Shown one piece after another: positions 1 through 64,000 of a DNA stretch of 64,000 nucleotides. This stretch comes from Deltaproteobacteria bacterium (lineage in GTDB: Bacteria; Desulfobacterota; Desulfobacteria; Desulfobacterales; JAHEIW01). How positions within the stretch are numbered: position 1 is the stretch's first letter; each line of letters begins with the position of its first letter. The translations under genes were made by a program, and so were the position numbers. Where the stretch lies: NCBI GenBank assembly GCA_024639185.1, contig JAHEIW010000001.1, positions 24,153 through 88,152 on the forward strand, in the 5' to 3' direction. The notes under the pieces were generated by a model, which saw nothing but the letters and a program-made list of their open reading frames with translations, did no database searches and was not told where the DNA came from.

Positions 1-3000
1 GAAGGTCAGGGTCTCGGCGGAAGCCACGGACTTGCTGAAATGGTTGAAAGTGGTCGAGCCTGAAATGCTCTGTGCGGTGCCGTCCAAGCCGACCGTGCCG
101 GAGTTGTGGGTGAAGGTGCCGGCGCTGTGGACAAAATCTGCAGATACGCTCATCGTCCCGCTGGTGGACGTAAAGCCGCCGCCATTGATGGTAAGGGTGC
201 CGTTGATATCGATGGTTCCGCTGCCGCCAGCAAAGGTGCCCAGGCTTTTCATGTTCGAAGTGGTGACATCAGCGCCGGGCGTGAAGCTGTGCCCGCCCGG
301 TATGTATAGCTCGGTCCCTGAACCGGTCACGTTCAGGTTGCCGCCGCTCACTGCAAAAAGGATATCGCCATCGGTGGCGGCCCCCTTGGCGGTATCCATA
401 ATGGCATTGCTCAAAGAACCACTGTTGTCATGGCGGGTGATTAAATGCTCATCGTAGATGTCCAGATCGGATAAATTGGCCCCGCCAAACACAGAAACGG
501 TGGTGCCGGTGTAGGGGGCGCCATCGTCGACGTAGACCAGGACGGCATCGCCTGCGCTGGCTGCGGCCACGATGAAATAATCACCGTATGGACTGGTGGT
601 ATCCGAGCCGATTTCTGTGCCGTTCACCAGAAGCTTTACCGTTGTGCCCGACGCGATGGGGGTCGTGCCCTCATCGCTGTAGACGGTTCCGGAAAAGCTG
701 GGCGTACCGGCTTCGGGGATGTCATCGCCATCTCCGTTGCCCGTATCGTATTGGACGCGATCATCGTAGTCCTGTTCGGTTGCACCATATATGGAGTCTT
801 TGGGATTGTCGAACTGGCCTGGATTGTAAGAATACATGGTGGTCAGAAGAATATCCCCACCCGAAAAGCCGTCCAGATCACTGTAGGGCACCTTGACCTC
901 GACAAACGTGTCATTGTCCCAGGGACCGGCTGCGGTGCCGCGACAATAGTCTGCCGGGCTGGAATAGGTCTGGCTTAACGTCGGATTGCCGCATTCAGTG
1001 GCAAGGGTGTCGTCGCAGCTGTAGAGCTTGACCGTATCACTGCTGCCATCGACCATGGCCTCTAAGAGGTAGTTGATGTTGTCATCCAGATCGGTGTCAA
1101 TCAGGGTGGCAGCCTGGGCAGCTTGCGGAAAGACCGTATCGTCATAACCAAAGAGGACAAAAATGGCATCGGATATATTGCTGGCCACACCAAACCGCGT
1201 AATGTCCAGTTTTCCCGGGTTAGTCCAATCATTAGCGCCGCCTTCGTCGTCGACACAATATTCGGTGCCTTCTGCGTCGCACCAGTCGCTAAAATCACAG
1301 TCGATCGCGATGTCGGGCTCCAAGATAGTGATTGCCTTGTCATCAATAGCCGCAACGGTGTCGCCGTTGTCCACCTCGAGTTCCAGGTTGTCTGCGGCCG
1401 AAGCGGCCGTAAAGCTTTTGAAGTTCAGATCGGAAACAGTGATCTGATCCAATGCCAAGAAATCCGTTGTCACGTCGATAACCAGGGTCTTGTCGCTGTC
1501 CTCATAACTGACGGTCGTTGAAACTTTGCCCGATGCCCCGCCGCCGATGGTGGCGGTCGTAACCGTAGTGTCCCAGATCATGTTGAAGCCGGCCGGAATG
1601 CGGATGCGGATGTCGTTGGCGGCCGTGATGATGGGGAAATTGGGATCATCGGTCACCGTGATCGTGCTGATGACCGTGGCCGCGTGCCCGACGGCAAAGA
1701 TCTGGCTTACGGCTGAAGAGATGGTGGGGTGGATAAATGGACCCTGGTTCCAAAGGAAGACAAAGGGCTGATTTTTGTCCTCGCCGGTGTCGGCCTCCTG
1801 TTCGCTGGGCGTCCCCCAGGAGGTGCTGTTCCAGAGCACGTAGTTAAGGTCTTGTCCACTGTCGTCCTGCACCGCCAGCATGATGTTGTTGGATAAGGGA
1901 TCGCTTTCGAGAAGTAACGTATTAGGAGTTTCCCCTGCTCCTACGTCCGGCCCGTCGGTCTGCTCATCCGACCAGCTGCCGGCACTGCTCCAGGTGCGGT
2001 AACGTACCACGGACTGGCTATTTTCTCCATAAGCGGCCAGGGCCTCGCCCGAGCTGCTCTCGAAGGCTACGGCGACCGCCGGAAAAATCGAACCGGTGGC
2101 GGTGATTTCTGCCAGTTGCGAGGTTTCCCAGGATGAGCCGTCCCAAACATTCAACCAGATGTCAGCGGCAGTACCGCCGGTGGTCACCACGCCCAGAACG
2201 ATCCGATTGCTGTTGGGATCGGACGCCAACCTGATCCATGCAACCTGTAAGGTCACTCCGGCCGGGGCTGTGATGCTGCCTTCGCCGGCCTCCCAGGCCG
2301 ATCCATTCCAGATGCGGTAGTAACAGTCGGGATCCCCGTCCTTGCCGTAAATTACAATGGCCCGGCCGCCTTGCTGCTCATAGGCCACAAAAAAGGCCGA
2401 TTGATCATTTTCCGCGGTTCCCGAGGTATCCAACGTCAGGGCATTGCCCCAGGTCGTGCCATTCCAAACCAGGGCGTAATCGTCGGCATTGATGTCATTG
2501 ACCACCAGCACCATTTCATCCGCTCCGGGCTTGGCAGCCAGGTGCATGGTTTGAGGCTCGCCGCCGGTGTATGCGGAGATAGTGGTCTTTGCCGACCAGG
2601 ACGAACCGTTCCAGACGCTGTATCGGAGCATGTGGCTGGCGGTGTTGTTGTTCCAGACCACGACCGCATCGCCGCTGTCCTGCTCGTAGGCCACATCCAT
2701 TCCATACCAGTAGGTTTCACTGACGGGATTTGCATTCAGGGTATTCAGGGACAGCGCCGACCAGGAGCTCCCGTTCCACAGCTCGCCGTCGATGTTTCCG
2801 CTGCTGTCCACGCCCAGCACAATGGCCTCACCGAGCTGATCCGCAGTGGGTGATTCGGCGCCAGCCATGGTGCGCCAGCTGCCGACGGAAGCCGAAGCAT
2901 CCTCAGTTCCAAACGAGGTTCCATCCCACAGATTATACTCCGGGATGGTCGACCCACTCTCACCCCAGACAGCCATGGCAATATTACCCTGGATAGCAAC

Positions 3001-5601
3001 GGTTTTGTCGTCGATGGCTGCGACGATGTCTCCGTTGTTCACTTCCAGCTCCAGGTTGTCGGATGTCGAGGAAGCCGTAAAGCTTTTGAAGCTCAGATCG
3101 GAGATGGTGATCTGGTCGGAAACGACAAAATCTGTTGTGACATTAATAACCAGGGTCTTGTCGCTGTCTTCGTAGGTCACCGTGGTGGAGACCTTGCCCG
3201 ATGCCCCGCCGCTGATGGTCGCCGTGGTGTCCGACGTGTTCCATGTCATGTTGAAGCCGGCCGGGATGCGAATGCGGATATCATTGGCGGCGGTGATGCT
3301 CGCCACGGTATCATCATCGGTGATGGTGATAGTGCTGATGGTCGTGGCCCCGTCACCGACCGTAAATGTCTGGCTGGCGGCTGAAGATATGGTGGGTGTG
3401 GCGCCTAAGCGCAGTTTAGCAAAAAAGGCATCCCGGGTTCCGCCGCGCGACGTATCGTAAGCATTTTGGGTTGGAAAGTTACTTGAAAAGGTAATTCCTG
3501 CCAGATAGGCGAAATTAGCGGAATCAACAACGATGGTCCTGCCTGTGTCAGAAAGTGTGCCGCCCAAAAAGGTACCATAGGCCAGATCCGATCCGTCGGT
3601 AATAATCTTGGCAATAAAGACATCGCGGTCATTGCGTGTATCGTCATAAGCATCAGCGGTGGTCGGAAAGTCATCTGAATCCGTATAACCGGTGACAATC
3701 GCGTTGCCCTCTGAGTCCACGGCGATACCATAACCCGTTTCTAAGTCTCCACCGCCGAGGTAGGTGGAGTAGATCAAGGAGCTGGTACCCGATAGGCTCG
3801 GATCGAACTTGGCCACAAACGCATCCTGGGTCCCGCCGCGCGTCGTATCGTAGGCGTTTTTGGTCGGAAAGTCCAAGCCCCGGGTATAGCCTGTCACATA
3901 AATGTCATCGGAATCATCTATCGCGATGCCTTCGCCATAATCCGATATCGTACTGGTCGCACTTCCCAAATAGGTGGAATATACCAATCCGTTTCCAGAA
4001 GCGTTGAGTTGCGTGACAAACACTTCGTTGCTGCCGTTGTAAGAGCTGTCATAGGCGTTCTGGGTCGGAAAATCATTTGAAAAGGTAAAGCCAGTAACAC
4101 AGGCTTGATTAGAAGAATCAACCGCGATTCCGTGTCCGGTCTCATAACTGTCGTCCCCCCCAAGATAGGTGGAATAGATCAGTGAGGCAGCACCGGAGAG
4201 CGCGGGGTTAAATTTTGTCACAAATACATCCTGCGTGCTGCCCAGTGAACTGTCGTACGCATTTTGGGTTGGGAAATCGTTTGAAATTGTATAGCCTGTC
4301 AGATAGGCGTTGTTGGCGGAATCAATGGCCAAGGCGTTGCCATATTCGATATCTCCGCCCCCCAGATAGGTGGAGTAGACCAGGGCGGTGCCATTAGAGT
4401 TCAATTTCGCGAAGAAGGCGTCAAAAGAGCCACCTATAGACGTGTCGTAGGCATTCTGCATCGGGAAGTTATTTGATTGCGTCATACCTGCCACATAGGC
4501 GTTTCCGGAGGAATCAACCGCGATGCCGCTGCCAGCTTCGGCACTGTCGCCCCCGAGATAGGTCGAATAAATCAGCGAAGCTGCCCCGGACAGGGTGGGG
4601 TCGAATTTTGACACGAATGCGTCCGAGGTTCCCCCAAGGGCTGTATCATGGACCCCACTCGTAAAAGGGAAATCTGAGGATTGTGTGCTGCCGGTGACAT
4701 AGGCTTTGCCTGAGGAGTCTAAGGCAATGGCGTAGCCATACTCGTTGTCTGCACCGCCAAGATAGGTGGCGTAGCTCAGCACCGGGTCGATGATGAGCGG
4801 ACTGCTCCTATCATAGGGGCCAATGATAAAGCCCACCTCGTCAGATCCGCTGATGCGGTAGCGGCTGGCGACAACCTGCCTGCGCCCATCGGCTTTTTGA
4901 TAGGTTAGCGGCGCACGGAAGCGGACTTCATCGCCCGCACTTGACAGCGACAGCACCAGATCGCCATTTTCATCGATGTACAGACGCTGAGCACCATCGA
5001 ATTTTAGTTTGATGCGCCCGGGATCTGCACCGGGTGCAACGATAAAATCATACTCAAGCTGACGCTGATTGCCATAATAGACCAGATCCACACCCGGATA
5101 AACGTCAGGGTACTTGACTTTTTGATAGCTGGGAATTTGGGTGTGCCATTTCTGGGGGTCATTGCCGATTAAGTAGTTGGTCTTGCCGGACAGTTGCTCA
5201 AGACCCTTTGCGCTTGAGCCTGTGTTGGCCCCAAGGAGCCTCATTCGCAGCACGGAACGCGAGCCGGACTTTTTTAATGCCAAGACCGCCTCGCTGTCGC
5301 TCAGAAATAGGGTGTAGCCGGTTCCGCGGGAAAGGAACGCAACCTGTGGATCGGTCTGACCCTGGTTGGCTTCAAAGCTCAGGGGCAGATTCAGATAGGC
5401 TGCCTGGATGCTGTCATTGGTATGAAGAGACGGTTCATTCGAGCTCTTGGTAAAGTTCCGAACTCCAAAACTGCTATTCACCTGCGCTGGTGAAGCCAAA
5501 GCCAGTATCAGGCCGGCTATGAATAGGCATCCAAGGCAGCTCAAAAATGCTGCTTTCCGTCTTGTAAGACACAAAACATTAATTATGACATCAAGTCTCA
5601 T
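1..5601 (-). CDS. Giant secreted/surface protein (N-terminal DUF7948-like domain, SBBP beta-propeller repeats, duplicated ~135-aa beta-rich module); 3' end runs off the window
   Basis: Hand translation: ATG at 5601 with GGGAG upstream, hydrophobic leader, then YLNLPLSFEANQGQTDPQVAFLSRGTGYTLFL and repeated YSTYLGG...GIAVDS...AYVTG units. Bases 1-60 read in the same frame (GSTTFNHFSKSVASAETLTF). Absent from the ORF track, consistent with no stop inside the window; not every codon was checked. Confidence 0.85.
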   Translation of the reverse strand, partial: MRLDVIINVLCLTRRKAAFLSCLGCLFIAGLILALASPAQVNSSFGVRNFTKSSNEPSLHTNDSIQAAYLNLPLSFEANQGQTDPQVAFLSRGTGYTLFLSDSEAVLALKKSGSRSVLRMRLLGANTGSSAKGLEQLSGKTNYLIGNDPQKWHTQIPSYQKVKYPDVYPGVDLVYYGNQRQLEYDFIVAPGADPGRIKLKFDGAQRLYIDENGDLVLSLSSAGDEVRFRAPLTYQKADGRRQVVASRYRISGSDEVGFIIGPYDRSSPLIIDPVLSYATYLGGADNEYGYAIALDSSGKAYVTGSTQSSDFPFTSGVHDTALGGTSDAFVSKFDPTLSGAASLIYSTYLGGDSAEAGSGIAVDSSGNAYVAGMTQSNNFPMQNAYDTSIGGSFDAFFAKLNSNGTALVYSTYLGGGDIEYGNALAIDSANNAYLTGYTISNDFPTQNAYDSSLGSTQDVFVTKFNPALSGAASLIYSTYLGGDDSYETGHGIAVDSSNQACVTGFTFSNDFPTQNAYDSSYNGSNEVFVTQLNASGNGLVYSTYLGSATSTISDYGEGIAIDDSDDIYVTGYTRGLDFPTKNAYDTTRGGTQDAFVAKFDPSLSGTSSLIYSTYLGGGDLETGYGIAVDSEGNAIVTGYTDSDDFPTTADAYDDTRNDRDVFIAKIITDGSDLAYGTFLGGTLSDTGRTIVVDSANFAYLAGITFSSNFPTQNAYDTSRGGTRDAFFAKLRLGATPTISSAASQTFTVGDGATTISTITITDDDTVASITAANDIRIRIPAGFNMTWNTSDTTATISGGASGKVSTTVTYEDSDKTLVINVTTDFVVSDQITISDLSFKSFTASSTSDNLELEVNNGDIVAAIDDKTVAIQGNIAMAVWGESGSTIPEYNLWDGTSFGTEDASASVGSWRTMAGAESPTADQLGEAIVLGVDSSGNIDGELWNGSSWSALSLNTLNANPVSETYWYGMDVAYEQDSGDAVVVWNNNTASHMLRYSVWNGSSWSAKTTISAYTGGEPQTMHLAAKPGADEMVLVVNDINADDYALVWNGTTWGNALTLDTSGTAENDQSAFFVAYEQQGGRAIVIYGKDGDPDCYYRIWNGSAWEAGEGSITAPAGVTLQVAWIRLASDPNSNRIVLGVVTTGGTAADIWLNVWDGSSWETSQLAEITATGSIFPAVAVAFESSSGEALAAYGENSQSVVRYRTWSSAGSWSDEQTDGPDVGAGETPNTLLLESDPLSNNIMLAVQDDSGQDLNYVLWNSTSWGTPSEQEADTGEDKNQPFVFLWNQGPFIHPTISSAVSQIFAVGHAATVISTITVTDDPNFPIITAANDIRIRIPAGFNMIWDTTVTTATIGGGASGKVSTTVSYEDSDKTLVIDVTTDFLALDQITVSDLNFKSFTAASAADNLELEVDNGDTVAAIDDKAITILEPDIAIDCDFSDWCDAEGTEYCVDDEGGANDWTNPGKLDITRFGVASNISDAIFVLFGYDDTVFPQAAQAATLIDTDLDDNINYLLEAMVDGSSDTVKLYSCDDTLATECGNPTLSQTYSSPADYCRGTAAGPWDNDTFVEVKVPYSDLDGFSGGDILLTTMYSYNPGQFDNPKDSIYGATEQDYDDRVQYDTGNGDGDDIPEAGTPSFSGTVYSDEGTTPIASGTTVKLLVNGTEIGSDTTSPYGDYFIVAAASAGDAVLVYVDDGAPYTGTTVSVFGGANLSDLDIYDEHLITRHDNSGSLSNAIMDTAKGAATDGDILFAVSGGNLNVTGSGTELYIPGGHSFTPGADVTTSNMKSLGTFAGGSGTIDINGTLTINGGGFTSTSGTMSVSADFVHSAGTFTHNSGTVGLDGTAQSISGSTTFNHFSKSVASAETLTF

Positions 5602-5701
5602 CAAAACAACTCCCACTTTTTCTTTCTTTTTCAGCGGAAGGCCAGAGGTTCTATTTTTATCCGTCTGTAACTGTTTAGACGCAAGGGCCCGGAACCTCTT
5701 T

Positions 5702-5717
5702 TGCAGGCATCGTGCCA
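5702..5717 (-). promoter_or_regulatory. sigma54 -24/-12 promoter for the giant surface protein gene
   Basis: Minus strand TGGCACGATGCCTGCA = GG-N10-GC, about 100 bp upstream of the ATG, with an AT-rich IHF-like stretch further upstream. Confidence 0.65.
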
Positions 5718-5885
5718 AACAGAGAAAATTATAATTATGAATTATTTCAACTGATTAAATTGTGCTGAGTTGCGATCTGAGGTTCAAGCGGGGAAATTTG
5801 TGTATTTTGACACAAAAAATTGCGGAAAATGGCGCAAAATCGGCATTATTTTCCATTTGAATTTAGTTTGTTAGATTTATGTTTG

Positions 5886-5927
5886 AGGCTCAAGGCGTAA
5901 GGCTCAAGGCGTAAGGCTCAAGGCGCA
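5886..5927. repeat. Heptamer tandem repeat (AGGCTCA/AGGCGTA) x6
   Basis: aggctca aggcgta aggctca aggcgta aggctca aggcgca. Confidence 0.9.
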
Positions 5928-6253
5928 GGGCCTTTTGATTGCGGATTTTGGATTTTAGATTTTGGAATAAGGAATCAAAGATTCAAAAAATGAGCGGCCT
6001 GACGATCTTGAGGTGTGTCATTGGAGTATTCATTTACTTCATCCATGATGTTGCTCAAATCTTCTTAACCAAGGGATAGAAATTTCATTTTTTTGATCCC
6101 GGAAGCCGAACGCGCTATAAACAAGCGTTTGGTTTAGGAATGTCGGGAAAGACAGGTTGATCGAGTGAATTTAAAGGGTGGCAGAAAGGCTGGGTTTAAT
6201 TCAAAGAGCCTAACATCGGTATTTTTCCACGATAATATTGTGTCTATACATTA

Positions 6254-6625
6254 TCATTTCGGGAAATATTTAACGTTTTCCATTTCTTCAAAATCTTGAT
6301 CCTGTGTCCAAAGAACGGCGTTATGGGCGCGCGCGGTGGCCAGAATGATGCTATCCGCCATCGGTATTTTATGCTCAAGGCTTATTTTTGCAGCCTGAAG
6401 TGCAAAGTCGTCGGTTAGATCAATAGTGGTTCCTTGTTTCATAAGGGCTACAGCTTGCAGTGCAGCATCTTCGCCGCGTTGCCGATAAACGGTCTTAAAA
6501 ACGTCGTACATGCATATCGTTGGTACGATTAAGTTGTCGATGTCTATTAGCGCATCAGAAAAATGTTCCGCATTGGGACCGTCTGCAAGATATTCAAGCC
6601 AGGCTGACGAATCGACGACATTCAT
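6254..6625 (-). CDS. vapC: VapC family PIN-domain toxin
   Basis: MNVVDSSAWLEY, IPMADSIILATA, LWTQD acidic PIN motifs; ATGA overlap with upstream antitoxin. Confidence 0.9.
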   Translation of the reverse strand: MNVVDSSAWLEYLADGPNAEHFSDALIDIDNLIVPTICMYDVFKTVYRQRGEDAALQAVALMKQGTTIDLTDDFALQAAKISLEHKIPMADSIILATARAHNAVLWTQDQDFEEMENVKYFPK

Positions 6626-6828
6626 ATGCGGTCCGGCTCCCGTTCGACTTCTGTGTTGATTCCCTCGAGAAATCCGCGCATTTCCGAAATTTCTTTTAAC
6701 GGAATCAGCTCGATGCGATTTCCGTAAACCAGGACCTGAACTTTTAAACCTGGTTTCAAACTCAAAGAATCTCTGACTTTACGTGGAATCACGATCTGGA
6801 ATTTTGGCGATATCGTTACGGCTTCCAT
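6622..6828 (-). CDS. AbrB/MazE/SpoVT family antitoxin
   Basis: MEAVTISPKFQIVIPRKVRDSLSLKPG AbrB motif; start moved to ATG 6828 with GGAG RBS. Confidence 0.88.
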   Translation of the reverse strand: MEAVTISPKFQIVIPRKVRDSLSLKPGLKVQVLVYGNRIELIPLKEISEMRGFLEGINTEVEREPDRI

Positions 6829-7067
6829 CCGCAGTTTCTCCATCGATAGTTTATGCGTTTTACGATAATACGATCGATCATAAATGTCAAGCCGTTCAGG
6901 CAAATTATCCTTCGAGTTCTTCGTGAGCTTCGTGGTTTAAGGAAGTCGGAAAGTCCCACGTCTGAAGTGAAAGAATCTGTGATGGAAGGGCGCTGAATTA
7001 GCGGTTTTAATGGGTTTTCGGAAATGTATTTCTCCGAGGGCTCTGTGTGCTCTGTGGTCAATAAATT

Positions 7068-8462
7068 TCAACGAACACCATCAAGCTTTTGACGCCGGTA
7101 GCGAAATTTATCGCGGGTCAGGTTGAGCATCAGGGCAGCCTTGCTCTCATTGCCGTCGGCCAGTTTGAGAGCTTCTTCAAAATAGGCTCTTTCGATGTTT
7201 GCGATGATGGCGCTAAAGTCTATTCCCGCGGGGGAAATCGAAGGCAGATGGGGGCTGTCACCCGGTTGCCTATTGTCTTGGCGCCCGTTGTTGGCTTTCA
7301 ACCCCAGATCCTCGAGCATCAGCTGCGGGCCCTCGGACAGCAACACGCCGCGCTCGATCAGGTTTTTAAGCTCGCGCACGTTTCCGGGCCAATTATATTC
7401 CTTCAAAGCCGCCTCGGCCGCGGCGGAAATACCGTTAAAGGTTTTGTCGAATTTCTGACTAAATTCCAACAGGAAATGTTTGGCCATCGGAATAATATCA
7501 TCGCGCCGCTCACACAGGGAGGGAACTTCAAGTTTGACCACGGCAAAGCGGTGATAAAGATCGTTTCGGAATTCACCCGCTGCCACCAGTGCGCTCAAAT
7601 CGCGGTTGGTTGCCGATATGATGCGGGTTTGAATGGCATGCTTTTTGGTTCCGCCAATCCGGTAATACTCGCCGGTGTCTAAAAATCGCAACAATTTGAC
7701 CTGGGCCTCTGCGCTTAAATCGCCGACTTCATCCAAAAACAGGGTGCCGTGGGCGGCCTTTTCCACCAGACCGGCTTTGCCCGAGCGCTCAGCCCCGGTA
7801 AAAGCGCCCTTCTCATAACCGAAAAGCTCGCTTTCAATCAGCGCTTTGGGCATGGCAGCACAGTTAACGGCCACCATGGGCCCTTTAAAATTGGGGCTTT
7901 TGTAATGAATCGCCTTGGCGATCAGCTCTTTGCCCGTGCCCGTGTCCCCCAGAATTAAAATGGGCGTGTCCGGGCTCTGGGCGACTTTGGCCACCAGTTC
8001 CATGACATCCTGAATGGCGTTGCTTTCACCGATAAAACAGGGCAGGTTTTCTTTGAGGTATTTTTCGTGCAGGGCCTGGATTTCTTTACGCATGGCGATG
8101 GTTTCAAATGCGTTGCGTAAAATAACCAGCAAAGCGTCCATCTGAACCGGTTTGACCACATATTCATAGGCGCCGTTTTTCATGGATGACACCACGGTTT
8201 CTACATCCTCGTAGGCGGTGATCATGACGATGATCACCTCGGGGTGACGCGATTTAATAATTTCAAGGGCTTCAACTCCGCTCATACCCGGTAGCCCGAT
8301 GTCCAGCAGTACCAGGTCCGGCGGGTTTTTGTCGATTGCCTTGATCGCCGATTCGGCTGTGCCAAATCCCTGGACGTTATAGTTCTTTTTTTTCAAAGCC
8401 AATTTGAGGCCGTTACGGGCCAGGGCTTCGTCATCGACAATATAGATGGAATCAGAACTCAT
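7068..8462 (-). CDS. sigma54-dependent response regulator (REC-AAA+-HTH, NtrC family)
   Basis: Receiver DDE/LLD, Walker A GDTGTGKE, ESELFGYEKGAFTGA, WPGNVRELKN, C-terminal Fis-type HTH. Confidence 0.95.
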   Translation of the reverse strand: MSSDSIYIVDDEALARNGLKLALKKKNYNVQGFGTAESAIKAIDKNPPDLVLLDIGLPGMSGVEALEIIKSRHPEVIIVMITAYEDVETVVSSMKNGAYEYVVKPVQMDALLVILRNAFETIAMRKEIQALHEKYLKENLPCFIGESNAIQDVMELVAKVAQSPDTPILILGDTGTGKELIAKAIHYKSPNFKGPMVAVNCAAMPKALIESELFGYEKGAFTGAERSGKAGLVEKAAHGTLFLDEVGDLSAEAQVKLLRFLDTGEYYRIGGTKKHAIQTRIISATNRDLSALVAAGEFRNDLYHRFAVVKLEVPSLCERRDDIIPMAKHFLLEFSQKFDKTFNGISAAAEAALKEYNWPGNVRELKNLIERGVLLSEGPQLMLEDLGLKANNGRQDNRQPGDSPHLPSISPAGIDFSAIIANIERAYFEEALKLADGNESKAALMLNLTRDKFRYRRQKLDGVR

Positions 8463-10729
8463 CGGGTATTCATCCTTCGCTCAATCGGAAGTTCTATGGT
8501 AAATTCGGCTCCGCCCCATAGGCTTTTACCCAGGGTGATGGAGCCGTTGTGATCGGCCACGATACGCTGAGCGATGTTCAAACCAATACCGGAACCGTCT
8601 TCTTTGGTGGTAAAAAAGGGATCAAATATTTTTTCGCGTAGCTCGACCGGCACTCCGGATCCGGAATCAGCCACCTGGATGCTCAGCGTGTTATTCTTGG
8701 CTGACGATTTGATGGAGACAACTTTGGAATTGCCGTTGGATTTTTCCATTGCCCGGGCCGCATTGGTAATCAGATTGAGAACGACTTGTTCGATCAGCTG
8801 TGGGTCGGCGTAACATGCCGGTAAATCTGAGGCCAGGGATTTTTCGATCTTAATGCCGTTTTTGCGCATCGTGACGGTCGAAAGTTCAATGGCTTCTTCC
8901 AGCGATTCGTTGATATCGGTGCGCACCATTTTGGGTGCTCCGGGTTTGGAAAAATCCATGACACGCTTGATGACCGATTCAATCTTGTTGGAGGCCACCT
9001 GGATTTGCGTGAGGATCTGTCTGACGATCTCCATATCATCACCGCTCAGCTGCTCCGCATCACAAAGATCCTCGATGGTGTACAAATAGGTGTTAATACC
9101 GGTCAGCGGGTTGCGAATTTCATGGGCAATTCCGGCGGCTACACGACCCAGAGACAACATTTTATTTTTGATCAATAGCTGATGCTCAAGCTGCTTGGCT
9201 TCGGTAATGTCGACCGCATTGAACAGCAGGGCCTCCTGTCCCTGGTATTGGAAGCGGGTGGCCCGGGCCTGAAACCAGCGCATTTCGCTTTGGTTGCCTT
9301 TGCCGGTCGATGGGTAGGCGCGAAAGTCAATTTCCACCGTGTCGCTTTGCTTTGAAACCAAATGGGCGTGCGCTTGTTTGACTTTGGCGAGGTCGTCCAA
9401 GTGGACGTAATCAATGAATTTTAACAAATTGTCTTCTGAAAAAAGGCTGTGGAATTTTTTCAATTCAGGATTTTCATAAACAACCCGGTCGTTCTGGATG
9501 ATGGCAATGCACACCGGAGAATTTTCAATCAAATCCCGAAACTGCTGTTCACTTTTGCGCAGGGCTTCTTCGGTCTGTTTGATGTCGGTAATATCTGTCA
9601 AGGAGCCAATCACCTCCACAGCATTGCTTTGCTCGCCGAACAGCAGGCGTCGCTCATCGCGCATCCAGCGATAGGAGCCGTCTTTATGTTCAAAGCGATA
9701 TTCCAGGATATGACTGCCCTGGTCTACCAGTTTGGCAAATTCCGCCTTGACAAACTGAACATCATCCGGATGAATGTGATCGATCCAGAAGTGAGGGTTA
9801 TGGATAAAGTCTTCGACAACATAACCCAGCTCTGCCTGGACATTGTTACTGATGAAGGTGGTGGCACAGTCACCGGTTGGATTACAGGAGAAAATGACCG
9901 CCGGGTTGGATGCCAGAATGTGTTGCAGGCGCTGTTGGGTCTGGCGCAACTCCTCTTCTCTGCAGTGTCGATCGGTGATATCGCGGATGGCACCGATGAT
10001 CTTTTTACGCCCCTCGGCCATAAAACTACCCGCGCTGATTTCGGTCGGAAAGATGATTCCGTCTTTTTTGACCAGGTAGCGCAGCGGGACATAATTTTTT
10101 GATGTTCCTTCTTTGTTCAGAGGATTGATGAACGTTTGAATTTTATCTTTTTCAGCTGAAATGTCCGATACGGAAAGCCCCTGAAATTCGTTTTTAGAAT
10201 AGCCAAAAAGCCTAAGGGCTGCCTGATTGGCGTCTTCAAATTGCAGGCCTGCCGCATCGAACACAACCACCGCATCCGATTCATTTTCAAATAGCTGCCG
10301 ATAGCGTTCTTCGCTTTCGCGCAGCTTTTCCTGGGCCACTTTGTGTTGGCGTTCTAATTTTATGCGGTCCAGGGCATTATCAACCGTATTGACCAGCTCC
10401 GTCGTTTCAAAGGGCTTGCGCAGATAATCATAGGCGCCGTGACGCAGTGCCTGAATGGCCGATTCCACGGTGACCTCCCCGGTCATGACGATAACCAGCG
10501 CTTCCGGCAAGGCTTTTTGAACATGATCCATGACCTGGTAGCCGTCGATGTCCGGCAATCCGATATCCTGCAAAACCAGATCGATGTTGTTGGCCTTCAA
10601 ACATTCAATGGCCTGTCGGCCGCTGTTGGCCGTTAAAATGTGCAGATCCCTGTGGCGCAGTAAGCGTTTAAGATAGCTGGCAAATCCAGGGTCATCTTCT
10701 ACGATCAGAAGGGTATGCGGGTTTGACAT
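8459..10729 (-). CDS. Hybrid sensor histidine kinase (REC + three PAS + HisKA/HATPase)
   Basis: N-terminal receiver, PAS/PAC repeats, AHEIRNPL H-box, [16 protein letters not shown]; start taken at ATG 10729 (GGAG RBS). Confidence 0.92.
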
Positions 10730-10826
10730 TAAGGGCTCCATGGTACGCACAATATCTAAATTGCGAATCTTTATCCGGGCACCCAACCGTAAACGAGCAC
10801 TTCGGACAGCAAACGGTGCCTAATTT

Positions 10827-10842
10827 AGCAGGATTCATGCCA
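10827..10842 (-). promoter_or_regulatory. sigma54 promoter for the kinase/regulator operon
   Basis: Minus strand TGGCATGAATCCTGCT = GG-N10-GC, about 100 bp upstream of the start. Confidence 0.6.
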
Positions 10843-10934
10843 AACCGGAGAACATTTTTTTATCATTAATTTCAGTTTGTTATATTTAAACCCGTATCAT
10901 CCTGCGCTTCGATGACCCGGTATTTTTTTCCGGT

Positions 10935-10950
10935 TGGCACCCGATTTGCC
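10935..10950 (+). promoter_or_regulatory. Candidate sigma54 promoter pointing toward dsrTMKJOP
   Basis: TGGCACCCGATTTGCC matches the TGGCAC-N5-TTGC consensus. Confidence 0.45.
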
Positions 10951-11091
10951 AAAAAGCCGCCTGATTGCCGCTTTGATCTACCAGAGAACGCCAATTGCCG
11001 CTGGGATGGGTTAGCTGAAAAAGGCAATTATTTTAAATAAATATCAAAAACTTTCTTTTTAATTGCGGCGCTGCTTTTTTTCCATTTATTC

Positions 11092-11120
11092 TTGACAGAA
11101 ATTCGCAAGTCGTCTATAAG
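11092..11120 (+). promoter_or_regulatory. sigma70 promoter upstream of dsrT
   Basis: TTGACA-17 nt-TATAAG. Confidence 0.65.
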
Positions 11121-11188
11121 GACCCCTTTGGCCTGATCCTTAAAAATTTGAGCGAACGCTTACGATAATCGGGTCTGCAGGAGTTTTT

Positions 11189-11737
11189 ATGGGAAACAGT
11201 CTGAAAGGACTTATCGAAAAGAAAAAAAAGGACATCGTCAAACTTTGGTTTGAAGCCACCATTCAAACCTATGCACCCGATACCGCTAAATTTTATACAG
11301 GCCAGAAAGACCCATTCGCCAACCCGGTCGGTCACACAACAGCTGAAGCCATCCCCCATTTACTCGATCAATTACTCAGCGATTTGGATTCAGATGCGAT
11401 TAAATCTCATCTGGATCCCATCATTCGCATTCGCGCCGCGCAGGATTTTAGCGCGTCTCAGGCCACCGCCTTTATCTTTAAGCTAAAAGACGTTATCAGG
11501 GCGTGTTTGCCGGATGAACTCAAAGAAGCCTCCCGGCTCAAAGAGCTATTGGCCTTTGAATCCAGAATTGATCGTCTCGGCCTGATGGCTTTTGATCTGT
11601 ATATGGCCTGCAGGGAAAAAATATACGAAATTGCGGCAAACGAGACGCGCAACCAGACCTTTCGGGCCTTCAAGCGGGCCGGTTTAATTGTGGAGCCTTC
11701 TGAGCAGCCACCGAAGGTCAAAGGCGCTAAACCATAA
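11189..11737 (+). CDS. dsrT: DsrT (RsbRD N-terminal domain protein)
   Basis: KDPFANPVG, IRIRAAQDFSASQA, AFDLYMACREKIY motifs; directly upstream of dsrM. Confidence 0.85.
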   Translation: MGNSLKGLIEKKKKDIVKLWFEATIQTYAPDTAKFYTGQKDPFANPVGHTTAEAIPHLLDQLLSDLDSDAIKSHLDPIIRIRAAQDFSASQATAFIFKLKDVIRACLPDELKEASRLKELLAFESRIDRLGLMAFDLYMACREKIYEIAANETRNQTFRAFKRAGLIVEPSEQPPKVKGAKP

Positions 11738-11807
11738 TATTCGCAACCCGGCTGCGGGTGTGCTGGCCCTGCCGGCAGCCGGTGGCCTTACAAAGAGGTG
11801 CTCTTCA

Positions 11808-12881
11808 ATGAATTTAAGGTACATCGTTCCGCTGATTGCCGTTACCCTTCTTTTTTTGGTCTCCTATCTGGGCGCCCAGGTGTCAGCAATGCAATATGTG
11901 CTGGGTGTGGTTGTTCCCTATGTGGCCATTCTCACATTTGTGCTGGGATTTGCTTATCGCGTGATCAACTGGTCGCGATCGCCGGTGCCCTTCAGTATTC
12001 CCACAACGGGCGGTCAGCAAAAATCCCTGCCCTGGGTTCGGCATTCCAAATTTGACAGCCCGGTAAAGGGGTGGCAGATCGTTGTGCGGATGGCACTGGA
12101 AATACTGACGTTTCGCTCGCTGTTCAGAAACACGCGCATGAAGCTGAACCAGGGCGGCCGGTTGTCCTACCAGCTGGAAATTTTTCTGTGGGTCGGCGCG
12201 CTGGCCTTTCATTATGCCTTTCTGGTGGTGCTCATCCGCCATCTGCGCTTTTTCACCGATCCGGTACCGTTTTTTGTGCAACTGGTTGAAAACATCGACG
12301 GCTTTTTTCGGGTTGAAATCATCTATCCGGCATTTAAATTCGGCGTTCCCGGGGTTTATCTTTCGAGCTTTGTGCTGCTGGCAGCGGTCAGCTACCTGTT
12401 TTTCAGACGGCTTTTTGTGCGCCAGGTCAAATACATTTCGATTGCATCGGACTATTTTCCGCTGTTTCTGATTTTCGGAATCGCTCTGAGTGGTATTCTG
12501 ATGCGCTATTTCACCAAGACGGATGTGACCGCCGCCAAGGAGCTGACCCTGGGGCTGGTCACCTTCCGGCCCACCATTCCGGAAGGGATCGGCGCTATCT
12601 TCTTTGTGCACGTCTTTTTGGTCAGTATCCTGATTGCCTATTTTCCATTCAGCAAATTGATGCACCTGGGCGGCGTGTTCCTGAGCCCGACGCGCAACAT
12701 GCCTACCGACACCCGTGCCCGCCGGCACGTGAATCCCTGGAATTACCCGGTGCCGGTGCATACCTACGATGAGTATGAAGACGAATTCAGGGAGAAAATG
12801 GTCGAAGTCGGATTGCCGGTTGAAAAAATGCCGGAACCCGCAGCGGCGGAAGAGCCGGAGCAAGCAGAGGAAAAGGAGTAA
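11808..12881 (+). CDS. dsrM: DsrM, membrane cytochrome b subunit (NarI family)
   Basis: PVPFSIPTTGGQQKSLPW, YFPFSKLMH, heme His residues; start at ATG 11808 (GAGG RBS). Confidence 0.95.
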   Translation: MNLRYIVPLIAVTLLFLVSYLGAQVSAMQYVLGVVVPYVAILTFVLGFAYRVINWSRSPVPFSIPTTGGQQKSLPWVRHSKFDSPVKGWQIVVRMALEILTFRSLFRNTRMKLNQGGRLSYQLEIFLWVGALAFHYAFLVVLIRHLRFFTDPVPFFVQLVENIDGFFRVEIIYPAFKFGVPGVYLSSFVLLAAVSYLFFRRLFVRQVKYISIASDYFPLFLIFGIALSGILMRYFTKTDVTAAKELTLGLVTFRPTIPEGIGAIFFVHVFLVSILIAYFPFSKLMHLGGVFLSPTRNMPTDTRARRHVNPWNYPVPVHTYDEYEDEFREKMVEVGLPVEKMPEPAAAEEPEQAEEKE

Positions 12882-12884
12882 ACT

Positions 12885-14561
12885 ATGGCAGACGAAACAC
12901 CCAAACCGGAAGAGCTCATCCAGATCGATCACCGCCCGCCCAAAACAGACTGGATGGATGTTCCGGTTAATATCCGCAAGGGCATGTACTGTTATGCCTC
13001 AAATCCCAAAAGTGTCGAATATCTCGGTCTTCCCAATGCCAGGCAGTGGAACCCGCTGGACGATGACTGGCAGCTGCCCGAGAACTGGCAGGAAATCATC
13101 CATGAAGGCTTTAAGGAACGCCTGGAAAAATATCGATCGTTCCGGGTGTTCATGGATATCTGTGTGCGCTGCGGGGCCTGCTCCGACAAGTGTCACTATT
13201 ACATCGGAACCGGCGATCCTAAAAACATGCCGGTGCTCAGGGCTGAGTTGCTGCGATCCGTCTACCGCAACGATTTTACCCGCATGGGCAAAATTTTGGG
13301 CAAAATCAACGGGGCGCGCCCGATGAGCCTCGATGTGCTCAAGGAATGGTGGTACTACCTGTTTCAATGCTCCGAATGCCGCCGCTGTTCGCTGTTCTGC
13401 CCTTACGGCATCGATACGGCCGAGATCACCATCATGGGTCGCGAGCTGCTGAATCTGTTGGGGCTCAATATCGACTGGATTGCCACGCCGGTGGCCAACT
13501 GTTACCGCACCGGCAACCATCTGGGCATCCAGCCGCATGCTTTTAAAGACATGCTCGACTTTTTTGTGGAAGACATCGAAGAGATTACCAGCGTTCAGGT
13601 GGACTATAATATCAACAAAAAGGGCGCCGACATTCTGTTCATCACCCCCTCGGGGGATGTGTTCGCCGATCCGGGTACTTACACCGCTATGGGCTACCTG
13701 ATGCTGTTTCATTACCTCAAGGAGAAATTCGGGCTGGATGTCACCTGGAGCACCTATGGCTCCGAAGGCGGCAACTTCGGATTTTTTACCTCCCACGAGA
13801 CCATGAAACGGCTAAACTCCAAGATGTATGCCGAAGCCAAACGCCTGGGGGTCAAGTGGATCCTGGGCGGTGAATGCGGCCACATGTGGCGCGTGATCAA
13901 CCAGTATATGGACACCATGAACGGGCCGACCGATTTTCTGGAAGTACCGGTGTCACCCATCACAGGCACCGTATTTGAAAATGCCCGATCAAACAAAATG
14001 GTGCACATCGCCGAGTTTACGGCCGATTTGATCAAACACGACAAGCTCGACCTGGATCCCAGTCGCAACGATCATTTAAAGGTGACCTTTCACGATTCCT
14101 GCAATCCGGCCCGGGGCATGGGTATATTTGATGAGCCCCGCTATGTAATTGAAAACGTGTGCAACAACTTTTATGACATGCCGGCCAACACCATTCGCGA
14201 AAATACCTTCTGCTGCGGCAGCGGGGCGGGTTTAAATGCCGGTGAGAATATGGAACTGCGCTTGACCGGCGGTCTGCCGCGCGCCAATGCGGTCAAACAC
14301 GTTCACGAAAGACACGGCGTGAACATGCTGGCCTGCATCTGCGCCATCGACCGGGCCGCGCTGCCCCCTCTGATGGAGTACTGGGTGCCGGAAGTGGACG
14401 TGACCGGGCTGCATGAAATGGTGGCCAATGCCCTGATCATGCCCGGTGAGAACGAACGCAGCACCGATCTGCGGGGCGAGGACATCCCGGGCCGCGAGAT
14501 CGTCGAAGAAGCTCAAGAAGAATCAGAGGTTGATTCGGAGGAACAAGCTGATGAACAATAA
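12885..14561 (+). CDS. dsrK: DsrK, Fe-S/CCG domain catalytic subunit
   Basis: CVRCGACSDKC, CSECRRCSLFCP, GECGH, HDSCN, FCCGSG. Confidence 0.97.
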   Translation: MADETPKPEELIQIDHRPPKTDWMDVPVNIRKGMYCYASNPKSVEYLGLPNARQWNPLDDDWQLPENWQEIIHEGFKERLEKYRSFRVFMDICVRCGACSDKCHYYIGTGDPKNMPVLRAELLRSVYRNDFTRMGKILGKINGARPMSLDVLKEWWYYLFQCSECRRCSLFCPYGIDTAEITIMGRELLNLLGLNIDWIATPVANCYRTGNHLGIQPHAFKDMLDFFVEDIEEITSVQVDYNINKKGADILFITPSGDVFADPGTYTAMGYLMLFHYLKEKFGLDVTWSTYGSEGGNFGFFTSHETMKRLNSKMYAEAKRLGVKWILGGECGHMWRVINQYMDTMNGPTDFLEVPVSPITGTVFENARSNKMVHIAEFTADLIKHDKLDLDPSRNDHLKVTFHDSCNPARGMGIFDEPRYVIENVCNNFYDMPANTIRENTFCCGSGAGLNAGENMELRLTGGLPRANAVKHVHERHGVNMLACICAIDRAALPPLMEYWVPEVDVTGLHEMVANALIMPGENERSTDLRGEDIPGREIVEEAQEESEVDSEEQADEQ

Positions 14562-14940
14562 AGCACTGATTGTAACGGGAGTTGTTATATTTTTGCTTAT
14601 CGTCTTGTTTCCCTTCTGGTACATGCGGGGCAAAGCCGCCCCGCCGCCGGAGGTGGAACTGACACCCAAGGCCAAGGCAGCTCAAAAATGCGTGCGCTCG
14701 ACCGAGTACATGCGTGCCGAGCACATGCAGCTGCTGGATGTATGGCGGGATTCAGTGGTGCGCGAAAGCAAACGGATCTATGTCAATCCCGATGGCAAAG
14801 AGTTTAATATGAGTCTGAGCAACACCTGTTTGGACTGTCATTCCAATAAAGCCGAATTTTGTGACCGCTGTCACAATTACGCTTCGGTCAGGCCCTATTG
14901 CTGGAGTTGCCACATTGAAAACCCGAAGGAGAAGACCTAA
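14551..14940 (+). CDS. dsrJ: DsrJ triheme cytochrome c
   Basis: Three CxxCH (CLDCH, CDRCH, CWSCH), N-terminal TM helix, MRAEHMQLL; start ATG 14551. Confidence 0.95.
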   Translation: MNNKALIVTGVVIFLLIVLFPFWYMRGKAAPPPEVELTPKAKAAQKCVRSTEYMRAEHMQLLDVWRDSVVRESKRIYVNPDGKEFNMSLSNTCLDCHSNKAEFCDRCHNYASVRPYCWSCHIENPKEKT

Positions 14941-15728
14941 TGGATAGCAGCAGAAGACGCATTTTACAGTTACTGGGAATTTCTGCTCTGGCACTCACCA
15001 CCAGGCCGGTTTTAGATGCCTTTGCCAAAGAGCAGCAGGCAACCGGGGCTGACGTCATTATTAAAGAAGGGGACAAGGTGCTGAAGGCCAGACAGTGGGC
15101 CATGGTTATCGATACCCGCAAGTTGCACTCAGAAGCCGAGCTGGAACCTCTGATAGAGGCCTGCCACACGATTCACAATGTTCCCAAGCTGCTGAACAAA
15201 AACCATGAAATCAAGTGGCTCTGGGGAACACACTATCACAACGCCTTTCCGGGCAAGGCCGCCCGCTTTATCGCCGAAGAGGTTGAGCAACGCCCGTTTC
15301 TGGTTTTGTGCAATCATTGTGAGAACCCGCCCTGTGTGCGGGCCTGCCCGACCAAAGCCACCTGGAAACGCGACAACGACGGCATCGTGTTTATGGATTT
15401 TCATCGCTGCATCGGATGCCGTTTTTGCATGGCGGCCTGCCCGTTTGGTGCCCGCAGCTTTAATTACCGGGACCCGCGCCCCTTCATCCAGGAAACCAAC
15501 AAAAAATTTCCAACCCGCATGAAGGGTGTGGTTGAAAAATGTAATTTTTGTGCCGAGCGCCTGGCGGTGGGCCAGATACCGGCCTGTGTGGAAGTCTCCA
15601 AGGGCGCACTGGCGTTCGGGGATCTTTACGACCCAAAATCTGAGGTCCGCGAGCTGATCCGCACCCATTTTACCATTCGTCGTAAACAAACTCTGGGCAC
15701 CGAGCCCTGTGTCTATTACATCGTGTGA
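14940..15728 (+). CDS. dsrO: DsrO periplasmic ferredoxin (Tat signal)
   Basis: SSRRRIL Tat motif; CNHCENPPCVRACP, CIGCRFCMAACP, KCNFC. Confidence 0.95.
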   Translation: MDSSRRRILQLLGISALALTTRPVLDAFAKEQQATGADVIIKEGDKVLKARQWAMVIDTRKLHSEAELEPLIEACHTIHNVPKLLNKNHEIKWLWGTHYHNAFPGKAARFIAEEVEQRPFLVLCNHCENPPCVRACPTKATWKRDNDGIVFMDFHRCIGCRFCMAACPFGARSFNYRDPRPFIQETNKKFPTRMKGVVEKCNFCAERLAVGQIPACVEVSKGALAFGDLYDPKSEVRELIRTHFTIRRKQTLGTEPCVYYIV

Positions 15729-15736
15729 GGTGAATA

Positions 15737-16894
15737 ATGCTTGAATTAGCGCTTAAAGGCGGCAAAAAATATTACGGCTGGATGACCTTATTAGTGGTGA
15801 TTGTGGGTATCGGCTTTTTGCTGTACCTCAGACAGCTTGATTTTGGGCTGGGGATTACCGGCCTGAGCCGGGATACCTCCTGGGGCTTTTATATTGCCAA
15901 TTTTACCTTTCTGGTGGGTGTGGCCGCCGGGGGGGTAATGGTGGTGCTTCCCTATTATCTGCATGACTACAAGGCATTCGGCAAGGTCACTATTTTAGGA
16001 GAGTTTTTGGCCATCGCTTCGGTTCTGATGTGTTTGACCTTTATCCTGGTCGATCTGGGCCAGCCCATGCGGGCATTTAACGTCTTGCTCTACCCGACAC
16101 TCAATTCCGTGCTGTTTTGGGATGCCGTCGTTCTCAACGGATATCTGTTTTTAAACATCATTATCGGCTGGAACGTGCTGGAGGCCGAGCGCAACGGGGT
16201 GCATTACCAACCCTGGTTAAAGCCTTTGATCTATCTGTCCATTCCCTGGGCCATCAGCATCCATACGGTGACCGCTTACTTGTACTGCGGTTTGCCGGGC
16301 AGGGGCTTCTGGATGACCGCCATTCTGGCGCCGCGCTTTTTGTCTTCGGCTTTTGCGGCCGGGCCGGCGCTGCTGATTTTGTGCTGCCTGATCATCCGTC
16401 GGGTGAGCAGCTTTGATCCCGGCCGGGAGCAGATCCAATCCCTGGCCAAAATCGTGGCCTATGCGATTTGCATCAACGTGTTCTTCTTTCTGTGTGAAAT
16501 ATTTGTGGCCTTTTACAGCCAGATTCCCGAGCACATGGATCACATCAAATACCTGTTTGTCGGTCTGCACGGCCATGGGGCCTATGTGCCCTGGATGTGG
16601 GCTTCGTTTATCCTGATGATCGTCGGCATTATTCTGACCGTTATCCCTACCACCCGTAAAAACGAAGGCGTGCTGGCCGTCGCCTGTGTGGCGATTTTTC
16701 TGGGAACCTGGATCGACAAGGGACTGGGCATGATCGCCGGCGGTTTCACGCCATCGCCGCTGCATGAAATCAACGAGTACATTCCCTCATTGCAGGAGGT
16801 CGTAATTGCGCTGGGGGTGTGGGCCATGGGCTTTTTAGTGTTGACCGCGCTGTTTAAAATTGCGGTTTCCGTCAAAGAAGAAACCCGCAGCTAA
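15737..16894 (+). CDS. dsrP: DsrP, NrfD family membrane subunit
   Basis: WGFYIANFTFLVGVAAG, VDLGQP, SIHTVTA; about 10 TM helices. Confidence 0.95.
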   Translation: MLELALKGGKKYYGWMTLLVVIVGIGFLLYLRQLDFGLGITGLSRDTSWGFYIANFTFLVGVAAGGVMVVLPYYLHDYKAFGKVTILGEFLAIASVLMCLTFILVDLGQPMRAFNVLLYPTLNSVLFWDAVVLNGYLFLNIIIGWNVLEAERNGVHYQPWLKPLIYLSIPWAISIHTVTAYLYCGLPGRGFWMTAILAPRFLSSAFAAGPALLILCCLIIRRVSSFDPGREQIQSLAKIVAYAICINVFFFLCEIFVAFYSQIPEHMDHIKYLFVGLHGHGAYVPWMWASFILMIVGIILTVIPTTRKNEGVLAVACVAIFLGTWIDKGLGMIAGGFTPSPLHEINEYIPSLQEVVIALGVWAMGFLVLTALFKIAVSVKEETRS

Positions 16895-16918
16895 GCACTT
16901 TACTTAATCTGTTCATTT

Positions 16919-16953
16919 AGGAGGGCTTCCACTTTAAAAGCCCTCCTTTTTTT
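16919..16953 (+). terminator. Rho-independent terminator after dsrP
   Basis: AGGAGGGCTT-ccactttaa-AAGCCCTCCT stem followed by a T run. Confidence 0.85.
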
Positions 16954-16965
16954 ATCCCTCTTTGA

Positions 16966-18008
16966 GGGGGTCAAATCTTGAATTGTGAATAAATATTGAC
17001 AAATGTGCTTGGCTAAAATATTGATCAAAATATGGCTAGACCCTGGCGAATAGAATATGAAGGCGCTTTTTATCATCTGTTATCCCGCGGAAACGAGAAA
17101 AGGGATATTTTTATAGATGACGACGATCGGGGTATGTTTTTGGATACGCTTGGCGAGATGGCCGATCGTTTCGCGATCGACATTTTTGCCTATGTTTTAA
17201 TGAACAATCACTATCATCTTCTAATCAGGACTCAACGTGCCAATTTAACCAAAGCGATGCATTGGTTTGGGGTTACGTACACTACTCGTTTTAATTATCG
17301 GCACAACAGAATTGGGCATCTTTTTCAAGGTCGCTACAAAAGCATCTTGGTGCAAAATGATGCTTACATGATGCAGCTTTCTTGCTATATTCATCGCAAT
17401 CCATTAAGGAGCGGAATTGCCAAACGACTGGCAGAATATCCCTGGAGCAGCTACCGGGCGTATGCCTATGGTAGGCTGGTACCGGCTTGGTTATCAACCA
17501 AACTGATCTTAGAGCAATTTGCAGGTGAAGGAAAAGAGCAGTGTCGATTATATCGCGAGAAAGTCCAGCGCTATTCCAAAGAAGAAAAGGAACTGTGGGA
17601 GGATTTTCGGCATGGCTGTTTTTTAGGGTCAAAGAAATTTGTGACACAGATACGCAAAACTCATTTGCCAGAGAAGCCTCACGATGAAATTCCCGGGCAA
17701 AAGCAAATAGCCGGCAGTTTTGAGCCAAAAATTATTCTGCGGAAGGCCGCTGACATACTTCATTGCGATCTGAAGCGCGTAGTAAAATCGGGTCGTCTAT
17801 CGGGCTTGGAAAAAGATCAACGGGACCTGCTTATCTATATAATTTGGAAGACAGGGCGATTGACGAATGCAAAAATTGGTGAGCTTTTTGGCGTAACATA
17901 TTCATCTGTCAGCCACAGTGTAAGAGCTGCGCAAGCAAAGCTAAAAAAAGATACGAATTTAAGATCCATATTTAACATCATTAATTCACAATTCAAGATT
18001 TGACCCCC
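16966..18008 (+). mobile_element. TIR-flanked Y1/HUH tyrosine transposase element (RAYT/TIRYT type)
   Basis: Perfect 25-bp inverted repeats GGGGGTCAAATCTTGAATTGTGAAT (16966-16990) and its reverse complement (17984-18008) enclose the transposase; the stop codon lies inside the right repeat. Confidence 0.85.
17032..18003 (+). CDS. REP-associated tyrosine transposase (Y1_Tnp) with C-terminal HTH
   Basis: MARPWRIEYEGAFYHLLSRGN, MNNHYHLL (HUH), GHLFQGRYKS, YIHRNP, YPWSSY. Confidence 0.93.
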   Translation: MARPWRIEYEGAFYHLLSRGNEKRDIFIDDDDRGMFLDTLGEMADRFAIDIFAYVLMNNHYHLLIRTQRANLTKAMHWFGVTYTTRFNYRHNRIGHLFQGRYKSILVQNDAYMMQLSCYIHRNPLRSGIAKRLAEYPWSSYRAYAYGRLVPAWLSTKLILEQFAGEGKEQCRLYREKVQRYSKEEKELWEDFRHGCFLGSKKFVTQIRKTHLPEKPHDEIPGQKQIAGSFEPKIILRKAADILHCDLKRVVKSGRLSGLEKDQRDLLIYIIWKTGRLTNAKIGELFGVTYSSVSHSVRAAQAKLKKDTNLRSIFNIINSQFKI

Positions 18009-18108
18009 GCTTTGAGGAATTTCAGATCTTTTAACTATCTTGACAAAACTGGCATAAATTGATACGGTTTTTACGAAACGTAAATAACGTATCGTAAATA
18101 ACGTATAA

Positions 18109-19263
18109 ATGGAGCATGTGGTGGAAAACCCATTTAAATATGGCGGCCTTGTCCGCGGTCCTTACTTTGCGGACCGCAGAACTGAGCTGAATGAGCTCAA
18201 ACGGGAAATGTTGAACTTAAACCGTGTGTTTTTGGTGTCTCCCCGTCGCTTTGGCAAAACGTGCCTGCTTATCAACCTCATCGAAAGGTTGGAACGTAAA
18301 GCCATAGCCTGTGTGTACATCGACCTGAATGCCTATCCGGATGTCAAAAGCTTCGCCACAGCCTTGACCGGTCAGAGCGCCAGGGCCCTGGAGACCAATA
18401 AAGACAAGCTTTTGAAGATGTTTGCCGGATTTCAAAAACTGCGCCCTAAGGTAACTGTAGACCAAACCGGAAATATATCCGCGGGCATCGAGCTTGCGGT
18501 TGCCGAAAAGGATGCACTTTCGGCGCTTCTTGAGGGTTTGCAACATGCTGAAAATCTGGCCGCCAAAAAGAAAAAAAAACTGGTAGTCATCATTGATGAA
18601 TTTTCCGATCTTGAAAAATTCAATGGCCAGACAGTTGAAAAAGCGTTGCGATCCGAAATACAGAAACACACCCATATTGGCTATATTTTTTCCGGTTCCG
18701 AGCAATCGGTGATGCTGGCCATGACTCGTGATCGTTCGCGCGCTTTTTATAAGTTAGGCCGTATCATGGAGCTAGGGCCGATTGCCCCAAAAGCTTATAC
18801 CAGCTTTATTCAGAAGTGGTTAAAAAAGGGCGGTTACGCAGTAAATGAAGAAGATTTGCAGCGGATTTTTAAAATCGGTAATAATGTCCCATATAATATA
18901 CAGCGTTTGTGCAATGTTATTTGGGACGCTGCCATGGAAACAAAGGTCATAAAGCCGGCATTGATTGAAAGGCTGCCGGTCATTGTTGCCCGACAAGATT
19001 CACCCCATTATGAAATGCTCTGGCGCTCGGCCTCCCAATCCCAGAAAATTCTTCTGATTGCTTTAAGCCAGGACCAGACGGCCAAACCGTTTTCAAAGGA
19101 ATTTCAGGTATCACATGGTATCGGCCCATCATCATCAATCAAAGCATCTCTCGATTCACTTCTGAAAAAGGGGATTCTGTATAAGACACTGCAGGGGGCT
19201 TATCGATTTACGGATGGGTTTATGCCTTATTGGATAGACGATATCTTGAAAACGATCAGATGA
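18109..19263 (+). CDS. AAA+ ATPase (archaeal-ATPase-like) with probable C-terminal winged helix
   Basis: NPFKYGG, Walker A SPRRFGKT, Walker B VIIDEF, IFSGS. Confidence 0.85.
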   Translation: MEHVVENPFKYGGLVRGPYFADRRTELNELKREMLNLNRVFLVSPRRFGKTCLLINLIERLERKAIACVYIDLNAYPDVKSFATALTGQSARALETNKDKLLKMFAGFQKLRPKVTVDQTGNISAGIELAVAEKDALSALLEGLQHAENLAAKKKKKLVVIIDEFSDLEKFNGQTVEKALRSEIQKHTHIGYIFSGSEQSVMLAMTRDRSRAFYKLGRIMELGPIAPKAYTSFIQKWLKKGGYAVNEEDLQRIFKIGNNVPYNIQRLCNVIWDAAMETKVIKPALIERLPVIVARQDSPHYEMLWRSASQSQKILLIALSQDQTAKPFSKEFQVSHGIGPSSSIKASLDSLLKKGILYKTLQGAYRFTDGFMPYWIDDILKTIR

Positions 19264-19366
19264 TTTTTGATGAAGCGATTATGCAAATTGTGAATTCACA
19301 TTAGGTGTAATTGTTGAAATATCTTCATAAAGAAATACTATGAATTCTTAAGACATATTTTGAACT

Positions 19367-19990
19367 ATGGGTGTTTCGATACATTACCGCGGCCGGCTGG
19401 CGAATATCCAAAATGTAAAATCCATCTGTTATGAAATGGCCGCAATTGCAGAAAAAATGGACTGGCGCTACACCTGCTTGGATGAAGATTGGTCTCAATC
19501 GGCTAGTTCGACGATTGACGTCACAGCGAAAGGTTCAAACATTAGCGGGCATTTGCCGTTAAAGGGAATTGCGTTGACGCCTTGCGCCGAATGCGAGACA
19601 TTGCGATTTTTCTTTGATGCTGACGGCGAGCTACGTGATCCGGTAAGTATGGTAAGTATCAGCGAAGAGACCCTAAAACCGGAAGATTCCTGGATATCCA
19701 TAAAGACTCAATACGCAGGTCCTGAAACCCATGTATGGATCATTGGTCTGTTAAAGTATTTAAAGAAGTTTTATATACCGAATCTAGAAGTTCGAGATGA
19801 GGGCAAATACTGGCAAACCGAAAACATTGAGATTCTTAAAGAGAAAATGGATTTTATTGACAAAAAAATTTCAGCAGTCAGTGCCGAACTATCGAGAGTG
19901 ACCAGGGGCCACATTGAAAGCTATTCTGCCGATGAGCTTGCTACCGTGATTGAGACCCTGCTCCTTAATAAGTTTGACGTTGAAAAATAA
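19367..19990 (+). CDS. Hypothetical protein
   Basis: 207-aa ORF (MGVSIHYRG...KTQYAG...DEGKYW); no family recognised. Confidence 0.75.
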   Translation: MGVSIHYRGRLANIQNVKSICYEMAAIAEKMDWRYTCLDEDWSQSASSTIDVTAKGSNISGHLPLKGIALTPCAECETLRFFFDADGELRDPVSMVSISEETLKPEDSWISIKTQYAGPETHVWIIGLLKYLKKFYIPNLEVRDEGKYWQTENIEILKEKMDFIDKKISAVSAELSRVTRGHIESYSADELATVIETLLLNKFDVEK

Positions 19991-20007
19991 AAATTGAAAG
20001 TCTTAAA

Positions 20008-20047
20008 GGGGGATCAATAAAATTCACAATTCAAGATTTGATCCCCC
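20008..20047. repeat. Third copy of the transposase terminal repeat, itself a hairpin
   Basis: ATTCACAATTCAAGATTTGATCCCCC (20022-20047) equals the right TIR with one extra T; GGGGGATCAA at 20008 pairs with TTGATCCCCC. Confidence 0.85.
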
Positions 20048-20082
20048 GTTTGATTAATAACTATACATGTAGGAGAGTCGGC

Positions 20083-20760
20083 TTACTCTTGTGGATAAGG
20101 CGCATGCCGGATGATATCACCTTCAATCAGGTAAACGACCTGTTCGGCGATATTGGTGGTATGGTCTGCCAGGCGCTCCAGATGGCGGGATATTAGAAAT
20201 AAATTAATCAGATACCCGATTTTGTCGGGATTTTCGCCAATCTCTTTTTTAATTTTGTCGTAGGCCTCACTTTTGATTCGATCGACTTCATCGTCCATCA
20301 TGACGACCTTAAAGGCCAGATCATAATCCAGATTGATCAGCGCATCCAGGCTCATTTTCAGCATGGCCTGGGCTTTTTCTCCCATGGTGGCGTAGTCAAA
20401 GTAAAAATCCGGTTGCTCGCTTTTGGCGGTAACTCCGACGCGCTCGGCGATATTAACAGCCTGGTCGCCGATGCGCTCCAGCTCGGCATTGATCTTGATT
20501 ACAGCAACAATAAAACGCAGATCAATGGCCACCGGCTGATGCAGGGCCAGCACTTTGAGGCATTCTTCCTCAATTTCCACTTCCACTTCATCGATTTCAT
20601 AATCGGTTTTAATAATTTTGTCCGCCAGATCCGAATCATTGGTATCAATGGCCTTGAGGGCCATCTGGACGCGCTCTTCCACCAGGGCGCCCAGGGCGAG
20701 GATACGCTTTTTTATAGTTTCCAACTCCTTAGTGAATTGCTTTCTGATGCGCTTTTCCAT
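20083..20760 (-). CDS. phoU: Phosphate signalling protein PhoU
   Basis: QPVAIDLR, ELERIGDQAVNIAE, LERLADHTTNIAE. Confidence 0.95.
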   Translation of the reverse strand: MEKRIRKQFTKELETIKKRILALGALVEERVQMALKAIDTNDSDLADKIIKTDYEIDEVEVEIEEECLKVLALHQPVAIDLRFIVAVIKINAELERIGDQAVNIAERVGVTAKSEQPDFYFDYATMGEKAQAMLKMSLDALINLDYDLAFKVVMMDDEVDRIKSEAYDKIKKEIGENPDKIGYLINLFLISRHLERLADHTTNIAEQVVYLIEGDIIRHAPYPQE

Positions 20761-20944
20761 TTTTATGATCCCTAAAGTGCTTTCTGTTTTTATATGACTA
20801 AAAAGGTAATCTGTTTTTACGGGTCAGGCAAGAAAAAATTCAAGCACATTAATTTTCGTGCAAGTCCCCAATCGTTGCGTTATAAACGTCCGTACCTCAG
20901 TATTTTTCATATCTAAATCCCCAAAATGTTAAATTTTTATTAGC

Positions 20945-20994
20945 CTAACAATAAACTAACAATATCTTTGCCTAACGCTAACAAAAAATTCATA
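20945..20994 (+). promoter_or_regulatory. Pho-box-like 11-bp-phased direct repeats upstream of pstC
   Basis: CTAACA at 20945, 20956, 20978 and TTCATA at 20989 (all multiples of 11 apart). Confidence 0.65.
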
Positions 20995-21067
20995 ATCTTC
21001 CCTTTTCGATAGAATGTCTTTATGTTTTTCAATTAAAAATTTCAACAATATCGCGGTTGGTTAAGAA

Positions 21068-22456
21068 ATGTCACCGACAACATTAATTATCATTTTATTG
21101 GTCTTATCAACCTTTGGCTATTATGTCGGCCGAAGGCGTGCACTGGTCGTTGGTTGTGATTCAGCCGGCGTTAAGAACCTGCATTCGCGGCCCATCTATT
21201 ATGGGTCTCTTACTGCCCTTTGTTGTGGAATTCCGGCAATGCTTCTGTTTGGATTCTGGTTGACATTCGAGTCCACCATTATGACGAATCTGGTGGTTTC
21301 CGAATTGCCGGAAGCCCTGCAAAACCTGCCGACAGCTGAGCTGAACCTGCAGGTAAATAAAATCAGAAATCTGGTTGATGGAAACATCGTTGCCGGTGTG
21401 GTCGAAGCTGAAATACAGGCTGCTGCAGATCATTACCGCAACCTGCAAGCCACCAGCAATGCCGCTCTGGCTGTTGCTGCTATATCTGTGGCCATTTTGG
21501 GGCTGATGATCGTGCGGGCCAAAATAACGCCTCTGCTGCGGGCACGCAATAGAGTTGAGCAAATAATTCGATATATGCTGATCGCCTGTTCGACCATCGC
21601 CATATTTACCACGATCGGTATTGTGTTGTCGGTGCTGTTTGAATCCATTCGGTTTTTTAATGCAGTGCCGATTGCGGAGTTTCTGTTTGGCCTGGAGTGG
21701 AGCCCGCAGATGGCCATCCGCGCGGATCAGGTGGGTTCATCGGGGGCGTTCGGGGCGGTACCGGTGTTTGTGGGGACCCTGCTGATTTCTGCCATTGCGA
21801 TGTGCGTGGCGGTGCCAATCGGCCTGATGTCCGCAATATACCTCTCCGAATATGCAAACAAAACATTTCGCGCTGTGGCCAAGCCATTGATTGAAATTTT
21901 GGCCGGTATTCCAACTGTGGTTTATGGGTTTTTTGCGGCCTTAACGGTGGCACCGTTTATCCGGGACTCCGGCGATCTTTTGGGATTGGGGGTTTCTTCA
22001 GAAAGCGCTCTGGCAGCCGGTGCTGTTATGGGGATCATGATTATTCCTTTTGTATCCTCATTGTCTGACGATTTTATCAATGCAGTGCCCCAGGCGTTGC
22101 GGGACGGCGCCTACAGTCTGGGGGCCACCCAATCAGAAACCATCAAAAATGTCATCCTGCCGGCCGCTCTGCCGGGGATTGTTGGCGGTGTTCTCCTGGC
22201 AGTTTCCAGAGCGATCGGTGAAACCATGATCGTTGTAATGGCTGCAGGATTGGCGGCCAACTTAACCTTAAATCCACTGGAAACCGTTACCACGGTTACG
22301 GTTCAGATTGTGACTTTATTGGTCGGTGACCAGGAATTTGACAGCCCCAAGACGCTCGCAGCCTTTGCGCTGGGGTTGCTGTTGTTTGTGGTAACGTTGC
22401 TGTTAAACATCATTGCCTTAAAGGTCGTTCGTAAATATCGGGAACAATATGAATAA
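21068..22456 (+). CDS. pstC: Phosphate ABC transporter permease PstC
   Basis: LAGIPTVVYGFFA, AVSRAIGETMIV. Confidence 0.95.
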   Translation: MSPTTLIIILLVLSTFGYYVGRRRALVVGCDSAGVKNLHSRPIYYGSLTALCCGIPAMLLFGFWLTFESTIMTNLVVSELPEALQNLPTAELNLQVNKIRNLVDGNIVAGVVEAEIQAAADHYRNLQATSNAALAVAAISVAILGLMIVRAKITPLLRARNRVEQIIRYMLIACSTIAIFTTIGIVLSVLFESIRFFNAVPIAEFLFGLEWSPQMAIRADQVGSSGAFGAVPVFVGTLLISAIAMCVAVPIGLMSAIYLSEYANKTFRAVAKPLIEILAGIPTVVYGFFAALTVAPFIRDSGDLLGLGVSSESALAAGAVMGIMIIPFVSSLSDDFINAVPQALRDGAYSLGATQSETIKNVILPAALPGIVGGVLLAVSRAIGETMIVVMAAGLAANLTLNPLETVTTVTVQIVTLLVGDQEFDSPKTLAAFALGLLLFVVTLLLNIIALKVVRKYREQYE

Positions 22457-23750
22457 CGCTCATCCAAACGGCATCAGCCCGGCCAGGAAAAAAGAGCGCA
22501 CGCTTGACATTGTCAACCGGGGGCTGGGTAAACGCTATCGTGCCGAACGCCGATTCCGATGCTATGGATTACTGGCAATTGTTGTCAGTATGGTCTTTCT
22601 TTCTCTGTTGTTCATCAGCATTGTTGGAAAGGGTTATTCAGCGTTCCTGCAGACCTTCGTAAAGCTGGATGTGTTTCTTGATCCTGAAATTTTAGACGAG
22701 CAGTCGCTGGCTACTGCCGATTATCAGGGTCTGGTAAAAAAATCCTTGCGGGGCATGTTTCCTGACGTAGCGGGCAGAAGAGACAAGCGCATGCTGTACC
22801 GGATGGTCAGTAGTGGGGCCTCGTTTCAGCTGAGAGATTTAGTTCTCACCCAACCGGATGTGATCGGACAAACCCTGCCCGTCTGGGTACCGGCTGATGA
22901 TGATGTGGATATGTTGATCAAGGGGCATTTTGATCGAAATGTTGACGAAGGCCAACGACGCTTAAAAGATAAGCAGCTGGCCTGGATCGACCAGCTGTCA
23001 TCTGAAGACAGAATTAAAAAGAAATTTAACACTACCTTTTTTACTGCCGGAGATTCCCGGGAGCCCGAACTGGCCGGCATCTGGGGGGCTGTAGCCGGTT
23101 CCTTTTTTACGCTTGTTGTCACCCTTGTTCTTTCTTTTCCGATCGGTGTGGCTGCGGCCGTCTATCTGGAAGAGTTTGCCCCTAAAAATCGCTGGACCGA
23201 TTTGATTGAAGTCAACATCAACAACCTGGCGGCTGTACCCTCGATCGTATTCGGTTTGCTGGGTCTGGCGGTGTTTCTAAATTTTTTCGGGTTGCCCCGG
23301 TCGGCGCCGATTGTGGGCGGGCTGGTCCTGGCCTTAATGACATTGCCGGTTGTCATCATTGCCAGCCGCTCGGCCCTAAAAGCGGTGCCGCCCTCGATTC
23401 GCGAAGCGGCACTGGGTGTCGGGGCTTCCCAGATGCAGATGGTTGCCCATCATGTGCTACCGCTGGCGTTGCCCGGAATGCTCACGGGCGCCATCATTGG
23501 AATGGCGCGTGCTCTGGGGGAAACAGCGCCACTGTTGATGATCGGCATGGTGGCCTTTATTGTCGACATCCCGACCGGATTCACAGATCCAGCGACCGCA
23601 TTGCCGGTTCAAATTTACCTCTGGGCCGATAGCCCCGAGCGCGCTTTTGTCGAACGCACTTCTGCGGCGATAATGGTATTGCTGGTATTTTTAATCACCA
23701 TGAACGCAGCGGCGGTGATTTTAAGAAAACGCTTTGAGAAGCGCTGGTAG
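22449..23750 (+). CDS. pstA: Phosphate ABC transporter permease PstA
   Basis: NLAAVPSIVFGLLG, ARALGETAPL. Confidence 0.95.
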   Translation: MNNAHPNGISPARKKERTLDIVNRGLGKRYRAERRFRCYGLLAIVVSMVFLSLLFISIVGKGYSAFLQTFVKLDVFLDPEILDEQSLATADYQGLVKKSLRGMFPDVAGRRDKRMLYRMVSSGASFQLRDLVLTQPDVIGQTLPVWVPADDDVDMLIKGHFDRNVDEGQRRLKDKQLAWIDQLSSEDRIKKKFNTTFFTAGDSREPELAGIWGAVAGSFFTLVVTLVLSFPIGVAAAVYLEEFAPKNRWTDLIEVNINNLAAVPSIVFGLLGLAVFLNFFGLPRSAPIVGGLVLALMTLPVVIIASRSALKAVPPSIREAALGVGASQMQMVAHHVLPLALPGMLTGAIIGMARALGETAPLLMIGMVAFIVDIPTGFTDPATALPVQIYLWADSPERAFVERTSAAIMVLLVFLITMNAAAVILRKRFEKRW

Positions 23751-23813
23751 TTATCATGGCTTCTGGCTGCAGGCACCTTGCTGCTGGCCTTTCGTTAAGG
23801 AGCAGCGAGTGAT

Positions 23814-23852
23814 TTAATAGAATTCAAACAGATCTCTAATAGTTTACTAATT
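23814..23852 (+). promoter_or_regulatory. Pho-box-like repeats upstream of pstS
   Basis: TTAATA 23814, CAAACA 23825, CTAATA 23836, CTAATT 23847 (11-bp period). Confidence 0.55.
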
Positions 23853-23932
23853 TAGATTGCGTATATTTTAACCAAAATTTTGCAGCATTAATATTTTTCA
23901 ATGTCACTTTTTGATTCGAGGAGGAAATCATT

Positions 23933-24988
23933 ATGAGAAAGTTTTTCACACTTATGGCCGTCGTTTTTTTGATGATCGCATTGTTTGGATCGGCCAGCGC
24001 AGGTTCCGGGCGGGATTATATTAACATCGTCGGATCCTCCACAGTTTATCCGTTTGCAACGGTGGTGGCCGAGCAATTCGGCAAGTCCACTTCCTTTAAG
24101 ACACCCAAAATTGAATCCACCGGGTCCGGTGGCGGTCTCAAGCTTTTTTGTGCCGGTGTTGGCGTTGAACATCCGGACATTACCAATGCGTCCCGCCGCA
24201 TTAAACAATCTGAGTTTGATCGTTGTGCCCAAAACGGCGTCAAGGAAATTATTGAGGTTAAAATCGGGTATGACGGTATTGTGCTGGCCAATTCGAAAAA
24301 AGCTGCTCCGTTGAAGCTGACCCGCAAGGATATCTTTCTGGCACTGGCCAAGGATGTTCCGGATCCCAAAGGCGGTGAAGCGCTGATCCCCAATCCTTAT
24401 AAAACCTGGAAGGATGTCAATCCGTCTCTGCCGGACAAGGCCATCGAGGTTCTTGGGCCACCACCAACCTCAGGTACCCGGGATGCTTTTGTAGAGCTGG
24501 CCATGGAAGGCGGTGCCAAAAGCTTTACCTGGATCAAGGCCATGAAAAAGAAAGATAAAAAAGCCTATAAGGCGATATGTCATACTGTTCGGGAAGATGG
24601 CGCCTACGTCGAGGCCGGCGAGAACGACAACCTGATCGTGCAAAAGCTGGAGGCCAATCCCAATGCGCTGGGAATCTTCGGTTTTAGCTTCCTGGATCAG
24701 AACCTGGACAAGGTCCAGGGATCTTATGTCGATGCGGTCGAGCCGACTTTTGAAAATATTGCCGAGGGTCAATATCCGGTTTCCCGCCCATTGTTTTTTT
24801 ACGTCAAAAAGGCCCATGTCAATGTGATCCCGGGCATTAAGGAATATCTGGTTGAATTTACCAGCAACAAAGCCTGGGGGCCGGAAGGGTATTTGAGCGA
24901 AAAGGGACTGATTCCGATGCCGGATACGGAACGCAAAGAATTTCACGATTCGGTAAACGCATTGAGCACCCTGACATCTCTAAAGTAG
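23933..24988 (+). CDS. pstS: Phosphate-binding protein PstS
   Basis: Signal peptide, VGSSTVYPF, STGSGGG, SGTRDAF, YPVSRPLFFY. Confidence 0.95.
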   Translation: MRKFFTLMAVVFLMIALFGSASAGSGRDYINIVGSSTVYPFATVVAEQFGKSTSFKTPKIESTGSGGGLKLFCAGVGVEHPDITNASRRIKQSEFDRCAQNGVKEIIEVKIGYDGIVLANSKKAAPLKLTRKDIFLALAKDVPDPKGGEALIPNPYKTWKDVNPSLPDKAIEVLGPPPTSGTRDAFVELAMEGGAKSFTWIKAMKKKDKKAYKAICHTVREDGAYVEAGENDNLIVQKLEANPNALGIFGFSFLDQNLDKVQGSYVDAVEPTFENIAEGQYPVSRPLFFYVKKAHVNVIPGIKEYLVEFTSNKAWGPEGYLSEKGLIPMPDTERKEFHDSVNALSTLTSLK

Positions 24989-25137
24989 CTACAGAAAGGT
25001 AGACCGGGTTGAAACGCCCATTAAATCCGAACTGCCTATCTTCAAATATTAGACCCATTGGGTTTTGTTGCCGGTCGGTAACGGGACATTTTAATGTTGC
25101 TTTTTAATCATTAATCCGTAATTTTAAATATCCAATT

Positions 25138-26037
25138 ATGATTGCAATACGAGAGATTAATGAAGTCGGTTTTGTAGGTCAGATGCCAGAACAGGACACA
25201 CAACAACAGGTTAGGGCCGCAACGGGCCGGGTCCTTGTCAATCGCGAAAATCGCGAAACGGTTGGTGAAATCACGGTTGACCATCCCCGTATGACCTGTC
25301 GGGATGTTAATGTCTGGTATGGCGATAAACACGCCATTAAAAGTGTTTCTCTGGATGTCGGTCGCAACGAGGTCATTGCCATGATCGGGCCATCCGGCTG
25401 CGGCAAATCCACCTTTATTCGTTGCCTGAATCGCATGAATGACACCATTGAAGGATGTCGCATTACCGGTGCGATTACCCTCGACGGGATAGATATTTAT
25501 GGTAAAAACATCGATGTTGTCCCGCTGCGGGCCCAGGTGGGTATGGTCTTCCAAAAACCGAATCCCTTTCCCAAATCCATTTATGAAAATATTGCCTATG
25601 GTCCGCGAATTCATGGGATGGCGGCCAATAAAGCCGAACTGGATGAGATTGTTGAAACATCGCTTATTAAGGCAGGGTTGTGGAACGAGGTTAAGGATTG
25701 GCTCGGTCAGCCTGGCACCGGCCTCTCCGGCGGACAACAGCAGCGCCTATGCATCGCGCGCACGATTGCGGTCAACCCTGAGGTCATATTAATGGATGAA
25801 CCGTGCTCGGCATTGGATCCGATTGCCACCGCTGTTATCGAAGATTTGATCGATGAGCTGCGCGAACAATATACGATTGTGATCGTCACCCATTCCATGC
25901 AGCAGGCGTCCCGCGTATCGCAACGCACGGCCTACTTTCACTTGGGCGATCTCATCGAGGTGGGGTCGACACCACAGATTTTTACCAATCCGAGCCACCA
26001 GCTTACGGAGGATTACATCACCGGACGCTTCGGTTGA
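25138..26037 (+). CDS. pstB: Phosphate ABC ATPase PstB (start may be ATG 25183)
   Basis: [42 protein letters not shown]. Confidence 0.95.
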
Positions 26038-26045
26038 CAAATGCT

Positions 26046-26714
26046 TTATTTGGCAATCATAGCCCGCATCATGTCGCCGGCATTTTCGGCGTGGTCGGCG
26101 ATGGAGCCGACAATTTCCGTTAAGCGGATCAAATGAAATACAGCCACAGGATCATCAATCGCGTTAAAGATTTTTTCTTTGGCGGCGTCTTCAAGCTTAT
26201 CGGCTTCATGTTCATAGTGGCGCAAGGTGCGGATCATATCTTTAACCACAATCCGCTGATCTTCTGAAAAATTTGAAAAGTATTTGCGGGCCTCGGTCAC
26301 CATATTGCTCAACTCTTCGATGGGGTCTGTGACCGCTTCCACCAGAATCATAAAATCTTTTTCAAGCACCTCAGGAATGCCGGCAGCCGCCCTGAAAGAC
26401 AGCCAGTCAAGGCCCTCTTCCACGGCATCTATTACTTTGTCCTGTTCTCTTAAATATCGGAACAGCTCGAATTTATCCACCGCCAACAGGGTGCCCTTGG
26501 GAAGATGGCCCCGGATACGGCGCTTGATAGCATCGGCTTCGCTTTCGAGTTTATCGATATCTTTTCTAAAATGTTCGAAGTCTTCGCATCTGTCTTCAAT
26601 GATACACTCGATGGCCCTTTGAAAAACCCAGGCGCATTCTTTCACCTTTTCGGCGTGTTCCTGCACGCCGTCAAAGGGCGAGGTCACAAACATTGAAATA
26701 AAGGGTATGCGCAT
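26046..26714 (-). CDS. DUF47 / PhoU-like phosphate transport regulator
   Basis: ESEADAIKRRIR, IADHAENAGD; downstream of PiT. Confidence 0.9.
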   Translation of the reverse strand: MRIPFISMFVTSPFDGVQEHAEKVKECAWVFQRAIECIIEDRCEDFEHFRKDIDKLESEADAIKRRIRGHLPKGTLLAVDKFELFRYLREQDKVIDAVEEGLDWLSFRAAAGIPEVLEKDFMILVEAVTDPIEELSNMVTEARKYFSNFSEDQRIVVKDMIRTLRHYEHEADKLEDAAKEKIFNAIDDPVAVFHLIRLTEIVGSIADHAENAGDMMRAMIAK

Positions 26715-26725
26715 AACATTCTCCT

Positions 26726-27952
26726 TTAGATAAAGAGCTGAAGGATTTTAAAAATGACCATGCTGGTGATGGCCGCAGCCGGCACGGTTAGAACCCAGTA
26801 CAGGATAATTTCAAATATAATTCTAAAATTAACCGCCTCAATGCCGCGTGCCAGACCGACCCCCATGACACCACCCACGGCCGCATGGGTGGTTGACACC
26901 GGCAACCCCATTTTGGATGCCACCATCACGGTTGTGGCGGCGGCAAAATCAACCGAAAAACCGCGGGTATTGGTCAAAGTAGTGATTTTTCTGCCAATCG
27001 TATCCATTACCCGGTGCCCGGCCATGCCGATGCCGCAGGCAATACCAATGCCGCCGAAAAACAGCAGAAAAACCGGGACCGGAACCTTGGCCCCCACGCT
27101 GCCGGTTTTAACCAGAAAATAAATGACCGCTAGCGGACCGATGGCATTGGCCACATCGTTGGCGCCCTGGGCTAAAGCAACATAGCAGGAAGTGCCGATC
27201 TGAATTTTACGAAAAACCTCTTCTTCCCCGGTTAGGTTAGTCTTTTTAATAAATTTGCGCAAGATTTTGACGGCCACAAAGCCCAGTAATAAAGCCAGGA
27301 CCAGGGCAACCAGCAGTGCCAGCGGTGTTCCGATCGCCAGTCTTTTTCCCAGTGGTGTCTTGAAGAGAAAGGATAATATCACTACAAAAAGAGCCATACT
27401 GATGAAATAAGGCGCCAGTTTAAGGGCCTGGACGAAAGGATCCTCTCTGGACAAAATAAACTTGACGATGGTTTTAAACATCAAATAGGCGATGACCATG
27501 GAAAATACCGGCGAGATCACCCAGCTCAATACGACCGCGCCGAGTTTGCCCCAGTTGATCACCGAAAATCCGCCGGCCATGATACCAAAACCGATCATGG
27601 CCCCCACAATCGAATGGGTTGTGGACACCGGCAGCGATTTCCAGGTGGCAAAAGATACCCACAGGGCGGCTGCCAACAGGGCTGATAGCGCGCCAATCAG
27701 CGCCAGATGGGGATCAGCAAGAATATCGGTTGATACGATTCCTTTGCGGATGGTTTTGGTGACATGCGAGCCGATAAATACAGCGCCGACAATATTTAAT
27801 ATACCGGCGATGAATACAGCCTGACGAATAGTGATGGCCTTGGCACCAACCGCAGATGCCATCGAATTGGCCACATCATTGGCGCCAATATTCCAGGCCA
27901 TATAAAATCCGAAAATATAGCCGATGATCAGTACGAAATATTCAGATCCCAT
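26726..27952 (-). CDS. pit: Inorganic phosphate transporter (PiT family)
   Basis: Two GANDVAN and PVSTTH signature motifs. Confidence 0.95.
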   Translation of the reverse strand: MGSEYFVLIIGYIFGFYMAWNIGANDVANSMASAVGAKAITIRQAVFIAGILNIVGAVFIGSHVTKTIRKGIVSTDILADPHLALIGALSALLAAALWVSFATWKSLPVSTTHSIVGAMIGFGIMAGGFSVINWGKLGAVVLSWVISPVFSMVIAYLMFKTIVKFILSREDPFVQALKLAPYFISMALFVVILSFLFKTPLGKRLAIGTPLALLVALVLALLLGFVAVKILRKFIKKTNLTGEEEVFRKIQIGTSCYVALAQGANDVANAIGPLAVIYFLVKTGSVGAKVPVPVFLLFFGGIGIACGIGMAGHRVMDTIGRKITTLTNTRGFSVDFAAATTVMVASKMGLPVSTTHAAVGGVMGVGLARGIEAVNFRIIFEIILYWVLTVPAAAITSMVIFKILQLFI

Positions 27953-28265
27953 GCGCTTGCTCTATGAGAGATTCATTGCTATTAGTTGGCGTGTCAGATT
28001 CTTGCCACAGCGGTTCGGCAGGGTACCATGCCAGCTCCTGGATTCTATCTGAAAGATGAAATGGTTGGCGAGGCAATAGCATGTTGGGTGCGGTAAATCA
28101 ATGATAAACCACTGCTAGTACAAAAAGTTGCATAGAAGATTTTTATAGAAATAAATTCAAATGGTTAGAATAGAAAACAGGATCGCTTCACGTTCAGATT
28201 ACAACCCTTGTGGGCGAATTTAAGAACAATGCTCGCGGCAGTCAGTTGATCTGGGGCTGCGACTA

Positions 28266-30041
28266 TTATTTTTGAGGAAGATGAATGCTAAAGCGGCTGC
28301 CCTCACCCAGTTTGCTGTCAACCGCAACATGCCCGCCGTGGGCCTGGGCAATGTGTTTGACAATGGCCAGCCCCAGGCCTGTGCCCCCCATACTGCGGCT
28401 GCGCGCTTTGTCGACCCGATAAAAACGCTCGAACAGGCGCGGCAGATGCTTTTGGGCGATGCCGATGCCCTGGTCCTGAACACCGATGACCATTTGATCC
28501 TCGTCGCGGTGAGATGTTACCTGAATGGTACTTTCCGGTTCACTGAATTTAATGGCATTATCCAACAGATTAACCACTGCCTGCTCGATCAGGGTGGGGT
28601 CAAACATGGCAATGGCGTCCTTATCACAATCCAGATCGATGTGGATGTTTTTTTCTTGGGCTTTTGAACGACACAACTGAATGGCGGCCTGAACTACGTC
28701 TGTCATCTTAACCGGTTCAAATTGTATTTCTTTACTTTCGTCTTCCTGCTCTATTCGTGACAACGCCAGCAAATCCTCGATGATGGCATTTAAGCGGTCC
28801 ACATGTCTTTGGATAATGTTTAGGAAGCGTTCTTTTTCCTGGGCCTTTTCAACATTACCCTGTTGCAAAGTTTCGACAAAACCTTTGATGGCGGTCAGGG
28901 GTGTTTTGATTTCATGCGAGACATTGGCCACAAAATCGCGCCGCATGTTTTCCAGGCGTCGCAGCTGGGTCACATCGTGGAATACCACCAAGGTGCCCAT
29001 TTGTTGCTGATTGGCGTCTAAAAGCGGAGAGCCTTTTACAGCGATCACGCGTTCTTCATTTTGAAATACCGTGATGTCTTCTTCGGATGGATTTTTGCCG
29101 ATGAGTGCATTTCGGATAAATTGCTGTAGTGCCGGTGAACGGATGATCTCCTGAATACTTTTTCCCAGACAATTGACCGGTTCATTTTCAAATAGCCGGG
29201 CAGCCGCCTGGTTAATGCTCACGATACGCTCTTCGGTGTCGATGGCAATCACGCCTTCAAGCATGCTGGCCAGCACCGTTTCGAGTTGATTGCGCTGACG
29301 GATGATGGTTTCAATGCGATCATTCAGCTGTGCGGCCATCTGATTCATAGCATCCGCCAGACCTCCCATTTCTTCGGTCTCAGGTGGTGTCAGGCGGTGG
29401 CTTAAATCACCGGCAGCGAAATGTTCGGCGCTTTTTTTCATGTGCTCGATGGGCTGGCTGATGCGGCGGGAGATAAACCAGCTGATCCCGGCCGCCAGCA
29501 GAGCGATGATACATCCGCCCAGTGCTATTTTTAGCTGGATGGATCGGATTTCAGCTTCGACGGCGGTTGCCGGCAATGCGGTGCGCAGCACGGCCAAAAC
29601 CTTTTGTTGGTCCATGATCGGCACAGCGACATACAGCATGCGCTGCATGAGGGTGTTGCTGAAACGCATAGATTGCCCTGCCTGGCCGGCCAACGCGGTC
29701 ATGATTTCGGGACGGTTGGCATGATTATCCATCAGCCCCGGTGTTTCACGCGAATCGCCAAGGACTTTTCCATCCGGCAGAATGACGGTGATACGCGTTT
29801 CCGAAAGCCGGCCGGCTTTTTTGCAGATGGCATCAATGGATTTAACATCCAAAGGTGCTAAGTACGATGTAATCTGTTTTTCAAGCAGGGCTGCCCTGGC
29901 TTTCAAATCTGTGGCCGTCTGTTCTAAAAAAAAATGGCGCATGGCATCGGAGGCATACCAGCTGACGGCCAACAGAGAAATTAGGGTAATTAATAGATAA
30001 GAAGGAAAAAGCCGCCACAGCAGACGTTTGCGCTTTTTCAT
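28266..30041 (-). CDS. phoR: Phosphate regulon sensor kinase PhoR
   Basis: Two TM, HAMP, PAS, FVANVSHEIKTPLT, RFYRVDKARSR, GGTGLGL. Confidence 0.92.
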   Translation of the reverse strand: MKKRKRLLWRLFPSYLLITLISLLAVSWYASDAMRHFFLEQTATDLKARAALLEKQITSYLAPLDVKSIDAICKKAGRLSETRITVILPDGKVLGDSRETPGLMDNHANRPEIMTALAGQAGQSMRFSNTLMQRMLYVAVPIMDQQKVLAVLRTALPATAVEAEIRSIQLKIALGGCIIALLAAGISWFISRRISQPIEHMKKSAEHFAAGDLSHRLTPPETEEMGGLADAMNQMAAQLNDRIETIIRQRNQLETVLASMLEGVIAIDTEERIVSINQAAARLFENEPVNCLGKSIQEIIRSPALQQFIRNALIGKNPSEEDITVFQNEERVIAVKGSPLLDANQQQMGTLVVFHDVTQLRRLENMRRDFVANVSHEIKTPLTAIKGFVETLQQGNVEKAQEKERFLNIIQRHVDRLNAIIEDLLALSRIEQEDESKEIQFEPVKMTDVVQAAIQLCRSKAQEKNIHIDLDCDKDAIAMFDPTLIEQAVVNLLDNAIKFSEPESTIQVTSHRDEDQMVIGVQDQGIGIAQKHLPRLFERFYRVDKARSRSMGGTGLGLAIVKHIAQAHGGHVAVDSKLGEGSRFSIHLPQK

Positions 30042-30730
30042 GGCGTCTCCTTAAAGCGATACCCAACGCCCCTTACGGTTTCGATATATTTTCCATAGGC
30101 GCCCAGCTTTCTGCGCAGTCCCACAATCTGAACATCCACACTGCGATCCGTGACCGGATAATCATTGCCGCGGATCGAATTGACAATGTGAGAGCGGGTA
30201 AACACCCAGCCGGGACGTTTGGCCAACAACAGCAAAACCTGAAATTCGGTGAAGGTTAAATCAACAGGCTCGCCTTTGGCCATGACATTGCGCCGGCCGG
30301 GATTGATTTCCAGATCATGGACTTTGACGATCGCCATTTCATCCTGCGGTTCTTCCTTATGGCGACGCAGGGCTGCGCGCACCCGGGCGATCATGACTTT
30401 CGGGCTGAAGGGCTTGGTAATATAGTCATCTGCACCCAGTTCCAGACCGGTAACAATGTCGGCTTCTTCGCCTTTGGCGCTCAACATGACAATCGGGATG
30501 CTGCGCAGCCTGGAATCATTTTTAAGCGTCTTGGTAAATGCCAGCCCATCCATACCCGGCAGCATCAGGTCCAGCACAATCAAATCAAACGGATCTGACC
30601 GAACTTTGCGCAGTGCATCTTCGCCTGTCAGGGTCCCGGTGACGTGATACCCCTCACGGGACAGATTGTAGCGTACCAGTTCGAGGATATCGGCCTCATC
30701 GTCGACGACCAAAATTTTTTCCTTTGCCAT
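30038..30730 (-). CDS. phoB: PhoB/PhoP response regulator (OmpR family)
   Basis: Receiver plus winged helix (IETVRGVGY); coupled to phoR, next to pst genes. Confidence 0.9.
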   Translation of the reverse strand: MAKEKILVVDDEADILELVRYNLSREGYHVTGTLTGEDALRKVRSDPFDLIVLDLMLPGMDGLAFTKTLKNDSRLRSIPIVMLSAKGEEADIVTGLELGADDYITKPFSPKVMIARVRAALRRHKEEPQDEMAIVKVHDLEINPGRRNVMAKGEPVDLTFTEFQVLLLLAKRPGWVFTRSHIVNSIRGNDYPVTDRSVDVQIVGLRRKLGAYGKYIETVRGVGYRFKETP

Positions 30731-30808
30731 TTGTTAACTCCAAAGTTGTTATTGGGTTAATTAAGTGATCCTAACACAATTTTTATATTTGTCCCTGGCT
30801 AAGGAAAA

Positions 30809-30858
30809 TATTACGGTTTTGTTATCATAAAGTTACGTAACTGTTAAGAACCTGTTAA
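30809..30858 (-). promoter_or_regulatory. Five 11-bp-phased Pho-box-like repeats upstream of phoB
   Basis: Minus strand TTAACA-ggttc-TTAACA-gttac-GTAACT-ttatg-ATAACA-aaacc-GTAATA. Confidence 0.75.
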
Positions 30859-30914
30859 AAAAATGCGTCTAAGGGCCCAGGGCTTTGTTGTCCCGTAAAT
30901 TGAAATACTTTTTT

Positions 30915-31013
30915 ATCGCGGCAAGATGCCGCTCCCACAAAATACTTTGGAAATTAGCATATTCTGTTGATTTTGCTTATTGGTGTTAGTGGGAGTGGCT
31001 TTTAGCGACGATT
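30915..31013. repeat. REP doublet (REPIN-like), copy 1
   Basis: ATCGCGGCAAGATGCCGCTCCCACA ... GTGGGAGTGGCTTTTAGCGACGATT; near-identical inverted arms at 39912-40009. Confidence 0.75.
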
Positions 31014-31062
31014 TTATGTGTGGTTAACAATATAGAGCTTGACAAAGTGAAGTAAAGAGGTT

Positions 31063-31082
31063 ATATGAATATTTGTTCATAT
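31063..31082. promoter_or_regulatory. SmtB/ArsR-type operator overlapping the promoter (TTGACA at 31039)
   Basis: ATATGAA-tatttg-TTCATAT palindrome. Confidence 0.75.
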
Positions 31083-31097
31083 ATTCAAGGAATAGGT

Positions 31098-31472
31098 ATG
31101 AGTATTGTAAAAGTTAAATGTTTAGACGGGGACGACTGCCAGGTCAGGGTGATTCACCTGGACCGCGTCGAGCAGGCGCGCAGAGACACCGTCTCAGAAA
31201 AAGAAATTGAACGCCTGTCATCGATTTATAAAATCCTGGGAGATCCCAGCCGCCTGAAGATTGTCATGGCGCTTAAAAACGTTGAAATGTGTGTTTGTGA
31301 CCTGGCTGCGTTTCTGGGGCTTACCGAGTCGGCGGTCTCTCATCAATTGCGGCGTTTCCGCGATCTGGCCCTGGTGAAAAGCCGCCGTGACGGTCAGGTG
31401 ATCTATTATTCGCTGGATGATGAGCATGTGGCCGAGCTGTTGGATGTAGGGCTTGAACACGTTTCGGAATGA
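31098..31472 (+). CDS. ArsR/SmtB (CadC/ZiaR-like) metal-sensing repressor
   Basis: LGDPSRLKI, EMCVCDLA, SAVSHQLR, DDEHV...EH alpha5 metal site. Confidence 0.92.
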   Translation: MSIVKVKCLDGDDCQVRVIHLDRVEQARRDTVSEKEIERLSSIYKILGDPSRLKIVMALKNVEMCVCDLAAFLGLTESAVSHQLRRFRDLALVKSRRDGQVIYYSLDDEHVAELLDVGLEHVSE

Positions 31473-31480
31473 TCAATTTT

Positions 31481-31581
31481 TCAGAAGACAGAGGTCAGAC
31501 GACAGAGGACAGATAGGAAAAATAGAAAATAAACCAGCCTTTCTGTTCTCTGTTTTCCGTCCTCTGTCATCTGTTTTCTGA
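31481..31581. repeat. Heptamer-repeat fold-back (ACAGAGG-type arm vs TCTGTCC/TCTGTTT-type arm)
   Basis: tcagaagacagaggtcagacgacagaggacaga ... tctgttctctgttttccgtcctctgtcatctgttttctga. Confidence 0.7.
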
Positions 31582-31619
31582 CACCTGAACACCGACACCT
31601 TCTCAAATGAGGAAGAAAA

Positions 31620-32801
31620 TTGAATTTTATTTTCGAAATTTTGCTGGCGACGTGGGATTTACTGGTGGACGCGTCGGTTTACATTTTGTTCGGATTGCTG
31701 GTGGCCGGGCTGCTGAGGGTCTTTTTAAACCCCAGCTCGATCGCCACTCACCTGGGGCAGGGTCGTTTTAAATCCGTGCTGAAAGCAGCTTTTTTTGGCA
31801 TTCCGATTCCGTTGTGATCGTGCGGCGTGCTGCCCGCAGCCGTGTCGCTGCGCAAACAGGGCGCCAACAATGGCGCTACGACCGCATTTTTGATTTCAAC
31901 CCCCGAATCCGGGGTGGATTCCATTTCGATCACCTATGCCCTGTTGGATCCCATCATGACCGTCGCGCGTCCGGTGGTGGCTTTTATCACTGCGGCGGTT
32001 GCCGGCATTACCGAAAACCTTCTTGGGCCCAACAATGGGTCAACCCGCATCACACCGGATCTGACCTGCCCGGTGGATGGCTGCTGCGACGGGGAAAACT
32101 GTTCATCTGAAGAGCATCGCCAGCACCATACGTTCTGGGAGAAGCTTAGCGCCGGTATGCGCTTTGCCGTCGATGATCTCTGGGAAGATCTGGCTGGCTG
32201 GTTTATGATCGGAATGTTACTGGCCGGGTTGATTACAGTGCTGATTCCGCCCGATATGTTCGGTAAATATCTGGGCTCCGGCCTTCCGGCTATGCTGATC
32301 ATGCTGGCGGTCGGCATTCCGTTGTATATCTGTGCAACGGCCTCCACCCCCATTGCCGCAGCCCTGATTCTTAAAGGCGTCAGCCCGGGCGCCGCTCTGG
32401 TCTTTCTTTTAGCCGGACCGGCCACCAATATCGCCTCTTTAACGGTTTTGACCGGGGTGCTGGGCAAACGGGCTACCGCTATTTACCTGACTTCCATTGC
32501 AGTATGTGCGGTTGGTTTTGGTTTAATCGTTGACCTGGTGTATGCATCGCTGGGAATTTCAGCCCAGGCAGTGGTGGGTCAGGCCTCGGAAATTGTACCG
32601 CATTGGGCGGGGGTGATCGGTGCGTTGATGATTCTGGCGGTGTCGGTTAAACCCATCTGGAAGGCGCTGCGGGCACGCTTCAAACCTGCCGCAAAGGAGG
32701 AAGAAACCATATCTGGGACCGAAAAGACGCTGGCCGAGCCGCTGCCGGTGGTGTCCGATTGCTGCCCAACCTGTGATTGTTCATCTGATTCGCAACGCTA
32801 G
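31620..32801 (+). CDS. Predicted selenoprotein: ArsP/DUF318 (SO_0444-like) metal permease, Sec at TGA 31815-31817
   Basis: ORFs 31620-31817 and 31827-32801 are in frame; read-through gives GIPIPL-U-SCGVLP, matching the family PLCSCGV motif; second repeat PLYICATASTP. Confidence 0.85.
31836..31851 (+). other. Candidate bacterial SECIS for the permease UGA
   Basis: GCAGC-CGTGTC-GCTGC hairpin; loop starts 23 nt after the UGA with G at loop position 2. Confidence 0.55.
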
Positions 32802-32859
32802 TCTACAGAAAACAGAGGACAGAAGTCAGAAGTCAGATATCAGAGGACAGAAAACAGAA

Positions 32860-32888
32860 GTAGGGGCGGGGTTTAGCCCCGCCCCTAC
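32860..32888. repeat. GTAG-type REP palindrome between convergent genes (possible bidirectional terminator), preceded by a CAGA heptamer run at 32805-32859
   Basis: GTAGGGGCGGGG-TTTAG-CCCCGCCCCTAC perfect 12-bp stem. Confidence 0.75.
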
Positions 32889-32891
32889 ATT

Positions 32892-35414
32892 TTAATCTGA
32901 ATTTTGCATCTTTGCGACCACCAGCGTAATATCATCCTCAGATTTGAGTCCCCGGGTAAAGTGGTCCAGCTCGTCATACACGGCGCCCAGAATATGGTTG
33001 GCGTCCTCTTTCGAACAATTCCGAATCACATCTTGAAAGCGTTTCTTACCAAACATTTCCCCGTCGGGGTTGCAGGCTTCCCAGATGCCATCGGTACCGA
33101 TGGCAACGATCTGCCCGGCGGCAAGTCCGGTCTTGCGGTAGGTTTCATATCGAAAATCATCTTTGACGCCCAGGGCGATCCCCGTGCCCGCCAATTCTTC
33201 GAATGTGTTTTGCCCCGGGTCATATAGAAGGGCGGGATCATGACCGGCGCGGACCCACTGGAGATGATCATTGGGTGGATCAATGGCCATATAGAAAAGC
33301 GTCATGAAACGCCCGGTATCCAGAACATCCAGCGCCAGATGCCGATTCATTTCCGTGATGATATCAGATATGTTGCCGGATTGTGCGGCACGCATGCGCA
33401 AAAAGGCGCGCGCGGAGGTCATCAACAGAGCCGCATCCACACCGTGGCCGGTAATATCGCCAACCACGATGCTAAACGGCGCATCCGGATATTCTTTGTT
33501 GCCCAGAAAGTCAAAGTAATCCCCGCCAATTTCTTCACAGGAGACATTTTTCCCGGCTACATCCAGGCCCTGAACCCGGGGATTCGCCTGGGGAAGTAAA
33601 CTTTTTTGAACCTCGGCCGCCAGTGCCAGGGCTTTCTTCTGTTCGGTCATATCGGTCACAAAGGCCATGTTTCCAATGATGTTGTCCCTGTCGTCACGCA
33701 AGGTGTTGCCGTGAACAAGCACCGGTATATGCCGGCCGTCCCGGGCAACCAGGGTACATTCGAATCGGCGGTATTCCTTGGACAGAATTTTTTCCTGGTT
33801 GATCTGCATAAATTGTTTAAAATCATCTGTGGCCAGATCCAGCGGTGTTTTGCCAAGAATTTCGTTTTTGGCGTATCCGATCATCTGGCAATAGGCCTGA
33901 TTGGCATCCGTAATGACCAGATCTTCATTCATCAGAATAAAGCCCTCGCCGGCAGTGGTAACGATGCGGCGGTATTTTTCCTCGCTTTTGCGCAGGGCTG
34001 CTTCTTTCTGCTGGATTTCGCGGCGGGCTTCGTCGACTTCCTGAATGATTTTATGATGCATGCGCGCATTGAAATCCTTTATTTCTTCCATACGCTGACG
34101 GTAGATTTCCGAGCGCTTCAGTTTGCGTGTTAAAAACGCATTGGCCTGCCTCAGCTGTGCAAGCGTCTGCCGGTCATCCGGTTGAATGTCAGTCGCTTTG
34201 GAATGCGCAGATGCGTCCGGTCGCGATTGTTTTGTTTTAGGGCGATCCTGACTTTCCCCGTTTTTCTGGCCGACCAGCAGGGTCACCAGAGTGGCACCAT
34301 GGATAAAGCTGTCCTGGCCTTTTACCAGGGGGGCGATTTCACCGAATGAATAAAACCCGCTTACCGGCACCTGCGCTGGAAGATGGTCCTGTAAAATTTT
34401 TAATTCTTCCCCAACCTGCGTGCCTAAAACATCCTTGCGAAATGCACACGAGAAGGCCAACCCGAAGGCTGGATCGAATTCGCTGTTGCCGATGCTCAAT
34501 TTTTTTATGGAGGCTTTTGTGTCGTCAATCATTATCTCTCGGATGGCCTCGGTTAGCTGAACTGTCGACCCTTCGGGTATGGATTCCGAGAAGGTAATAC
34601 TGCCATCCGGGTTGTAGGTGATCGGGGCGCGCAGGTAAAAGCGCTCGCTGTTTTCTTCGTACACTGCCAGAACGAATTCCCGGGCCGGCTCTGTATGATC
34701 GCCCAGGTAATGGCGGTAGAAGTTTACGGCGCTCACATCTGCAATTTCTTTAATGGTACGGCCCTCGGCCGCTGTTACCCGGGCCTTTTTGCCAACCGGC
34801 TTCCAGCTGTTGGCAATGGAAAATGCATATTCGAGCGGTCCGCCGAATACCAGGATCGGCATAGAATCCTGCAGGATTTCGTCATTATAAAATTGCAGGA
34901 TGGTTTCGTTTTCATGCCAGAGGGTGCCGGCGGCGCCGCCAAAAACCGGACAGCCATGACCCAGTTCATGGTTGAGCCTTTGTATTATCGGGTCAAATGA
35001 ACGATTGTAGCCGTCGGGGAGCGCCAGACAGAGCGCTGGCTGCTGAGATAGCCCGTTTTGGGCCTGCTTGACGGCGTTTTTAACCGCCAGATCGGGATTT
35101 TTCGACAACTGTCGGCCAATACCGGCGGCGATTTCAATTTGATCCGCGCAAAAGACCATCAGAACAATCGAATCGTCGCTGAAGCCGTAGCTGGATGAAA
35201 ATTCGCCGGAGGTGGTGCAACCGATAAGCGCCAGGTCCGGAAAGCTGCCGTTGATATGATCGAGCATCAACCGGTGATCGAAGTTGATGCCGGCAAAAAC
35301 AATGCCGGCCCGGGGCGCCCGGCCGTGCAGTTGCTGCCGGCACTGGTTGATGGCACGCTCAACCGCCCTCTGTGTGTCGATATCCTCTGCCTGGCCCAAA
35401 CTGGCGATAATCAT
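32892..35414 (-). CDS. FIST-PAS-SpoIIE (PP2C) phosphatase
   Basis: FIST (IGCTTSGE, VFGGAAG, FSCAFR, GFYSFGEI), PAS, PP2C (GGDYFD, GDITGHG, TDG, DDIT). Confidence 0.92.
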   Translation of the reverse strand: MIIASLGQAEDIDTQRAVERAINQCRQQLHGRAPRAGIVFAGINFDHRLMLDHINGSFPDLALIGCTTSGEFSSSYGFSDDSIVLMVFCADQIEIAAGIGRQLSKNPDLAVKNAVKQAQNGLSQQPALCLALPDGYNRSFDPIIQRLNHELGHGCPVFGGAAGTLWHENETILQFYNDEILQDSMPILVFGGPLEYAFSIANSWKPVGKKARVTAAEGRTIKEIADVSAVNFYRHYLGDHTEPAREFVLAVYEENSERFYLRAPITYNPDGSITFSESIPEGSTVQLTEAIREIMIDDTKASIKKLSIGNSEFDPAFGLAFSCAFRKDVLGTQVGEELKILQDHLPAQVPVSGFYSFGEIAPLVKGQDSFIHGATLVTLLVGQKNGESQDRPKTKQSRPDASAHSKATDIQPDDRQTLAQLRQANAFLTRKLKRSEIYRQRMEEIKDFNARMHHKIIQEVDEARREIQQKEAALRKSEEKYRRIVTTAGEGFILMNEDLVITDANQAYCQMIGYAKNEILGKTPLDLATDDFKQFMQINQEKILSKEYRRFECTLVARDGRHIPVLVHGNTLRDDRDNIIGNMAFVTDMTEQKKALALAAEVQKSLLPQANPRVQGLDVAGKNVSCEEIGGDYFDFLGNKEYPDAPFSIVVGDITGHGVDAALLMTSARAFLRMRAAQSGNISDIITEMNRHLALDVLDTGRFMTLFYMAIDPPNDHLQWVRAGHDPALLYDPGQNTFEELAGTGIALGVKDDFRYETYRKTGLAAGQIVAIGTDGIWEACNPDGEMFGKKRFQDVIRNCSKEDANHILGAVYDELDHFTRGLKSEDDITLVVAKMQNSD

Positions 35415-35582
35415 GTGTCATTACTCCTGTTGCTATATATTTATTACAATTAACCCACCACCGATAATATGTCTATTCTAAAAGAAAATTCAACTTTTTC
35501 TTGACAAATTCAACTGAAAGGTTAATTATTCCAAGTTTTATAATGGTGAAAAAAGCCAATTATGAATAAGGAGGCGAACTCG

Positions 35583-36209
35583 ATGTACGCGGTAGTGACT
35601 TCAGGCGGTAAACAATATAAAGTTGAAGAAGGAGAAACCTTGCGGGTTGAAAAGATTACCGGTAAGGTCGGCAGCTCGATAACATTTGATCAGGTATTGA
35701 TGATTTCCGACGGCAGCGATGTCAGTATCGGCCAACCCGTGCTGTCCGATGCGGTCGTTGAAGGCCACATTGTCGAACAGGGCAGGGCGAATAAAATTAT
35801 CGTTTTTAAATATAAGCGTCGCAAGCGTTACCGCCGCAAGCAAGGGCATCGCCAGCAATACACAGCCATTAAAATAGACAGCATAAAGGCCAAAGGCATA
35901 AAAGCCCGCAAGAAGGCCGAACCTGATGGTGAAGCGAAAAAACCTGTGGCTGAAAAAGTGAAACCCGCTGAAAAGAAAGCAGCGGCCGAAACGAAACCTG
36001 CTGAGGCCCCAAAAACCGCCGCAAAACCAAAAGAAGCAAAAAAACCTGTGGCTAAAGCAGCGCCTGCGAAAAAAGCGGCTCCGCGAAAGGTAGCAGCAAA
36101 AAAGCCGGCGGCCAAAAAGGCAGCCCCTAAGAAGGCGACCGCTGCAAAAGCGGCCCCAAAGAAAGCAGCGGCCAAAAAGCCGGCGACCAAACCCAAAGAA
36201 AAAAGCTAA
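35583..36209 (+). CDS. rplU: 50S ribosomal protein L21 with long Lys/Ala/Pro-rich C-terminal tail
   Basis: MYAVVTSGGKQYKV...KYKRRKRYRRKQGHRQ; GGAGG RBS before ATG 35583. Confidence 0.97.
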   Translation: MYAVVTSGGKQYKVEEGETLRVEKITGKVGSSITFDQVLMISDGSDVSIGQPVLSDAVVEGHIVEQGRANKIIVFKYKRRKRYRRKQGHRQQYTAIKIDSIKAKGIKARKKAEPDGEAKKPVAEKVKPAEKKAAAETKPAEAPKTAAKPKEAKKPVAKAAPAKKAAPRKVAAKKPAAKKAAPKKATAAKAAPKKAAAKKPATKPKEKS

Positions 36210-36254
36210 CGAAGCACCCCAAAACATTGACATAATGTGTAAGGAGCATTAACC

Positions 36255-36509
36255 ATGGCTCATAAAAAAGCAGCGGGAAGTTCTAAAAACGGACGCGACA
36301 GTAACGCGCAACGGCGCGGTGTTAAACGCTACGGCGGCCAAAAGGTAAAGGCCGGCAATATCCTCGTACGTCAGCTGGGAACCCGAATCCATCCGGGAGA
36401 TAACGTCGGCATGGGCAAGGATTACACGCTTTTTGCCAAGATCGATGGTATTGTAGCCTATGAAAGAGTCGGCCGTTCGCGCAAAAAAGTCAGCATACAT
36501 GCCGAGTGA
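36255..36509 (+). CDS. rpmA: 50S ribosomal protein L27
   Basis: [16 protein letters not shown]... Confidence 0.98.
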
Positions 36510-37513
36510 AATTTATTGATGAAGCACTGATCACCGTGCAGTCCGGTGACGGCGGGCGGGGATGCGTCAGTTTGCGGCGTGAAAAACATGTTCCCCGCGG
36601 CGGCCCGGATGGCGGTGATGGTGGTAAAGGCGGAGATGTCATTTTAAAAAGCTCATTGCGCCGCCGCACCCTCTATCCATTTCAATTCAAACGCCAGTTT
36701 AAAGCCAAAAATGGCGCCCACGGCCAGGGCAAGCAAAAGACCGGCAGAAACGGCCCGGATCTGATCATCGAAATTCCACCTGGCACCCTTGTCAAAGACG
36801 CCGCTACCGGCGAGATTCTTAAAGATTTTATCACCGCAGGCGATTCTTATACCATCGTGCAGGGCGGCCGGGGCGGCCAGGGAAATGCGCGTTTTAAAAC
36901 ATCCACCAACCGAACCCCGCGTTTTGCCCAGCCCGGTGAAGCCGGGCAAATCCGCCATCTTAAACTGGAGCTAAAACTTTTAGCCGATGTCGGCATCATC
37001 GGCCTGCCCAATGCCGGTAAATCCACATTGATCAGCGTGATATCATCCGCCTCCCCTAAAATTGCGAATTACCCGTTTACCACCCTGACACCCACATTGG
37101 GTGTTGTCGAAACCGAATGGAGCGATCCATTTGTGGTGGCTGATATTCCCGGATTAATTGAAGGCGCTCATCAGGGGGCCGGTCTCGGCACTCAATTTCT
37201 GCGGCATATTGAGCGCACCCGCATTTTAATTCATCTGATCGATGCCGGAGCCATTGATCCGCAACATCCCCGTGATCATCTTAAAAGCGTTAACCGGGAG
37301 TTGGCATCATTCAACCCTGAGTTGACCCAAAAGCCGCAAATTGTGGTGCTCAACAAAATGGATTTGCCGGGTGCCCCCGAGGCGGCAGAGGCCTTTGTCT
37401 CAGCGCTCGATCCGGAACAGGTCTTTTTTATATCGGCGAAGGAAAACCAGGGAATCAAGCGCTTGCTCTCGCGAACCATCGAACTGCTCGATCAATCCGG
37501 CAATAACAAATGA
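36506..37513 (+). CDS. obgE: GTPase ObgE/CgtA
   Basis: [34 protein letters not shown] start overlaps the rpmA stop. Confidence 0.97.
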
Positions 37514-37592
37514 GGCCGAATCGATTTAGACAAATGATTGTCCGGCAAGCAAATGATTGATTCGCACTTGAGGGATATGGTATTGAATTAAC

Positions 37593-38258
37593 ATGCGCAT
37601 TGGACTATTCGGCGGCACCTTTGACCCCATTCACCGGGGGCATTTGCAGGCTGCGTCAGAAGTTAAAAAAATTTTTAAGCTGGATCCCATTTATATAATC
37701 CCTGCGGCATTGCCTCCTCATAAAACACCGGCCTCGGTGGCGAGCGCCGATGACCGCCTTGCGATGATCCATCTGGCGATCGGCGACATTCCAGGAGTTA
37801 GCGTGTCGGATGTCGAACTGCAACGCCGCGGGCCATCGTATACAATTGACACGGTCTATCATTTTAAAAGCACCCAATCCCAAGATGCACAAATCTTTCT
37901 GATTGTGGGTATAGATGCCTTTCTCGAGATCGACACCTGGAAATCTTTCCAGGCGTTGCTCGAACAGATTTCGGTGATCGTCATGGCCCGACCCGATGAT
38001 CGGCGTCAAAGTGTGCAGCAAGGCTGGAAACAGCTGAAGGAATATCTTATATTTAACATATCGTCGGATTTCCGGTTTTCAGGCTCTCAAAACGCCTTTT
38101 TATCAGCGGGCAAGCAGCCTGTTTATGTCTGTGACGTCGGGGCGCTGGATATTTCTTCGACCCAAATCCGGCAGGCCGTTAAACACAAACAAACCATCGA
38201 AAATTGGGTGCCTGCTCCGGTAGCAGAATATATACACCAAAAAGGACTTTATACATGA
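37593..38258 (+). CDS. nadD: Nicotinate-nucleotide adenylyltransferase
   Basis: GGTFDPIHRGH, ISSTQIR. Confidence 0.95.
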   Translation: MRIGLFGGTFDPIHRGHLQAASEVKKIFKLDPIYIIPAALPPHKTPASVASADDRLAMIHLAIGDIPGVSVSDVELQRRGPSYTIDTVYHFKSTQSQDAQIFLIVGIDAFLEIDTWKSFQALLEQISVIVMARPDDRRQSVQQGWKQLKEYLIFNISSDFRFSGSQNAFLSAGKQPVYVCDVGALDISSTQIRQAVKHKQTIENWVPAPVAEYIHQKGLYT

Positions 38259-38632
38259 GCAAAGACGCGGCCGTGGCGCTTGATCTGTTCATTGAAGCAG
38301 TAACGAAAAAGAAAGCACTGAATTTAGTTGTTCTGGATGTCCAAAACCTGACATCCATTGCCGACGCCTTTATCATCTGCAGCGGGCAATCCAACCGCCA
38401 GGTAAATGCGATAGCAGATGCTGCGGTTGACCATTTAACAAAGCATAAAATTAAACCCCTCAGCGTTGAAGGCACCGGCGAGGGGCACTGGGTGTTGCTG
38501 GATTACGGCGATGTGGTCATCCACATCTTTTACGAGCCGGTGCGCGAATTTTTTGACCTCGAAGGCCTCTGGGTGGATGCCAAACGAATTGAGACCCCTG
38601 CGTTGAAAAAGCTGCAAAGCTCAAAAAAATAG
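38255..38632 (+). CDS. rsfS: Ribosome silencing factor
   Basis: WVLLDYGDVVIHIF...FFDLEGLW; ATGA overlap with nadD. Confidence 0.95.
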   Translation: MSKDAAVALDLFIEAVTKKKALNLVVLDVQNLTSIADAFIICSGQSNRQVNAIADAAVDHLTKHKIKPLSVEGTGEGHWVLLDYGDVVIHIFYEPVREFFDLEGLWVDAKRIETPALKKLQSSKK

Positions 38633-38725
38633 GAATGAGCTCTAATAGCGGGGAGCCAGTGGTGAAAGCACTAATTTAAATTTGATTCTCTGCGTTCTCT
38701 GTGAGCTCTGTTGTGAAATGTTGCG

Positions 38726-39274
38726 ATGACAAAAACGTTAAAACCCTATTCCAAGATCACCGATTTTGTGACCGGCAAAAAAATTCCCAATGTGGGTGCC
38801 GAGGAAAACCGGCAGACGGTGGAAAAATTTTTGGTCACTGAAAAGGGGTATGCCAAAGAAGATATCGAAGTCGATGTGGATCTTGACATCATAGTTGCCG
38901 GTCAGCCTTACCGCTCGCAAATTGATCTGGTCGTCAGTGTTGACGGCGGCGCCACCCGCTTCATGGCCTTTAAATGTGCGGCCGCTTCTCTGGGATCGCG
39001 CGAAAGGGAAATCCTGGCAGCTGCCCGGCTTGCGGGGGATGCTCAGATTCCGCTAAGTGTCGTATCAGACGGCAAAAGCGCAATTGTGCTGGATACGGTT
39101 TCCGGGCGTAAGCTGGGGGAGGGGCTGGATGCCATACCGTCAAAAGGCGAGGCCTTCAAGAAGCTAAATCACCTGGACCTGCAACCCTTTCCTGAAGCAA
39201 AACGGGAGCGCGAAGGCTTAATATTTCGAACCTATGACAGCATGAATGTCAATGTCGGCCGGAATATAAAATAG
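38726..39274 (+). CDS. Stand-alone HsdR-N-like (PD-(D/E)XK-fold) protein
   Basis: EENRQ...L...KGY...I, IDLVV, VVSDG pattern; no hsdM/hsdS nearby. Confidence 0.65.
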   Translation: MTKTLKPYSKITDFVTGKKIPNVGAEENRQTVEKFLVTEKGYAKEDIEVDVDLDIIVAGQPYRSQIDLVVSVDGGATRFMAFKCAAASLGSREREILAAARLAGDAQIPLSVVSDGKSAIVLDTVSGRKLGEGLDAIPSKGEAFKKLNHLDLQPFPEAKREREGLIFRTYDSMNVNVGRNIK

Positions 39275-39322
39275 GGTACAAGTCAAAGATTGAAGAAAAA
39301 CAGGGTCAAGAAGAGTGCAGGA

Positions 39323-39703
39323 TTACACTCTGGCGCCATTAATCACAATGGGCTCTGCTTCAAATTGCTGATAGGCTTCGATTAATCTGGTAGCAAACGC
39401 TATATTTTCATCGGAGTCGCCCTGAAAATTTATACCGCTTTTGTAATTTCCGTCTTTATTCTTGACGGAAAAAACCACCCTACCGATGATTCGGGTCATC
39501 TTTTCTTCCAGATCAACAAATACCAGATAGATATTTTTTTGCTGAATCATCTGGGCGGTTTCCAGCAAAATGCCGTTCTGGCTGATGTCCAGGGCAATGC
39601 CCATATTCTGTTCGCACAGAACACCATTCTTATCCATGCAATCATAGGCTACTGGATTGCACACTTTAATCCGTGGGAATTTTCGGCGGTCAAGTTTCTT
39701 CAT
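39323..39703 (-). CDS. PilZ domain protein
   Basis: RRKFPR (RxxxR) and DISQNG (DxSxxG). Confidence 0.85.
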   Translation of the reverse strand: MKKLDRRKFPRIKVCNPVAYDCMDKNGVLCEQNMGIALDISQNGILLETAQMIQQKNIYLVFVDLEEKMTRIIGRVVFSVKNKDGNYKSGINFQGDSDENIAFATRLIEAYQQFEAEPIVINGARV

Positions 39704-39911
39704 GCTATAAATATCGGTTATCTAACAAAAACCTTAAACTTTTTTTATCAAATTTCTTTATTTTTTTACAGAATTTGATTTAGCTTTTAGTTTGCATTTA
39801 GAAATGAGGAGTTTTTTCGATGAACCCCCGCCTTTCGGCGGGATTTCACATCTGTTTTTAAACGTATTATGGTGTTCAAAAGGCGTAAAACAGGTTAAAA
39901 GTGGAGCGTAC

Positions 39912-40009
39912 AATCGTGGCTGAAAGCCACTCCCATCACCTTCATGCGTCACATTGCATTAAATCTTCTATCTACATAAAAACATGTGGGAGAGGCATCT
40001 TGCCGCGAT
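39912..40009. repeat. REP doublet (REPIN-like), copy 2, inverted relative to copy 1
   Basis: AATCGTGGCTGAAAGCCACTCCCA ... TGTGGGAGAGGCATCTTGCCGCGAT. Confidence 0.75.
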
Positions 40010-40169
40010 ATATTAGCATTTTAAGCTGTCTTATAACGCAGCTATCGAGCAAAATACGGAAATTTTCACCGCTTTTCTTAGGGATAATTAAATTTGCAGA
40101 ATTGCGGTATAAGTGGTTGTAAAAAACGCTTAAAAATCAAAGCGTTTATAACAACCACTAAAATTCAAT

Positions 40170-40847
40170 TTAAAGGCCGGCGACCTCTTTCTGACAATGC
40201 TTACAAACCTTAGCCCTTTTTTTGATAATTTCCGCACAAAAAGGGCATTCCCGGGTGAAAAATCTTTTGTGAATATTTGAAATGGCGGCTTCAACCTTTT
40301 CCTGCAAAACTTTATTGCCAAAATTTAAATTCTGGATGGGCTCGATGGCTCCCAGCTCGCCAATATCACCGATCATTTCAGCGGCCTTAACCCTGACGCG
40401 CATCGGCTCTGTTACGTCCAGCAGCATCTTGAGGACCTGCGGCCCATCTTTGCTCACGTAGCAATCTGCCAATACCGAAAACCCCCTTTTGGTTGCATCT
40501 TCAAGGGCTTCCTGTTCGGCCAGCACCTGGTCGTCGATGACTTGGCCGCGTCCTCCCATACTGCTGAATACCGGCAGTATTTCATATGTATCGGTCCCTG
40601 GATAGTTCATACAGCGATAGGAGGCATTCTGAGCGTAATTCTCTTTCATGTGATCCCAGCCCCCCTCATAACAGGAGCACTGATCGTTAAAACAAATATA
40701 CAGATAGGGGGTTCCCCAACCAAGGCCGTCGCCAACGGTCACCGGCGGGACTTCCCACAGGTTCATCTCTTCACCGCAATGCGGGCAGCTGGGTTTTGCG
40801 CGGTTCAGAATTTGTTCCAGAACCTGTTCTTTGGTTTCAAATGCCAT
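40170..40847 (-). CDS. Zinc-ribbon/HEAT-like hypothetical protein
   Basis: CPHC, CFNDQC, CPFCAE...CKHC. Confidence 0.8.
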   Translation of the reverse strand: MAFETKEQVLEQILNRAKPSCPHCGEEMNLWEVPPVTVGDGLGWGTPYLYICFNDQCSCYEGGWDHMKENYAQNASYRCMNYPGTDTYEILPVFSSMGGRGQVIDDQVLAEQEALEDATKRGFSVLADCYVSKDGPQVLKMLLDVTEPMRVRVKAAEMIGDIGELGAIEPIQNLNFGNKVLQEKVEAAISNIHKRFFTRECPFCAEIIKKRAKVCKHCQKEVAGL

Positions 40848-41057
40848 TCCGTACTCTCCGTTTTTGAGCGTTTGCGAATCACTCTACTTGTAGCATGCCG
40901 TTGAGTTGTCGTTAAGTTAAGCCGCCTATTTGAAATGTCAACCAATCCTATTTTGCACGGATAACACTTAACCGAATAAGTACTATCCGTATTAAAAATT
41001 GCCGACCTCTTGATTTCTGCGAGTCGGAGGCCGATATTTAAAAGATCGATATTTGTA

Positions 41058-41087
41058 TTGACAATGTAATACTTTTAATGCTATACT
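41058..41087 (+). promoter_or_regulatory. sigma70 promoter feeding the riboswitch leader
   Basis: TTGACA-18 nt-TATACT with TG at the extended -10 position. Confidence 0.6.
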
Positions 41088-41107
41088 TACTACAAATTTT
41101 ATCAGTC

Positions 41108-41190
41108 TTTTCTGAAAAAGCCAAACCCATTGAAAGGTGGGGACGGAAAACCACGGGTCCGTCGGAGGTGGATAGCCGGGTTGCCAGATT
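41108..41190 (+). ncRNA. Cyclic di-GMP-I (GEMM-I) riboswitch
   Basis: GCCAAACCCATT-GAAA-GGTGGGGACGGAAAACCACGGGTCC...GGATAGCCGGGTTGCCAGA follows the GEMM-I layout (GNRA-capped P2, AAA junction, P3; P1 TCTG/CAGA). Confidence 0.88.
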
Positions 41191-41230
41191 TTCGGTGATC
41201 CGGCTACTTTTGTATGGAGGTTATTGTGCA

Positions 41231-41764
41231 ATGAAAAAAGATAGGATCTTTTCCCTGCGAATGAACAGCAAAGTGCGCGATGCCCTTCAACGGGCTTCGA
41301 ACAAAGAGCAGCGTTCTGTGGCCTCATTACTGCACAAAATCATCATGGATTTTTTAACCCGGGAAGGGTTTCTCAGTGACGTTGATTATGGTGCCGAGCG
41401 GCGCCAGTTTGAACGTAAGAAAATTACGGTGCCGACTGAAACGACCTTTGCTGAAGGCCAAACGCAAAAAGCGGTGCCGGGGGTTGTTTTGGATCTTTCA
41501 TTGGGTGGCGCCTTAATTACCTATCCGAAAAGTGCAGACGTCCAGTTTTCTTCGGTCGGTAAGCTGCCTGAGTTTGGACTTGAGATCCAGGTCCCCGGTG
41601 AAACGGATACACTACACTTCGACTGCAATACCAAGCACATGCGTGATACCGGAGATGAAATCCATGTGGGCGCCAGCTTCCACGATGCCAAAGAAGACCA
41701 ATTGCAGAAATTGGATGAATATCTTTTTGACAAAAAAGATAAAAAAGAAGACAGCGAAAAATAA
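41231..41764 (+). CDS. Ribbon-helix-helix-like + PilZ fusion protein
   Basis: GGAGG RBS; N-terminal IFSLRM-helix-RSVASLLHKII; ERRQFER and DLSLGG PilZ motifs. Confidence 0.8.
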   Translation: MKKDRIFSLRMNSKVRDALQRASNKEQRSVASLLHKIIMDFLTREGFLSDVDYGAERRQFERKKITVPTETTFAEGQTQKAVPGVVLDLSLGGALITYPKSADVQFSSVGKLPEFGLEIQVPGETDTLHFDCNTKHMRDTGDEIHVGASFHDAKEDQLQKLDEYLFDKKDKKEDSEK

Positions 41765-42003
41765 AGTTCGGCCAGCAATTTCGCCCGATCGATGGTTGTC
41801 GGCAATATATGGTATCAAACCAATTCGACCTCCTGACCTGCCTTGAATCCGCCGTGAAACTCAATGTACGCCGGCCAACGTAATGCTATTGAAAATTATG
41901 GAATTGTCTATTATGGTGTCTGCCAACCTGCCGTTAAAGGCCGGCTGTTTTATCTTCAATGACGATCTCCGAATGATTTAAAGTCTTAAAAGGATCACCG
42001 ATC

Positions 42004-42429
42004 ATGAGCCAGTCCGCGATAGCCTATCATGAGCAGCCACCTCCGGCCACAGATTACGGTCGACTGTTTGAAACCACCGGCTGGAACACATCCTATCAAG
42101 CCAGTTTGCAGGAACTTCATCAGGCCATTTCCGACAGCTGGTATGTGCTGTCGGCCTACGAGAACGACCGTCTGGTCGGCTTCGGGCGCATTATATCAGA
42201 CGGCGTGTTATATGCCCTGATCTGTGATCTGATCGTCAATCCTGCCTGCCAGGGCCAGGGCATTGGCAGCGCCCTGCTTGCAAAATTGATCGAGCATTGC
42301 CACTCCAAGGGCATCCGGGTGATCTGGTTGTTTGCCGCCAAAGGTAAAAGGTCATTTTATAAAAAATTTGGTTTTCACGAGCGCCCGATAGACGCACCGG
42401 GCATGCAAATGGCCCCAAGCCAAGATTAG
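42004..42429 (+). CDS. GNAT family N-acetyltransferase
   Basis: LVGFGR, VNPACQGQGIG, FYKKFGF. Confidence 0.9.
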   Translation: MSQSAIAYHEQPPPATDYGRLFETTGWNTSYQASLQELHQAISDSWYVLSAYENDRLVGFGRIISDGVLYALICDLIVNPACQGQGIGSALLAKLIEHCHSKGIRVIWLFAAKGKRSFYKKFGFHERPIDAPGMQMAPSQD

Positions 42430-42445
42430 ACGAAAGGACGCGAAA

Positions 42446-42775
42446 ATGCCATACAACGAAAAGATCGATGCCCGCATCACCCAGATCGTGAGCCGCTGGA
42501 AAAATAGCGAGGCTAAAAAAATGTTCGGTGGCGTCTGCCATCTGCTCAACAGCAACATGCTCTGTGGGGTCTACAAGGATTACCTTATTCTGCGCCTGGG
42601 CGAAAAGGCCTCCAGCGCGGCGCTAAAAAAAGCGTATGCGCGGCCTTTTGATATCACCGGCAAACCCATGAAAGGCTGGGTGATGATGGAACAACGAGGC
42701 TTTAAAAGTGAAGATCAACTCAGGTCCTGGCTGAATCAGGCTAAAGATTTTGTCAAAACCCTGCCGCCTAAATGA
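42446..42775 (+). CDS. TfoX N-terminal domain protein
   Basis: KKMFGG, PFDITGKPMKGWV, TLPPK. Confidence 0.88.
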   Translation: MPYNEKIDARITQIVSRWKNSEAKKMFGGVCHLLNSNMLCGVYKDYLILRLGEKASSAALKKAYARPFDITGKPMKGWVMMEQRGFKSEDQLRSWLNQAKDFVKTLPPK

Positions 42776-43299
42776 ATTATATAAAACTCATTCCGGAGAT
42801 GGCGCCGCTTTTTGAACGCTCGGATTATGTTGACATCAAGACTGTAGAAGGCCACACACAACTGCGCGAGTTTATCGCCGCCATGTTGTCGTATTATCCT
42901 TGGTGGGTTGTGCTGTTGTATCGTATTCGGACTTTCCTGGTAAAGATTCTGGGATTGGTCGAGCACGAGGCGCCGGAAGCTTTGCCCGATTTGCAGGCTG
43001 AAAATGTATCGTTTGTGGCAGGTGACGAAGTGACCTTTTTCACTGTTCGGCTGGCAAAAGAAGAACGATATTGGATCAGTGAAACACCGGAAGATAAGCA
43101 CCTGAAGGCCTATTTCGCAGTGATTGTCGATCCCTTAGCGGAAGACCGCAAATGTTTTCATGTGGTCACCATCGTGCATTACAAACACTGGACCGGCCCG
43201 GTGTATTTTAACCTGATTCGCCCGTTTCATCATCTGGTGGTCAGGCAAATGATGCGAGCCGGTGTGGCGGCCAACCCATCGAATATATCGGAAACATAA
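42772..43299 (+). CDS. DUF2867 family protein
   Basis: DKHL, TIVHYKHWTGPVYFNLIRPFHHLVV. Confidence 0.8.
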   Translation: MNYIKLIPEMAPLFERSDYVDIKTVEGHTQLREFIAAMLSYYPWWVVLLYRIRTFLVKILGLVEHEAPEALPDLQAENVSFVAGDEVTFFTVRLAKEERYWISETPEDKHLKAYFAVIVDPLAEDRKCFHVVTIVHYKHWTGPVYFNLIRPFHHLVVRQMMRAGVAANPSNISET

Positions 43300-43366
43300 T
43301 TGTCCTAAAAAAATACCAGCAGTTCGTATGTCAAACTTCGGCCTCGATTATAATGACTGCCAGCAT

Positions 43367-44113
43367 TTATTTTAGCGCACGAATCAATACGCCCTCGGTG
43401 ATGGCTGAACTGTTAAATCCTGTTTTGGCGACCAGCTCTGGTCTTTTGAAGCCCGCCTTTTGAAGCATTGCCAGGAAATCCTTTCCCGGTATGGCGCCGC
43501 CCTCTCATTGCGCCCAACTCTTAATTATCTTATCTTTTTCCTTGGGCAACTCGCCGATTAGAATTTCGTCGGCAACCATCAGGCGGCCACCTGGTTTTAA
43601 AACGCGGTGGATCTCGCCAAGAGCCCTGGCTTTGTCGGGGACAAGATTTAAGGCCCCGTTTGAGGTGACAACGTTAAAGTTTTCGTTTGAAAAAGGTAAA
43701 TTTTCAACCGAACCTTCCTCTAAGATCACATTTTTTAAATCCGTCATTAAAAGATTTTTTTTAGCCTTGTTAAGCATCGCCGGTGTTAAATCGATCCCCG
43801 CTACTTTCCCCGAAGGACCGGTCATCATCGCAGAATAGAGCGTATCGACACCGGCTCCGCAGCCGACGTCGAGCACGGAATCGCTTTCATTGATGGGTCC
43901 CAATGTAAAAGGATTGCCCACACCGCAATATGAAGCGACAACTTCCGCAGGTAACGCCTGGAGAAGTTCCGGATCATATTGTAAAAGCGTTAGTCCCTCA
44001 TGGCCAGTGGGATACCGAAATAGGCCACCAGGATTTTTGGCGGCCTTTGAATATGTTTTCCGAACCCTCTTTTGAATCCATTTTTTATCTCGATTGGTAA
44101 ATTGAGTTTCCAT
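43367..44113 (-). CDS. Predicted selenoprotein: ArsM-like class I SAM methyltransferase, Sec at TGA 43505-43507
   Basis: YCGVGNP, LDVGCGAG; read-through gives SWAQ-U-EGGAIPGKDFLAMLQKAGF..., matching the ArsM-type W..C..GA...L..AGF segment; TAA at 43367. Confidence 0.85.
43471..43489 (-). other. Candidate SECIS for the methyltransferase UGA
   Basis: CCGGGAAA-GGA-TTTCCTGG 8-bp stem starting 15 nt after the UGA, G-first loop. Confidence 0.65.
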
Positions 44114-44233
44114 ATCCTAACCTTTCTTTATGCAAAAATTGGATGCGATCAAAAAATGAGAGTTGCATAATTTCGACCCGCCGGCCAGGTCATCAGGGAT
44201 CTTGGGCTTCCAACCGATTTCTACAGAGATGGT

Positions 44234-44497
44234 TTATTGGAGGCTTGCCTGGATAGCGGCTACCAGTTTTTTTTTGGAAATGTCGGTTCCTTCGACTACA
44301 ATTTCATCACCGACCATAACCGCAGGCGCCACCGGCAGATCGAGTTCAAAATATTCGTCGGTCATGTATTCGTCGTTTGGTTTTTCGATGGTTTCAATCT
44401 CGATATCGTATTTGGCACCCAACCTGGGCATCATTTTTTTGAAGTGCTTTCACGGCTTACCGTTGGGCAGGTTCATGAAAAATATGACCTTCAACAT
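44234..44497 (-). CDS. Predicted small thioredoxin-like selenoprotein (NxPxGxxU motif, TsoC-like), Sec at TGA 44450-44452
   Basis: GGAGG RBS, ATG 44497, MLKVIFFMNLPNGKP-U-KHFKKMMPRLG... in frame with ORF 44234-44434; APAVMVGDEIVVEG cis-Pro-type motif; 87 aa. Confidence 0.8.
44417..44429 (-). other. Candidate SECIS for the small selenoprotein
   Basis: GCCCA-GGT-TGGGT hairpin starting 20 nt after the UGA; CAGGT resembles the fdhF SECIS apex. Confidence 0.65.
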
Positions 44498-44583
44498 AAT
44501 GGCCTCCATTGGTGTTCGTTGTCAGTTGTCCGTTGAGCGTCGTTTCTAAAACCCCAGTTGCTCTGATACTGCGGCAATAGCCG

Positions 44584-46320
44584 TTACTTGCTTTTAATCG
44601 CTGCCATCCGCACCAAAAATTGATCCACCGGCAGATAATCTACTAGGCGCAATTCGCGCCGTTCTTTTCCCTGACGATCTAAGAACACAACCGTGGGAAC
44701 GCCTCTAACACGATATTGACGTAATAAGTCTTCATAGACCGGATTGCCCTTTCGGGTGAGGTCTACCTTTATCATGATAAAATCTTTTTTAGTCTGTTTG
44801 ACAATTTCAGGATGATGAAAGGTGATTTCATCCAGTTCGCGACAGGGCGCACACCAGTCGGCATAAAAATCAAGGATCACCGGCTTTTTTAATCTCTGGG
44901 CTTCCACCAATAACGATTCTGAATAGGGCTGCCAGGCCAAGCCGGGACCGCGCATCAACCAGGAGCCGATAAGGACAGTGGCGATGATCAGGCCCACGAT
45001 GGCCGCAGCGATCCTGAGCCAATCAAATCCGCGAAATTCGGCGCGGCTCCGATCTATCCAGCCAAGGTGTAATGCAGCCGCCAAAGCCACGGCGGATAAT
45101 AAAAACACTTTTACAGTACCGGGTAATAACGGCTGAATAAAATAAGCGGCCATGCCCACCAGAATCCAGCCCAAAAGTTTTTTGACCCACAGCATCCACT
45201 CACCGGAACGGGGAAGATTGCTCAGCTGTCCGGAAAACAGTGCCAGAAAAAACAGGGGCAGGCCCAGGCCCAGGCTCAGGGTAAAAAAGATTAAAAATCC
45301 GATCCATAGGTTTCCAAGCGTGGCGACCCAGGTCAGCAGCCCCAAGATGAATGGACCAATACACGCGGAAGCCACCACTCCCAAAGTTAGGCCCATGAAC
45401 AGGCTACCCATGTAACCGGTATACGTTTTTGACGCTGCCTGCGATAAAGCATAGGGAAGTCGTATTTCCCAAAGCCCAAAGAGACTGGTCGCAAAAAAAA
45501 TCAGGACGACCGCCACCAGAGCGAGCACTAAAGGATGCTGCAGCAGACTGCCAAACATCCCGCCGGTTAGAGCAGCAATAACGCCGAGCACAGAGTTGGT
45601 AATTGCCAGCCCTCCGATATAGCAGGCTCCATGGATGATGAGCTTTTGCTGGCTTTCAGCGCGCCCGCCACCGAAATAGGAAACCGTAATCGGAATTAAG
45701 GGGTAGATGCAGGGTGTCAGGTTCAGGGCGATTCCGCCGGCAAAAATTCCCAAAAACGTCCATATCATCGCCCAGCCATGTAAGGGTTTTGACTGTTGTG
45801 GGGCCAGTGAGGTTTCCGAAAGACCGGCTGGAGAGCTGTCAATCGGCAACCCCCGGGCATGCCATTCCGGATAGCCCATGGGTTCACGAAAAATATTTTG
45901 ATAACCAAGTTTTACGGCCACCCGGGCCGCCGAGTCGCTGCGGGCTCATGCCAGCCCTGCTCAGTAAAATACAATGAAACGATTTTGGTCTGAGCCCAGT
46001 AATTTTTTGAGGGCGCCTTTGTTGCGCCAGCGCGACAGCCAGGTCGGCTCCATTGGAAAATTCACCGCTTTTTGAATATGGCCGGTGCGGTATTCCCACT
46101 CCTGGCGTGTATCGACCAGCAGGATAGAATCCGATTTTATCTTATACTTGCTGGCTAAATCATCTGTGGTTATCAACTGATAGCCGCCTTGACGGGCTTC
46201 GGTCATCACATCCTGCCAGGTAGCTGTTTTGGGAGCGACCACCCGATTGGCTTGCCAGATGTAACCTGCGGTCAGCGCCACAGCTGCCAGCGCCAGCAAA
46301 GTTTTTTTTAAACTGCTCAT
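44584..46320 (-). CDS. Predicted double-selenocysteine rhodanese-DsbD(beta+gamma) fusion; Sec at 45961-45963 and 45946-45948
   Basis: ORFs 45961-46332 and 44584-45921 are in frame and joined by IVFY-U-AGLA-U-ARSDSAARVAVKLGY; then TM Cys motifs LTPCIYP and SACIGP, and thioredoxin WCAPC; start ATG 46320 or GTG 46332. Confidence 0.85.
45914..45930 (-). other. Candidate SECIS downstream of the tandem UGAs
   Basis: GCGGCC-CGGGT-GGCCGT hairpin; loop starts 21 nt after the second and 36 nt after the first UGA. Confidence 0.55.
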
Positions 46321-46404
46321 CGCCTTATTCACTGTTATCTTATTAGATAATCTGTTTAGCGGTTGAATTCACCCGTTGTGTTTCCTTCGCTAAACCAAAT
46401 GAAC

Positions 46405-47082
46405 TTAGACCTCTTCGTTTCCAATAATCGGAAACCCCAGAGCCCGAAAATCCTGAATGCCTTCCTCAAGTCGAATCGCCTTGAATCCACGAGCGCGAAG
46501 AATTTCCACAGCCATAACCGAAAGAACACAATACGGACCACGGCAATAGGCCACAATTTCCTGGTCGCGCGGTAAATCCGACAAATGCTGCTGCAGCTCT
46601 TTGAGCGGAACGGACAGGGCGCCGGCAATGTGCCCGGCGTTGAATTCCACAGACGGGCGAACATCCAGAACGGTCACCGCATCTTCGCGCACGAGTTTTA
46701 GAAGCTTTGTGCGGTCCACCGGCATCATACCTTCTCTGCCATCCAGGAAACGATTTTTGATTTGTTCCACTTCGGCCAGGCGGCTTTCGGCCAGCAGACG
46801 CATGGACCGAAAAAACTCGCAGACCTGCTGATCGGCAAGCCGATAAATGACATACAAGCCATCTTTGTCAGCCGCCACCAGCCGGGCAGCTCGCAGGACC
46901 TGCAAATGCTGGGAGGTATTGGCGATGGTCAAACCAGATTCGTTGGCCAGGGCCTCTACCGTGCGAGGTCCCTGGCAAAGGAGGTCCAGCAGCTCCAAGC
47001 GTCTGGGACTGGAAATCGCCTTGCCGACGCGCGCGAATTGCTCATATATCGCATCTTTAAATGCTCGGGTTGGATTTTTCAT
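46405..47082 (-). CDS. ArsR-family regulator fused to a rhodanese domain
   Basis: KAISSPRRLELLDLL, NTSQHLQVL HTH; LDVRP, GHIAGA, YCRGPYC; ATG 47082. Confidence 0.92.
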   Translation of the reverse strand: MKNPTRAFKDAIYEQFARVGKAISSPRRLELLDLLCQGPRTVEALANESGLTIANTSQHLQVLRAARLVAADKDGLYVIYRLADQQVCEFFRSMRLLAESRLAEVEQIKNRFLDGREGMMPVDRTKLLKLVREDAVTVLDVRPSVEFNAGHIAGALSVPLKELQQHLSDLPRDQEIVAYCRGPYCVLSVMAVEILRARGFKAIRLEEGIQDFRALGFPIIGNEEV

Positions 47083-47085
47083 TTT

Positions 47086-47129
47086 ATATCCTATAGTATT
47101 CAATTGATTAATTGAATACTATAGGATAT
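47086..47129. promoter_or_regulatory. 44-bp palindromic operator of the ArsR-rhodanese gene
   Basis: ATATCCTATAGTATTCAATT-gatt-AATTGAATACTATAGGATAT; minus-strand TTGACA at 47139-47144 with its -10 inside the palindrome. Confidence 0.8.
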
Positions 47130-47288
47130 CTGCTCTATTGTCAAGAGAAAGTTATCTTACAAAAAATGTGGAGTTCGAATGCAATTACGTCGGCTTAAGG
47201 CCCATAGGGACCACCGAACAGGTTAGTAAAAAATTTTGCAATAAACTGAAATTTAGGCAGAATTTAGATTTCGGACATCGGGTGGGTC

Positions 47289-47459
47289 TTAGCGAAAGGA
47301 TGCTGTTTTTAAAAGCTGTGCCATCGCATTCAAAAGTTCTTCTATCAGGTCATCGGCTGTGTGAAAATGTTTCTTATCAGCCCAGCTATCTTTTAATTGA
47401 TGCATCCAATACGTTGGATTTGGCGCCATACGATTCCAGTTCGATTGATTGATATCCAT
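47289..47459 (-). CDS. Possible 56-aa hypothetical protein
   Basis: MDINQSNWNRMAPNPTYWMHQ...LLKTASFR, co-directional within the cluster; no family recognised. Confidence 0.3.
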   Translation of the reverse strand: MDINQSNWNRMAPNPTYWMHQLKDSWADKKHFHTADDLIEELLNAMAQLLKTASFR

Positions 47460-47498
47460 TCGCCCCGTTCGCTCCGAATATGTCTCTTTGACCTGATC

Positions 47499-47708
47499 TT
47501 AAAGACGGTTGTTTTTTAAACTGTCCACCACCTGGCGGACGTCTGCCAAGCATCAACTGCCACTGGGATTTTTAGTGGCACACTCACAGGTCCCCATCTT
47601 CTTTGCCATGGCAATTTTTTCCATGATTGTTGACCGACCGTGTTTCACAAAATCGCGCTGGATATTTTCAACTGTGTAGCCAAAACAATAGCAAATTAAG
47701 TCACTCAT
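47499..47708 (-). CDS. Predicted selenoprotein: BFD-like [2Fe-2S] (CopZ-N-like) protein, Sec at TGA 47553-47555; not in ORF track
   Basis: MSDLICYCFGYT...GTCECATKNPSGS-U-CLADVRQVVDSLKNNRL; family motif CYCF...CxC..NPxGxCCL with the first C of CC read from TGA; 69 aa. Confidence 0.85.
47523..47540 (-). other. Candidate SECIS for the BFD-like protein
   Basis: GTCCGCC-AGGT-GGTGGAC 7-bp stem starting 12 nt after the UGA. Confidence 0.7.
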
Positions 47709-47740
47709 GAATGTTTTCAACTTAAATCGTATATGAACAG

Positions 47741-48214
47741 CTATTCATGCTTAATACGTCCAAAGCCGTTTCTGCGTTTGCCTTCGAATAATATAATCAG
47801 CAGACCGCAAAGAAAATAGAAAATGTCGCGTAGCACTGTCATTTTAGAAGAGCTGCTATTTCCGTTTTGATCGGCAGAAAAACATCCGCAATCAAATTCG
47901 TGGCCGCGAATAATATTGATTGTTAAAGCCGCCATGAAGGCCAGCAGCAAAATATTAATGGTGATGGCTGCCGAGCGCGGGTAGAATCCAAGGATGAGTG
48001 CAAGTCCGGCAACAAGCTCGAGAAACGGAATAATGATGGCGATCAGATTGATTAAAACATGCGGAAATAGGGCATAGCCATAAACAATTTTGGCAAAATC
48101 TGTCGGTGACAGGATTTTGTGGAAACTGGCGTAGATGAAGGTGAGCCCCAGAATCCAGCGGGCCGCCAGTTCAATCCAGCTATTATTGATGATGGATAGC
48201 TTAAAATTTTCCAA
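47741..48214 (-). CDS. MauE/DoxX family redox membrane protein
   Basis: RWILGLTFIYASFHKI, IPFLELVAG, FDCGCF; probable TTG start 48214 overlapping the upstream gene. Confidence 0.85.
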   Translation of the reverse strand: MENFKLSIINNSWIELAARWILGLTFIYASFHKILSPTDFAKIVYGYALFPHVLINLIAIIIPFLELVAGLALILGFYPRSAAITINILLLAFMAALTINIIRGHEFDCGCFSADQNGNSSSSKMTVLRDIFYFLCGLLIILFEGKRRNGFGRIKHE

Positions 48215-48701
48215 TGGGATAGCCCTCTGCTTCCCAGCCCGGAAAGCCGTCAATAAAGATGCGCACTTCACTGAACCCAACGTCTGAGAGCAACCGTGCG
48301 AGATGATGGCTGTCTTCGCAGGTTCGGCCGGAACAATAGGTAACAATGGGTTGATCCGGCGGGTACTGATTTATGAACGATTCTATTTTTTCATCAAATT
48401 GGCCGATCGGCAATGATATGGCTCCCGGGATGTGGCCGCTTTCATAGTCCTCTGTTGAACGTGCGTCTACAAAAAGTGTGTCATCGTCATAAAATATTTT
48501 GGCGGCATCGCTTACCCGGTCGATTTCAGCAATGCGATACCCATCCTCACCCGGGGCATTGGGGCGAATGACCCCTTTAGCCGTGTCCCACTGACCTACC
48601 AGGGCAATGCCTCTGGGCGACAGATGGTTCACCACCAGCGCCAGCGCCACTGAAACACCCACCAGGATCATAATTTCCTTTATCGTTTTTCCGTAAATCA
48701 T
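48201..48701 (-). CDS. Membrane-anchored rhodanese domain protein
   Basis: N-terminal TM, VDAR, GHIPGA, TYCSGRTCEDS, GFPGW. Confidence 0.9.
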   Translation of the reverse strand: MIYGKTIKEIMILVGVSVALALVVNHLSPRGIALVGQWDTAKGVIRPNAPGEDGYRIAEIDRVSDAAKIFYDDDTLFVDARSTEDYESGHIPGAISLPIGQFDEKIESFINQYPPDQPIVTYCSGRTCEDSHHLARLLSDVGFSEVRIFIDGFPGWEAEGYPIGKF

Positions 48702-48882
48702 TTACAAATCCTGAGATCAATTTGTAATGATCTGGAGTTTTATTAGAATTGACTTCAAGACTTCAGGTCTTGTCCGAGGGCGCGGCGCAAACCGTTTCAA
48801 AAGTGGAGCATACACGATAGTATTCGAGCATTTTGAAACGGTTTGCAACAATGCCATCGGGCAAGAGATGATGAAATTGAAG

Positions 48883-49746
48883 TCAATTCCGGATGAAGGT
48901 GCCGTTTTGAATTTCCTGTAATGTCTGTTCAATTTCCGCCTGCGTATTCATGACAAAGGGCCCATAGCGCGCGATGGGTTCGTTTATCGGCTTACCGGCC
49001 ATCAGCACAAATCGCACGCCCTGATCGCCGGCCCGTACCGATACCAAGTCCCCGTCGCCAAAGACAATCAAACGCGGTTGGCCAACTAAAGATTTCTGAG
49101 TGCTCCCGTTGGCGCCAAAATCGCCTTCACCTTCGAATACATAGGCGATGGCGGCGTTATCGTCGGCAACCGGTTGTGCATATGAGGCGTGTGCAGGAAC
49201 GGATACATCCAGATAGATGGGATCGGCGGCAATCTCTTTTACCGGGCCGTTGACACCATCGACCTGACCGGCGATCACCCGGATGATGACGCCATCATCC
49301 TGTTGAACCTCCGGTATCTGATCGGATGTAATATTCTGATAGCGCGGAGCCGTCTTTTTGAGTCTGGCCGGAAGGTTGACCCACAGTTGAAAGCCTTTCA
49401 TTTCACCCTCAATTTGCTGGGGCATTTCCTCGTGCAGAATTCCCCGGCCGGTTGTCATCCATTGGACATCGCCGTCAGTGATGCTGCCGGAATTGCCGAT
49501 GCTGTCTTTATGGTTGACGCGCCCACTGATCATATACGTGACGGTTTCAATTCCACGGTGCGGATGCATGGGAAATCCCTTCATATAATCATCAGGGTTG
49601 CTGGATCCAAAATGATCAAACAGCAAAAATGGGTCGACATGATCCAGTTCAGCGGTGGCAATGCTTCTGATCAGTCGTACGCCGGCACCTTCAAGCACCG
49701 GTCGAGGCTCGATAATACGCGCCACTTTTCTCACTTGAGGTGTCAT
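48883..49746 (-). CDS. Pirin family protein
   Basis: DPFLLFDH, HPHRGIETVTY, GILHEE, GPFVMN. Confidence 0.95.
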   Translation of the reverse strand: MTPQVRKVARIIEPRPVLEGAGVRLIRSIATAELDHVDPFLLFDHFGSSNPDDYMKGFPMHPHRGIETVTYMISGRVNHKDSIGNSGSITDGDVQWMTTGRGILHEEMPQQIEGEMKGFQLWVNLPARLKKTAPRYQNITSDQIPEVQQDDGVIIRVIAGQVDGVNGPVKEIAADPIYLDVSVPAHASYAQPVADDNAAIAYVFEGEGDFGANGSTQKSLVGQPRLIVFGDGDLVSVRAGDQGVRFVLMAGKPINEPIARYGPFVMNTQAEIEQTLQEIQNGTFIRN

Positions 49747-49784
49747 GCTTTTCTCCTTCAGATGTTTAACATTAAAATTTCTGA

Positions 49785-50396
49785 CTAAGCGCTCAATTTC
49801 GTCGCGATTTCGGCCACATGCTTACCCTGGAACCGGGCGCCCTCCAATTCGTTTTCACTGGGTGTGCGCGAGCCATCGCCACCGGCAATCGTCGAGGCGC
49901 CGTAAGGGGAACCTCCGGTAATCTCATCGACGCGCATCTGGCCCTGAAAGGCATATGGCAGACCCACCACCACAAACCCGTGATGCAGCAGGGTGACATG
50001 GAAGGTCAGAAGCGTCGATTCCTGTCCACCGTGCTGGGTGGCGCTGCAGGTAAAAACACTGCCGACTTTTCCCACCAGTGATCCGTTTGCCCATAGCTGT
50101 CCGGTGGCATCTAAAAATTGGCGCATTTGCCCGCACATATTGCCAAAGCGGGTCGGCGTGCCAAAGATAACCGCATCTGCTTTGGCCAGCTCATCGACAG
50201 TACATTCGGCAATGTGCGAAAATGTCTTTTGGGCATCGACCGCCCCCATTTTCTCCAGTACTGCCGGAGGCAGGGTCTCCGGCACACGCCGGATATCGAC
50301 TTCAGCGCCAGCCACTTGTTTTACGCCTTCGGCAACCGCCTCGGCCATTTTATGGACATGTCCGTATGTGGAATAAAAAACAACGAGTACTTTCAT
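49785..50396 (-). CDS. wrbA: NAD(P)H:quinone oxidoreductase WrbA
   Basis: YSTYGH, GTPTRFG, TQHGGQE, GGSPYGA. Confidence 0.95.
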
Positions 50397-50507
50397 GGTC
50401 AAATCCTCCTGTTGGGTTGTTATGAATTATCTATACGTAATCCTAATATTTTGCAGATCGAATTGCACCCTTGCGTATAAAGGCCAAACGATTCAGTCTG
50501 TTGAGAT

Positions 50508-51473
50508 TTAAGAGGCCTTGTCGGATTTGACAAGACAGGGGTCACTTTCGCATGCATTGACCTCAACGGTGACATGCACAATTTCATCGTAGTCTTTCAG
50601 CAAATTTTTGTAGTGATCGGGTGACTTGGGAAAGTGGGTAACGATGGACACAATCGCCGCGAGATGATGGGTGCCGACTCGCCACACATGCAAATCCGAC
50701 ACGCGGTTGTCCGCATCCGACTCGATTAAAGATTGGATTTCAGCGACGGCTTCCGGATTGACATCGCGGTCCAGCAGCACCTTGCCGGAATCCACCAGCA
50801 ACCCGTAAGACCAGCGTGAAATAATCAGGGCCCCGACGATTCCCATAATGGGGTCCATCCAGACCCAGCCGAACGCCTTGCCGGTAAACAAGGCAATGAT
50901 GGCCAGCAACGATGTAAGGGCATCTGCCAGCACATGAAAATAGGCCGCCCTCAGGTTGTGGTCACGAAATTGATTGTTGTGGTTATGGTCATGGGCTGAA
51001 TGTTCATGGTGATGATGGTGTTTTCCCTGCAGCAAAAAGGCGCTGATGACATTGACCACCAGACCTACGAATGCCACTAAAATGGCCTCGTTGAAACGGA
51101 TGGGCTGGGGAGAGGCCAGCCGCTGAACAGATTCAACACCGATCAGCAAAGCAATGACGGCCAACACCACCGCGCTCGAAAAACCGCCCAGGACGCCGAC
51201 TTTTCCGGTCCCAAAACTGTAATTGGGATTATCCGAATTTTTACGTGCAAAAGAGTACGCAAAAGCGGTGATGCCCAGCGCCACCGCGTGGGTTCCCATG
51301 TGCCATCCATCGGCCAGCAGCGCCATGGAGCCAAACACATATCCGGCGGCTATCTCGATGACCATCATCGACAGTGTCAGTATGATAACCCGGCGCGTAT
51401 TGCGTTCGCCACGACCATCATCAATGTTATAGCGGTGGCGGTGTTGCCATCTTTGCAGTGTATGAATATGCAT
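50508..51473 (-). CDS. dmeF: CDF family Co/Ni efflux transporter DmeF
   Basis: SMALLADGWHM, His-rich loop, DHNLRAAYFHVLADALTS. Confidence 0.9.
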   Translation of the reverse strand: MHIHTLQRWQHRHRYNIDDGRGERNTRRVIILTLSMMVIEIAAGYVFGSMALLADGWHMGTHAVALGITAFAYSFARKNSDNPNYSFGTGKVGVLGGFSSAVVLAVIALLIGVESVQRLASPQPIRFNEAILVAFVGLVVNVISAFLLQGKHHHHHEHSAHDHNHNNQFRDHNLRAAYFHVLADALTSLLAIIALFTGKAFGWVWMDPIMGIVGALIISRWSYGLLVDSGKVLLDRDVNPEAVAEIQSLIESDADNRVSDLHVWRVGTHHLAAIVSIVTHFPKSPDHYKNLLKDYDEIVHVTVEVNACESDPCLVKSDKAS

Positions 51474-51654
51474 GTGCGATCCTAAAATGAGTTGAGCGTT
51501 TTTATCTAAACTTAAGCAAGGCTGGGCCTTTTGTAAACCTAAGCTTTAAAAACACTTATCGAGCAGGTAACGTCTGTCTGATTTGCGGGATTCGCATTGA
51601 TCGATGAAAAAAAAGTGTGTTGAAGTGCTGTAGCCGGTTGCGTCGCCTGGGAGG

Positions 51655-52590
51655 CTATTGTGCTCTTAATGCGTTTGCCTCCATGGCTTTTAAAATCGTA
51701 GAGGGGGTTTTAATCTGAGATAGGTGATATTTGCGGTTCAGATCCTTTGATCGCATCCAAAACAGGCCGGTTTGATCCGCTTCGACATATTTAAGCATTC
51801 GATCACTAGAGGTGTCGGACCATAGATAACGTTCGGGATGATCCTCACTCTTGAGACCAGCGCCAAAGCGGTTAAATACCTCATTGCGAAGCGCCAGATA
51901 ATTGTCTTGCCCGGACACCCAGATGGTGACCGCATATAACCGATAACGCCAGAATGCATAAGCGATCGAATCCAGCTGGGCTTTACCGAATTTCAAATCT
52001 TCGTTTTTACGCACAAATTCCTTAATTTTCACCGGGTCGCTTCCAGATTCGATTTCTTGCATAATGCCTATGGACGCCCTGCTGATGCCCCAGCGCAAAT
52101 CACGAAAACCGCACCAGCGGACTTCAGACCGGTTCTTTCCCGTTTGCATACCGGCTGTATTTTTGGCTGGCTGGGAATCGGCCTTTTTCTTTTGTTCAGT
52201 CTGCACGCCCGGGTAGGAGGCCCTTTTTTTTCCAGCCCGCTTGCTGGATGGGTCTTTGGATGGCGGCGGATTGAACTTTTTCGCTTTTTTGCGGTGCACG
52301 ATGATGTTTGACGGGGTTTCATTCTTTGCCGCCTTTCTTTTTACCCGGACCGGCGGTACAGCTGAGGCTTCATTGGGTTTAACGATGCGCACAACCATCT
52401 CCTTGGAAACGCGCATTTTTACCCCGTTCAAATAAAAAATGATGTCTTTTCCATGTTCATCTACTTTGATCGTTTCAATGGTTTGACCGTTTTTTAAAAT
52501 AATCGTGTCGGCCCAGGATAGCGGCAGCAGCAGCGTCAATAGAATAGCTGCGTAAACGACACTGCTGATAATGTTAGGCCCTTTTTGCAT
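51655..52590 (-). CDS. Secreted hypothetical protein
   Basis: Signal peptide ending SWA-DTIILKNG, basic linker, GFRDLRWG domain; start ATG 52590. Confidence 0.7.
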   Translation of the reverse strand: MQKGPNIISSVVYAAILLTLLLPLSWADTIILKNGQTIETIKVDEHGKDIIFYLNGVKMRVSKEMVVRIVKPNEASAVPPVRVKRKAAKNETPSNIIVHRKKAKKFNPPPSKDPSSKRAGKKRASYPGVQTEQKKKADSQPAKNTAGMQTGKNRSEVRWCGFRDLRWGISRASIGIMQEIESGSDPVKIKEFVRKNEDLKFGKAQLDSIAYAFWRYRLYAVTIWVSGQDNYLALRNEVFNRFGAGLKSEDHPERYLWSDTSSDRMLKYVEADQTGLFWMRSKDLNRKYHLSQIKTPSTILKAMEANALRAQ

Positions 52591-52606
52591 TAGGAAAGCA
52601 TCCGTA

Positions 52607-53323
52607 TTATATGCTGATGATAATTTCAACCCGTCGGTTTTTTTGTCGGCCCTCGGATGTGTCATTGGGCGCCAGGGGACGGAATTCACCAAAGCCCATC
52701 GTGGACACCCTTTCAGATTGAATCGCACTGTTGGTGAGCAGGAACTCTGCAACCGAACCGGCCCGGGCTCCAGAAAGCCTCAGGTTTGAGCGGAAGCGTC
52801 CGCCTCTTAGCGGCACATTGTCGGTGTGGCCGGCGACGATGATATCCCCTTCTGTTTTTGCAAGCAGCGATCCAATTTTTTTCAACAAAGGTTTGTACCG
52901 GGGGCGAATATCCGCTTTGCCGGTATCAAATGTGGTTTCTCCCATCAGGAGGATTTTTACCAGTTTTTCAGTCATTATAATGTCGACCTGATCTCTCAGA
53001 TCTTTGAATCTGCCTTTAAGCTCGAGTCTTAAAGAATCAACAATTTCTTCCCGGATACGAGCTTGCGCAATGGCCTGATCAAACTCGCGGGCGATTAACT
53101 TCTGCCCTTTGGGTGATTCAAAAACAGGGAGCTTACGCTGGATTCCAAATGCTTGCTTTATGGAGCCGGAGATCACGCGATATTTCTTACGATTCATCTC
53201 CGAAAATGACAGCATCAGGACGAAAAAACACAATAGCAGGCTCATCAGATCGCCAAAGGTGACAACCCAGGCCGGTGCCCCCTCCTCTTCTAGCGGATCA
53301 TTTATTTGGATATCGTCTTGCAT
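52607..53323 (-). CDS. motB: Flagellar stator MotB/PomB
   Basis: WVVTFGDLMSLLLCFFV, OmpA-like GHTDN...NRRVEI. Confidence 0.93.
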   Translation of the reverse strand: MQDDIQINDPLEEEGAPAWVVTFGDLMSLLLCFFVLMLSFSEMNRKKYRVISGSIKQAFGIQRKLPVFESPKGQKLIAREFDQAIAQARIREEIVDSLRLELKGRFKDLRDQVDIIMTEKLVKILLMGETTFDTGKADIRPRYKPLLKKIGSLLAKTEGDIIVAGHTDNVPLRGGRFRSNLRLSGARAGSVAEFLLTNSAIQSERVSTMGFGEFRPLAPNDTSEGRQKNRRVEIIISI

Positions 53324-54108
53324 TAAGATGTCTGGGCTCTTTTGGCTTTGTTCGGCACGACCTTCAGGCGATCCTTGGGAGAAAGATGTACTTTCAGCGT
53401 TTCCTCAAGCACCATCCCTGATAATCCACGACAGATGCCCAGCGCCCCATCGATAACAAGGCTTTTCGTTTCCTGTTCCTTTTGGGTTCTGAGGGCCAGT
53501 TTGTCTGCCAGGGGCAAAAACACCAGATTGGAAAGCAGGGCACCATACAGGGTGGTTAGAAGGGCAACTGCCATGGCCGGCCCGATGTTATTGGGGTTGG
53601 ACATATTGGCCAGCATCTGCACCAGACCGATCAGGGTTCCGATCATCCCAAAGGCCGGTGCCGATGACCCCATACCTTTAAACACTTTTTGACCTGTTGT
53701 ATGCCGTTGAATGGTCGATCTTAAATCTTGTTTTAGCAGCTCCTGAACCCTATCCTCGTTAAAACCATCGGCCAGAAACTGAAACGCCTTGGCGGTAAAT
53801 TCATCATCGGGTTTTTCGTTTTCCAGAGCAATCAGTCCACTTTCTTTGGCTATTCTTGCAAGCGATACCATTTTTTCCATGATTTCTTCAGGTGATTGAA
53901 TTTTTACCCTGAATGCTTTCATGACGACGCTCACGGAATTGATGACTTCTTTCATGGAAAATTTGATAAAACAGGTGGCAAGCGTACCGCCCACAACAAT
54001 TAATATTCCCTGTATATTCAGGAATATAGTGGCCTGACCACCCATAACGATGGACACGAGCACCAATATAGTGCCGCCCAGCAGACCGATGATGGTTGCG
54101 ATATCCAT
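53323..54108 (-). CDS. motA: Flagellar stator MotA/PomA
   Basis: APAFGMIGTLIGLVQML, MAVALLTTLYG. Confidence 0.93.
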   Translation of the reverse strand: MDIATIIGLLGGTILVLVSIVMGGQATIFLNIQGILIVVGGTLATCFIKFSMKEVINSVSVVMKAFRVKIQSPEEIMEKMVSLARIAKESGLIALENEKPDDEFTAKAFQFLADGFNEDRVQELLKQDLRSTIQRHTTGQKVFKGMGSSAPAFGMIGTLIGLVQMLANMSNPNNIGPAMAVALLTTLYGALLSNLVFLPLADKLALRTQKEQETKSLVIDGALGICRGLSGMVLEETLKVHLSPKDRLKVVPNKAKRAQTS

Positions 54109-54349
54109 TTTAAATTAAATCAGATTCCAATCTAAGCGATTAAACAATCGACGCAGTATGCGAGCAAATTTCCAGCAATGCTATTGTTAATGCAACCTGA
54201 AACGCGGGAGGTAACCAATTCCCACAGGTTTAAAAACACGAAATGGCAGGAAAATGGGCGAACCGTTGTCACCTAAAGGCGATCTACCTTCAAAATAGAA
54301 AAAAGCGTCTATTTTTGGTCGATCAACGGACCTGCTTCTGATAGTTTTT

Positions 54350-54376
54350 TCATCGGCCCTCGAGCCAAAAACTTTA
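54350..54376 (-). promoter_or_regulatory. sigma28 (FliA) promoter upstream of motA
   Basis: Minus strand TAAA-gtttttggctcgagg(15)-GCCGATGA. Confidence 0.7.
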
Positions 54377-54607
54377 ATGAAATTCGTATCTTTCCAATAG
54401 TATTTAAGTAATTATGATTGTTTTATATTTTGGAGATTCAGGGCTACACGACACCGCCGGGGTGAAGGACGATGACCCATATCATTGGGGCGGAAAAATC
54501 AGATCAAACACAAGCATTCGACCGGAAAATGTCTTTTTGATTTAAATACAGATAATTATAGTATAAGTTAAATCATTAACCCCTATTTATCTAAAGGAGG
54601 CCGCCCG

Positions 54608-55780
54608 ATGAATCTTGAAGACCACCCAACCGTAAAACGCTATCGAGAAAAAGTTGATGCGATCGCTGCGTCCCAAGCACCGGAGATCCTCGATACAGAA
54701 TGGCTAAAACAGCAGGCTCTGGAAGCCGGTGCCGACGATGTCGGGCTTGTTGACATCAATCGACCCGAACTCAGCGATTATCGGACCGACATCCTGGAAT
54801 TATTTCCGTGGGCCAAAACTCTGGTAAGCTTTGTTTCGCGAATGAATCCGGAAAATATTCGATGCGTATCCCAGGCTGTGCGGGACCTTGAATTTATAAG
54901 CACACAGAAAGAATCTGATGGGATTGCACGCAAGCTGACCCGGGCTTTATCACAAAAGGGCATAGGTGCATCAAATTATGCCTGCGGATTTCCAATGGAC
55001 CTGGATAAATGGCCGGGCAAGATGTGGCCGGTTTCACATAAACCTATTGCAGTGGCAGCGGGTATGGGGCATTTGGGACACAACCGCAATTTATTGCACC
55101 CTCGTTTCGGAAATTTTGTAATGTTAAACACCGTTTTAATTGATCGCGAGGCAACAGCCTATGACAGTCCTTTATATTTTAATCCGTGTATAAAATGCAA
55201 ACTATGTGCGGCTGTTTGCCCGGTTGGCGATATCGGCAATGATGGTAATTTCCAATTTTCAAACTGCTTCACCCATAATTATCGTGACCGTTTAGGTGGG
55301 TTTTCAGACTGGGTCGAAAATATCACGTCCAGTAAAACGGTTCGCGACTATCGCAAAAAAGTGGCTGATCCGGAAACCGTTTCTATGTGGCAAAGTCTGA
55401 GCTACGGCATCTGTAATAAGTCATCCTATTGCCTGGCGGTATGCCCCGCCGGCGAGGAGCGCATTGGGGCTTATGTGACAGATCGCAAAAGTTACCTGCA
55501 GCAGGTTGTGAAACCGCTGCAAGACAAAGAAGAGTCTGTTTACGTAATCCCTGGATCTGATTCGGAAGCGCATGTTGCGCGACGGTATCCGCATAAAACG
55601 ATCAGACGCGTCGGCAATGGTCTGCGGCCAAAATCCGCTCAGAACTTTCTCGACAGTTTGCCGGTAGTCTTCCAAAGGGATCAGGCTGAAGGGCTGGACG
55701 TGACCTATCCTTTTACGTTTACGGGAGAAGAAAACGTAAAAGCCACATTAAATGATTCTCAACGCGGCGATCAATGCTGA
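54608..55780 (+). CDS. QueG/reductive-dehalogenase-like 4Fe-4S protein; C-terminal SCP2-like domain appears truncated
   Basis: AGADDVG, SHKPIAVAAGMG, CIKCKLCAAVCP, CLAVCP; ends shortly after DVTYPFTFTGEE. Confidence 0.75.
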   Translation: MNLEDHPTVKRYREKVDAIAASQAPEILDTEWLKQQALEAGADDVGLVDINRPELSDYRTDILELFPWAKTLVSFVSRMNPENIRCVSQAVRDLEFISTQKESDGIARKLTRALSQKGIGASNYACGFPMDLDKWPGKMWPVSHKPIAVAAGMGHLGHNRNLLHPRFGNFVMLNTVLIDREATAYDSPLYFNPCIKCKLCAAVCPVGDIGNDGNFQFSNCFTHNYRDRLGGFSDWVENITSSKTVRDYRKKVADPETVSMWQSLSYGICNKSSYCLAVCPAGEERIGAYVTDRKSYLQQVVKPLQDKEESVYVIPGSDSEAHVARRYPHKTIRRVGNGLRPKSAQNFLDSLPVVFQRDQAEGLDVTYPFTFTGEENVKATLNDSQRGDQC

Positions 55781-55879
55781 AAACCGGCACCATCCGCCCC
55801 AGCAAAAATGCTTGCCTTCCTTGGAATGGTGTGCAATCCTTTTTCTAATTAAAAATCGGAAAGAAGTCGAGAAATACAG

Positions 55880-56458
55880 ATGAAGAAATGGATGATGAAA
55901 GTCATGCTTTATGTGGTACTCAGTTTACTTCTTCTAAGCCAGGCAGTAACGGCTGATGATAAAAGTGCCGCTGAAGAATTTATCAAATTCAACCTTGATG
56001 CCGTATTCACGGTTCTGCAAAACCAAGATCTTTCCCAGCAGGCAAAAAACAGCGAGGTCGATAAAATCGTTACCCCCATGTTCGATTTTAAACGTATGGC
56101 CAAGCTATCATTGGGGAAAAAATACTGGCCGGGTCTATCCCATGGCCAAAAGGAGAGATTTAGCGTACTTTTTGTTGAACGCCTACGGCAATTCTATCTG
56201 AACAAACTGACGGCTTATACGGATGAGAAAATCACTTACGAATCGTCGATGGCGGTCAATGAAAAGATTCATGTTCCTACCTTTCTGATTTCAAAAGATA
56301 AAAAAATATCCATGCTGTACAAGCTATATTCATCAAATAATACCTGGAAGATTTATGATGTCGAGATTCAGGGTGTCAGCATTATCCGCAGCTACCGGTC
56401 TCAATTCACAGAGATTTTGCAGAACGGCACTTTTGACGACCTTCTGCAGAAAATGTAA
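55880..56458 (+). CDS. MlaC/Ttg2D family periplasmic binding protein
   Basis: Signal peptide, FDFKRMAKLSLGKKYW, WKIYDVEIQGVSII..YRSQF. Confidence 0.9.
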   Translation: MKKWMMKVMLYVVLSLLLLSQAVTADDKSAAEEFIKFNLDAVFTVLQNQDLSQQAKNSEVDKIVTPMFDFKRMAKLSLGKKYWPGLSHGQKERFSVLFVERLRQFYLNKLTAYTDEKITYESSMAVNEKIHVPTFLISKDKKISMLYKLYSSNNTWKIYDVEIQGVSIIRSYRSQFTEILQNGTFDDLLQKM

Positions 56459-56478
56459 AAATCGGTTAACTACTAAAA

Positions 56479-59034
56479 ATGCTGTCTTTTGATCTAAGCA
56501 ATCGTATGGCAAAACTTCACTCCATGGTTACACATTTTTACGATCGAGTTGTCCTCGAGTACCCGAGAATCGTTGTACTCAGTATACTGGTGGTGATTTC
56601 CTTTCTGGGCTATAACGCAGCGGACTTCAGACTCGATGCTTCGACCGAAACGCTGATTATCGAGACCGATGAGGATTTGCGATACTCACGGCTGATTAAG
56701 TCGCGATATGGTGGCTATGATTATTTGTTGATAACATATTCCCCTAAAACCGATCTGTTTTCAAACGAGTCCTTGAAAAAACTTGCTCAGTTGCGCGATG
56801 ACTTAAAGCAGACGAAACGGGTTATTTCGGTAGTTTCCATACTGGATGCCCCCTTGCTAGAAAGTCCTCCCGTGCCGGTCAAGGAGCTAACCACCAGCAT
56901 ACAAACTCTTGAATCGCCAACAGTGGATCGTAAACTGGCGAAAATTGAGTTCAAAAACAGTCCCCTGTACCAAAATCTGCTTGTCAGCCCCGATATGAAG
57001 ACCACCGGCCTTCAGGTCAATTTCCCGGTCGATGCGGTTTATCAGGAATTATTGGTCCGTTTCGACCATTTTCGAGAAAAAGCAGCGCAGAGCTCTCTAA
57101 CAGATGCAGAAATTATCGAATTCAAAGACCTCAAACGTCAAATCCAAAGGCGCAGGGAAATACTGAGGCAAATCCGACATGAGGATATTGTCGCTATCCG
57201 GGCCATTATGGACAACTACCGTCAAGATGCTGAGCTCTTCTTGGGCGGAATTAGCGTTATATCAGACGATTTAATCCGCTTTGTTAAACAGGACTTGAAA
57301 ATATTCGGCATCGGAGTCGCATTTTTTCTGGTCGTTACCTTAAGCATTATTTTTGGCAAAGTTCGTTGGGTTGTTTTACCAATGATCTGCTGCGTTTTTT
57401 CCGCCATTGCAATGATGGGCCTTCTGGGAATGTTTGACTGGAAGGTCACCGTTATATCTTCCAATTTTATATCGTTACAGCTGATCATTACCATGGCGAT
57501 TACGATCCATTTGATCGTGCGCTACAAGGATCTTTTGTTGCACAATCCTGAAGCTGAGCAGCGTCAACTTATCCTTGATACGGTGAGTTTAATGCTGACA
57601 CCTTGCCTGTATGCCGCTCTTACGACGATCGTCGGATTCGGTTCGCTGCTACTGAGCGATATTCTGCCCGTTAGAACATTTGGCTGGATGATGAGTACCG
57701 GTATCGCGGTTTCGCTGACCACAACATTTCTACTTTTTCCGGCCGGGCTTATGTTGCTCAGCAAAGATGCGCCGCGGATCATAAAGGCAAAACGTTTTTC
57801 TTTTACGGCTGCTCTGGCCAGGTTTGCGGAAGCACGCGGCTCCCTGATAATCCTCGGGAGCTGCCTCATCTTAATTATAAGTGTCATCGGCTTTACCAGG
57901 CTCTTTGTTGAAAACAGCTTTATCAATTACTTTAAAGATAACACCGAAATTTACCAGGGCTTGAAAGTCATTGACGAAAAGCTAGGGGGTACGACTCCAT
58001 TGGATGTGATTGTCGAACTTGAGGCACCCCAAGCGTCGGCTGCCCTTACAGTGAGTAAAACCGAAGAACAGGGCGACGAAGATTTCGATGAGTTTGATGA
58101 ATTTGAAGAAGGCACCGATGAAAAATATTGGTTTACCGCTGACCGGATGGCGTTGGCGATGAAGATCCATGATTATCTTGACAGCCTGCCTGAAACTGGC
58201 AAGGTTCTGTCCTTGGCTACGATGCTGGAGATTGCGACGAAATTAAACAAAGGTCAGCCGTTAGATAATTTTCAGCTGGCTCTAGTGTACAGCAAACTGC
58301 CTGAAAAATTTAAGCGCATCATAATAAAACCTTACGTATCCCCGCAACATCATCAGCTGCGCTACTCCATCCGGGTCAAGGATTCCGAAAAATCTTTGAG
58401 ACGCGATGCCTTTTTGAAAAAGATTCGACATGACCTGGTTAACAACCTGGGGATAAAGAAAGAGAAGCTCCATCTGGCCGGTTTGCTGGTGCTGTATAAC
58501 AATATGCTGCAGAGTTTATTTAAATCCCAGATTCTAACGCTGGGAGTCGTCGTGCTGGCGTTTTTGGGTATGTTTTTTATCCTATTTGGTTCGCTAAAAT
58601 TAGCGCTGATCGCGATTGTACCGAATTTGCTTGCGATTTCAACAGTGCTTGGCATAATGGGATGGCTGAAAATCCCTCTCGACATGATGACCATCACCAT
58701 TGCGGCCATTAGTATCGGGATCGCCGTTGATAATACAATTCACTACATTTACCGTTTCAGACACGAGTTCAAGGCCGAAAATGGTTACGCCAAAACAGTT
58801 CACCTGTGTCACGGCAGCATTGGCCGTGCCATGTATTACACCTCGCTGACGATTATCAGTGGTTTTTTAATCCTGACTTTTTCAAATTTCATCCCCAGCA
58901 TCTATTTTGGTTTGCTGACGGCACTGGCCATGCTCATTGCCCTCCTGGCCGCTCTGACGTTGTTGCCGCAACTGATCATTACCTTTAAACCACTTGGTCC
59001 TGAATCTTGCATGAAAATTAATGAGACGCCGTAA
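56479..59034 (+). CDS. MMPL/RND family transporter
   Basis: Two TM repeats with large loops; LTTIVGFGSL, GIAVDNTIH. Confidence 0.9.
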   Translation: MLSFDLSNRMAKLHSMVTHFYDRVVLEYPRIVVLSILVVISFLGYNAADFRLDASTETLIIETDEDLRYSRLIKSRYGGYDYLLITYSPKTDLFSNESLKKLAQLRDDLKQTKRVISVVSILDAPLLESPPVPVKELTTSIQTLESPTVDRKLAKIEFKNSPLYQNLLVSPDMKTTGLQVNFPVDAVYQELLVRFDHFREKAAQSSLTDAEIIEFKDLKRQIQRRREILRQIRHEDIVAIRAIMDNYRQDAELFLGGISVISDDLIRFVKQDLKIFGIGVAFFLVVTLSIIFGKVRWVVLPMICCVFSAIAMMGLLGMFDWKVTVISSNFISLQLIITMAITIHLIVRYKDLLLHNPEAEQRQLILDTVSLMLTPCLYAALTTIVGFGSLLLSDILPVRTFGWMMSTGIAVSLTTTFLLFPAGLMLLSKDAPRIIKAKRFSFTAALARFAEARGSLIILGSCLILIISVIGFTRLFVENSFINYFKDNTEIYQGLKVIDEKLGGTTPLDVIVELEAPQASAALTVSKTEEQGDEDFDEFDEFEEGTDEKYWFTADRMALAMKIHDYLDSLPETGKVLSLATMLEIATKLNKGQPLDNFQLALVYSKLPEKFKRIIIKPYVSPQHHQLRYSIRVKDSEKSLRRDAFLKKIRHDLVNNLGIKKEKLHLAGLLVLYNNMLQSLFKSQILTLGVVVLAFLGMFFILFGSLKLALIAIVPNLLAISTVLGIMGWLKIPLDMMTITIAAISIGIAVDNTIHYIYRFRHEFKAENGYAKTVHLCHGSIGRAMYYTSLTIISGFLILTFSNFIPSIYFGLLTALAMLIALLAALTLLPQLIITFKPLGPESCMKINETP

Positions 59035-59170
59035 AATTATTTATGATCAGATTGCCCAGCAAAAATCATTGCAGTCAACTAAAGCGCCGATCACATTAAA
59101 AGGATGAAAATCCTTTTGTCTCATTAATTTTCACCTTTCGGCGAGCCGGAGGCTTCCATCTGCGGCGTTA

Positions 59171-59209
59171 CCTGCCCGCCATCGCGAGCGCTCAGGCGAG
59201 GCGGGCGGG
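59171..59209. repeat. GC-rich intergenic hairpin (probable dispersed repeat)
   Basis: CCTGCCCGCC...GGCGGGCGGG stem. Confidence 0.5.
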
Positions 59210-59245
59210 TTAAGGCCGAGACATAAAATCAAACAAGAGGAAATT

Positions 59246-60481
59246 ATGCCATATTTGATGAAAGATGATCCGCAGGTGGCCCGGATTATCCAGGACGAAG
59301 AATCCAGGGTTGAAAACACGCTGAACCTGATTGCGGCCGAAAACCATGCGCCCCGATCTGTATTAGAGGCTCAAGGGTCGATCTTCAGCCTCAAAGCGGC
59401 CGAAGGATTCCCGGGCAATCGCTTTCATGCCGGCTGCCGGCATGCCGACGCGCTGGAAAGCCTTGCCGTCTCCAGAGCCAAAGATCTATATGGCGCTGAT
59501 CATGCCAATGTTCAGCCCCACAGTGGGGTTTCAGCCAATCTGGCGGTCTATTTCTCGGTGCTGGATGTGGGGGAGCGCATCCTGTCGATGAAATTATCCC
59601 ATGGAGGACACCTTTCCCATGGGGATGCGGCCTCGATGACCAGTCGCTGTTTTAACTTCCAGCACTACGGGCTCAACCTTAAAACCGAACAAATCGATTA
59701 TGATGAACTTGAAAACCTCGCTAAAGCTTTCGAGCCCCGCATGATCGTTGCCGGTGCCAGCTCCTACCCCCGGTTGATCGATTATGAAAGAGTTGCTGAA
59801 ATTGCGCAATCCGTTTCCGCCCTCCTGCTGGTTGACATGGCCCACATCGCGGGTTTGGTGGCTGCCAGAGTCATTCCCAGTCCGGTTCCGCATGCCGATT
59901 TTGTGACCTTTACGACATACAAAACGCTACGCGCCGGCCGGGGCGGTATTATTTTATGCAAGCAAAAATACGCCGACCGCATTAACAGATCCATATTCCC
60001 CGGCGGTCAGGGAACCCCGTCGCTGAATTTGATCGCCGCCAAGGCGGTCTGCTTTCATCTGGCGCTCGCAGATGACTTTGTTCAACTTCAAAAGGATACC
60101 CTCATTAATGCAAGCTGTTTTGCCGCTGAATTCGAACGCCTGGGGTATCGAATGGTTTCTGGTGGAACGGAAAATCATCTGGTGCTCATCGATTTGCGCT
60201 CCAAGGGGCTGACAGGGGCACTTGCAGAAGAAACTTTAGAGTCGGTTGGAATCATCGTTAACCGCAATGTAATTCCCGCCGATCCGGAAAGACCAGAAGT
60301 CAGCAGTGGAATTCGTATCGGCAGCCCGGCGATCACAACCAGAGGCATGCTGGAACCCGAGGTTCGCCAGATTGCCCGTATGATGGACAGCGCCATGTCC
60401 AATATTGAAAACGCTCAGATTCTGAAGCAAGTCGCCCGGGAGGTTCAGGACCTGTGTAAACAGTTTCCGATTAAAAAATAA
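59246..60481 (+). CDS. Serine hydroxymethyltransferase-like PLP enzyme (divergent active site)
   Basis: NVQPHSG, GGHLSHG, DMAHIAGL, TTYKT (PLP Lys), SGIRIG. Confidence 0.85.
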   Translation: MPYLMKDDPQVARIIQDEESRVENTLNLIAAENHAPRSVLEAQGSIFSLKAAEGFPGNRFHAGCRHADALESLAVSRAKDLYGADHANVQPHSGVSANLAVYFSVLDVGERILSMKLSHGGHLSHGDAASMTSRCFNFQHYGLNLKTEQIDYDELENLAKAFEPRMIVAGASSYPRLIDYERVAEIAQSVSALLLVDMAHIAGLVAARVIPSPVPHADFVTFTTYKTLRAGRGGIILCKQKYADRINRSIFPGGQGTPSLNLIAAKAVCFHLALADDFVQLQKDTLINASCFAAEFERLGYRMVSGGTENHLVLIDLRSKGLTGALAEETLESVGIIVNRNVIPADPERPEVSSGIRIGSPAITTRGMLEPEVRQIARMMDSAMSNIENAQILKQVAREVQDLCKQFPIKK

Positions 60482-60488
60482 TTTTTGT

Positions 60489-60583
60489 TGGATTGGTTAA
60501 ATTGGTTTGATTTGTTCTATTGGTTGTTTTAGGGTTGCATTTTTTAACCGATCTAACCAATTCAACAAACAAAACCAATCAAA
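60489..60583. repeat. Nonamer-repeat fold-back after the SHMT-like gene
   Basis: TTGGTT-phased arm versus AACCAA-phased arm with ~9-bp period. Confidence 0.6.
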
Positions 60584-60644
60584 CGATGGTCTAAGAGAAT
60601 ATTCTAAGGCATAACAATTTTTGTATCATCTAACTGGAGGACGT

Positions 60645-61352
60645 ATGGATAACAAAAACCTAAAAAAAGTCTTTGCCACACTTTCAACCCCTTTGATTAC
60701 CGATGCCTGCATGCGACTGGGCGTTTTTATGCGGGTAGCGCCAATTGGCATTAAACCGCTGGTACCCGGCTGGCGCATGGCCGGTCGTGTATTGCCGGTG
60801 AGACATTCGGGCAGTGTTGATATTTTTTTGGAAGTTATGGCCAAAGCCGCCCCAGGTGACATTTTGACCATCGACAATGCTGCCCGAAGGCACGAGGGCT
60901 GTATCGGGGATTTGACCGTTTTGGAGGCGCAAGCCGTGGACCTGGGAGGTATTGCGGTCTGGGGATTTCATCGCGATACGTCACAGCTGGTTCAAATCGG
61001 CTTTCCTGTTTTCAGTTATGGTGCTTTTCCGGTGGGACCCAAGCGTGCTTATCCACGGGGGTCGGATGCCCTTACGAAAGCCCGGTTCGGAGATTTCAAA
61101 GTAACAGCCGATGATGTGGTTTTTGGCGATGATGACGGGGTTGTTTTTGCTCTGCTGCAGGACGTCGAAGACATTGTTAACGTGGCACGAACCATCGCAG
61201 AAACAGAACAGCAGCAGGCTGAAAACCTTAAAAACGGCAAAACCCTGTCGCAACAGTTTAAGTTTGATGAATACCTGAAAAAGCGCAGTAAAAATCCAGG
61301 CTATACCTTTCGTGAGCATCTGAAGAAAATCGGTGCAGCCATCGAAGTTTAA
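60645..61352 (+). CDS. RraA / HMG-aldolase family protein
   Basis: STPLITDA, GCIGD, GFHRD, GDDDGVV; GGAGG RBS before ATG 60645. Confidence 0.88.
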   Translation: MDNKNLKKVFATLSTPLITDACMRLGVFMRVAPIGIKPLVPGWRMAGRVLPVRHSGSVDIFLEVMAKAAPGDILTIDNAARRHEGCIGDLTVLEAQAVDLGGIAVWGFHRDTSQLVQIGFPVFSYGAFPVGPKRAYPRGSDALTKARFGDFKVTADDVVFGDDDGVVFALLQDVEDIVNVARTIAETEQQQAENLKNGKTLSQQFKFDEYLKKRSKNPGYTFREHLKKIGAAIEV

Positions 61353-61362
61353 ATCCTATTGT

Positions 61363-61628
61363 AGGTGTCAGGTGTCAGTGTTCAGGTGTCAGGTCTAAAA
61401 AGATAGGACTGAGGCCCGGGGTATATCAAAATAGAAAGGGTCGAAAATACCTATGCCAGCTCATGATGGAAAACGACAACTCATGGCCCCGGGAAGATGA
61501 TTCAAGACGGAAACCGCCACTTCATGTTGAAATGGTCCAACGCCAAGCAGGCTTTTTGGCTCAGTCCCCAGTCCTCAGCACGCAGTCTCTATTTTTCCTG
61601 ACACCCGAAACCTGACACCTGAAACCTG
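61363..61628. repeat. Heptamer-armed inverted-repeat element (AGGTGTC... / ...GACACCT)
   Basis: aggtgtcaggtgtcagtgttcaggtgtcagg...aggactgag / ctcagtcc...cctgacacccgaaacctgacacctgaaacctg. Confidence 0.7.
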
Positions 61629-61667
61629 GTGAGCGTCTTTGCGGTGAATCTTACAAAGGTATCAGTT

Positions 61668-62324
61668 ATGCCCCAATTTATAGACCTAAGCCACCTGATC
61701 GAAGATGGCTTGATAACATATACCGGATTGCCCGGCCCGGTGATCAGCGACCATATGGGCCGCGAGGAATCCAGATCCCACTATGCTGAAGGCACTTCTT
61801 TTCAGGTCGGGAAAATTGAAATGGTGGCCAATACCGGCACCTATATCGACGCCCCCTTTCACCGCTATGCAGAGGGCGCAGATTTATCTGGGCTTAAAAT
61901 GACCTCGATCGCCAATCTGGATGGTATCGTGTTTCGGATCGATAAAGGGCTGCGCTCTATTGGTAAAGATGTTTTTGTAAACGACAACATCAAAGGCAAG
62001 GCAGTCCTTGTCCATACGGGTTGGGATCAGCACTGGCAAACCGATGCTTATTTTGAAAACCATCCCTTTCTGACCCGCAATACCGCCGAATATTTGAAAT
62101 CCGCCGGTGCCGCACTGGTGGGTATCGACTCGCTCAACATCGATGACAACACAGATGGATCCCGACCCGCGCATTCGATCTTGTTGCAGGCCGACATCCC
62201 GATTGTTGAGCATATGTGCCGTCTGGAGCGCTTGCCTGATCAAGAATTTAAGTTTTTCGCGGTGCCGGCCCCGGTCAAGGGGATGGGGTCCTTTCCGGTA
62301 CGCGCATTCGCAATAGTGGAGTAA
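61668..62324 (+). CDS. Cyclase / kynurenine formamidase family protein
   Basis: IDLSH, NTGTYIDAPFH, LVGIDS, IVEH, PVRAFA. Confidence 0.9.
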   Translation: MPQFIDLSHLIEDGLITYTGLPGPVISDHMGREESRSHYAEGTSFQVGKIEMVANTGTYIDAPFHRYAEGADLSGLKMTSIANLDGIVFRIDKGLRSIGKDVFVNDNIKGKAVLVHTGWDQHWQTDAYFENHPFLTRNTAEYLKSAGAALVGIDSLNIDDNTDGSRPAHSILLQADIPIVEHMCRLERLPDQEFKFFAVPAPVKGMGSFPVRAFAIVE

Positions 62325-62482
62325 TTTTTAGACAGGATTTACAGGATTTATTGGATATTTTTTCTTTTGGTACTTTCCAGATGAAAGTGCCGAAATTCAA
62401 TCCGCTTCGCGAAAAATAATTTAGCTCTTCTAATCCTTTCGTGCTTTTTTACTTTCGTGTTTTCGTGATGGGTTTTTAAAAA

Positions 62483-63106
62483 ATGACAGAAAAATCATCT
62501 GTGTTTGAGCAAACATATACGAATTATCTGGCGCGGGTTGCCGAGCTGGATTTTACCAGGATTGTCGGGCGCCTGGGGGCCGATATGGCCGGTGATGAAC
62601 TGGCTATTCCTTTTTTCGGAAAGCCCTACCGAATATCCCAGCAGGGTCTCAGCAACGCCTCCGGCAGCCGGCCCGATTTTTCCGTCTGTGTTGTGCTGTT
62701 TAAATACCTGCTGTTGTGCCCGGGATATGATCCCATGCAAGATGACTGGGTTTCCTTCAAAGATTTTAAGGATGCGGCACCTTTTGCCGGAGCATTCATC
62801 AATTATACCGAGGCCCCGCTGGCCAACCATTTTGCAGGCGACCTCGCGCGGCTTGAAGCTGCTGCCCGGGCGCTCAACGGGCAACCACCGACCGCGGATT
62901 TTCCATATGATCTGTGTGTGCAGTTTGCGGCCCTGCCAAAGGTGCCGGTTTTGCTGCTGTTCAATGATGCCGATGAGGAGTTTGCCGCCCGCTGCGCGGT
63001 CCTGTTTGAAAGACGCGCCGAAAAGTATCTGGATATGGAGTGCCTGGCCATGGTGGGAACGCAGCTGTTTGAAAGGCTGAAACGGGCAGCCGATAAACCG
63101 GCTTAG
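62483..63106 (+). CDS. DUF3786 domain protein
   Basis: WVSFKDF, ALPKVP..L.F..DEEF.A....LF......LDMECLA. Confidence 0.85.
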   Translation: MTEKSSVFEQTYTNYLARVAELDFTRIVGRLGADMAGDELAIPFFGKPYRISQQGLSNASGSRPDFSVCVVLFKYLLLCPGYDPMQDDWVSFKDFKDAAPFAGAFINYTEAPLANHFAGDLARLEAAARALNGQPPTADFPYDLCVQFAALPKVPVLLLFNDADEEFAARCAVLFERRAEKYLDMECLAMVGTQLFERLKRAADKPA

Positions 63107-63622
63107 TGGATCTATCCGCTTTTCATGCCTTCACAGTTTCTTTGCCTTCCTTATTTTCAGATTAGCATCTGGAATCCATAAAAATTGCATATTGGCGATG
63201 GAGGCACGAAGTTTACACTTTCGGGAGTAGCATTTTTTGTGAGATTAGATTAAGAAATCTCAAACATTATCTCCCTTATTTGAAATTCTCTGCCAACTTG
63301 CTTGACTATAAAATGGGGATCAAGTATCAGTATTATGTGAGGATGAAATCGGCTGGCGTCTTCGCCCCTTTGCCCGCTTCCAAAAGCGTTTTTAATCATC
63401 CCTTTCGTCGCTCGTCCTTATTAATTTTATTTTTTTATTTGATTTGCTTTCGAAAAGCAAATTTTTTTATTTTATCGATGGCAAATAAAATAAACCCAAC
63501 CGTATTTAAAAAAGAGTCAGCTTATTCAGGCGTGAGAATATGGCTAAATAAAATGCTGAGCTTGATTTTACACACCAGATGTTTAGCAAGATAGGAACCA
63601 ACTGGAACAAAAAGGAAAGCAC

Positions 63623-63925
63623 ATGCAAGTACAAGACTATTGCAAGGCGATGTTGGCAGAGGTATCGGCCTGGAAGGCGAAGTTGGAATCTATGAAGAAG
63701 ACGGCGGACGGATTCGGATCCGAGCAAAAAGAAAAAGTTCTACCACTGATCGGACAGCTTGAACAGGAGGTTGTGAATGCACAGATGCGGGTGGATCAGC
63801 TCGAGAACGAGTGCCCTTCCGACGGGTCGCCAATCAAGAACGAACTCGACGAGCTTTTCGGTACGGTCGGTAGCAAACTCGACCGTACCTTCCAAGAAAT
63901 GTCTTCTCGAGAAACGTTATGGTAG
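63623..63925 (+). CDS. Coiled-coil hypothetical protein
   Basis: 100-aa ORF with AGGA RBS; YC...E..AWKAK...L.NECP. Confidence 0.75.
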   Translation: MQVQDYCKAMLAEVSAWKAKLESMKKTADGFGSEQKEKVLPLIGQLEQEVVNAQMRVDQLENECPSDGSPIKNELDELFGTVGSKLDRTFQEMSSRETLW

Positions 63926-64000
63926 AAGCGAGCCGGGGAGAGGATGCCCCTCTCTACCCCTGGCGAGGGATGTCTTGGCTTTCCACCTCAAGGCATTGAA

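Follow-up and report, generated by a model that had tools for sequence, protein, structure and literature searches.

Evidence for a variant Tso selenoprotein locus headed by an ArsR-rhodanese regulator in a Desulfobacterales-type bacterium

Introduction

What kind of locus gathers four selenoproteins around an ArsR-family regulator fused to a rhodanese domain, and what might such a locus do? The cluster lies in a window of 64,000 nucleotides, the whole stretch of DNA that was analysed, and a first-pass annotation had read it as one inducible pathway for which no described operon was known. The supposed lack of precedent did not survive comparison with curated families, as two of the genes, tsoB and tsoC, pass NCBIfam models for components of Tso, a "three selenoprotein operon" (Haft & Tolstoy 2025 mSystems 10:e0141724, as cited in the review PMC13188914). 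The components of this operon are TsoR (NF045707), TsoA (NF045695), TsoB (NF045694), and TsoC (NF045708), and its description in the review gives no function for it.

Here, we present evidence that the cluster is almost certainly a Tso selenoprotein locus in variant form, from a bacterium of Desulfobacterales type. There is equally little doubt that its core runs in the order ArsR-rhodanese, TsoB, TsoC, with a selenocysteine (Sec) methyltransferase appended, and we are highly confident that a separate upstream unit holds genes for a rhodanese, a MauE protein, and a 2Fe-2S selenoprotein, together with a Sec redoxin gene that is dead. To a specialist in selenoproteins the cluster itself would come as no surprise. 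The job of the locus can be argued with less assurance, and we weigh the competing readings below.

Results

Organization of the locus

The minus strand carries the seven genes in the order first claimed for them (Table 1), but an eighth, broken gene sits between the 2Fe-2S gene and the regulator gene. The seven genes probably form two transcription units rather than one, as suggested by the conserved operator palindrome and promoter that precede the regulator gene. Among close relatives spanning the respective intervals, the 2Fe-2S gene is present in five of nine and the whole methyltransferase in two of five; both are optional in close relatives. The view of the seven genes as a single operon acting as one fixed pathway was therefore abandoned, given the operator before the regulator and these optional genes. 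The MauE/DoxX gene likely starts at a TTG that overlaps the rhodanese stop, judging from the overlap and the ORFs of relatives. tsoC starts 86 nt after tsoB, which lies inside the fetched flank of 29 of 30 TsoC loci. An Rfam search of the cluster gave no match. In close relatives wrbA and pirin genes are found just upstream on the same strand. At the locus described here, a gene for a DmeF-type CDF exporter is located upstream.

Table 1. Coordinates and properties of the features of the locus (window positions)
Feature	Position	Strand	Properties
Membrane-anchored all-Cys rhodanese	48201..48701	-	Pfam PF00581; loop CSGRTC; one N-terminal TM segment
MauE/DoxX membrane protein	47741..48214	-	PF07291; CGC motif
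BFD-like/CopZ-N-terminal-like (2Fe-2S) selenoprotein	47499..47708	-	69 aa; GxUC; U52 at 47553-47555; hairpin 47523-47540, -11.0 kcal/mol
Redoxin remnant	47289..47459	-	in-frame deletion; about 7 N-terminal and 50 C-terminal residues left
Sigma-70-like promoter of regulator unit	47116..47144	-	-35 at 47139-47144; -10 at 47116-47121
Operator-like palindrome	47086..47129	.	core TATTCAAT-n6-ATTGAATA; 20-bp perfect arms; overlaps -10 box
ArsR/SmtB-rhodanese fusion regulator	46405..47082	-	passes NF033788; 225 aa; loop CRGPYC
TsoB	44584..46320	-	NF045694, 993.3 bits (cut-off 805); U120 at 45961-63, U125 at 45946-48
SECIS-like hairpin of TsoB	45914..45930	-	one hairpin placed to serve both UGAs; -9.5 kcal/mol
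TsoC	44234..44497	-	NF045708, 143.5 (cut-off 45); 87 aa, cytoplasmic, thioredoxin-like; U16 at 44450-44452, motif NLPNGKPU; hairpin 44416-44430
Stand-alone ArsM-like SAM methyltransferase	43367..44113	-	248 aa; U203 at 43505-43507; hairpin 43471-43489

Selenocysteine recoding

The genome encodes tRNA-Sec, and its selA, selB, and selD genes all score over their cut-offs (the selD gene itself contains one TGA), so that the full selA/selB/selC/selD set for which the first-pass annotation had called is present. Conservation was assessed in 43 of 46 fetched loci, three DsbD-only matches being excluded. TGA is kept at both TsoB sites in all 43 loci, across families, at the TsoC site in 29 of 31 loci (the exceptions being one CGA and one TAA), and at the sites in the 2Fe-2S gene (5/5) and the methyltransferase (3/3). 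The proposed replacement of Cys by Sec also holds: U120 and U125 of TsoB align with C123 and C128 of the cluster's own all-Cys rhodanese, U203 of the methyltransferase falls at the column of the C-terminal As-binding Cys in solved ArsM/AS3MT structures, and U52 of the 2Fe-2S protein aligns with a Cys of CopZ-N models and, weakly (E 0.5), of 2HU9. For the TsoC Sec, in its GxxU motif, the counterpart is the second Cys of a glutaredoxin CxxC, in a weak alignment (E 1.3). With the Sec machinery in the genome and the codons kept in relatives, the five in-frame TGAs in the four genes are read as Sec codons. As anticipated, gene callers truncate such genes; 118 of the 120 methyltransferase homologues listed end at residue 202. 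A Sec codon flagged in an ArsR gene at window positions 31065-31472 was rejected, the TGA being that gene's own stop codon.

A SECIS-like hairpin had been claimed for each gene. Under the bSECIS model of the review PMC13188914 (energy threshold -7.5 kcal/mol), three of the four fit, but the TsoC hairpin, conserved in position and bearing a suitable loop, is too weak at -5.6 kcal/mol. The loop of the TsoB hairpin lies 36 and 21 nt downstream of the two UGAs, and in an alignment of 37 sequences 99.5% of cells are paired, with 12 double changes, all at one pair. This conserved, shared hairpin was preferred to the best scripted candidate for U120, which was spurious. A hairpin taken alone is weak evidence, since 18 of 120 control TGA stops also pass the model.

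Close relatives do show real decay in this region: a redoxin remnant is left in the window and methyltransferase remnants in loci L037, L041, and L051, and the TsoC codon has become CGA in one locus and TAA in another. Such decay, together with the control stops, is what would be said for the idea that the cluster is decaying and that its TGAs are either genuine stops or mistakes of assembly. We consider that idea extremely improbable. The Sec machinery is complete, both TsoB TGAs persist in every locus across families, and the TsoB hairpin shows compensatory change; judged by the aligned sequences, conservation refutes the true-stop reading. As to assembly errors, separately assembled public-run contigs (contigs rather than raw reads, from one study that is possibly the source of the data) span the TGA sites and differ from the window there little or not at all.

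The regulator and its operator

The ArsR-rhodanese gene occupies the place of TsoR-TsoA in canonical loci. Its product scores 45 against the TsoR model NF045707 (cut-off 115; the canonical locus L163 scores 156) and also falls under the BigR cut-off, and it was rejected as a TsoR or a BigR on these grounds. Four Cys residues are invariant in 16 of 16 sequences, and literature searches found no characterised ArsR-rhodanese fusion regulator. No match to TsoA (NF045695, LULAxC) was found in genome G000 (92% complete), with two positive-control genomes passing, nor by tblastn with TsoA queries, and the locus has no room for it.

The palindrome, whose perfect form occurs once in the genome, precedes 15 of 16 ArsR-rhodanese genes and none of the 27 remaining loci among the 43. 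The regulator promoter was the top site (10/12) of a promoter scan that overall performed at chance (12 found against 10.8 expected), as did the terminator scan; TTGACA recurs 5' of the operators in most relatives. The operator supports the earlier proposal of an inducible unit, which is probably autoregulated. The regulator would repress its own promoter by binding the palindrome, and would be released once its CxGxxC rhodanese loop is modified by sulfane sulfur, whether as a polysulfide, a persulfide, or an analogue with selenium.

We tentatively take sensing of sulfane sulfur and its reduction in the periplasm to be the likeliest job of the locus, although we would not put the chance of this as high as even. 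This reading is favoured because one and the same loop, C/U-x-G-x-x-C/U, recurs in the sensor, in TsoB, and in the upstream rhodanese, and because SqrR and BigR are described as ArsR-family persulfide sensors (PMC9774590). It is also favoured by the surroundings of the same regulator in 11 distant relatives within the phylum, where it adjoins DsrE-type (three, in one family), OsmC-type (two confirmed by scan), and MFS transporter genes; among those neighbours that were scanned, no metal pump was found. It is weakened by the regulator's score under the BigR cut-off and by the upstream unit and methyltransferase, which point more to metals.

TsoB as a DsbD-type reductase

TsoB consists of an N-terminal anchor, a rhodanese domain with U120-x4-U125, a DsbD beta domain (C204, C320), and a thioredoxin gamma domain (C490, C493). 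The beta-domain Cys pair, the gamma CxxC, and eight TM segments are thus DsbD-type features, and six redox positions, including these four Cys, are invariant in 29 of 29 aligned sequences. Lys and Arg are found in loops 1, 3, 5, and 7 and are absent from loops 2, 4, and 6, a bias that places the rhodanese domain and the thioredoxin domain together on the outer side of the membrane. The suggested DsbD-type route from the cytoplasm to a periplasmic Sec pair is supported by this topology and by the invariant residues. By analogy with DsbD, a cytoplasmic donor, either thioredoxin or TsoC, would reduce the membrane Cys pair; the CxxC domain in the periplasm would receive the electrons next and hand them to the U-x4-U loop, which may then cleave a periplasmic S-S or S-Se species.

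The same architecture could instead serve general repair of envelope thiols after exposure to oxygen or peroxide. TsoB would then be a DsbD made faster by Sec, with the rhodanese standing in for the alpha domain, and would return oxidised proteins of the periplasm to their reduced state. The wrbA and pirin genes of close relatives and the OsmC genes adjoining distant regulator copies would suit such a role. We nevertheless think it unlikely: the genome carries another DsbD-like gene (C417), wrbA and pirin are absent from the Tso loci of other families, and the rhodanese loop and rhodanese-fused sensor suggest small-molecule chemistry.

The upstream unit and a Sec redoxin family

The 2Fe-2S selenoprotein falls under the cut-offs of two profiles (55 against 100 for NF047645 and 33 against 190 for NF045877), and its counterpart in locus L038 carries a fused HMA domain with UxxU. 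The remnant beside it derives from a TlpA/redoxin-like selenoprotein of 180 aa, and the copy in the window no longer has the (C/U)PxU motif of that protein. Over 50 aa the remnant is 76% identical to the gene that locus L048 keeps intact; DNA comparison backs the deletion, and a public-run contig spans the junction with zero differences. No Pfam or NCBIfam model matches this family, which has a TlpA-like fold and a (C/U)xxU motif (LLSP-x-(C/U)-P-x-U), and a PDB profile search with it returned noise only. Among 40 scanned representatives of its Cys homologues, mostly picked by length, 16 carry HMA and five carry MerT.

The methyltransferase

The methyltransferase matches the N-terminal domain of the fusion families NF041536, NF041537, and NF047649 end to end (320-364 bits), under the cut-offs for the fusions; one member of the family, L106, is over the NF041537 cut-off and likewise has SNG. 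Against NF008823, the model for canonical ArsM/AS3MT, the window protein scores 186 (cut-off 263). Cys174 forms half of the metalloid-binding pair of ArsM (PMC6138428), and its equivalent is Gly in 120 of the 120 homologues listed (Gly153 in the window protein). Since Gly replaces this arsenic-binding Cys, the enzyme is not a canonical arsenite methylase. Canonical arsenite methylation was rejected on this substitution and on the presence of a separate canonical ArsR-ArsM locus in the genome, and arsenite as the obvious methylated product is not supported. As an optional addition to the sulfane-sulfur system, the enzyme probably methylates a chalcogen or soft ion on U203 rather than arsenite in the manner of ArsM. 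This ArsM-like enzyme is found less than 2 kb from tsoC or tsoA in other families, and seven of nine genomes with this enzyme also have Tso genes.

Discussion

The upstream unit and the methyltransferase bear most directly on a different reading, the handling of a soft metal or metalloid (Hg, Cu, Sb, or organoarsenic), in which Sec pairs would bind the ion, TsoB would keep a periplasmic ligand reduced or strip the ion, CopZ-like and HMA proteins would chaperone it, and the methyltransferase would methylate it. The resemblance of the 2Fe-2S protein to the CopZ N-terminal domain and its fusion to HMA in L038, the HMA and MerT domains of the redoxin Cys homologues, the recurrence of the ArsM-like enzyme near Tso genes, and the DmeF-type exporter upstream are all consistent with this, and the review PMC13188914 ties many such selenoproteins to heavy metals. 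Even so, we regard it as doubtful. The metal-type genes belong to the other transcription unit and are those most often lost, the methyltransferase has one of the two As-binding Cys replaced, a canonical ArsR-ArsM locus exists elsewhere in the genome, and the scanned neighbours of distant regulator copies are sulfur-relay and OsmC genes.

Sensing and reduction of sulfane sulfur remains our preferred reading of the locus. A broader and rather unlikely proposal is that, in this lineage, further Sec proteins collected around the Tso core to form a larger toolkit directed at a single thiophilic substrate. The toolkit would comprise the unmodelled Sec redoxin family, intact in relatives, deleted here, and with Cys homologues fused to HMA and MerT, and a single-selenolate methyltransferase that might have exchanged the ArsM arsenic clamp for chemistry on Sec, such as methylation of sulfide, selenide, tellurium, or a soft metal without HgcAB.

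Because the sensor of this variant is small and one-component, and a candidate operator for it has been mapped, the inducing signal is directly testable without selenoprotein expression. By way of the deleted gene, the locus also points to a family of Sec redoxins that curated catalogues may lack. Finally, databases often give the methyltransferase subfamily the label arsenite methyltransferase, although its members are truncated at UGA and have half of the arsenic site replaced, which bears on surveys of arsenic methylation in sediments.

Comparison with known systems

As in the Tso operon, TsoB (UxxxxU) and TsoC (GxxU) are adjacent, in order, and over their cut-offs, an ArsR-family gene heads the unit, and extra selenoprotein genes lie alongside, as PMC13188914 says of Tso. 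In contrast to Tso, the window has an ArsR-rhodanese fusion with its own operator instead of TsoR, has no GcvH-related gene after tsoC, reads NLP rather than NEP in the TsoC motif, and adds the upstream rhodanese-MauE-2Fe-2S unit. TsoB resembles E. coli DsbD (alpha-beta-gamma) in its beta domain, which has eight TM segments and two Cys, and in the thioredoxin domain with CxxC at its C-terminus, but has a rhodanese with two Sec in place of the alpha domain. The 2Fe-2S protein has the NPxGxUC motif and N-terminal CxC of the CopZ-family selenoprotein form 1 (GxUC; Table 1 of the review) and of the CopZ N-terminal domain 2HU9, whereas it represents the C-terminal half of the domain only and stays under the cut-offs of both NF047645 and NF045877. 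The methyltransferase has the fold and SAM motif of canonical ArsM/AS3MT (CmArsM 4FR0 and related; human 8XT7), with C63 equivalent to Cys72 and U203 to Cys224, but with Gly153 for Cys174 the Cys174/Cys224 pair is broken. Finally, it shares the UxxG Sec of the arsenite methyltransferase/AhpD (NF041537), /DUF2284 (NF041536), and methyltransferase/UXPK-star (NF047649) fusions, but differs from them in standing alone, without a C-terminal Sec domain.

Selenocysteine codons and their conservation

The seven co-directional genes described in the first-pass annotation are present, in the order that it gave, on the minus strand of the window. With TGA read as selenocysteine (Sec) and residues counted from ATG starts, four of them encode a BFD-like 2Fe-2S protein (69 aa, U52), the rhodanese-DsbD-thioredoxin fusion TsoB (578 aa, U120 and U125), the small thioredoxin-like protein TsoC (87 aa, U16) and a methyltransferase (248 aa, U203). 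The genome carrying the window, G000 (5.09 Mb, 92% complete), contains tRNA-Sec together with selA, selB and selD, all above cut-off, and selD itself contains one TGA. The observation is real and was well read.

Of 46 relatives' loci fetched, three DsbD-only matches were dropped and 43 analyzed; MAGs of Desulfobacterales and Syntrophobacterales make up most of the named relatives. The homologous columns hold TGA at both TsoB sites in 43/43 loci, at the TsoC site in 29/31, in the 2Fe-2S gene in 5/5 and in the methyltransferase in 3/3, counts that are not additive because the sets overlap in range and the relatives are not independent. The TsoC codon is CGA in one and TAA in the other of two loci, L056 and L070, which suggests loss of function. 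A TsoB model search passed its cut-off in 13/61 genomes (G000 included), with two TGAs in each, and ten methyltransferase matches in 9/151 genomes of the order all have one TGA. Methyltransferase homologues end at residue 202 in 118 of the best 120 database rows, confirming the truncation by gene callers that the annotation had reported. Contigs of two public runs, both from one study and possibly the source data of the assembly, cover the five TGA sites, each contig showing between zero and two differences.

A SECIS-like hairpin had been assigned to each gene. Under the scoring model taken from a review (PMC13188914), those of the methyltransferase (-8.4 kcal/mol), TsoB (-9.5) and 2Fe-2S (-11.0) genes pass, whereas that of TsoC (-5.6 kcal/mol) fails on energy even though relatives share its placement and G-led loop. 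Since 18/120 control stops also pass, a match is supporting evidence only. The two TsoB UGAs are followed, at distances of 36 and 21 nt, by one hairpin that is 99.5% paired across 37 sequences; one synonymous pair occurs as G-C, A-U and C-G, which, as one pair among related sequences, is suggestive rather than proof.

Features located in the window and on other contigs
Feature	Contig or locus	Positions	Strand
ArsR/SmtB gene	window	31065-31472	
SO_0444-family Cu/Zn efflux gene (IPLUSC)	window	31620-32801	+
TGA of the efflux gene	window	31815-31817	
c-di-GMP-I-GGC riboswitch (RF03167)	window	41111-41189	+
Palindrome	window	47086-47129	
Redoxin gene remnant	window	47289-47459	-
pirin, wrbA, DmeF-type CDF exporter	window	48883-51473	-
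Canonical ArsR-ArsM and two ORFs	C187 (G000)	45164-47500	+
tRNA-Pyl	C269 (G000)	6610-6683	-
HMA-2Fe-2S fusion gene	L038 (relative)	11877-12392	-

Other recoded genes and signals

The efflux gene, which lies behind the ArsR/SmtB gene, holds a sixth Sec codon of the window, and its segment after the TGA passes NF033936; PMC13188914 lists the SO_0444 family as a selenoprotein. The riboswitch (69.4 vs 59 bits) precedes a ribbon-helix-helix/PilZ gene. Directly downstream of tRNA-Pyl are ORFs that resemble pylS, pylB, pylC, pylD and pylSn, and G000 may have the coding capacity for the 22nd amino acid as well as the 21st.

An eighth gene: the redoxin remnant

Of a 180-aa gene, the remnant retains the first seven codons, joined to the last ~fifty; L036, L037, L047, L048 and L049 carry the gene whole, and L038 has a frameshifted copy. 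The motif of this gene is UPRU in three loci, UPGU in one and CPLU in two, each followed by a small hairpin common to all (-5.8 to -6.3). Among 120 homologues listed, the motif reads C..W in 44, W..W in 3, C..C in 1 and C..R in 1; two further pattern matches are spurious, and 69 lack the pattern, the listed ones starting past the motif. The W is probably the gene caller's reading of TGA. None of 32 family members fits any NCBIfam model better than E 0.2, and three scanned against Pfam gave no significant match. The wider family comprises 1,935 representatives; where the listed matches cover the motif, most have CxxC. A Cys homologue reaches TM ~0.6 to redoxin/TlpA models, and 16/40 Cys representatives scanned carry HMA and 5/40 MerT. 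The Sec family is possibly absent from catalogues; it may already be included, since several table rows in PMC13188914 are defined by broad Pfam families only.

The methyltransferase differs from canonical ArsM

In alignments with solved ArsM/AS3MT, U203 matches the C-terminal As-binding Cys and C63 the Cys72-equivalent, whereas the SNC motif reads SNG, with Gly153 in 120/120 among the homologues listed. PMC6138428 assigns the metalloid site to Cys174 and Cys224 and states that As(III) methylation requires all four Cys. With Gly in place of a metalloid-site Cys, canonical ArsM identity was rejected; the enzyme is predicted to work like a chalcogen-assisted SAM methyltransferase. A distinct ArsR-ArsM locus, on C187 of G000, keeps SNC as well as the second Cys; two ORFs come after it, one of 170 aa and a small one of 111 aa with a CxxC motif.

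Gene content and order in relatives

Conserved synteny of the whole set, a proposed check, was not borne out: all seven genes are whole in 1/18 relative loci (L038), several of those contigs ending early. The 2Fe-2S gene occurs in 5/9 relative loci spanning mauE to tsoB, and in five relatives spanning tsoC to DUF2867 the methyltransferase is whole in two, a remnant in one and missing from two. A fixed seven-gene pathway was rejected. The methyltransferase-Tso link is real, since 7/9 methyltransferase-bearing genomes have Tso genes vs 40/201 genomes with any TsoC match. One locus (L163) reads TsoR-TsoA-TsoB-TsoC-GcvH-related-Trx-like-methyltransferase, and in another (L164) an ArsR gene is followed directly by tsoA and then the methyltransferase.

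In L036, L037, L049 and L051 the regulator-tsoB unit adjoins a gene of the FmdE family that has a treble-clef zinc finger and is present whole or as a remnant. The L038 fusion is a 2Fe-2S selenoprotein with an N-terminal HMA domain that bears UxxU, giving three Sec, below the NF041115 and NF047645 cut-offs. The upstream pirin-wrbA-exporter order is common to most close relatives; several relatives have, before wrbA, a presumably MarR-like gene that is absent in the window.

Regulation and proposed mechanism

With up to two mismatches tolerated, a palindrome, TATTCAAT-n6-ATTGAATA, precedes 15/16 ArsR-rhodanese genes and is absent from the other 27 of the 43 loci; the sole perfect copy in G000 is in the window. 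The palindrome and the -10 box of a predicted TTGACA promoter overlap, an arrangement through which the regulator would repress its own promoter. The window copy has 20-bp perfect arms vs an 8-10 bp core in relatives, and its sequence is identical in contigs of the two public runs. The set regulator-tsoB-tsoC-methyltransferase would form one unit apart from the upstream rhodanese-MauE-2Fe-2S unit, with transcriptional read-through from the latter possible.

TsoB residues U120, U125, C204, C320, C490 and C493 are kept in 29/29 aligned sequences (28 of the 43 loci plus the window). From its eight TM segments and positive-inside pattern, the rhodanese and thioredoxin domains are both assigned to the outer side of the membrane; the anchor at the N terminus scores below threshold in the window protein. 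DsbD moves electrons outward across the membrane, and by analogy electrons would pass outward to the TsoB Sec pair. One loop type recurs in the sensor, in TsoB and in the upstream rhodanese, and the regulator occurs in 11/300 other genomes of the phylum, where scanned neighbors are tsoB, DsrE, OsmC and MFS genes. We tentatively favor sulfane sulfur or a selenium analogue as substrate; soft-metal handling is somewhat less likely, and general thiol repair less likely still.

Relation to the known Tso system

The annotation knew of no operon with this composition, and that view did not survive comparison with curated NCBIfam models: the fusion scores 993 against a TsoB cut-off of 805 bits and the small protein 143.5 against a TsoC cut-off of 45. 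TsoC is above cut-off in 38/201 genomes of the order, with tsoB in the flank of 29/30 TsoC loci fetched. The selenoproteins catalogued in PMC13188914 include TsoA, TsoB, TsoC, ArsM/AhpD, ArsM/DUF2284 and a GxUC member of the CopZ family. As judged from these matches, the cluster is a variant of this catalogued "three selenoprotein operon" (Tso, named 2025), to which the review assigns no function.

TsoA was found in G000 neither by model (with two positive controls) nor by tblastn, and the regulator fails the TsoR model. The TsoA motif precedes tsoB in 7/43 loci, with one more found by a separate tblastn search, and ArsR-rhodanese occurs in 16/43, its four Cys invariant. This analysis adds the candidate operator, the methyltransferase with Gly for Cys, and pointers to a Sec redoxin family that may be uncatalogued; none of the three was found in the literature searched, which did not include the primary Tso paper, the likeliest to hold them. 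Where canonical Tso loci carry TsoA and TsoR, the window carries an ArsR-rhodanese regulator.

Follow-up and report, generated by a model that had tools for sequence, protein, structure and literature searches.

We found that a gene on the minus strand of a 64,000-nucleotide stretch of a deltaproteobacterial contig (JAHEIW010000001.1; the whole stretch is hereafter called the window) almost certainly encodes a member of the TsoB family (NF045694), and that both of its in-frame UGA codons most likely stand for selenocysteine (Sec, U). Translated with TGA as Sec, positions 46320-44587 give a single chain of 578 amino acids, in which U120 and U125 are the only recoded residues and which joins a rhodanese to the membrane and thioredoxin parts of DsbD. 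The family model matches this chain with 993.4 bits (cut-off 805), residues 6-575 covering model positions 2-571 of 572, and reaches 981.2 bits on the raw DNA. The gene is composed as follows:

44584..46320, minus strand: tsoB coding sequence, 578 aa with TGA as Sec, TAA stop at 44586-44584
46246..46314, minus strand: predicted signal or anchor helix, residues 3-25, KK followed by a hydrophobic run
45841..46224, minus strand: rhodanese domain, about residues 33-160, PF00581 with E 3.8e-13, predicted periplasmic
45963-45961, minus strand: first UGA codon, U120, at the rhodanese catalytic position and the end of strand 115-119
45948-45946, minus strand: second UGA codon, U125, at the +5 position of the loop
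45930-45914, minus strand: SECIS-like hairpin, 6-bp stem, loop CGGGU (45924-45920), -9.5 kcal/mol
44956..45771, minus strand: DsbD-beta, residues 184-455, PF02683 with E 9e-41, eight predicted transmembrane (TM) helices, C204 and C320
44587..44943, minus strand: DsbD-gamma thioredoxin domain with WCAPC (C490/C493), top PDB matches to DsbD C-terminal domains

Gene calling with table 11 splits tsoB into two in-frame open reading frames (46332-45961 and 45921-44584), which a preliminary description of the window had joined into one fused protein of about 578 residues. The codons TAC TGA GCA GGG CTG GCA TGA GCC CGC AGC are indeed present on the minus strand, and the single frame with Sec only at residues 120 and 125 bears this reading out. 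A plus-strand reading of the locus was rejected, as that frame is closed by many stops. Pfam places a rhodanese (61-155), DsbD_TM (187-398) and a thioredoxin domain (about 462-569) along the chain in this order, and the cysteines named in the preliminary description, C204 (LTPC), C320 (ASAC) and the WCAPC pair, were all recovered, as were the loops YCRGPYC and YCSGRTC of the two neighbouring rhodaneses. An alignment of 45 sequences shows no substitution at C204, C320, C490, C493, R127 or either Sec position, and most homologs share the KK and hydrophobic N-terminus ahead of the rhodanese.

Hydropathy delineates eight TM segments between residues 184 and 455, and lysine and arginine counts of 2, 0, 2, 0, 1, 0 and 4 in the loops between them follow a positive-inside pattern. 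On this topology, called with a simple hydropathy scale rather than a topology predictor, the rhodanese and the gamma domain are predicted to sit on the same, outer side of the membrane. The AlphaFold model (mean pLDDT 77, pTM 0.55) contains the helix at residues 3-25 and a rhodanese block with pLDDT 77-95 across residues 31-160, in which U120 ends strand 115-119 and U125 lies just ahead of helix 127-137; the arrangement of the domains cannot be read from it because of the pTM value and the low-confidence linker at 165-181. The top structural matches are DsbD-gamma domains and rhodaneses, and for the gamma domain DsbD C-terminal domains were best by sequence (E 3.5e-16) as well as by fold.

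Both UGAs are most likely read as Sec. The host genome contains tRNA-Sec, its SelA, SelB and SelD each exceed their profile cut-offs, and SelD itself includes one in-frame TGA. Among 78 loci examined, 62 have a TsoB rhodanese, and in every one of these both codons are TGA and stand in frame with the DsbD part (the 62, among which the window's own locus and some duplicates are counted, correspond to 53 distinct segments), while the other 16 are other rhodaneses, thioredoxins or DsbD proteins. All 25 additional loci drawn from a sample of the whole phylum show the same pair, and all 30 matches above the family cut-off in 401 genomes of the phylum have two TGAs. The terminal stops of 46 full-length homologs, in contrast, vary (TAA 28, TGA 11, TAG 6, one beyond the contig end). 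The argument that paired nonsense mutations would be an improbable accident has thus held up. Counting Cys and Sec variants, as had been proposed, yielded U/U in every DNA locus examined and C/C in one protein (P0002), with no U/C or C/U form of TsoB, although DNA searches seeded with a U/U sequence and model may favour close U/U forms. P0002 is a natural, stop-free fused homolog (61% identical, 913 bits) with Cys at both positions aligned to U120 and U125 (CAGPDC). Two further TsoB-like fusions, P0090 (GADLSC, G/C; 802.9 bits, just under the cut-off of 805) and the partial sequence P0115 (GADLSD, G/D), possibly form a degenerate branch.

It is very improbable, and largely refuted, that the two TGAs are true stops, whether of two genes, of a pseudogene or under a general reassignment of TGA. 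Automatic annotation would seem to speak for such stops, since 82 of 83 matches among gene calls of 317-1012 aa span only the part after the second TGA, and the database entries for the window's own two pieces are 119 and 431 aa long. Yet the codons at these sites are always TGA and never TAA or TAG, whereas TGA ends only 11 of the 46 homologs; the four codons between them retain Gly-Leu with free third positions; a fused Cys/Cys homolog exists; a split would run through the rhodanese active site; and the internal GTG, which lies within the hairpin, is preceded by no Shine-Dalgarno-like sequence. Contigs from two public sequencing runs agree with the window over both UGA codons (0 differences), but they are not independent support because they may be the source data. 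As a separate observation on the host's genetic code, another contig (C269) carries tRNA-Pyl (6610-6683) and a PylS above its cut-off (5738-6469, L111), so that the organism appears to use both Sec and pyrrolysine.

One hairpin downstream of the two codons likely serves both of them, as judged from its conservation and spacing. The loop begins 21 nt past the second UGA and 36 nt past the first. According to the accessible parts of a recent review (PMC13188914), bacterial SECIS elements have a loop of 3-9 nt with G at position 1 or 2, a stem of 4-16 bp, a distance of 16-37 nt from the UGA and an energy of at most -7.5 kcal/mol; the tsoB hairpin agrees with this model, and both spacings fall within its range. 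In an alignment of the 53 segments, the hairpin occupies columns 34-39 and 45-50 after the first UGA and is paired in 99.4% of 312 cells, compared with 21-77% in slid controls. The column pair 36-48, both synonymous third positions, covaries (GC 35, AU 13, CG 2, GU 1, unpaired 1), and none of 500 shuffles matched the hairpin's pairing or covariation score, statistics that are inflated by kinship among the sequences and, for covariation, come mostly from this one pair. No second conserved hairpin of this kind was found in the 75 aligned columns, and a single covarying element at 21 and 36 nt could therefore serve both UGAs. A lower stem (columns 21-27 and 54-59) is 88% paired, which may reflect protein constraint.

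The conserved hairpin is seen only by alignment: when longer contexts are folded, the minimum-energy structure of the window's own sequence is a different one, and folding of the single sequence past the UGAs gave other hairpins that did not surpass shuffled sequences (z -0.71 to 0.86). One of these, directly after the first UGA, was rejected because its loop follows the codon by 8 nt, a distance that the model does not allow. In four sediment or marine metagenome assemblies, summed contig depth peaks at 45914-45963 (126-327, mostly below 50 elsewhere), as would be expected if nucleotide-level conservation of this segment spans many organisms.

The fusion itself is known. In the portion of PMC13188914 (2026) available to us, Table 1 lists TsoB as "predicted with high confidence", with the motif UxxxxU and two Sec, and names Haft & Tolstoy 2025 (mSystems 10:e0141724) as its source. 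A double-Sec rhodanese-DsbD fusion is therefore not novel; the remark of the preliminary description on closely spaced Sec pairs stands insofar as they are uncommon, yet they are not unique, as the same part of the review also includes UxxU selenoproteins. The parts of PMC13510729 and PMC5317093 at hand contain nothing that bears on TsoB. Our literature search, which did not reach the original TsoB paper, returned no functional study of TsoB or of any rhodanese-DsbD fusion. TsoB exceeds its cut-off in 13 of 61 genomes of relatives and in 26 of 401 sampled genomes of the phylum.

To the known family our data add covariation support for one SECIS within reach of both UGAs, a naturally occurring Cys/Cys form, and direct evidence for an exchange of the DsbD alpha domain for a rhodanese. 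Canonical DsbD begins with an Ig-like domain that holds a Cys pair (DsbD_N, PF11412), and Pfam found no match to it in TsoB. The nearest relatives outside the family (L107-L110) share the beta-gamma core yet carry DsbD_N in the same slot, which indicates that the N-terminal slot was swapped; their alpha domains have the same C-x4-C spacing (YQACSSTSC). Together with the predicted placement of rhodanese and gamma on one side of the membrane, this supports the view of the preliminary description that the rhodanese would occupy the alpha position. TsoB retains two further canonical DsbD traits, a beta Cys pair within eight TM helices and a CxxC in gamma. A tree of 27 beta-gamma cores places L107-L110 among the TsoB rows without resolution and for this reason does not give the direction of the swap. 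DsbD_N is also present in L002, a separate and distant DsbD-family protein of the host genome (contig C417), in L024 and in L076, where a DsbD-family protein (425-2686) has the permuted order beta-gamma-alpha with DsbD_N at residues 506-616. At another locus (L071), the TsoB beta domain has a 60-residue deletion and two tsoC matches are found.

The loop of the TsoB rhodanese reads FY-U-AGLA-U-ARS. In solved rhodaneses, the residue at the position of U120 is the Cys of FYC, and relative to single-Cys rhodaneses the TsoB loop has a two-residue insertion. Among the best 150 relatives of the domain, 78 have C-x4-C, 35 end just before the first site, 10 have one Cys, 7 are of other types, 3 end in the loop and 17 are unaligned. 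Two other rhodaneses of the host genome have Sec at the +5 position, which points to a catalytic role of this position; these are multi-domain proteins with C-x4-U loops, YCGGLKU and YCGGPTU (C160, ~32200-32550, L004/L006; C313, ~14170, L007), one of which adjoins a C-x4-C repeat. P0180 (CRSFRC) and P0198 (CRSLQC) combine related C-x4-C rhodaneses with a redoxin/AhpC-TSA-like domain in one chain, so that a rhodanese of the TsoB type is again joined to a thioredoxin fold.

On the minus strand, tsoB follows a promoter-like site and an ArsR-rhodanese gene and precedes tsoC and an ArsM-like methyltransferase gene:

47499-47720, minus strand: CopZ-N-like small protein with in-frame UGA at 47555-47553 (GSUC), followed by a SECIS-like hairpin
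47144-47116, minus strand: sigma70-like promoter TTGACA-17-TAGTAT, best site with 10 of 12 matches, upstream of the regulator
46405..47103, minus strand: ArsR-HTH/rhodanese fusion (YCRGPYC), profile and Pfam matches
44234..44497, minus strand: tsoC, small selenoprotein (NLPNGKPU; UGA at 44452-44450), NF045708 with 143.5 bits, cut-off 45
43367..44113, minus strand: ArsM-like methyltransferase, 248 aa, UGA at 43507-43505 (WAQUEGG), loosely linked

The promoter is a consensus match only, as such sites occur in the region at near-chance frequency (10 versus 7.2). The ArsR-rhodanese fusion is the probable regulator of the operon; it scores 45.1 bits with the TsoR model (NF045707), below the cut-off of 115. 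TsoC is without a signal peptide. Of 27 motif matches, 26 have its single Sec, and a second thiol is not conserved. That TsoC might be glutaredoxin-like is no more than a lead, as the glutaredoxin which it matches by sequence in the PDB falls short of significance (E 1.4), and the pLDDT of the single-sequence TsoC model (54.6) is too low for a fold search. At one locus (L047), TAA or TAG stands at the TsoC Sec position. The ArsM-like protein is a stand-alone form: it aligns with no more than the N-terminal portion of the multi-Sec ArsM fusion models, and its scores stay below all their cut-offs. Likewise, the CopZ-N-like protein, the fourth candidate selenoprotein within ~4.4 kb, scores below the cut-offs of NF047645 and NF045877.

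In the set L033-L075 (43 loci, of which many have short flanks), tsoC lies beside tsoB in 31, an ArsR match lies upstream in 21 (16 strong with 65-93% identity, 5 weak), tsoA occurs in 8 and ArsM in 4. Searches for tsoA (LULAxC) gave no match in the host genome, which is 91.8% complete (best E 0.42), although the same queries find 8 other loci, and between regulator and tsoB there is no room for it. Two further C-x4-C rhodaneses are encoded upstream of tsoB. At 47741-48701 (minus strand), a membrane-anchored C-x4-C rhodanese is followed by a MauE/DoxX gene, and farther upstream come pirin, WrbA and a CDF transporter, a redox and stress block that is common only to close relatives (5-6 of the 43 loci).

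From this architecture, TsoB could be a membrane-anchored periplasmic reductase of sulfane sulfur that works like DsbD with a rhodanese for alpha, a tentative proposal that we consider plausible, if somewhat short of an even chance for the mechanism as a whole. During translation, SelB would bind the single hairpin at 45930-45914, which likely serves both UGAs. Electrons would enter at C204/C320 from a thioredoxin-like donor in the cytoplasm, probably TsoC or thioredoxin itself; C204/C320 would pass them to the periplasmic C490/C493 pair, and this in turn would reduce U120/U125. With a polysulfide or persulfide outside the cytoplasm as substrate, U120 might then accept sulfane sulfur (or selenium) from it, U125 would resolve the adduct with release of sulfide, and the remaining diselenide would be re-reduced by gamma. 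The ArsR-rhodanese regulator, presumably a sulfur sensor, likely would control the gene. We infer the electron path from the analogy to DsbD, in which, as stated in the accessible text of Cho et al. 2012 (PMC3322552), electrons run from cytoplasmic thioredoxin over beta and gamma to alpha, and alpha sets the substrates.

Several points weigh on this proposal. In P0090 and P0115 the first catalytic residue is missing, so its presence is not needed for the fusion to be retained. As a donor to a DsbD-type protein TsoC would be awkward, since its one Sec is accompanied by no conserved second thiol. The redox potentials of diselenides are very low, and a gamma-type dithiol may reduce diselenides poorly. 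A complex prediction for gamma and rhodanese of P0002 (score 0.00) weighs neither way. In a bolder version, which we regard as rather doubtful, TsoB would constitute a fourth class of DsbD-type transporters beside DsbD, ScsB and CcdA and would have an enzyme as its last domain: a rhodanese would cycle through a diselenide and reduce periplasmic polysulfide or selenium species with TsoC-fed cytoplasmic electrons, and one SECIS would remain within reach of both UGAs while the ribosome advances by five codons. Neither this mechanism nor the decoding of two UGAs by one SECIS was found in the literature searched; the original TsoB paper, beyond that search, may already propose either.

Two other functions of a genuine double-Sec protein have to be weighed against sulfane-sulfur reduction. 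The rhodanese might only relay electrons, as the alpha domains of DsbD and ScsB do, to periplasmic proteins such as the anchored C-x4-C rhodanese, with no small-molecule substrate. We think this unlikely, even though the rhodanese takes precisely the place of alpha, the same C-x4-C spacing recurs in the closest relatives' alpha domains, a possible partner and a MauE/DoxX gene are encoded upstream of tsoB here, and the available part of PMC3322552 documents for ScsB that unrelated alpha domains can relay. A pure relay fits less well with the loop arginine R127, which is kept in all 45 sequences, with the anchored rhodanese and MauE/DoxX each occurring in only 6 of the 43 loci, and with a host that already has a separate alpha-bearing DsbD-family protein. 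Slightly less likely again, the two selenolates could act in the periplasm by binding or reducing a soft metal(loid) (arsenite or arsenate, Hg, Cu), while the DsbD core only keeps them reduced. The concern over diselenide redox potential would not arise in such a protein, the TsoB rhodanese has weak similarity to Cdc25-type rhodanese folds, and the ArsR-type regulator, the ArsM-like and CopZ-N-like selenoproteins and the CDF transporter point equally to metal(loid)s. These neighbours, however, are mostly limited to close relatives (ArsM 4, CopZ-N 5 and CDF 5 of the 43 loci), and the regulator's own rhodanese domain suggests sulfur sensing.

As the family is named and curated, our observations carry little weight as a discovery. 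They concern annotation, where pipelines break tsoB into a 119-aa stub and a 'DsbD/CcdA' fragment, and TsoB is also a tractable problem, for which the Cys/Cys homolog P0002 allows selenium-free biochemistry. If the sulfane-sulfur mechanism is true, TsoB would tie thioredoxin-type reducing power to extracytoplasmic sulfur or selenium chemistry in sediment Desulfobacterota, and would offer a compact natural test of one bacterial SECIS decoding two nearby UGAs.

TsoB resembles DsbD (alpha-beta-gamma in E. coli; PDB 1vrs, 2fwe) and L107-L110 in its 8-TM beta domain with two Cys, its thioredoxin-fold gamma domain with WCxxC and an N-terminal domain that is predicted to be periplasmic and holds a redox pair. 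Unlike them, it has no Ig-like DsbD_N but a two-Sec rhodanese instead, and it scores 264 with PRK00293, below the cut-off of 330. With ScsB it shares a beta-gamma core joined to a different, non-homologous N-terminal domain, and ScsB is a precedent for such an exchange including the change of substrates that goes with it, as described in the accessible text of PMC3322552. ScsB-alpha, however, is not a rhodanese, and the Lys typical of ScsB eight residues past the first beta Cys is absent in TsoB, where C204+8 is Thr. Single-domain and tandem rhodaneses (PDB 6mxv, 2hhg; GlpE/PspE) and Sec-rhodaneses (NF041203) have the same fold and a catalytic residue at the FY(C/U) strand end, whereas TsoB has a loop two residues longer, a second chalcogen at +5 and a fusion to a transmembrane electron relay. 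Sud of Wolinella, a periplasmic rhodanese sulfurtransferase, is alike in fold and FY(C/U) position and is set apart in the same way. With the TsoB family, the protein studied here agrees in its full-length match above the cut-off, U-x4-U with two Sec, the domain order and a tsoC directly downstream; only its version of the operon differs, with no tsoA found, an ArsR-rhodanese regulator below the TsoR cut-off and an ArsM-like selenoprotein after tsoC.
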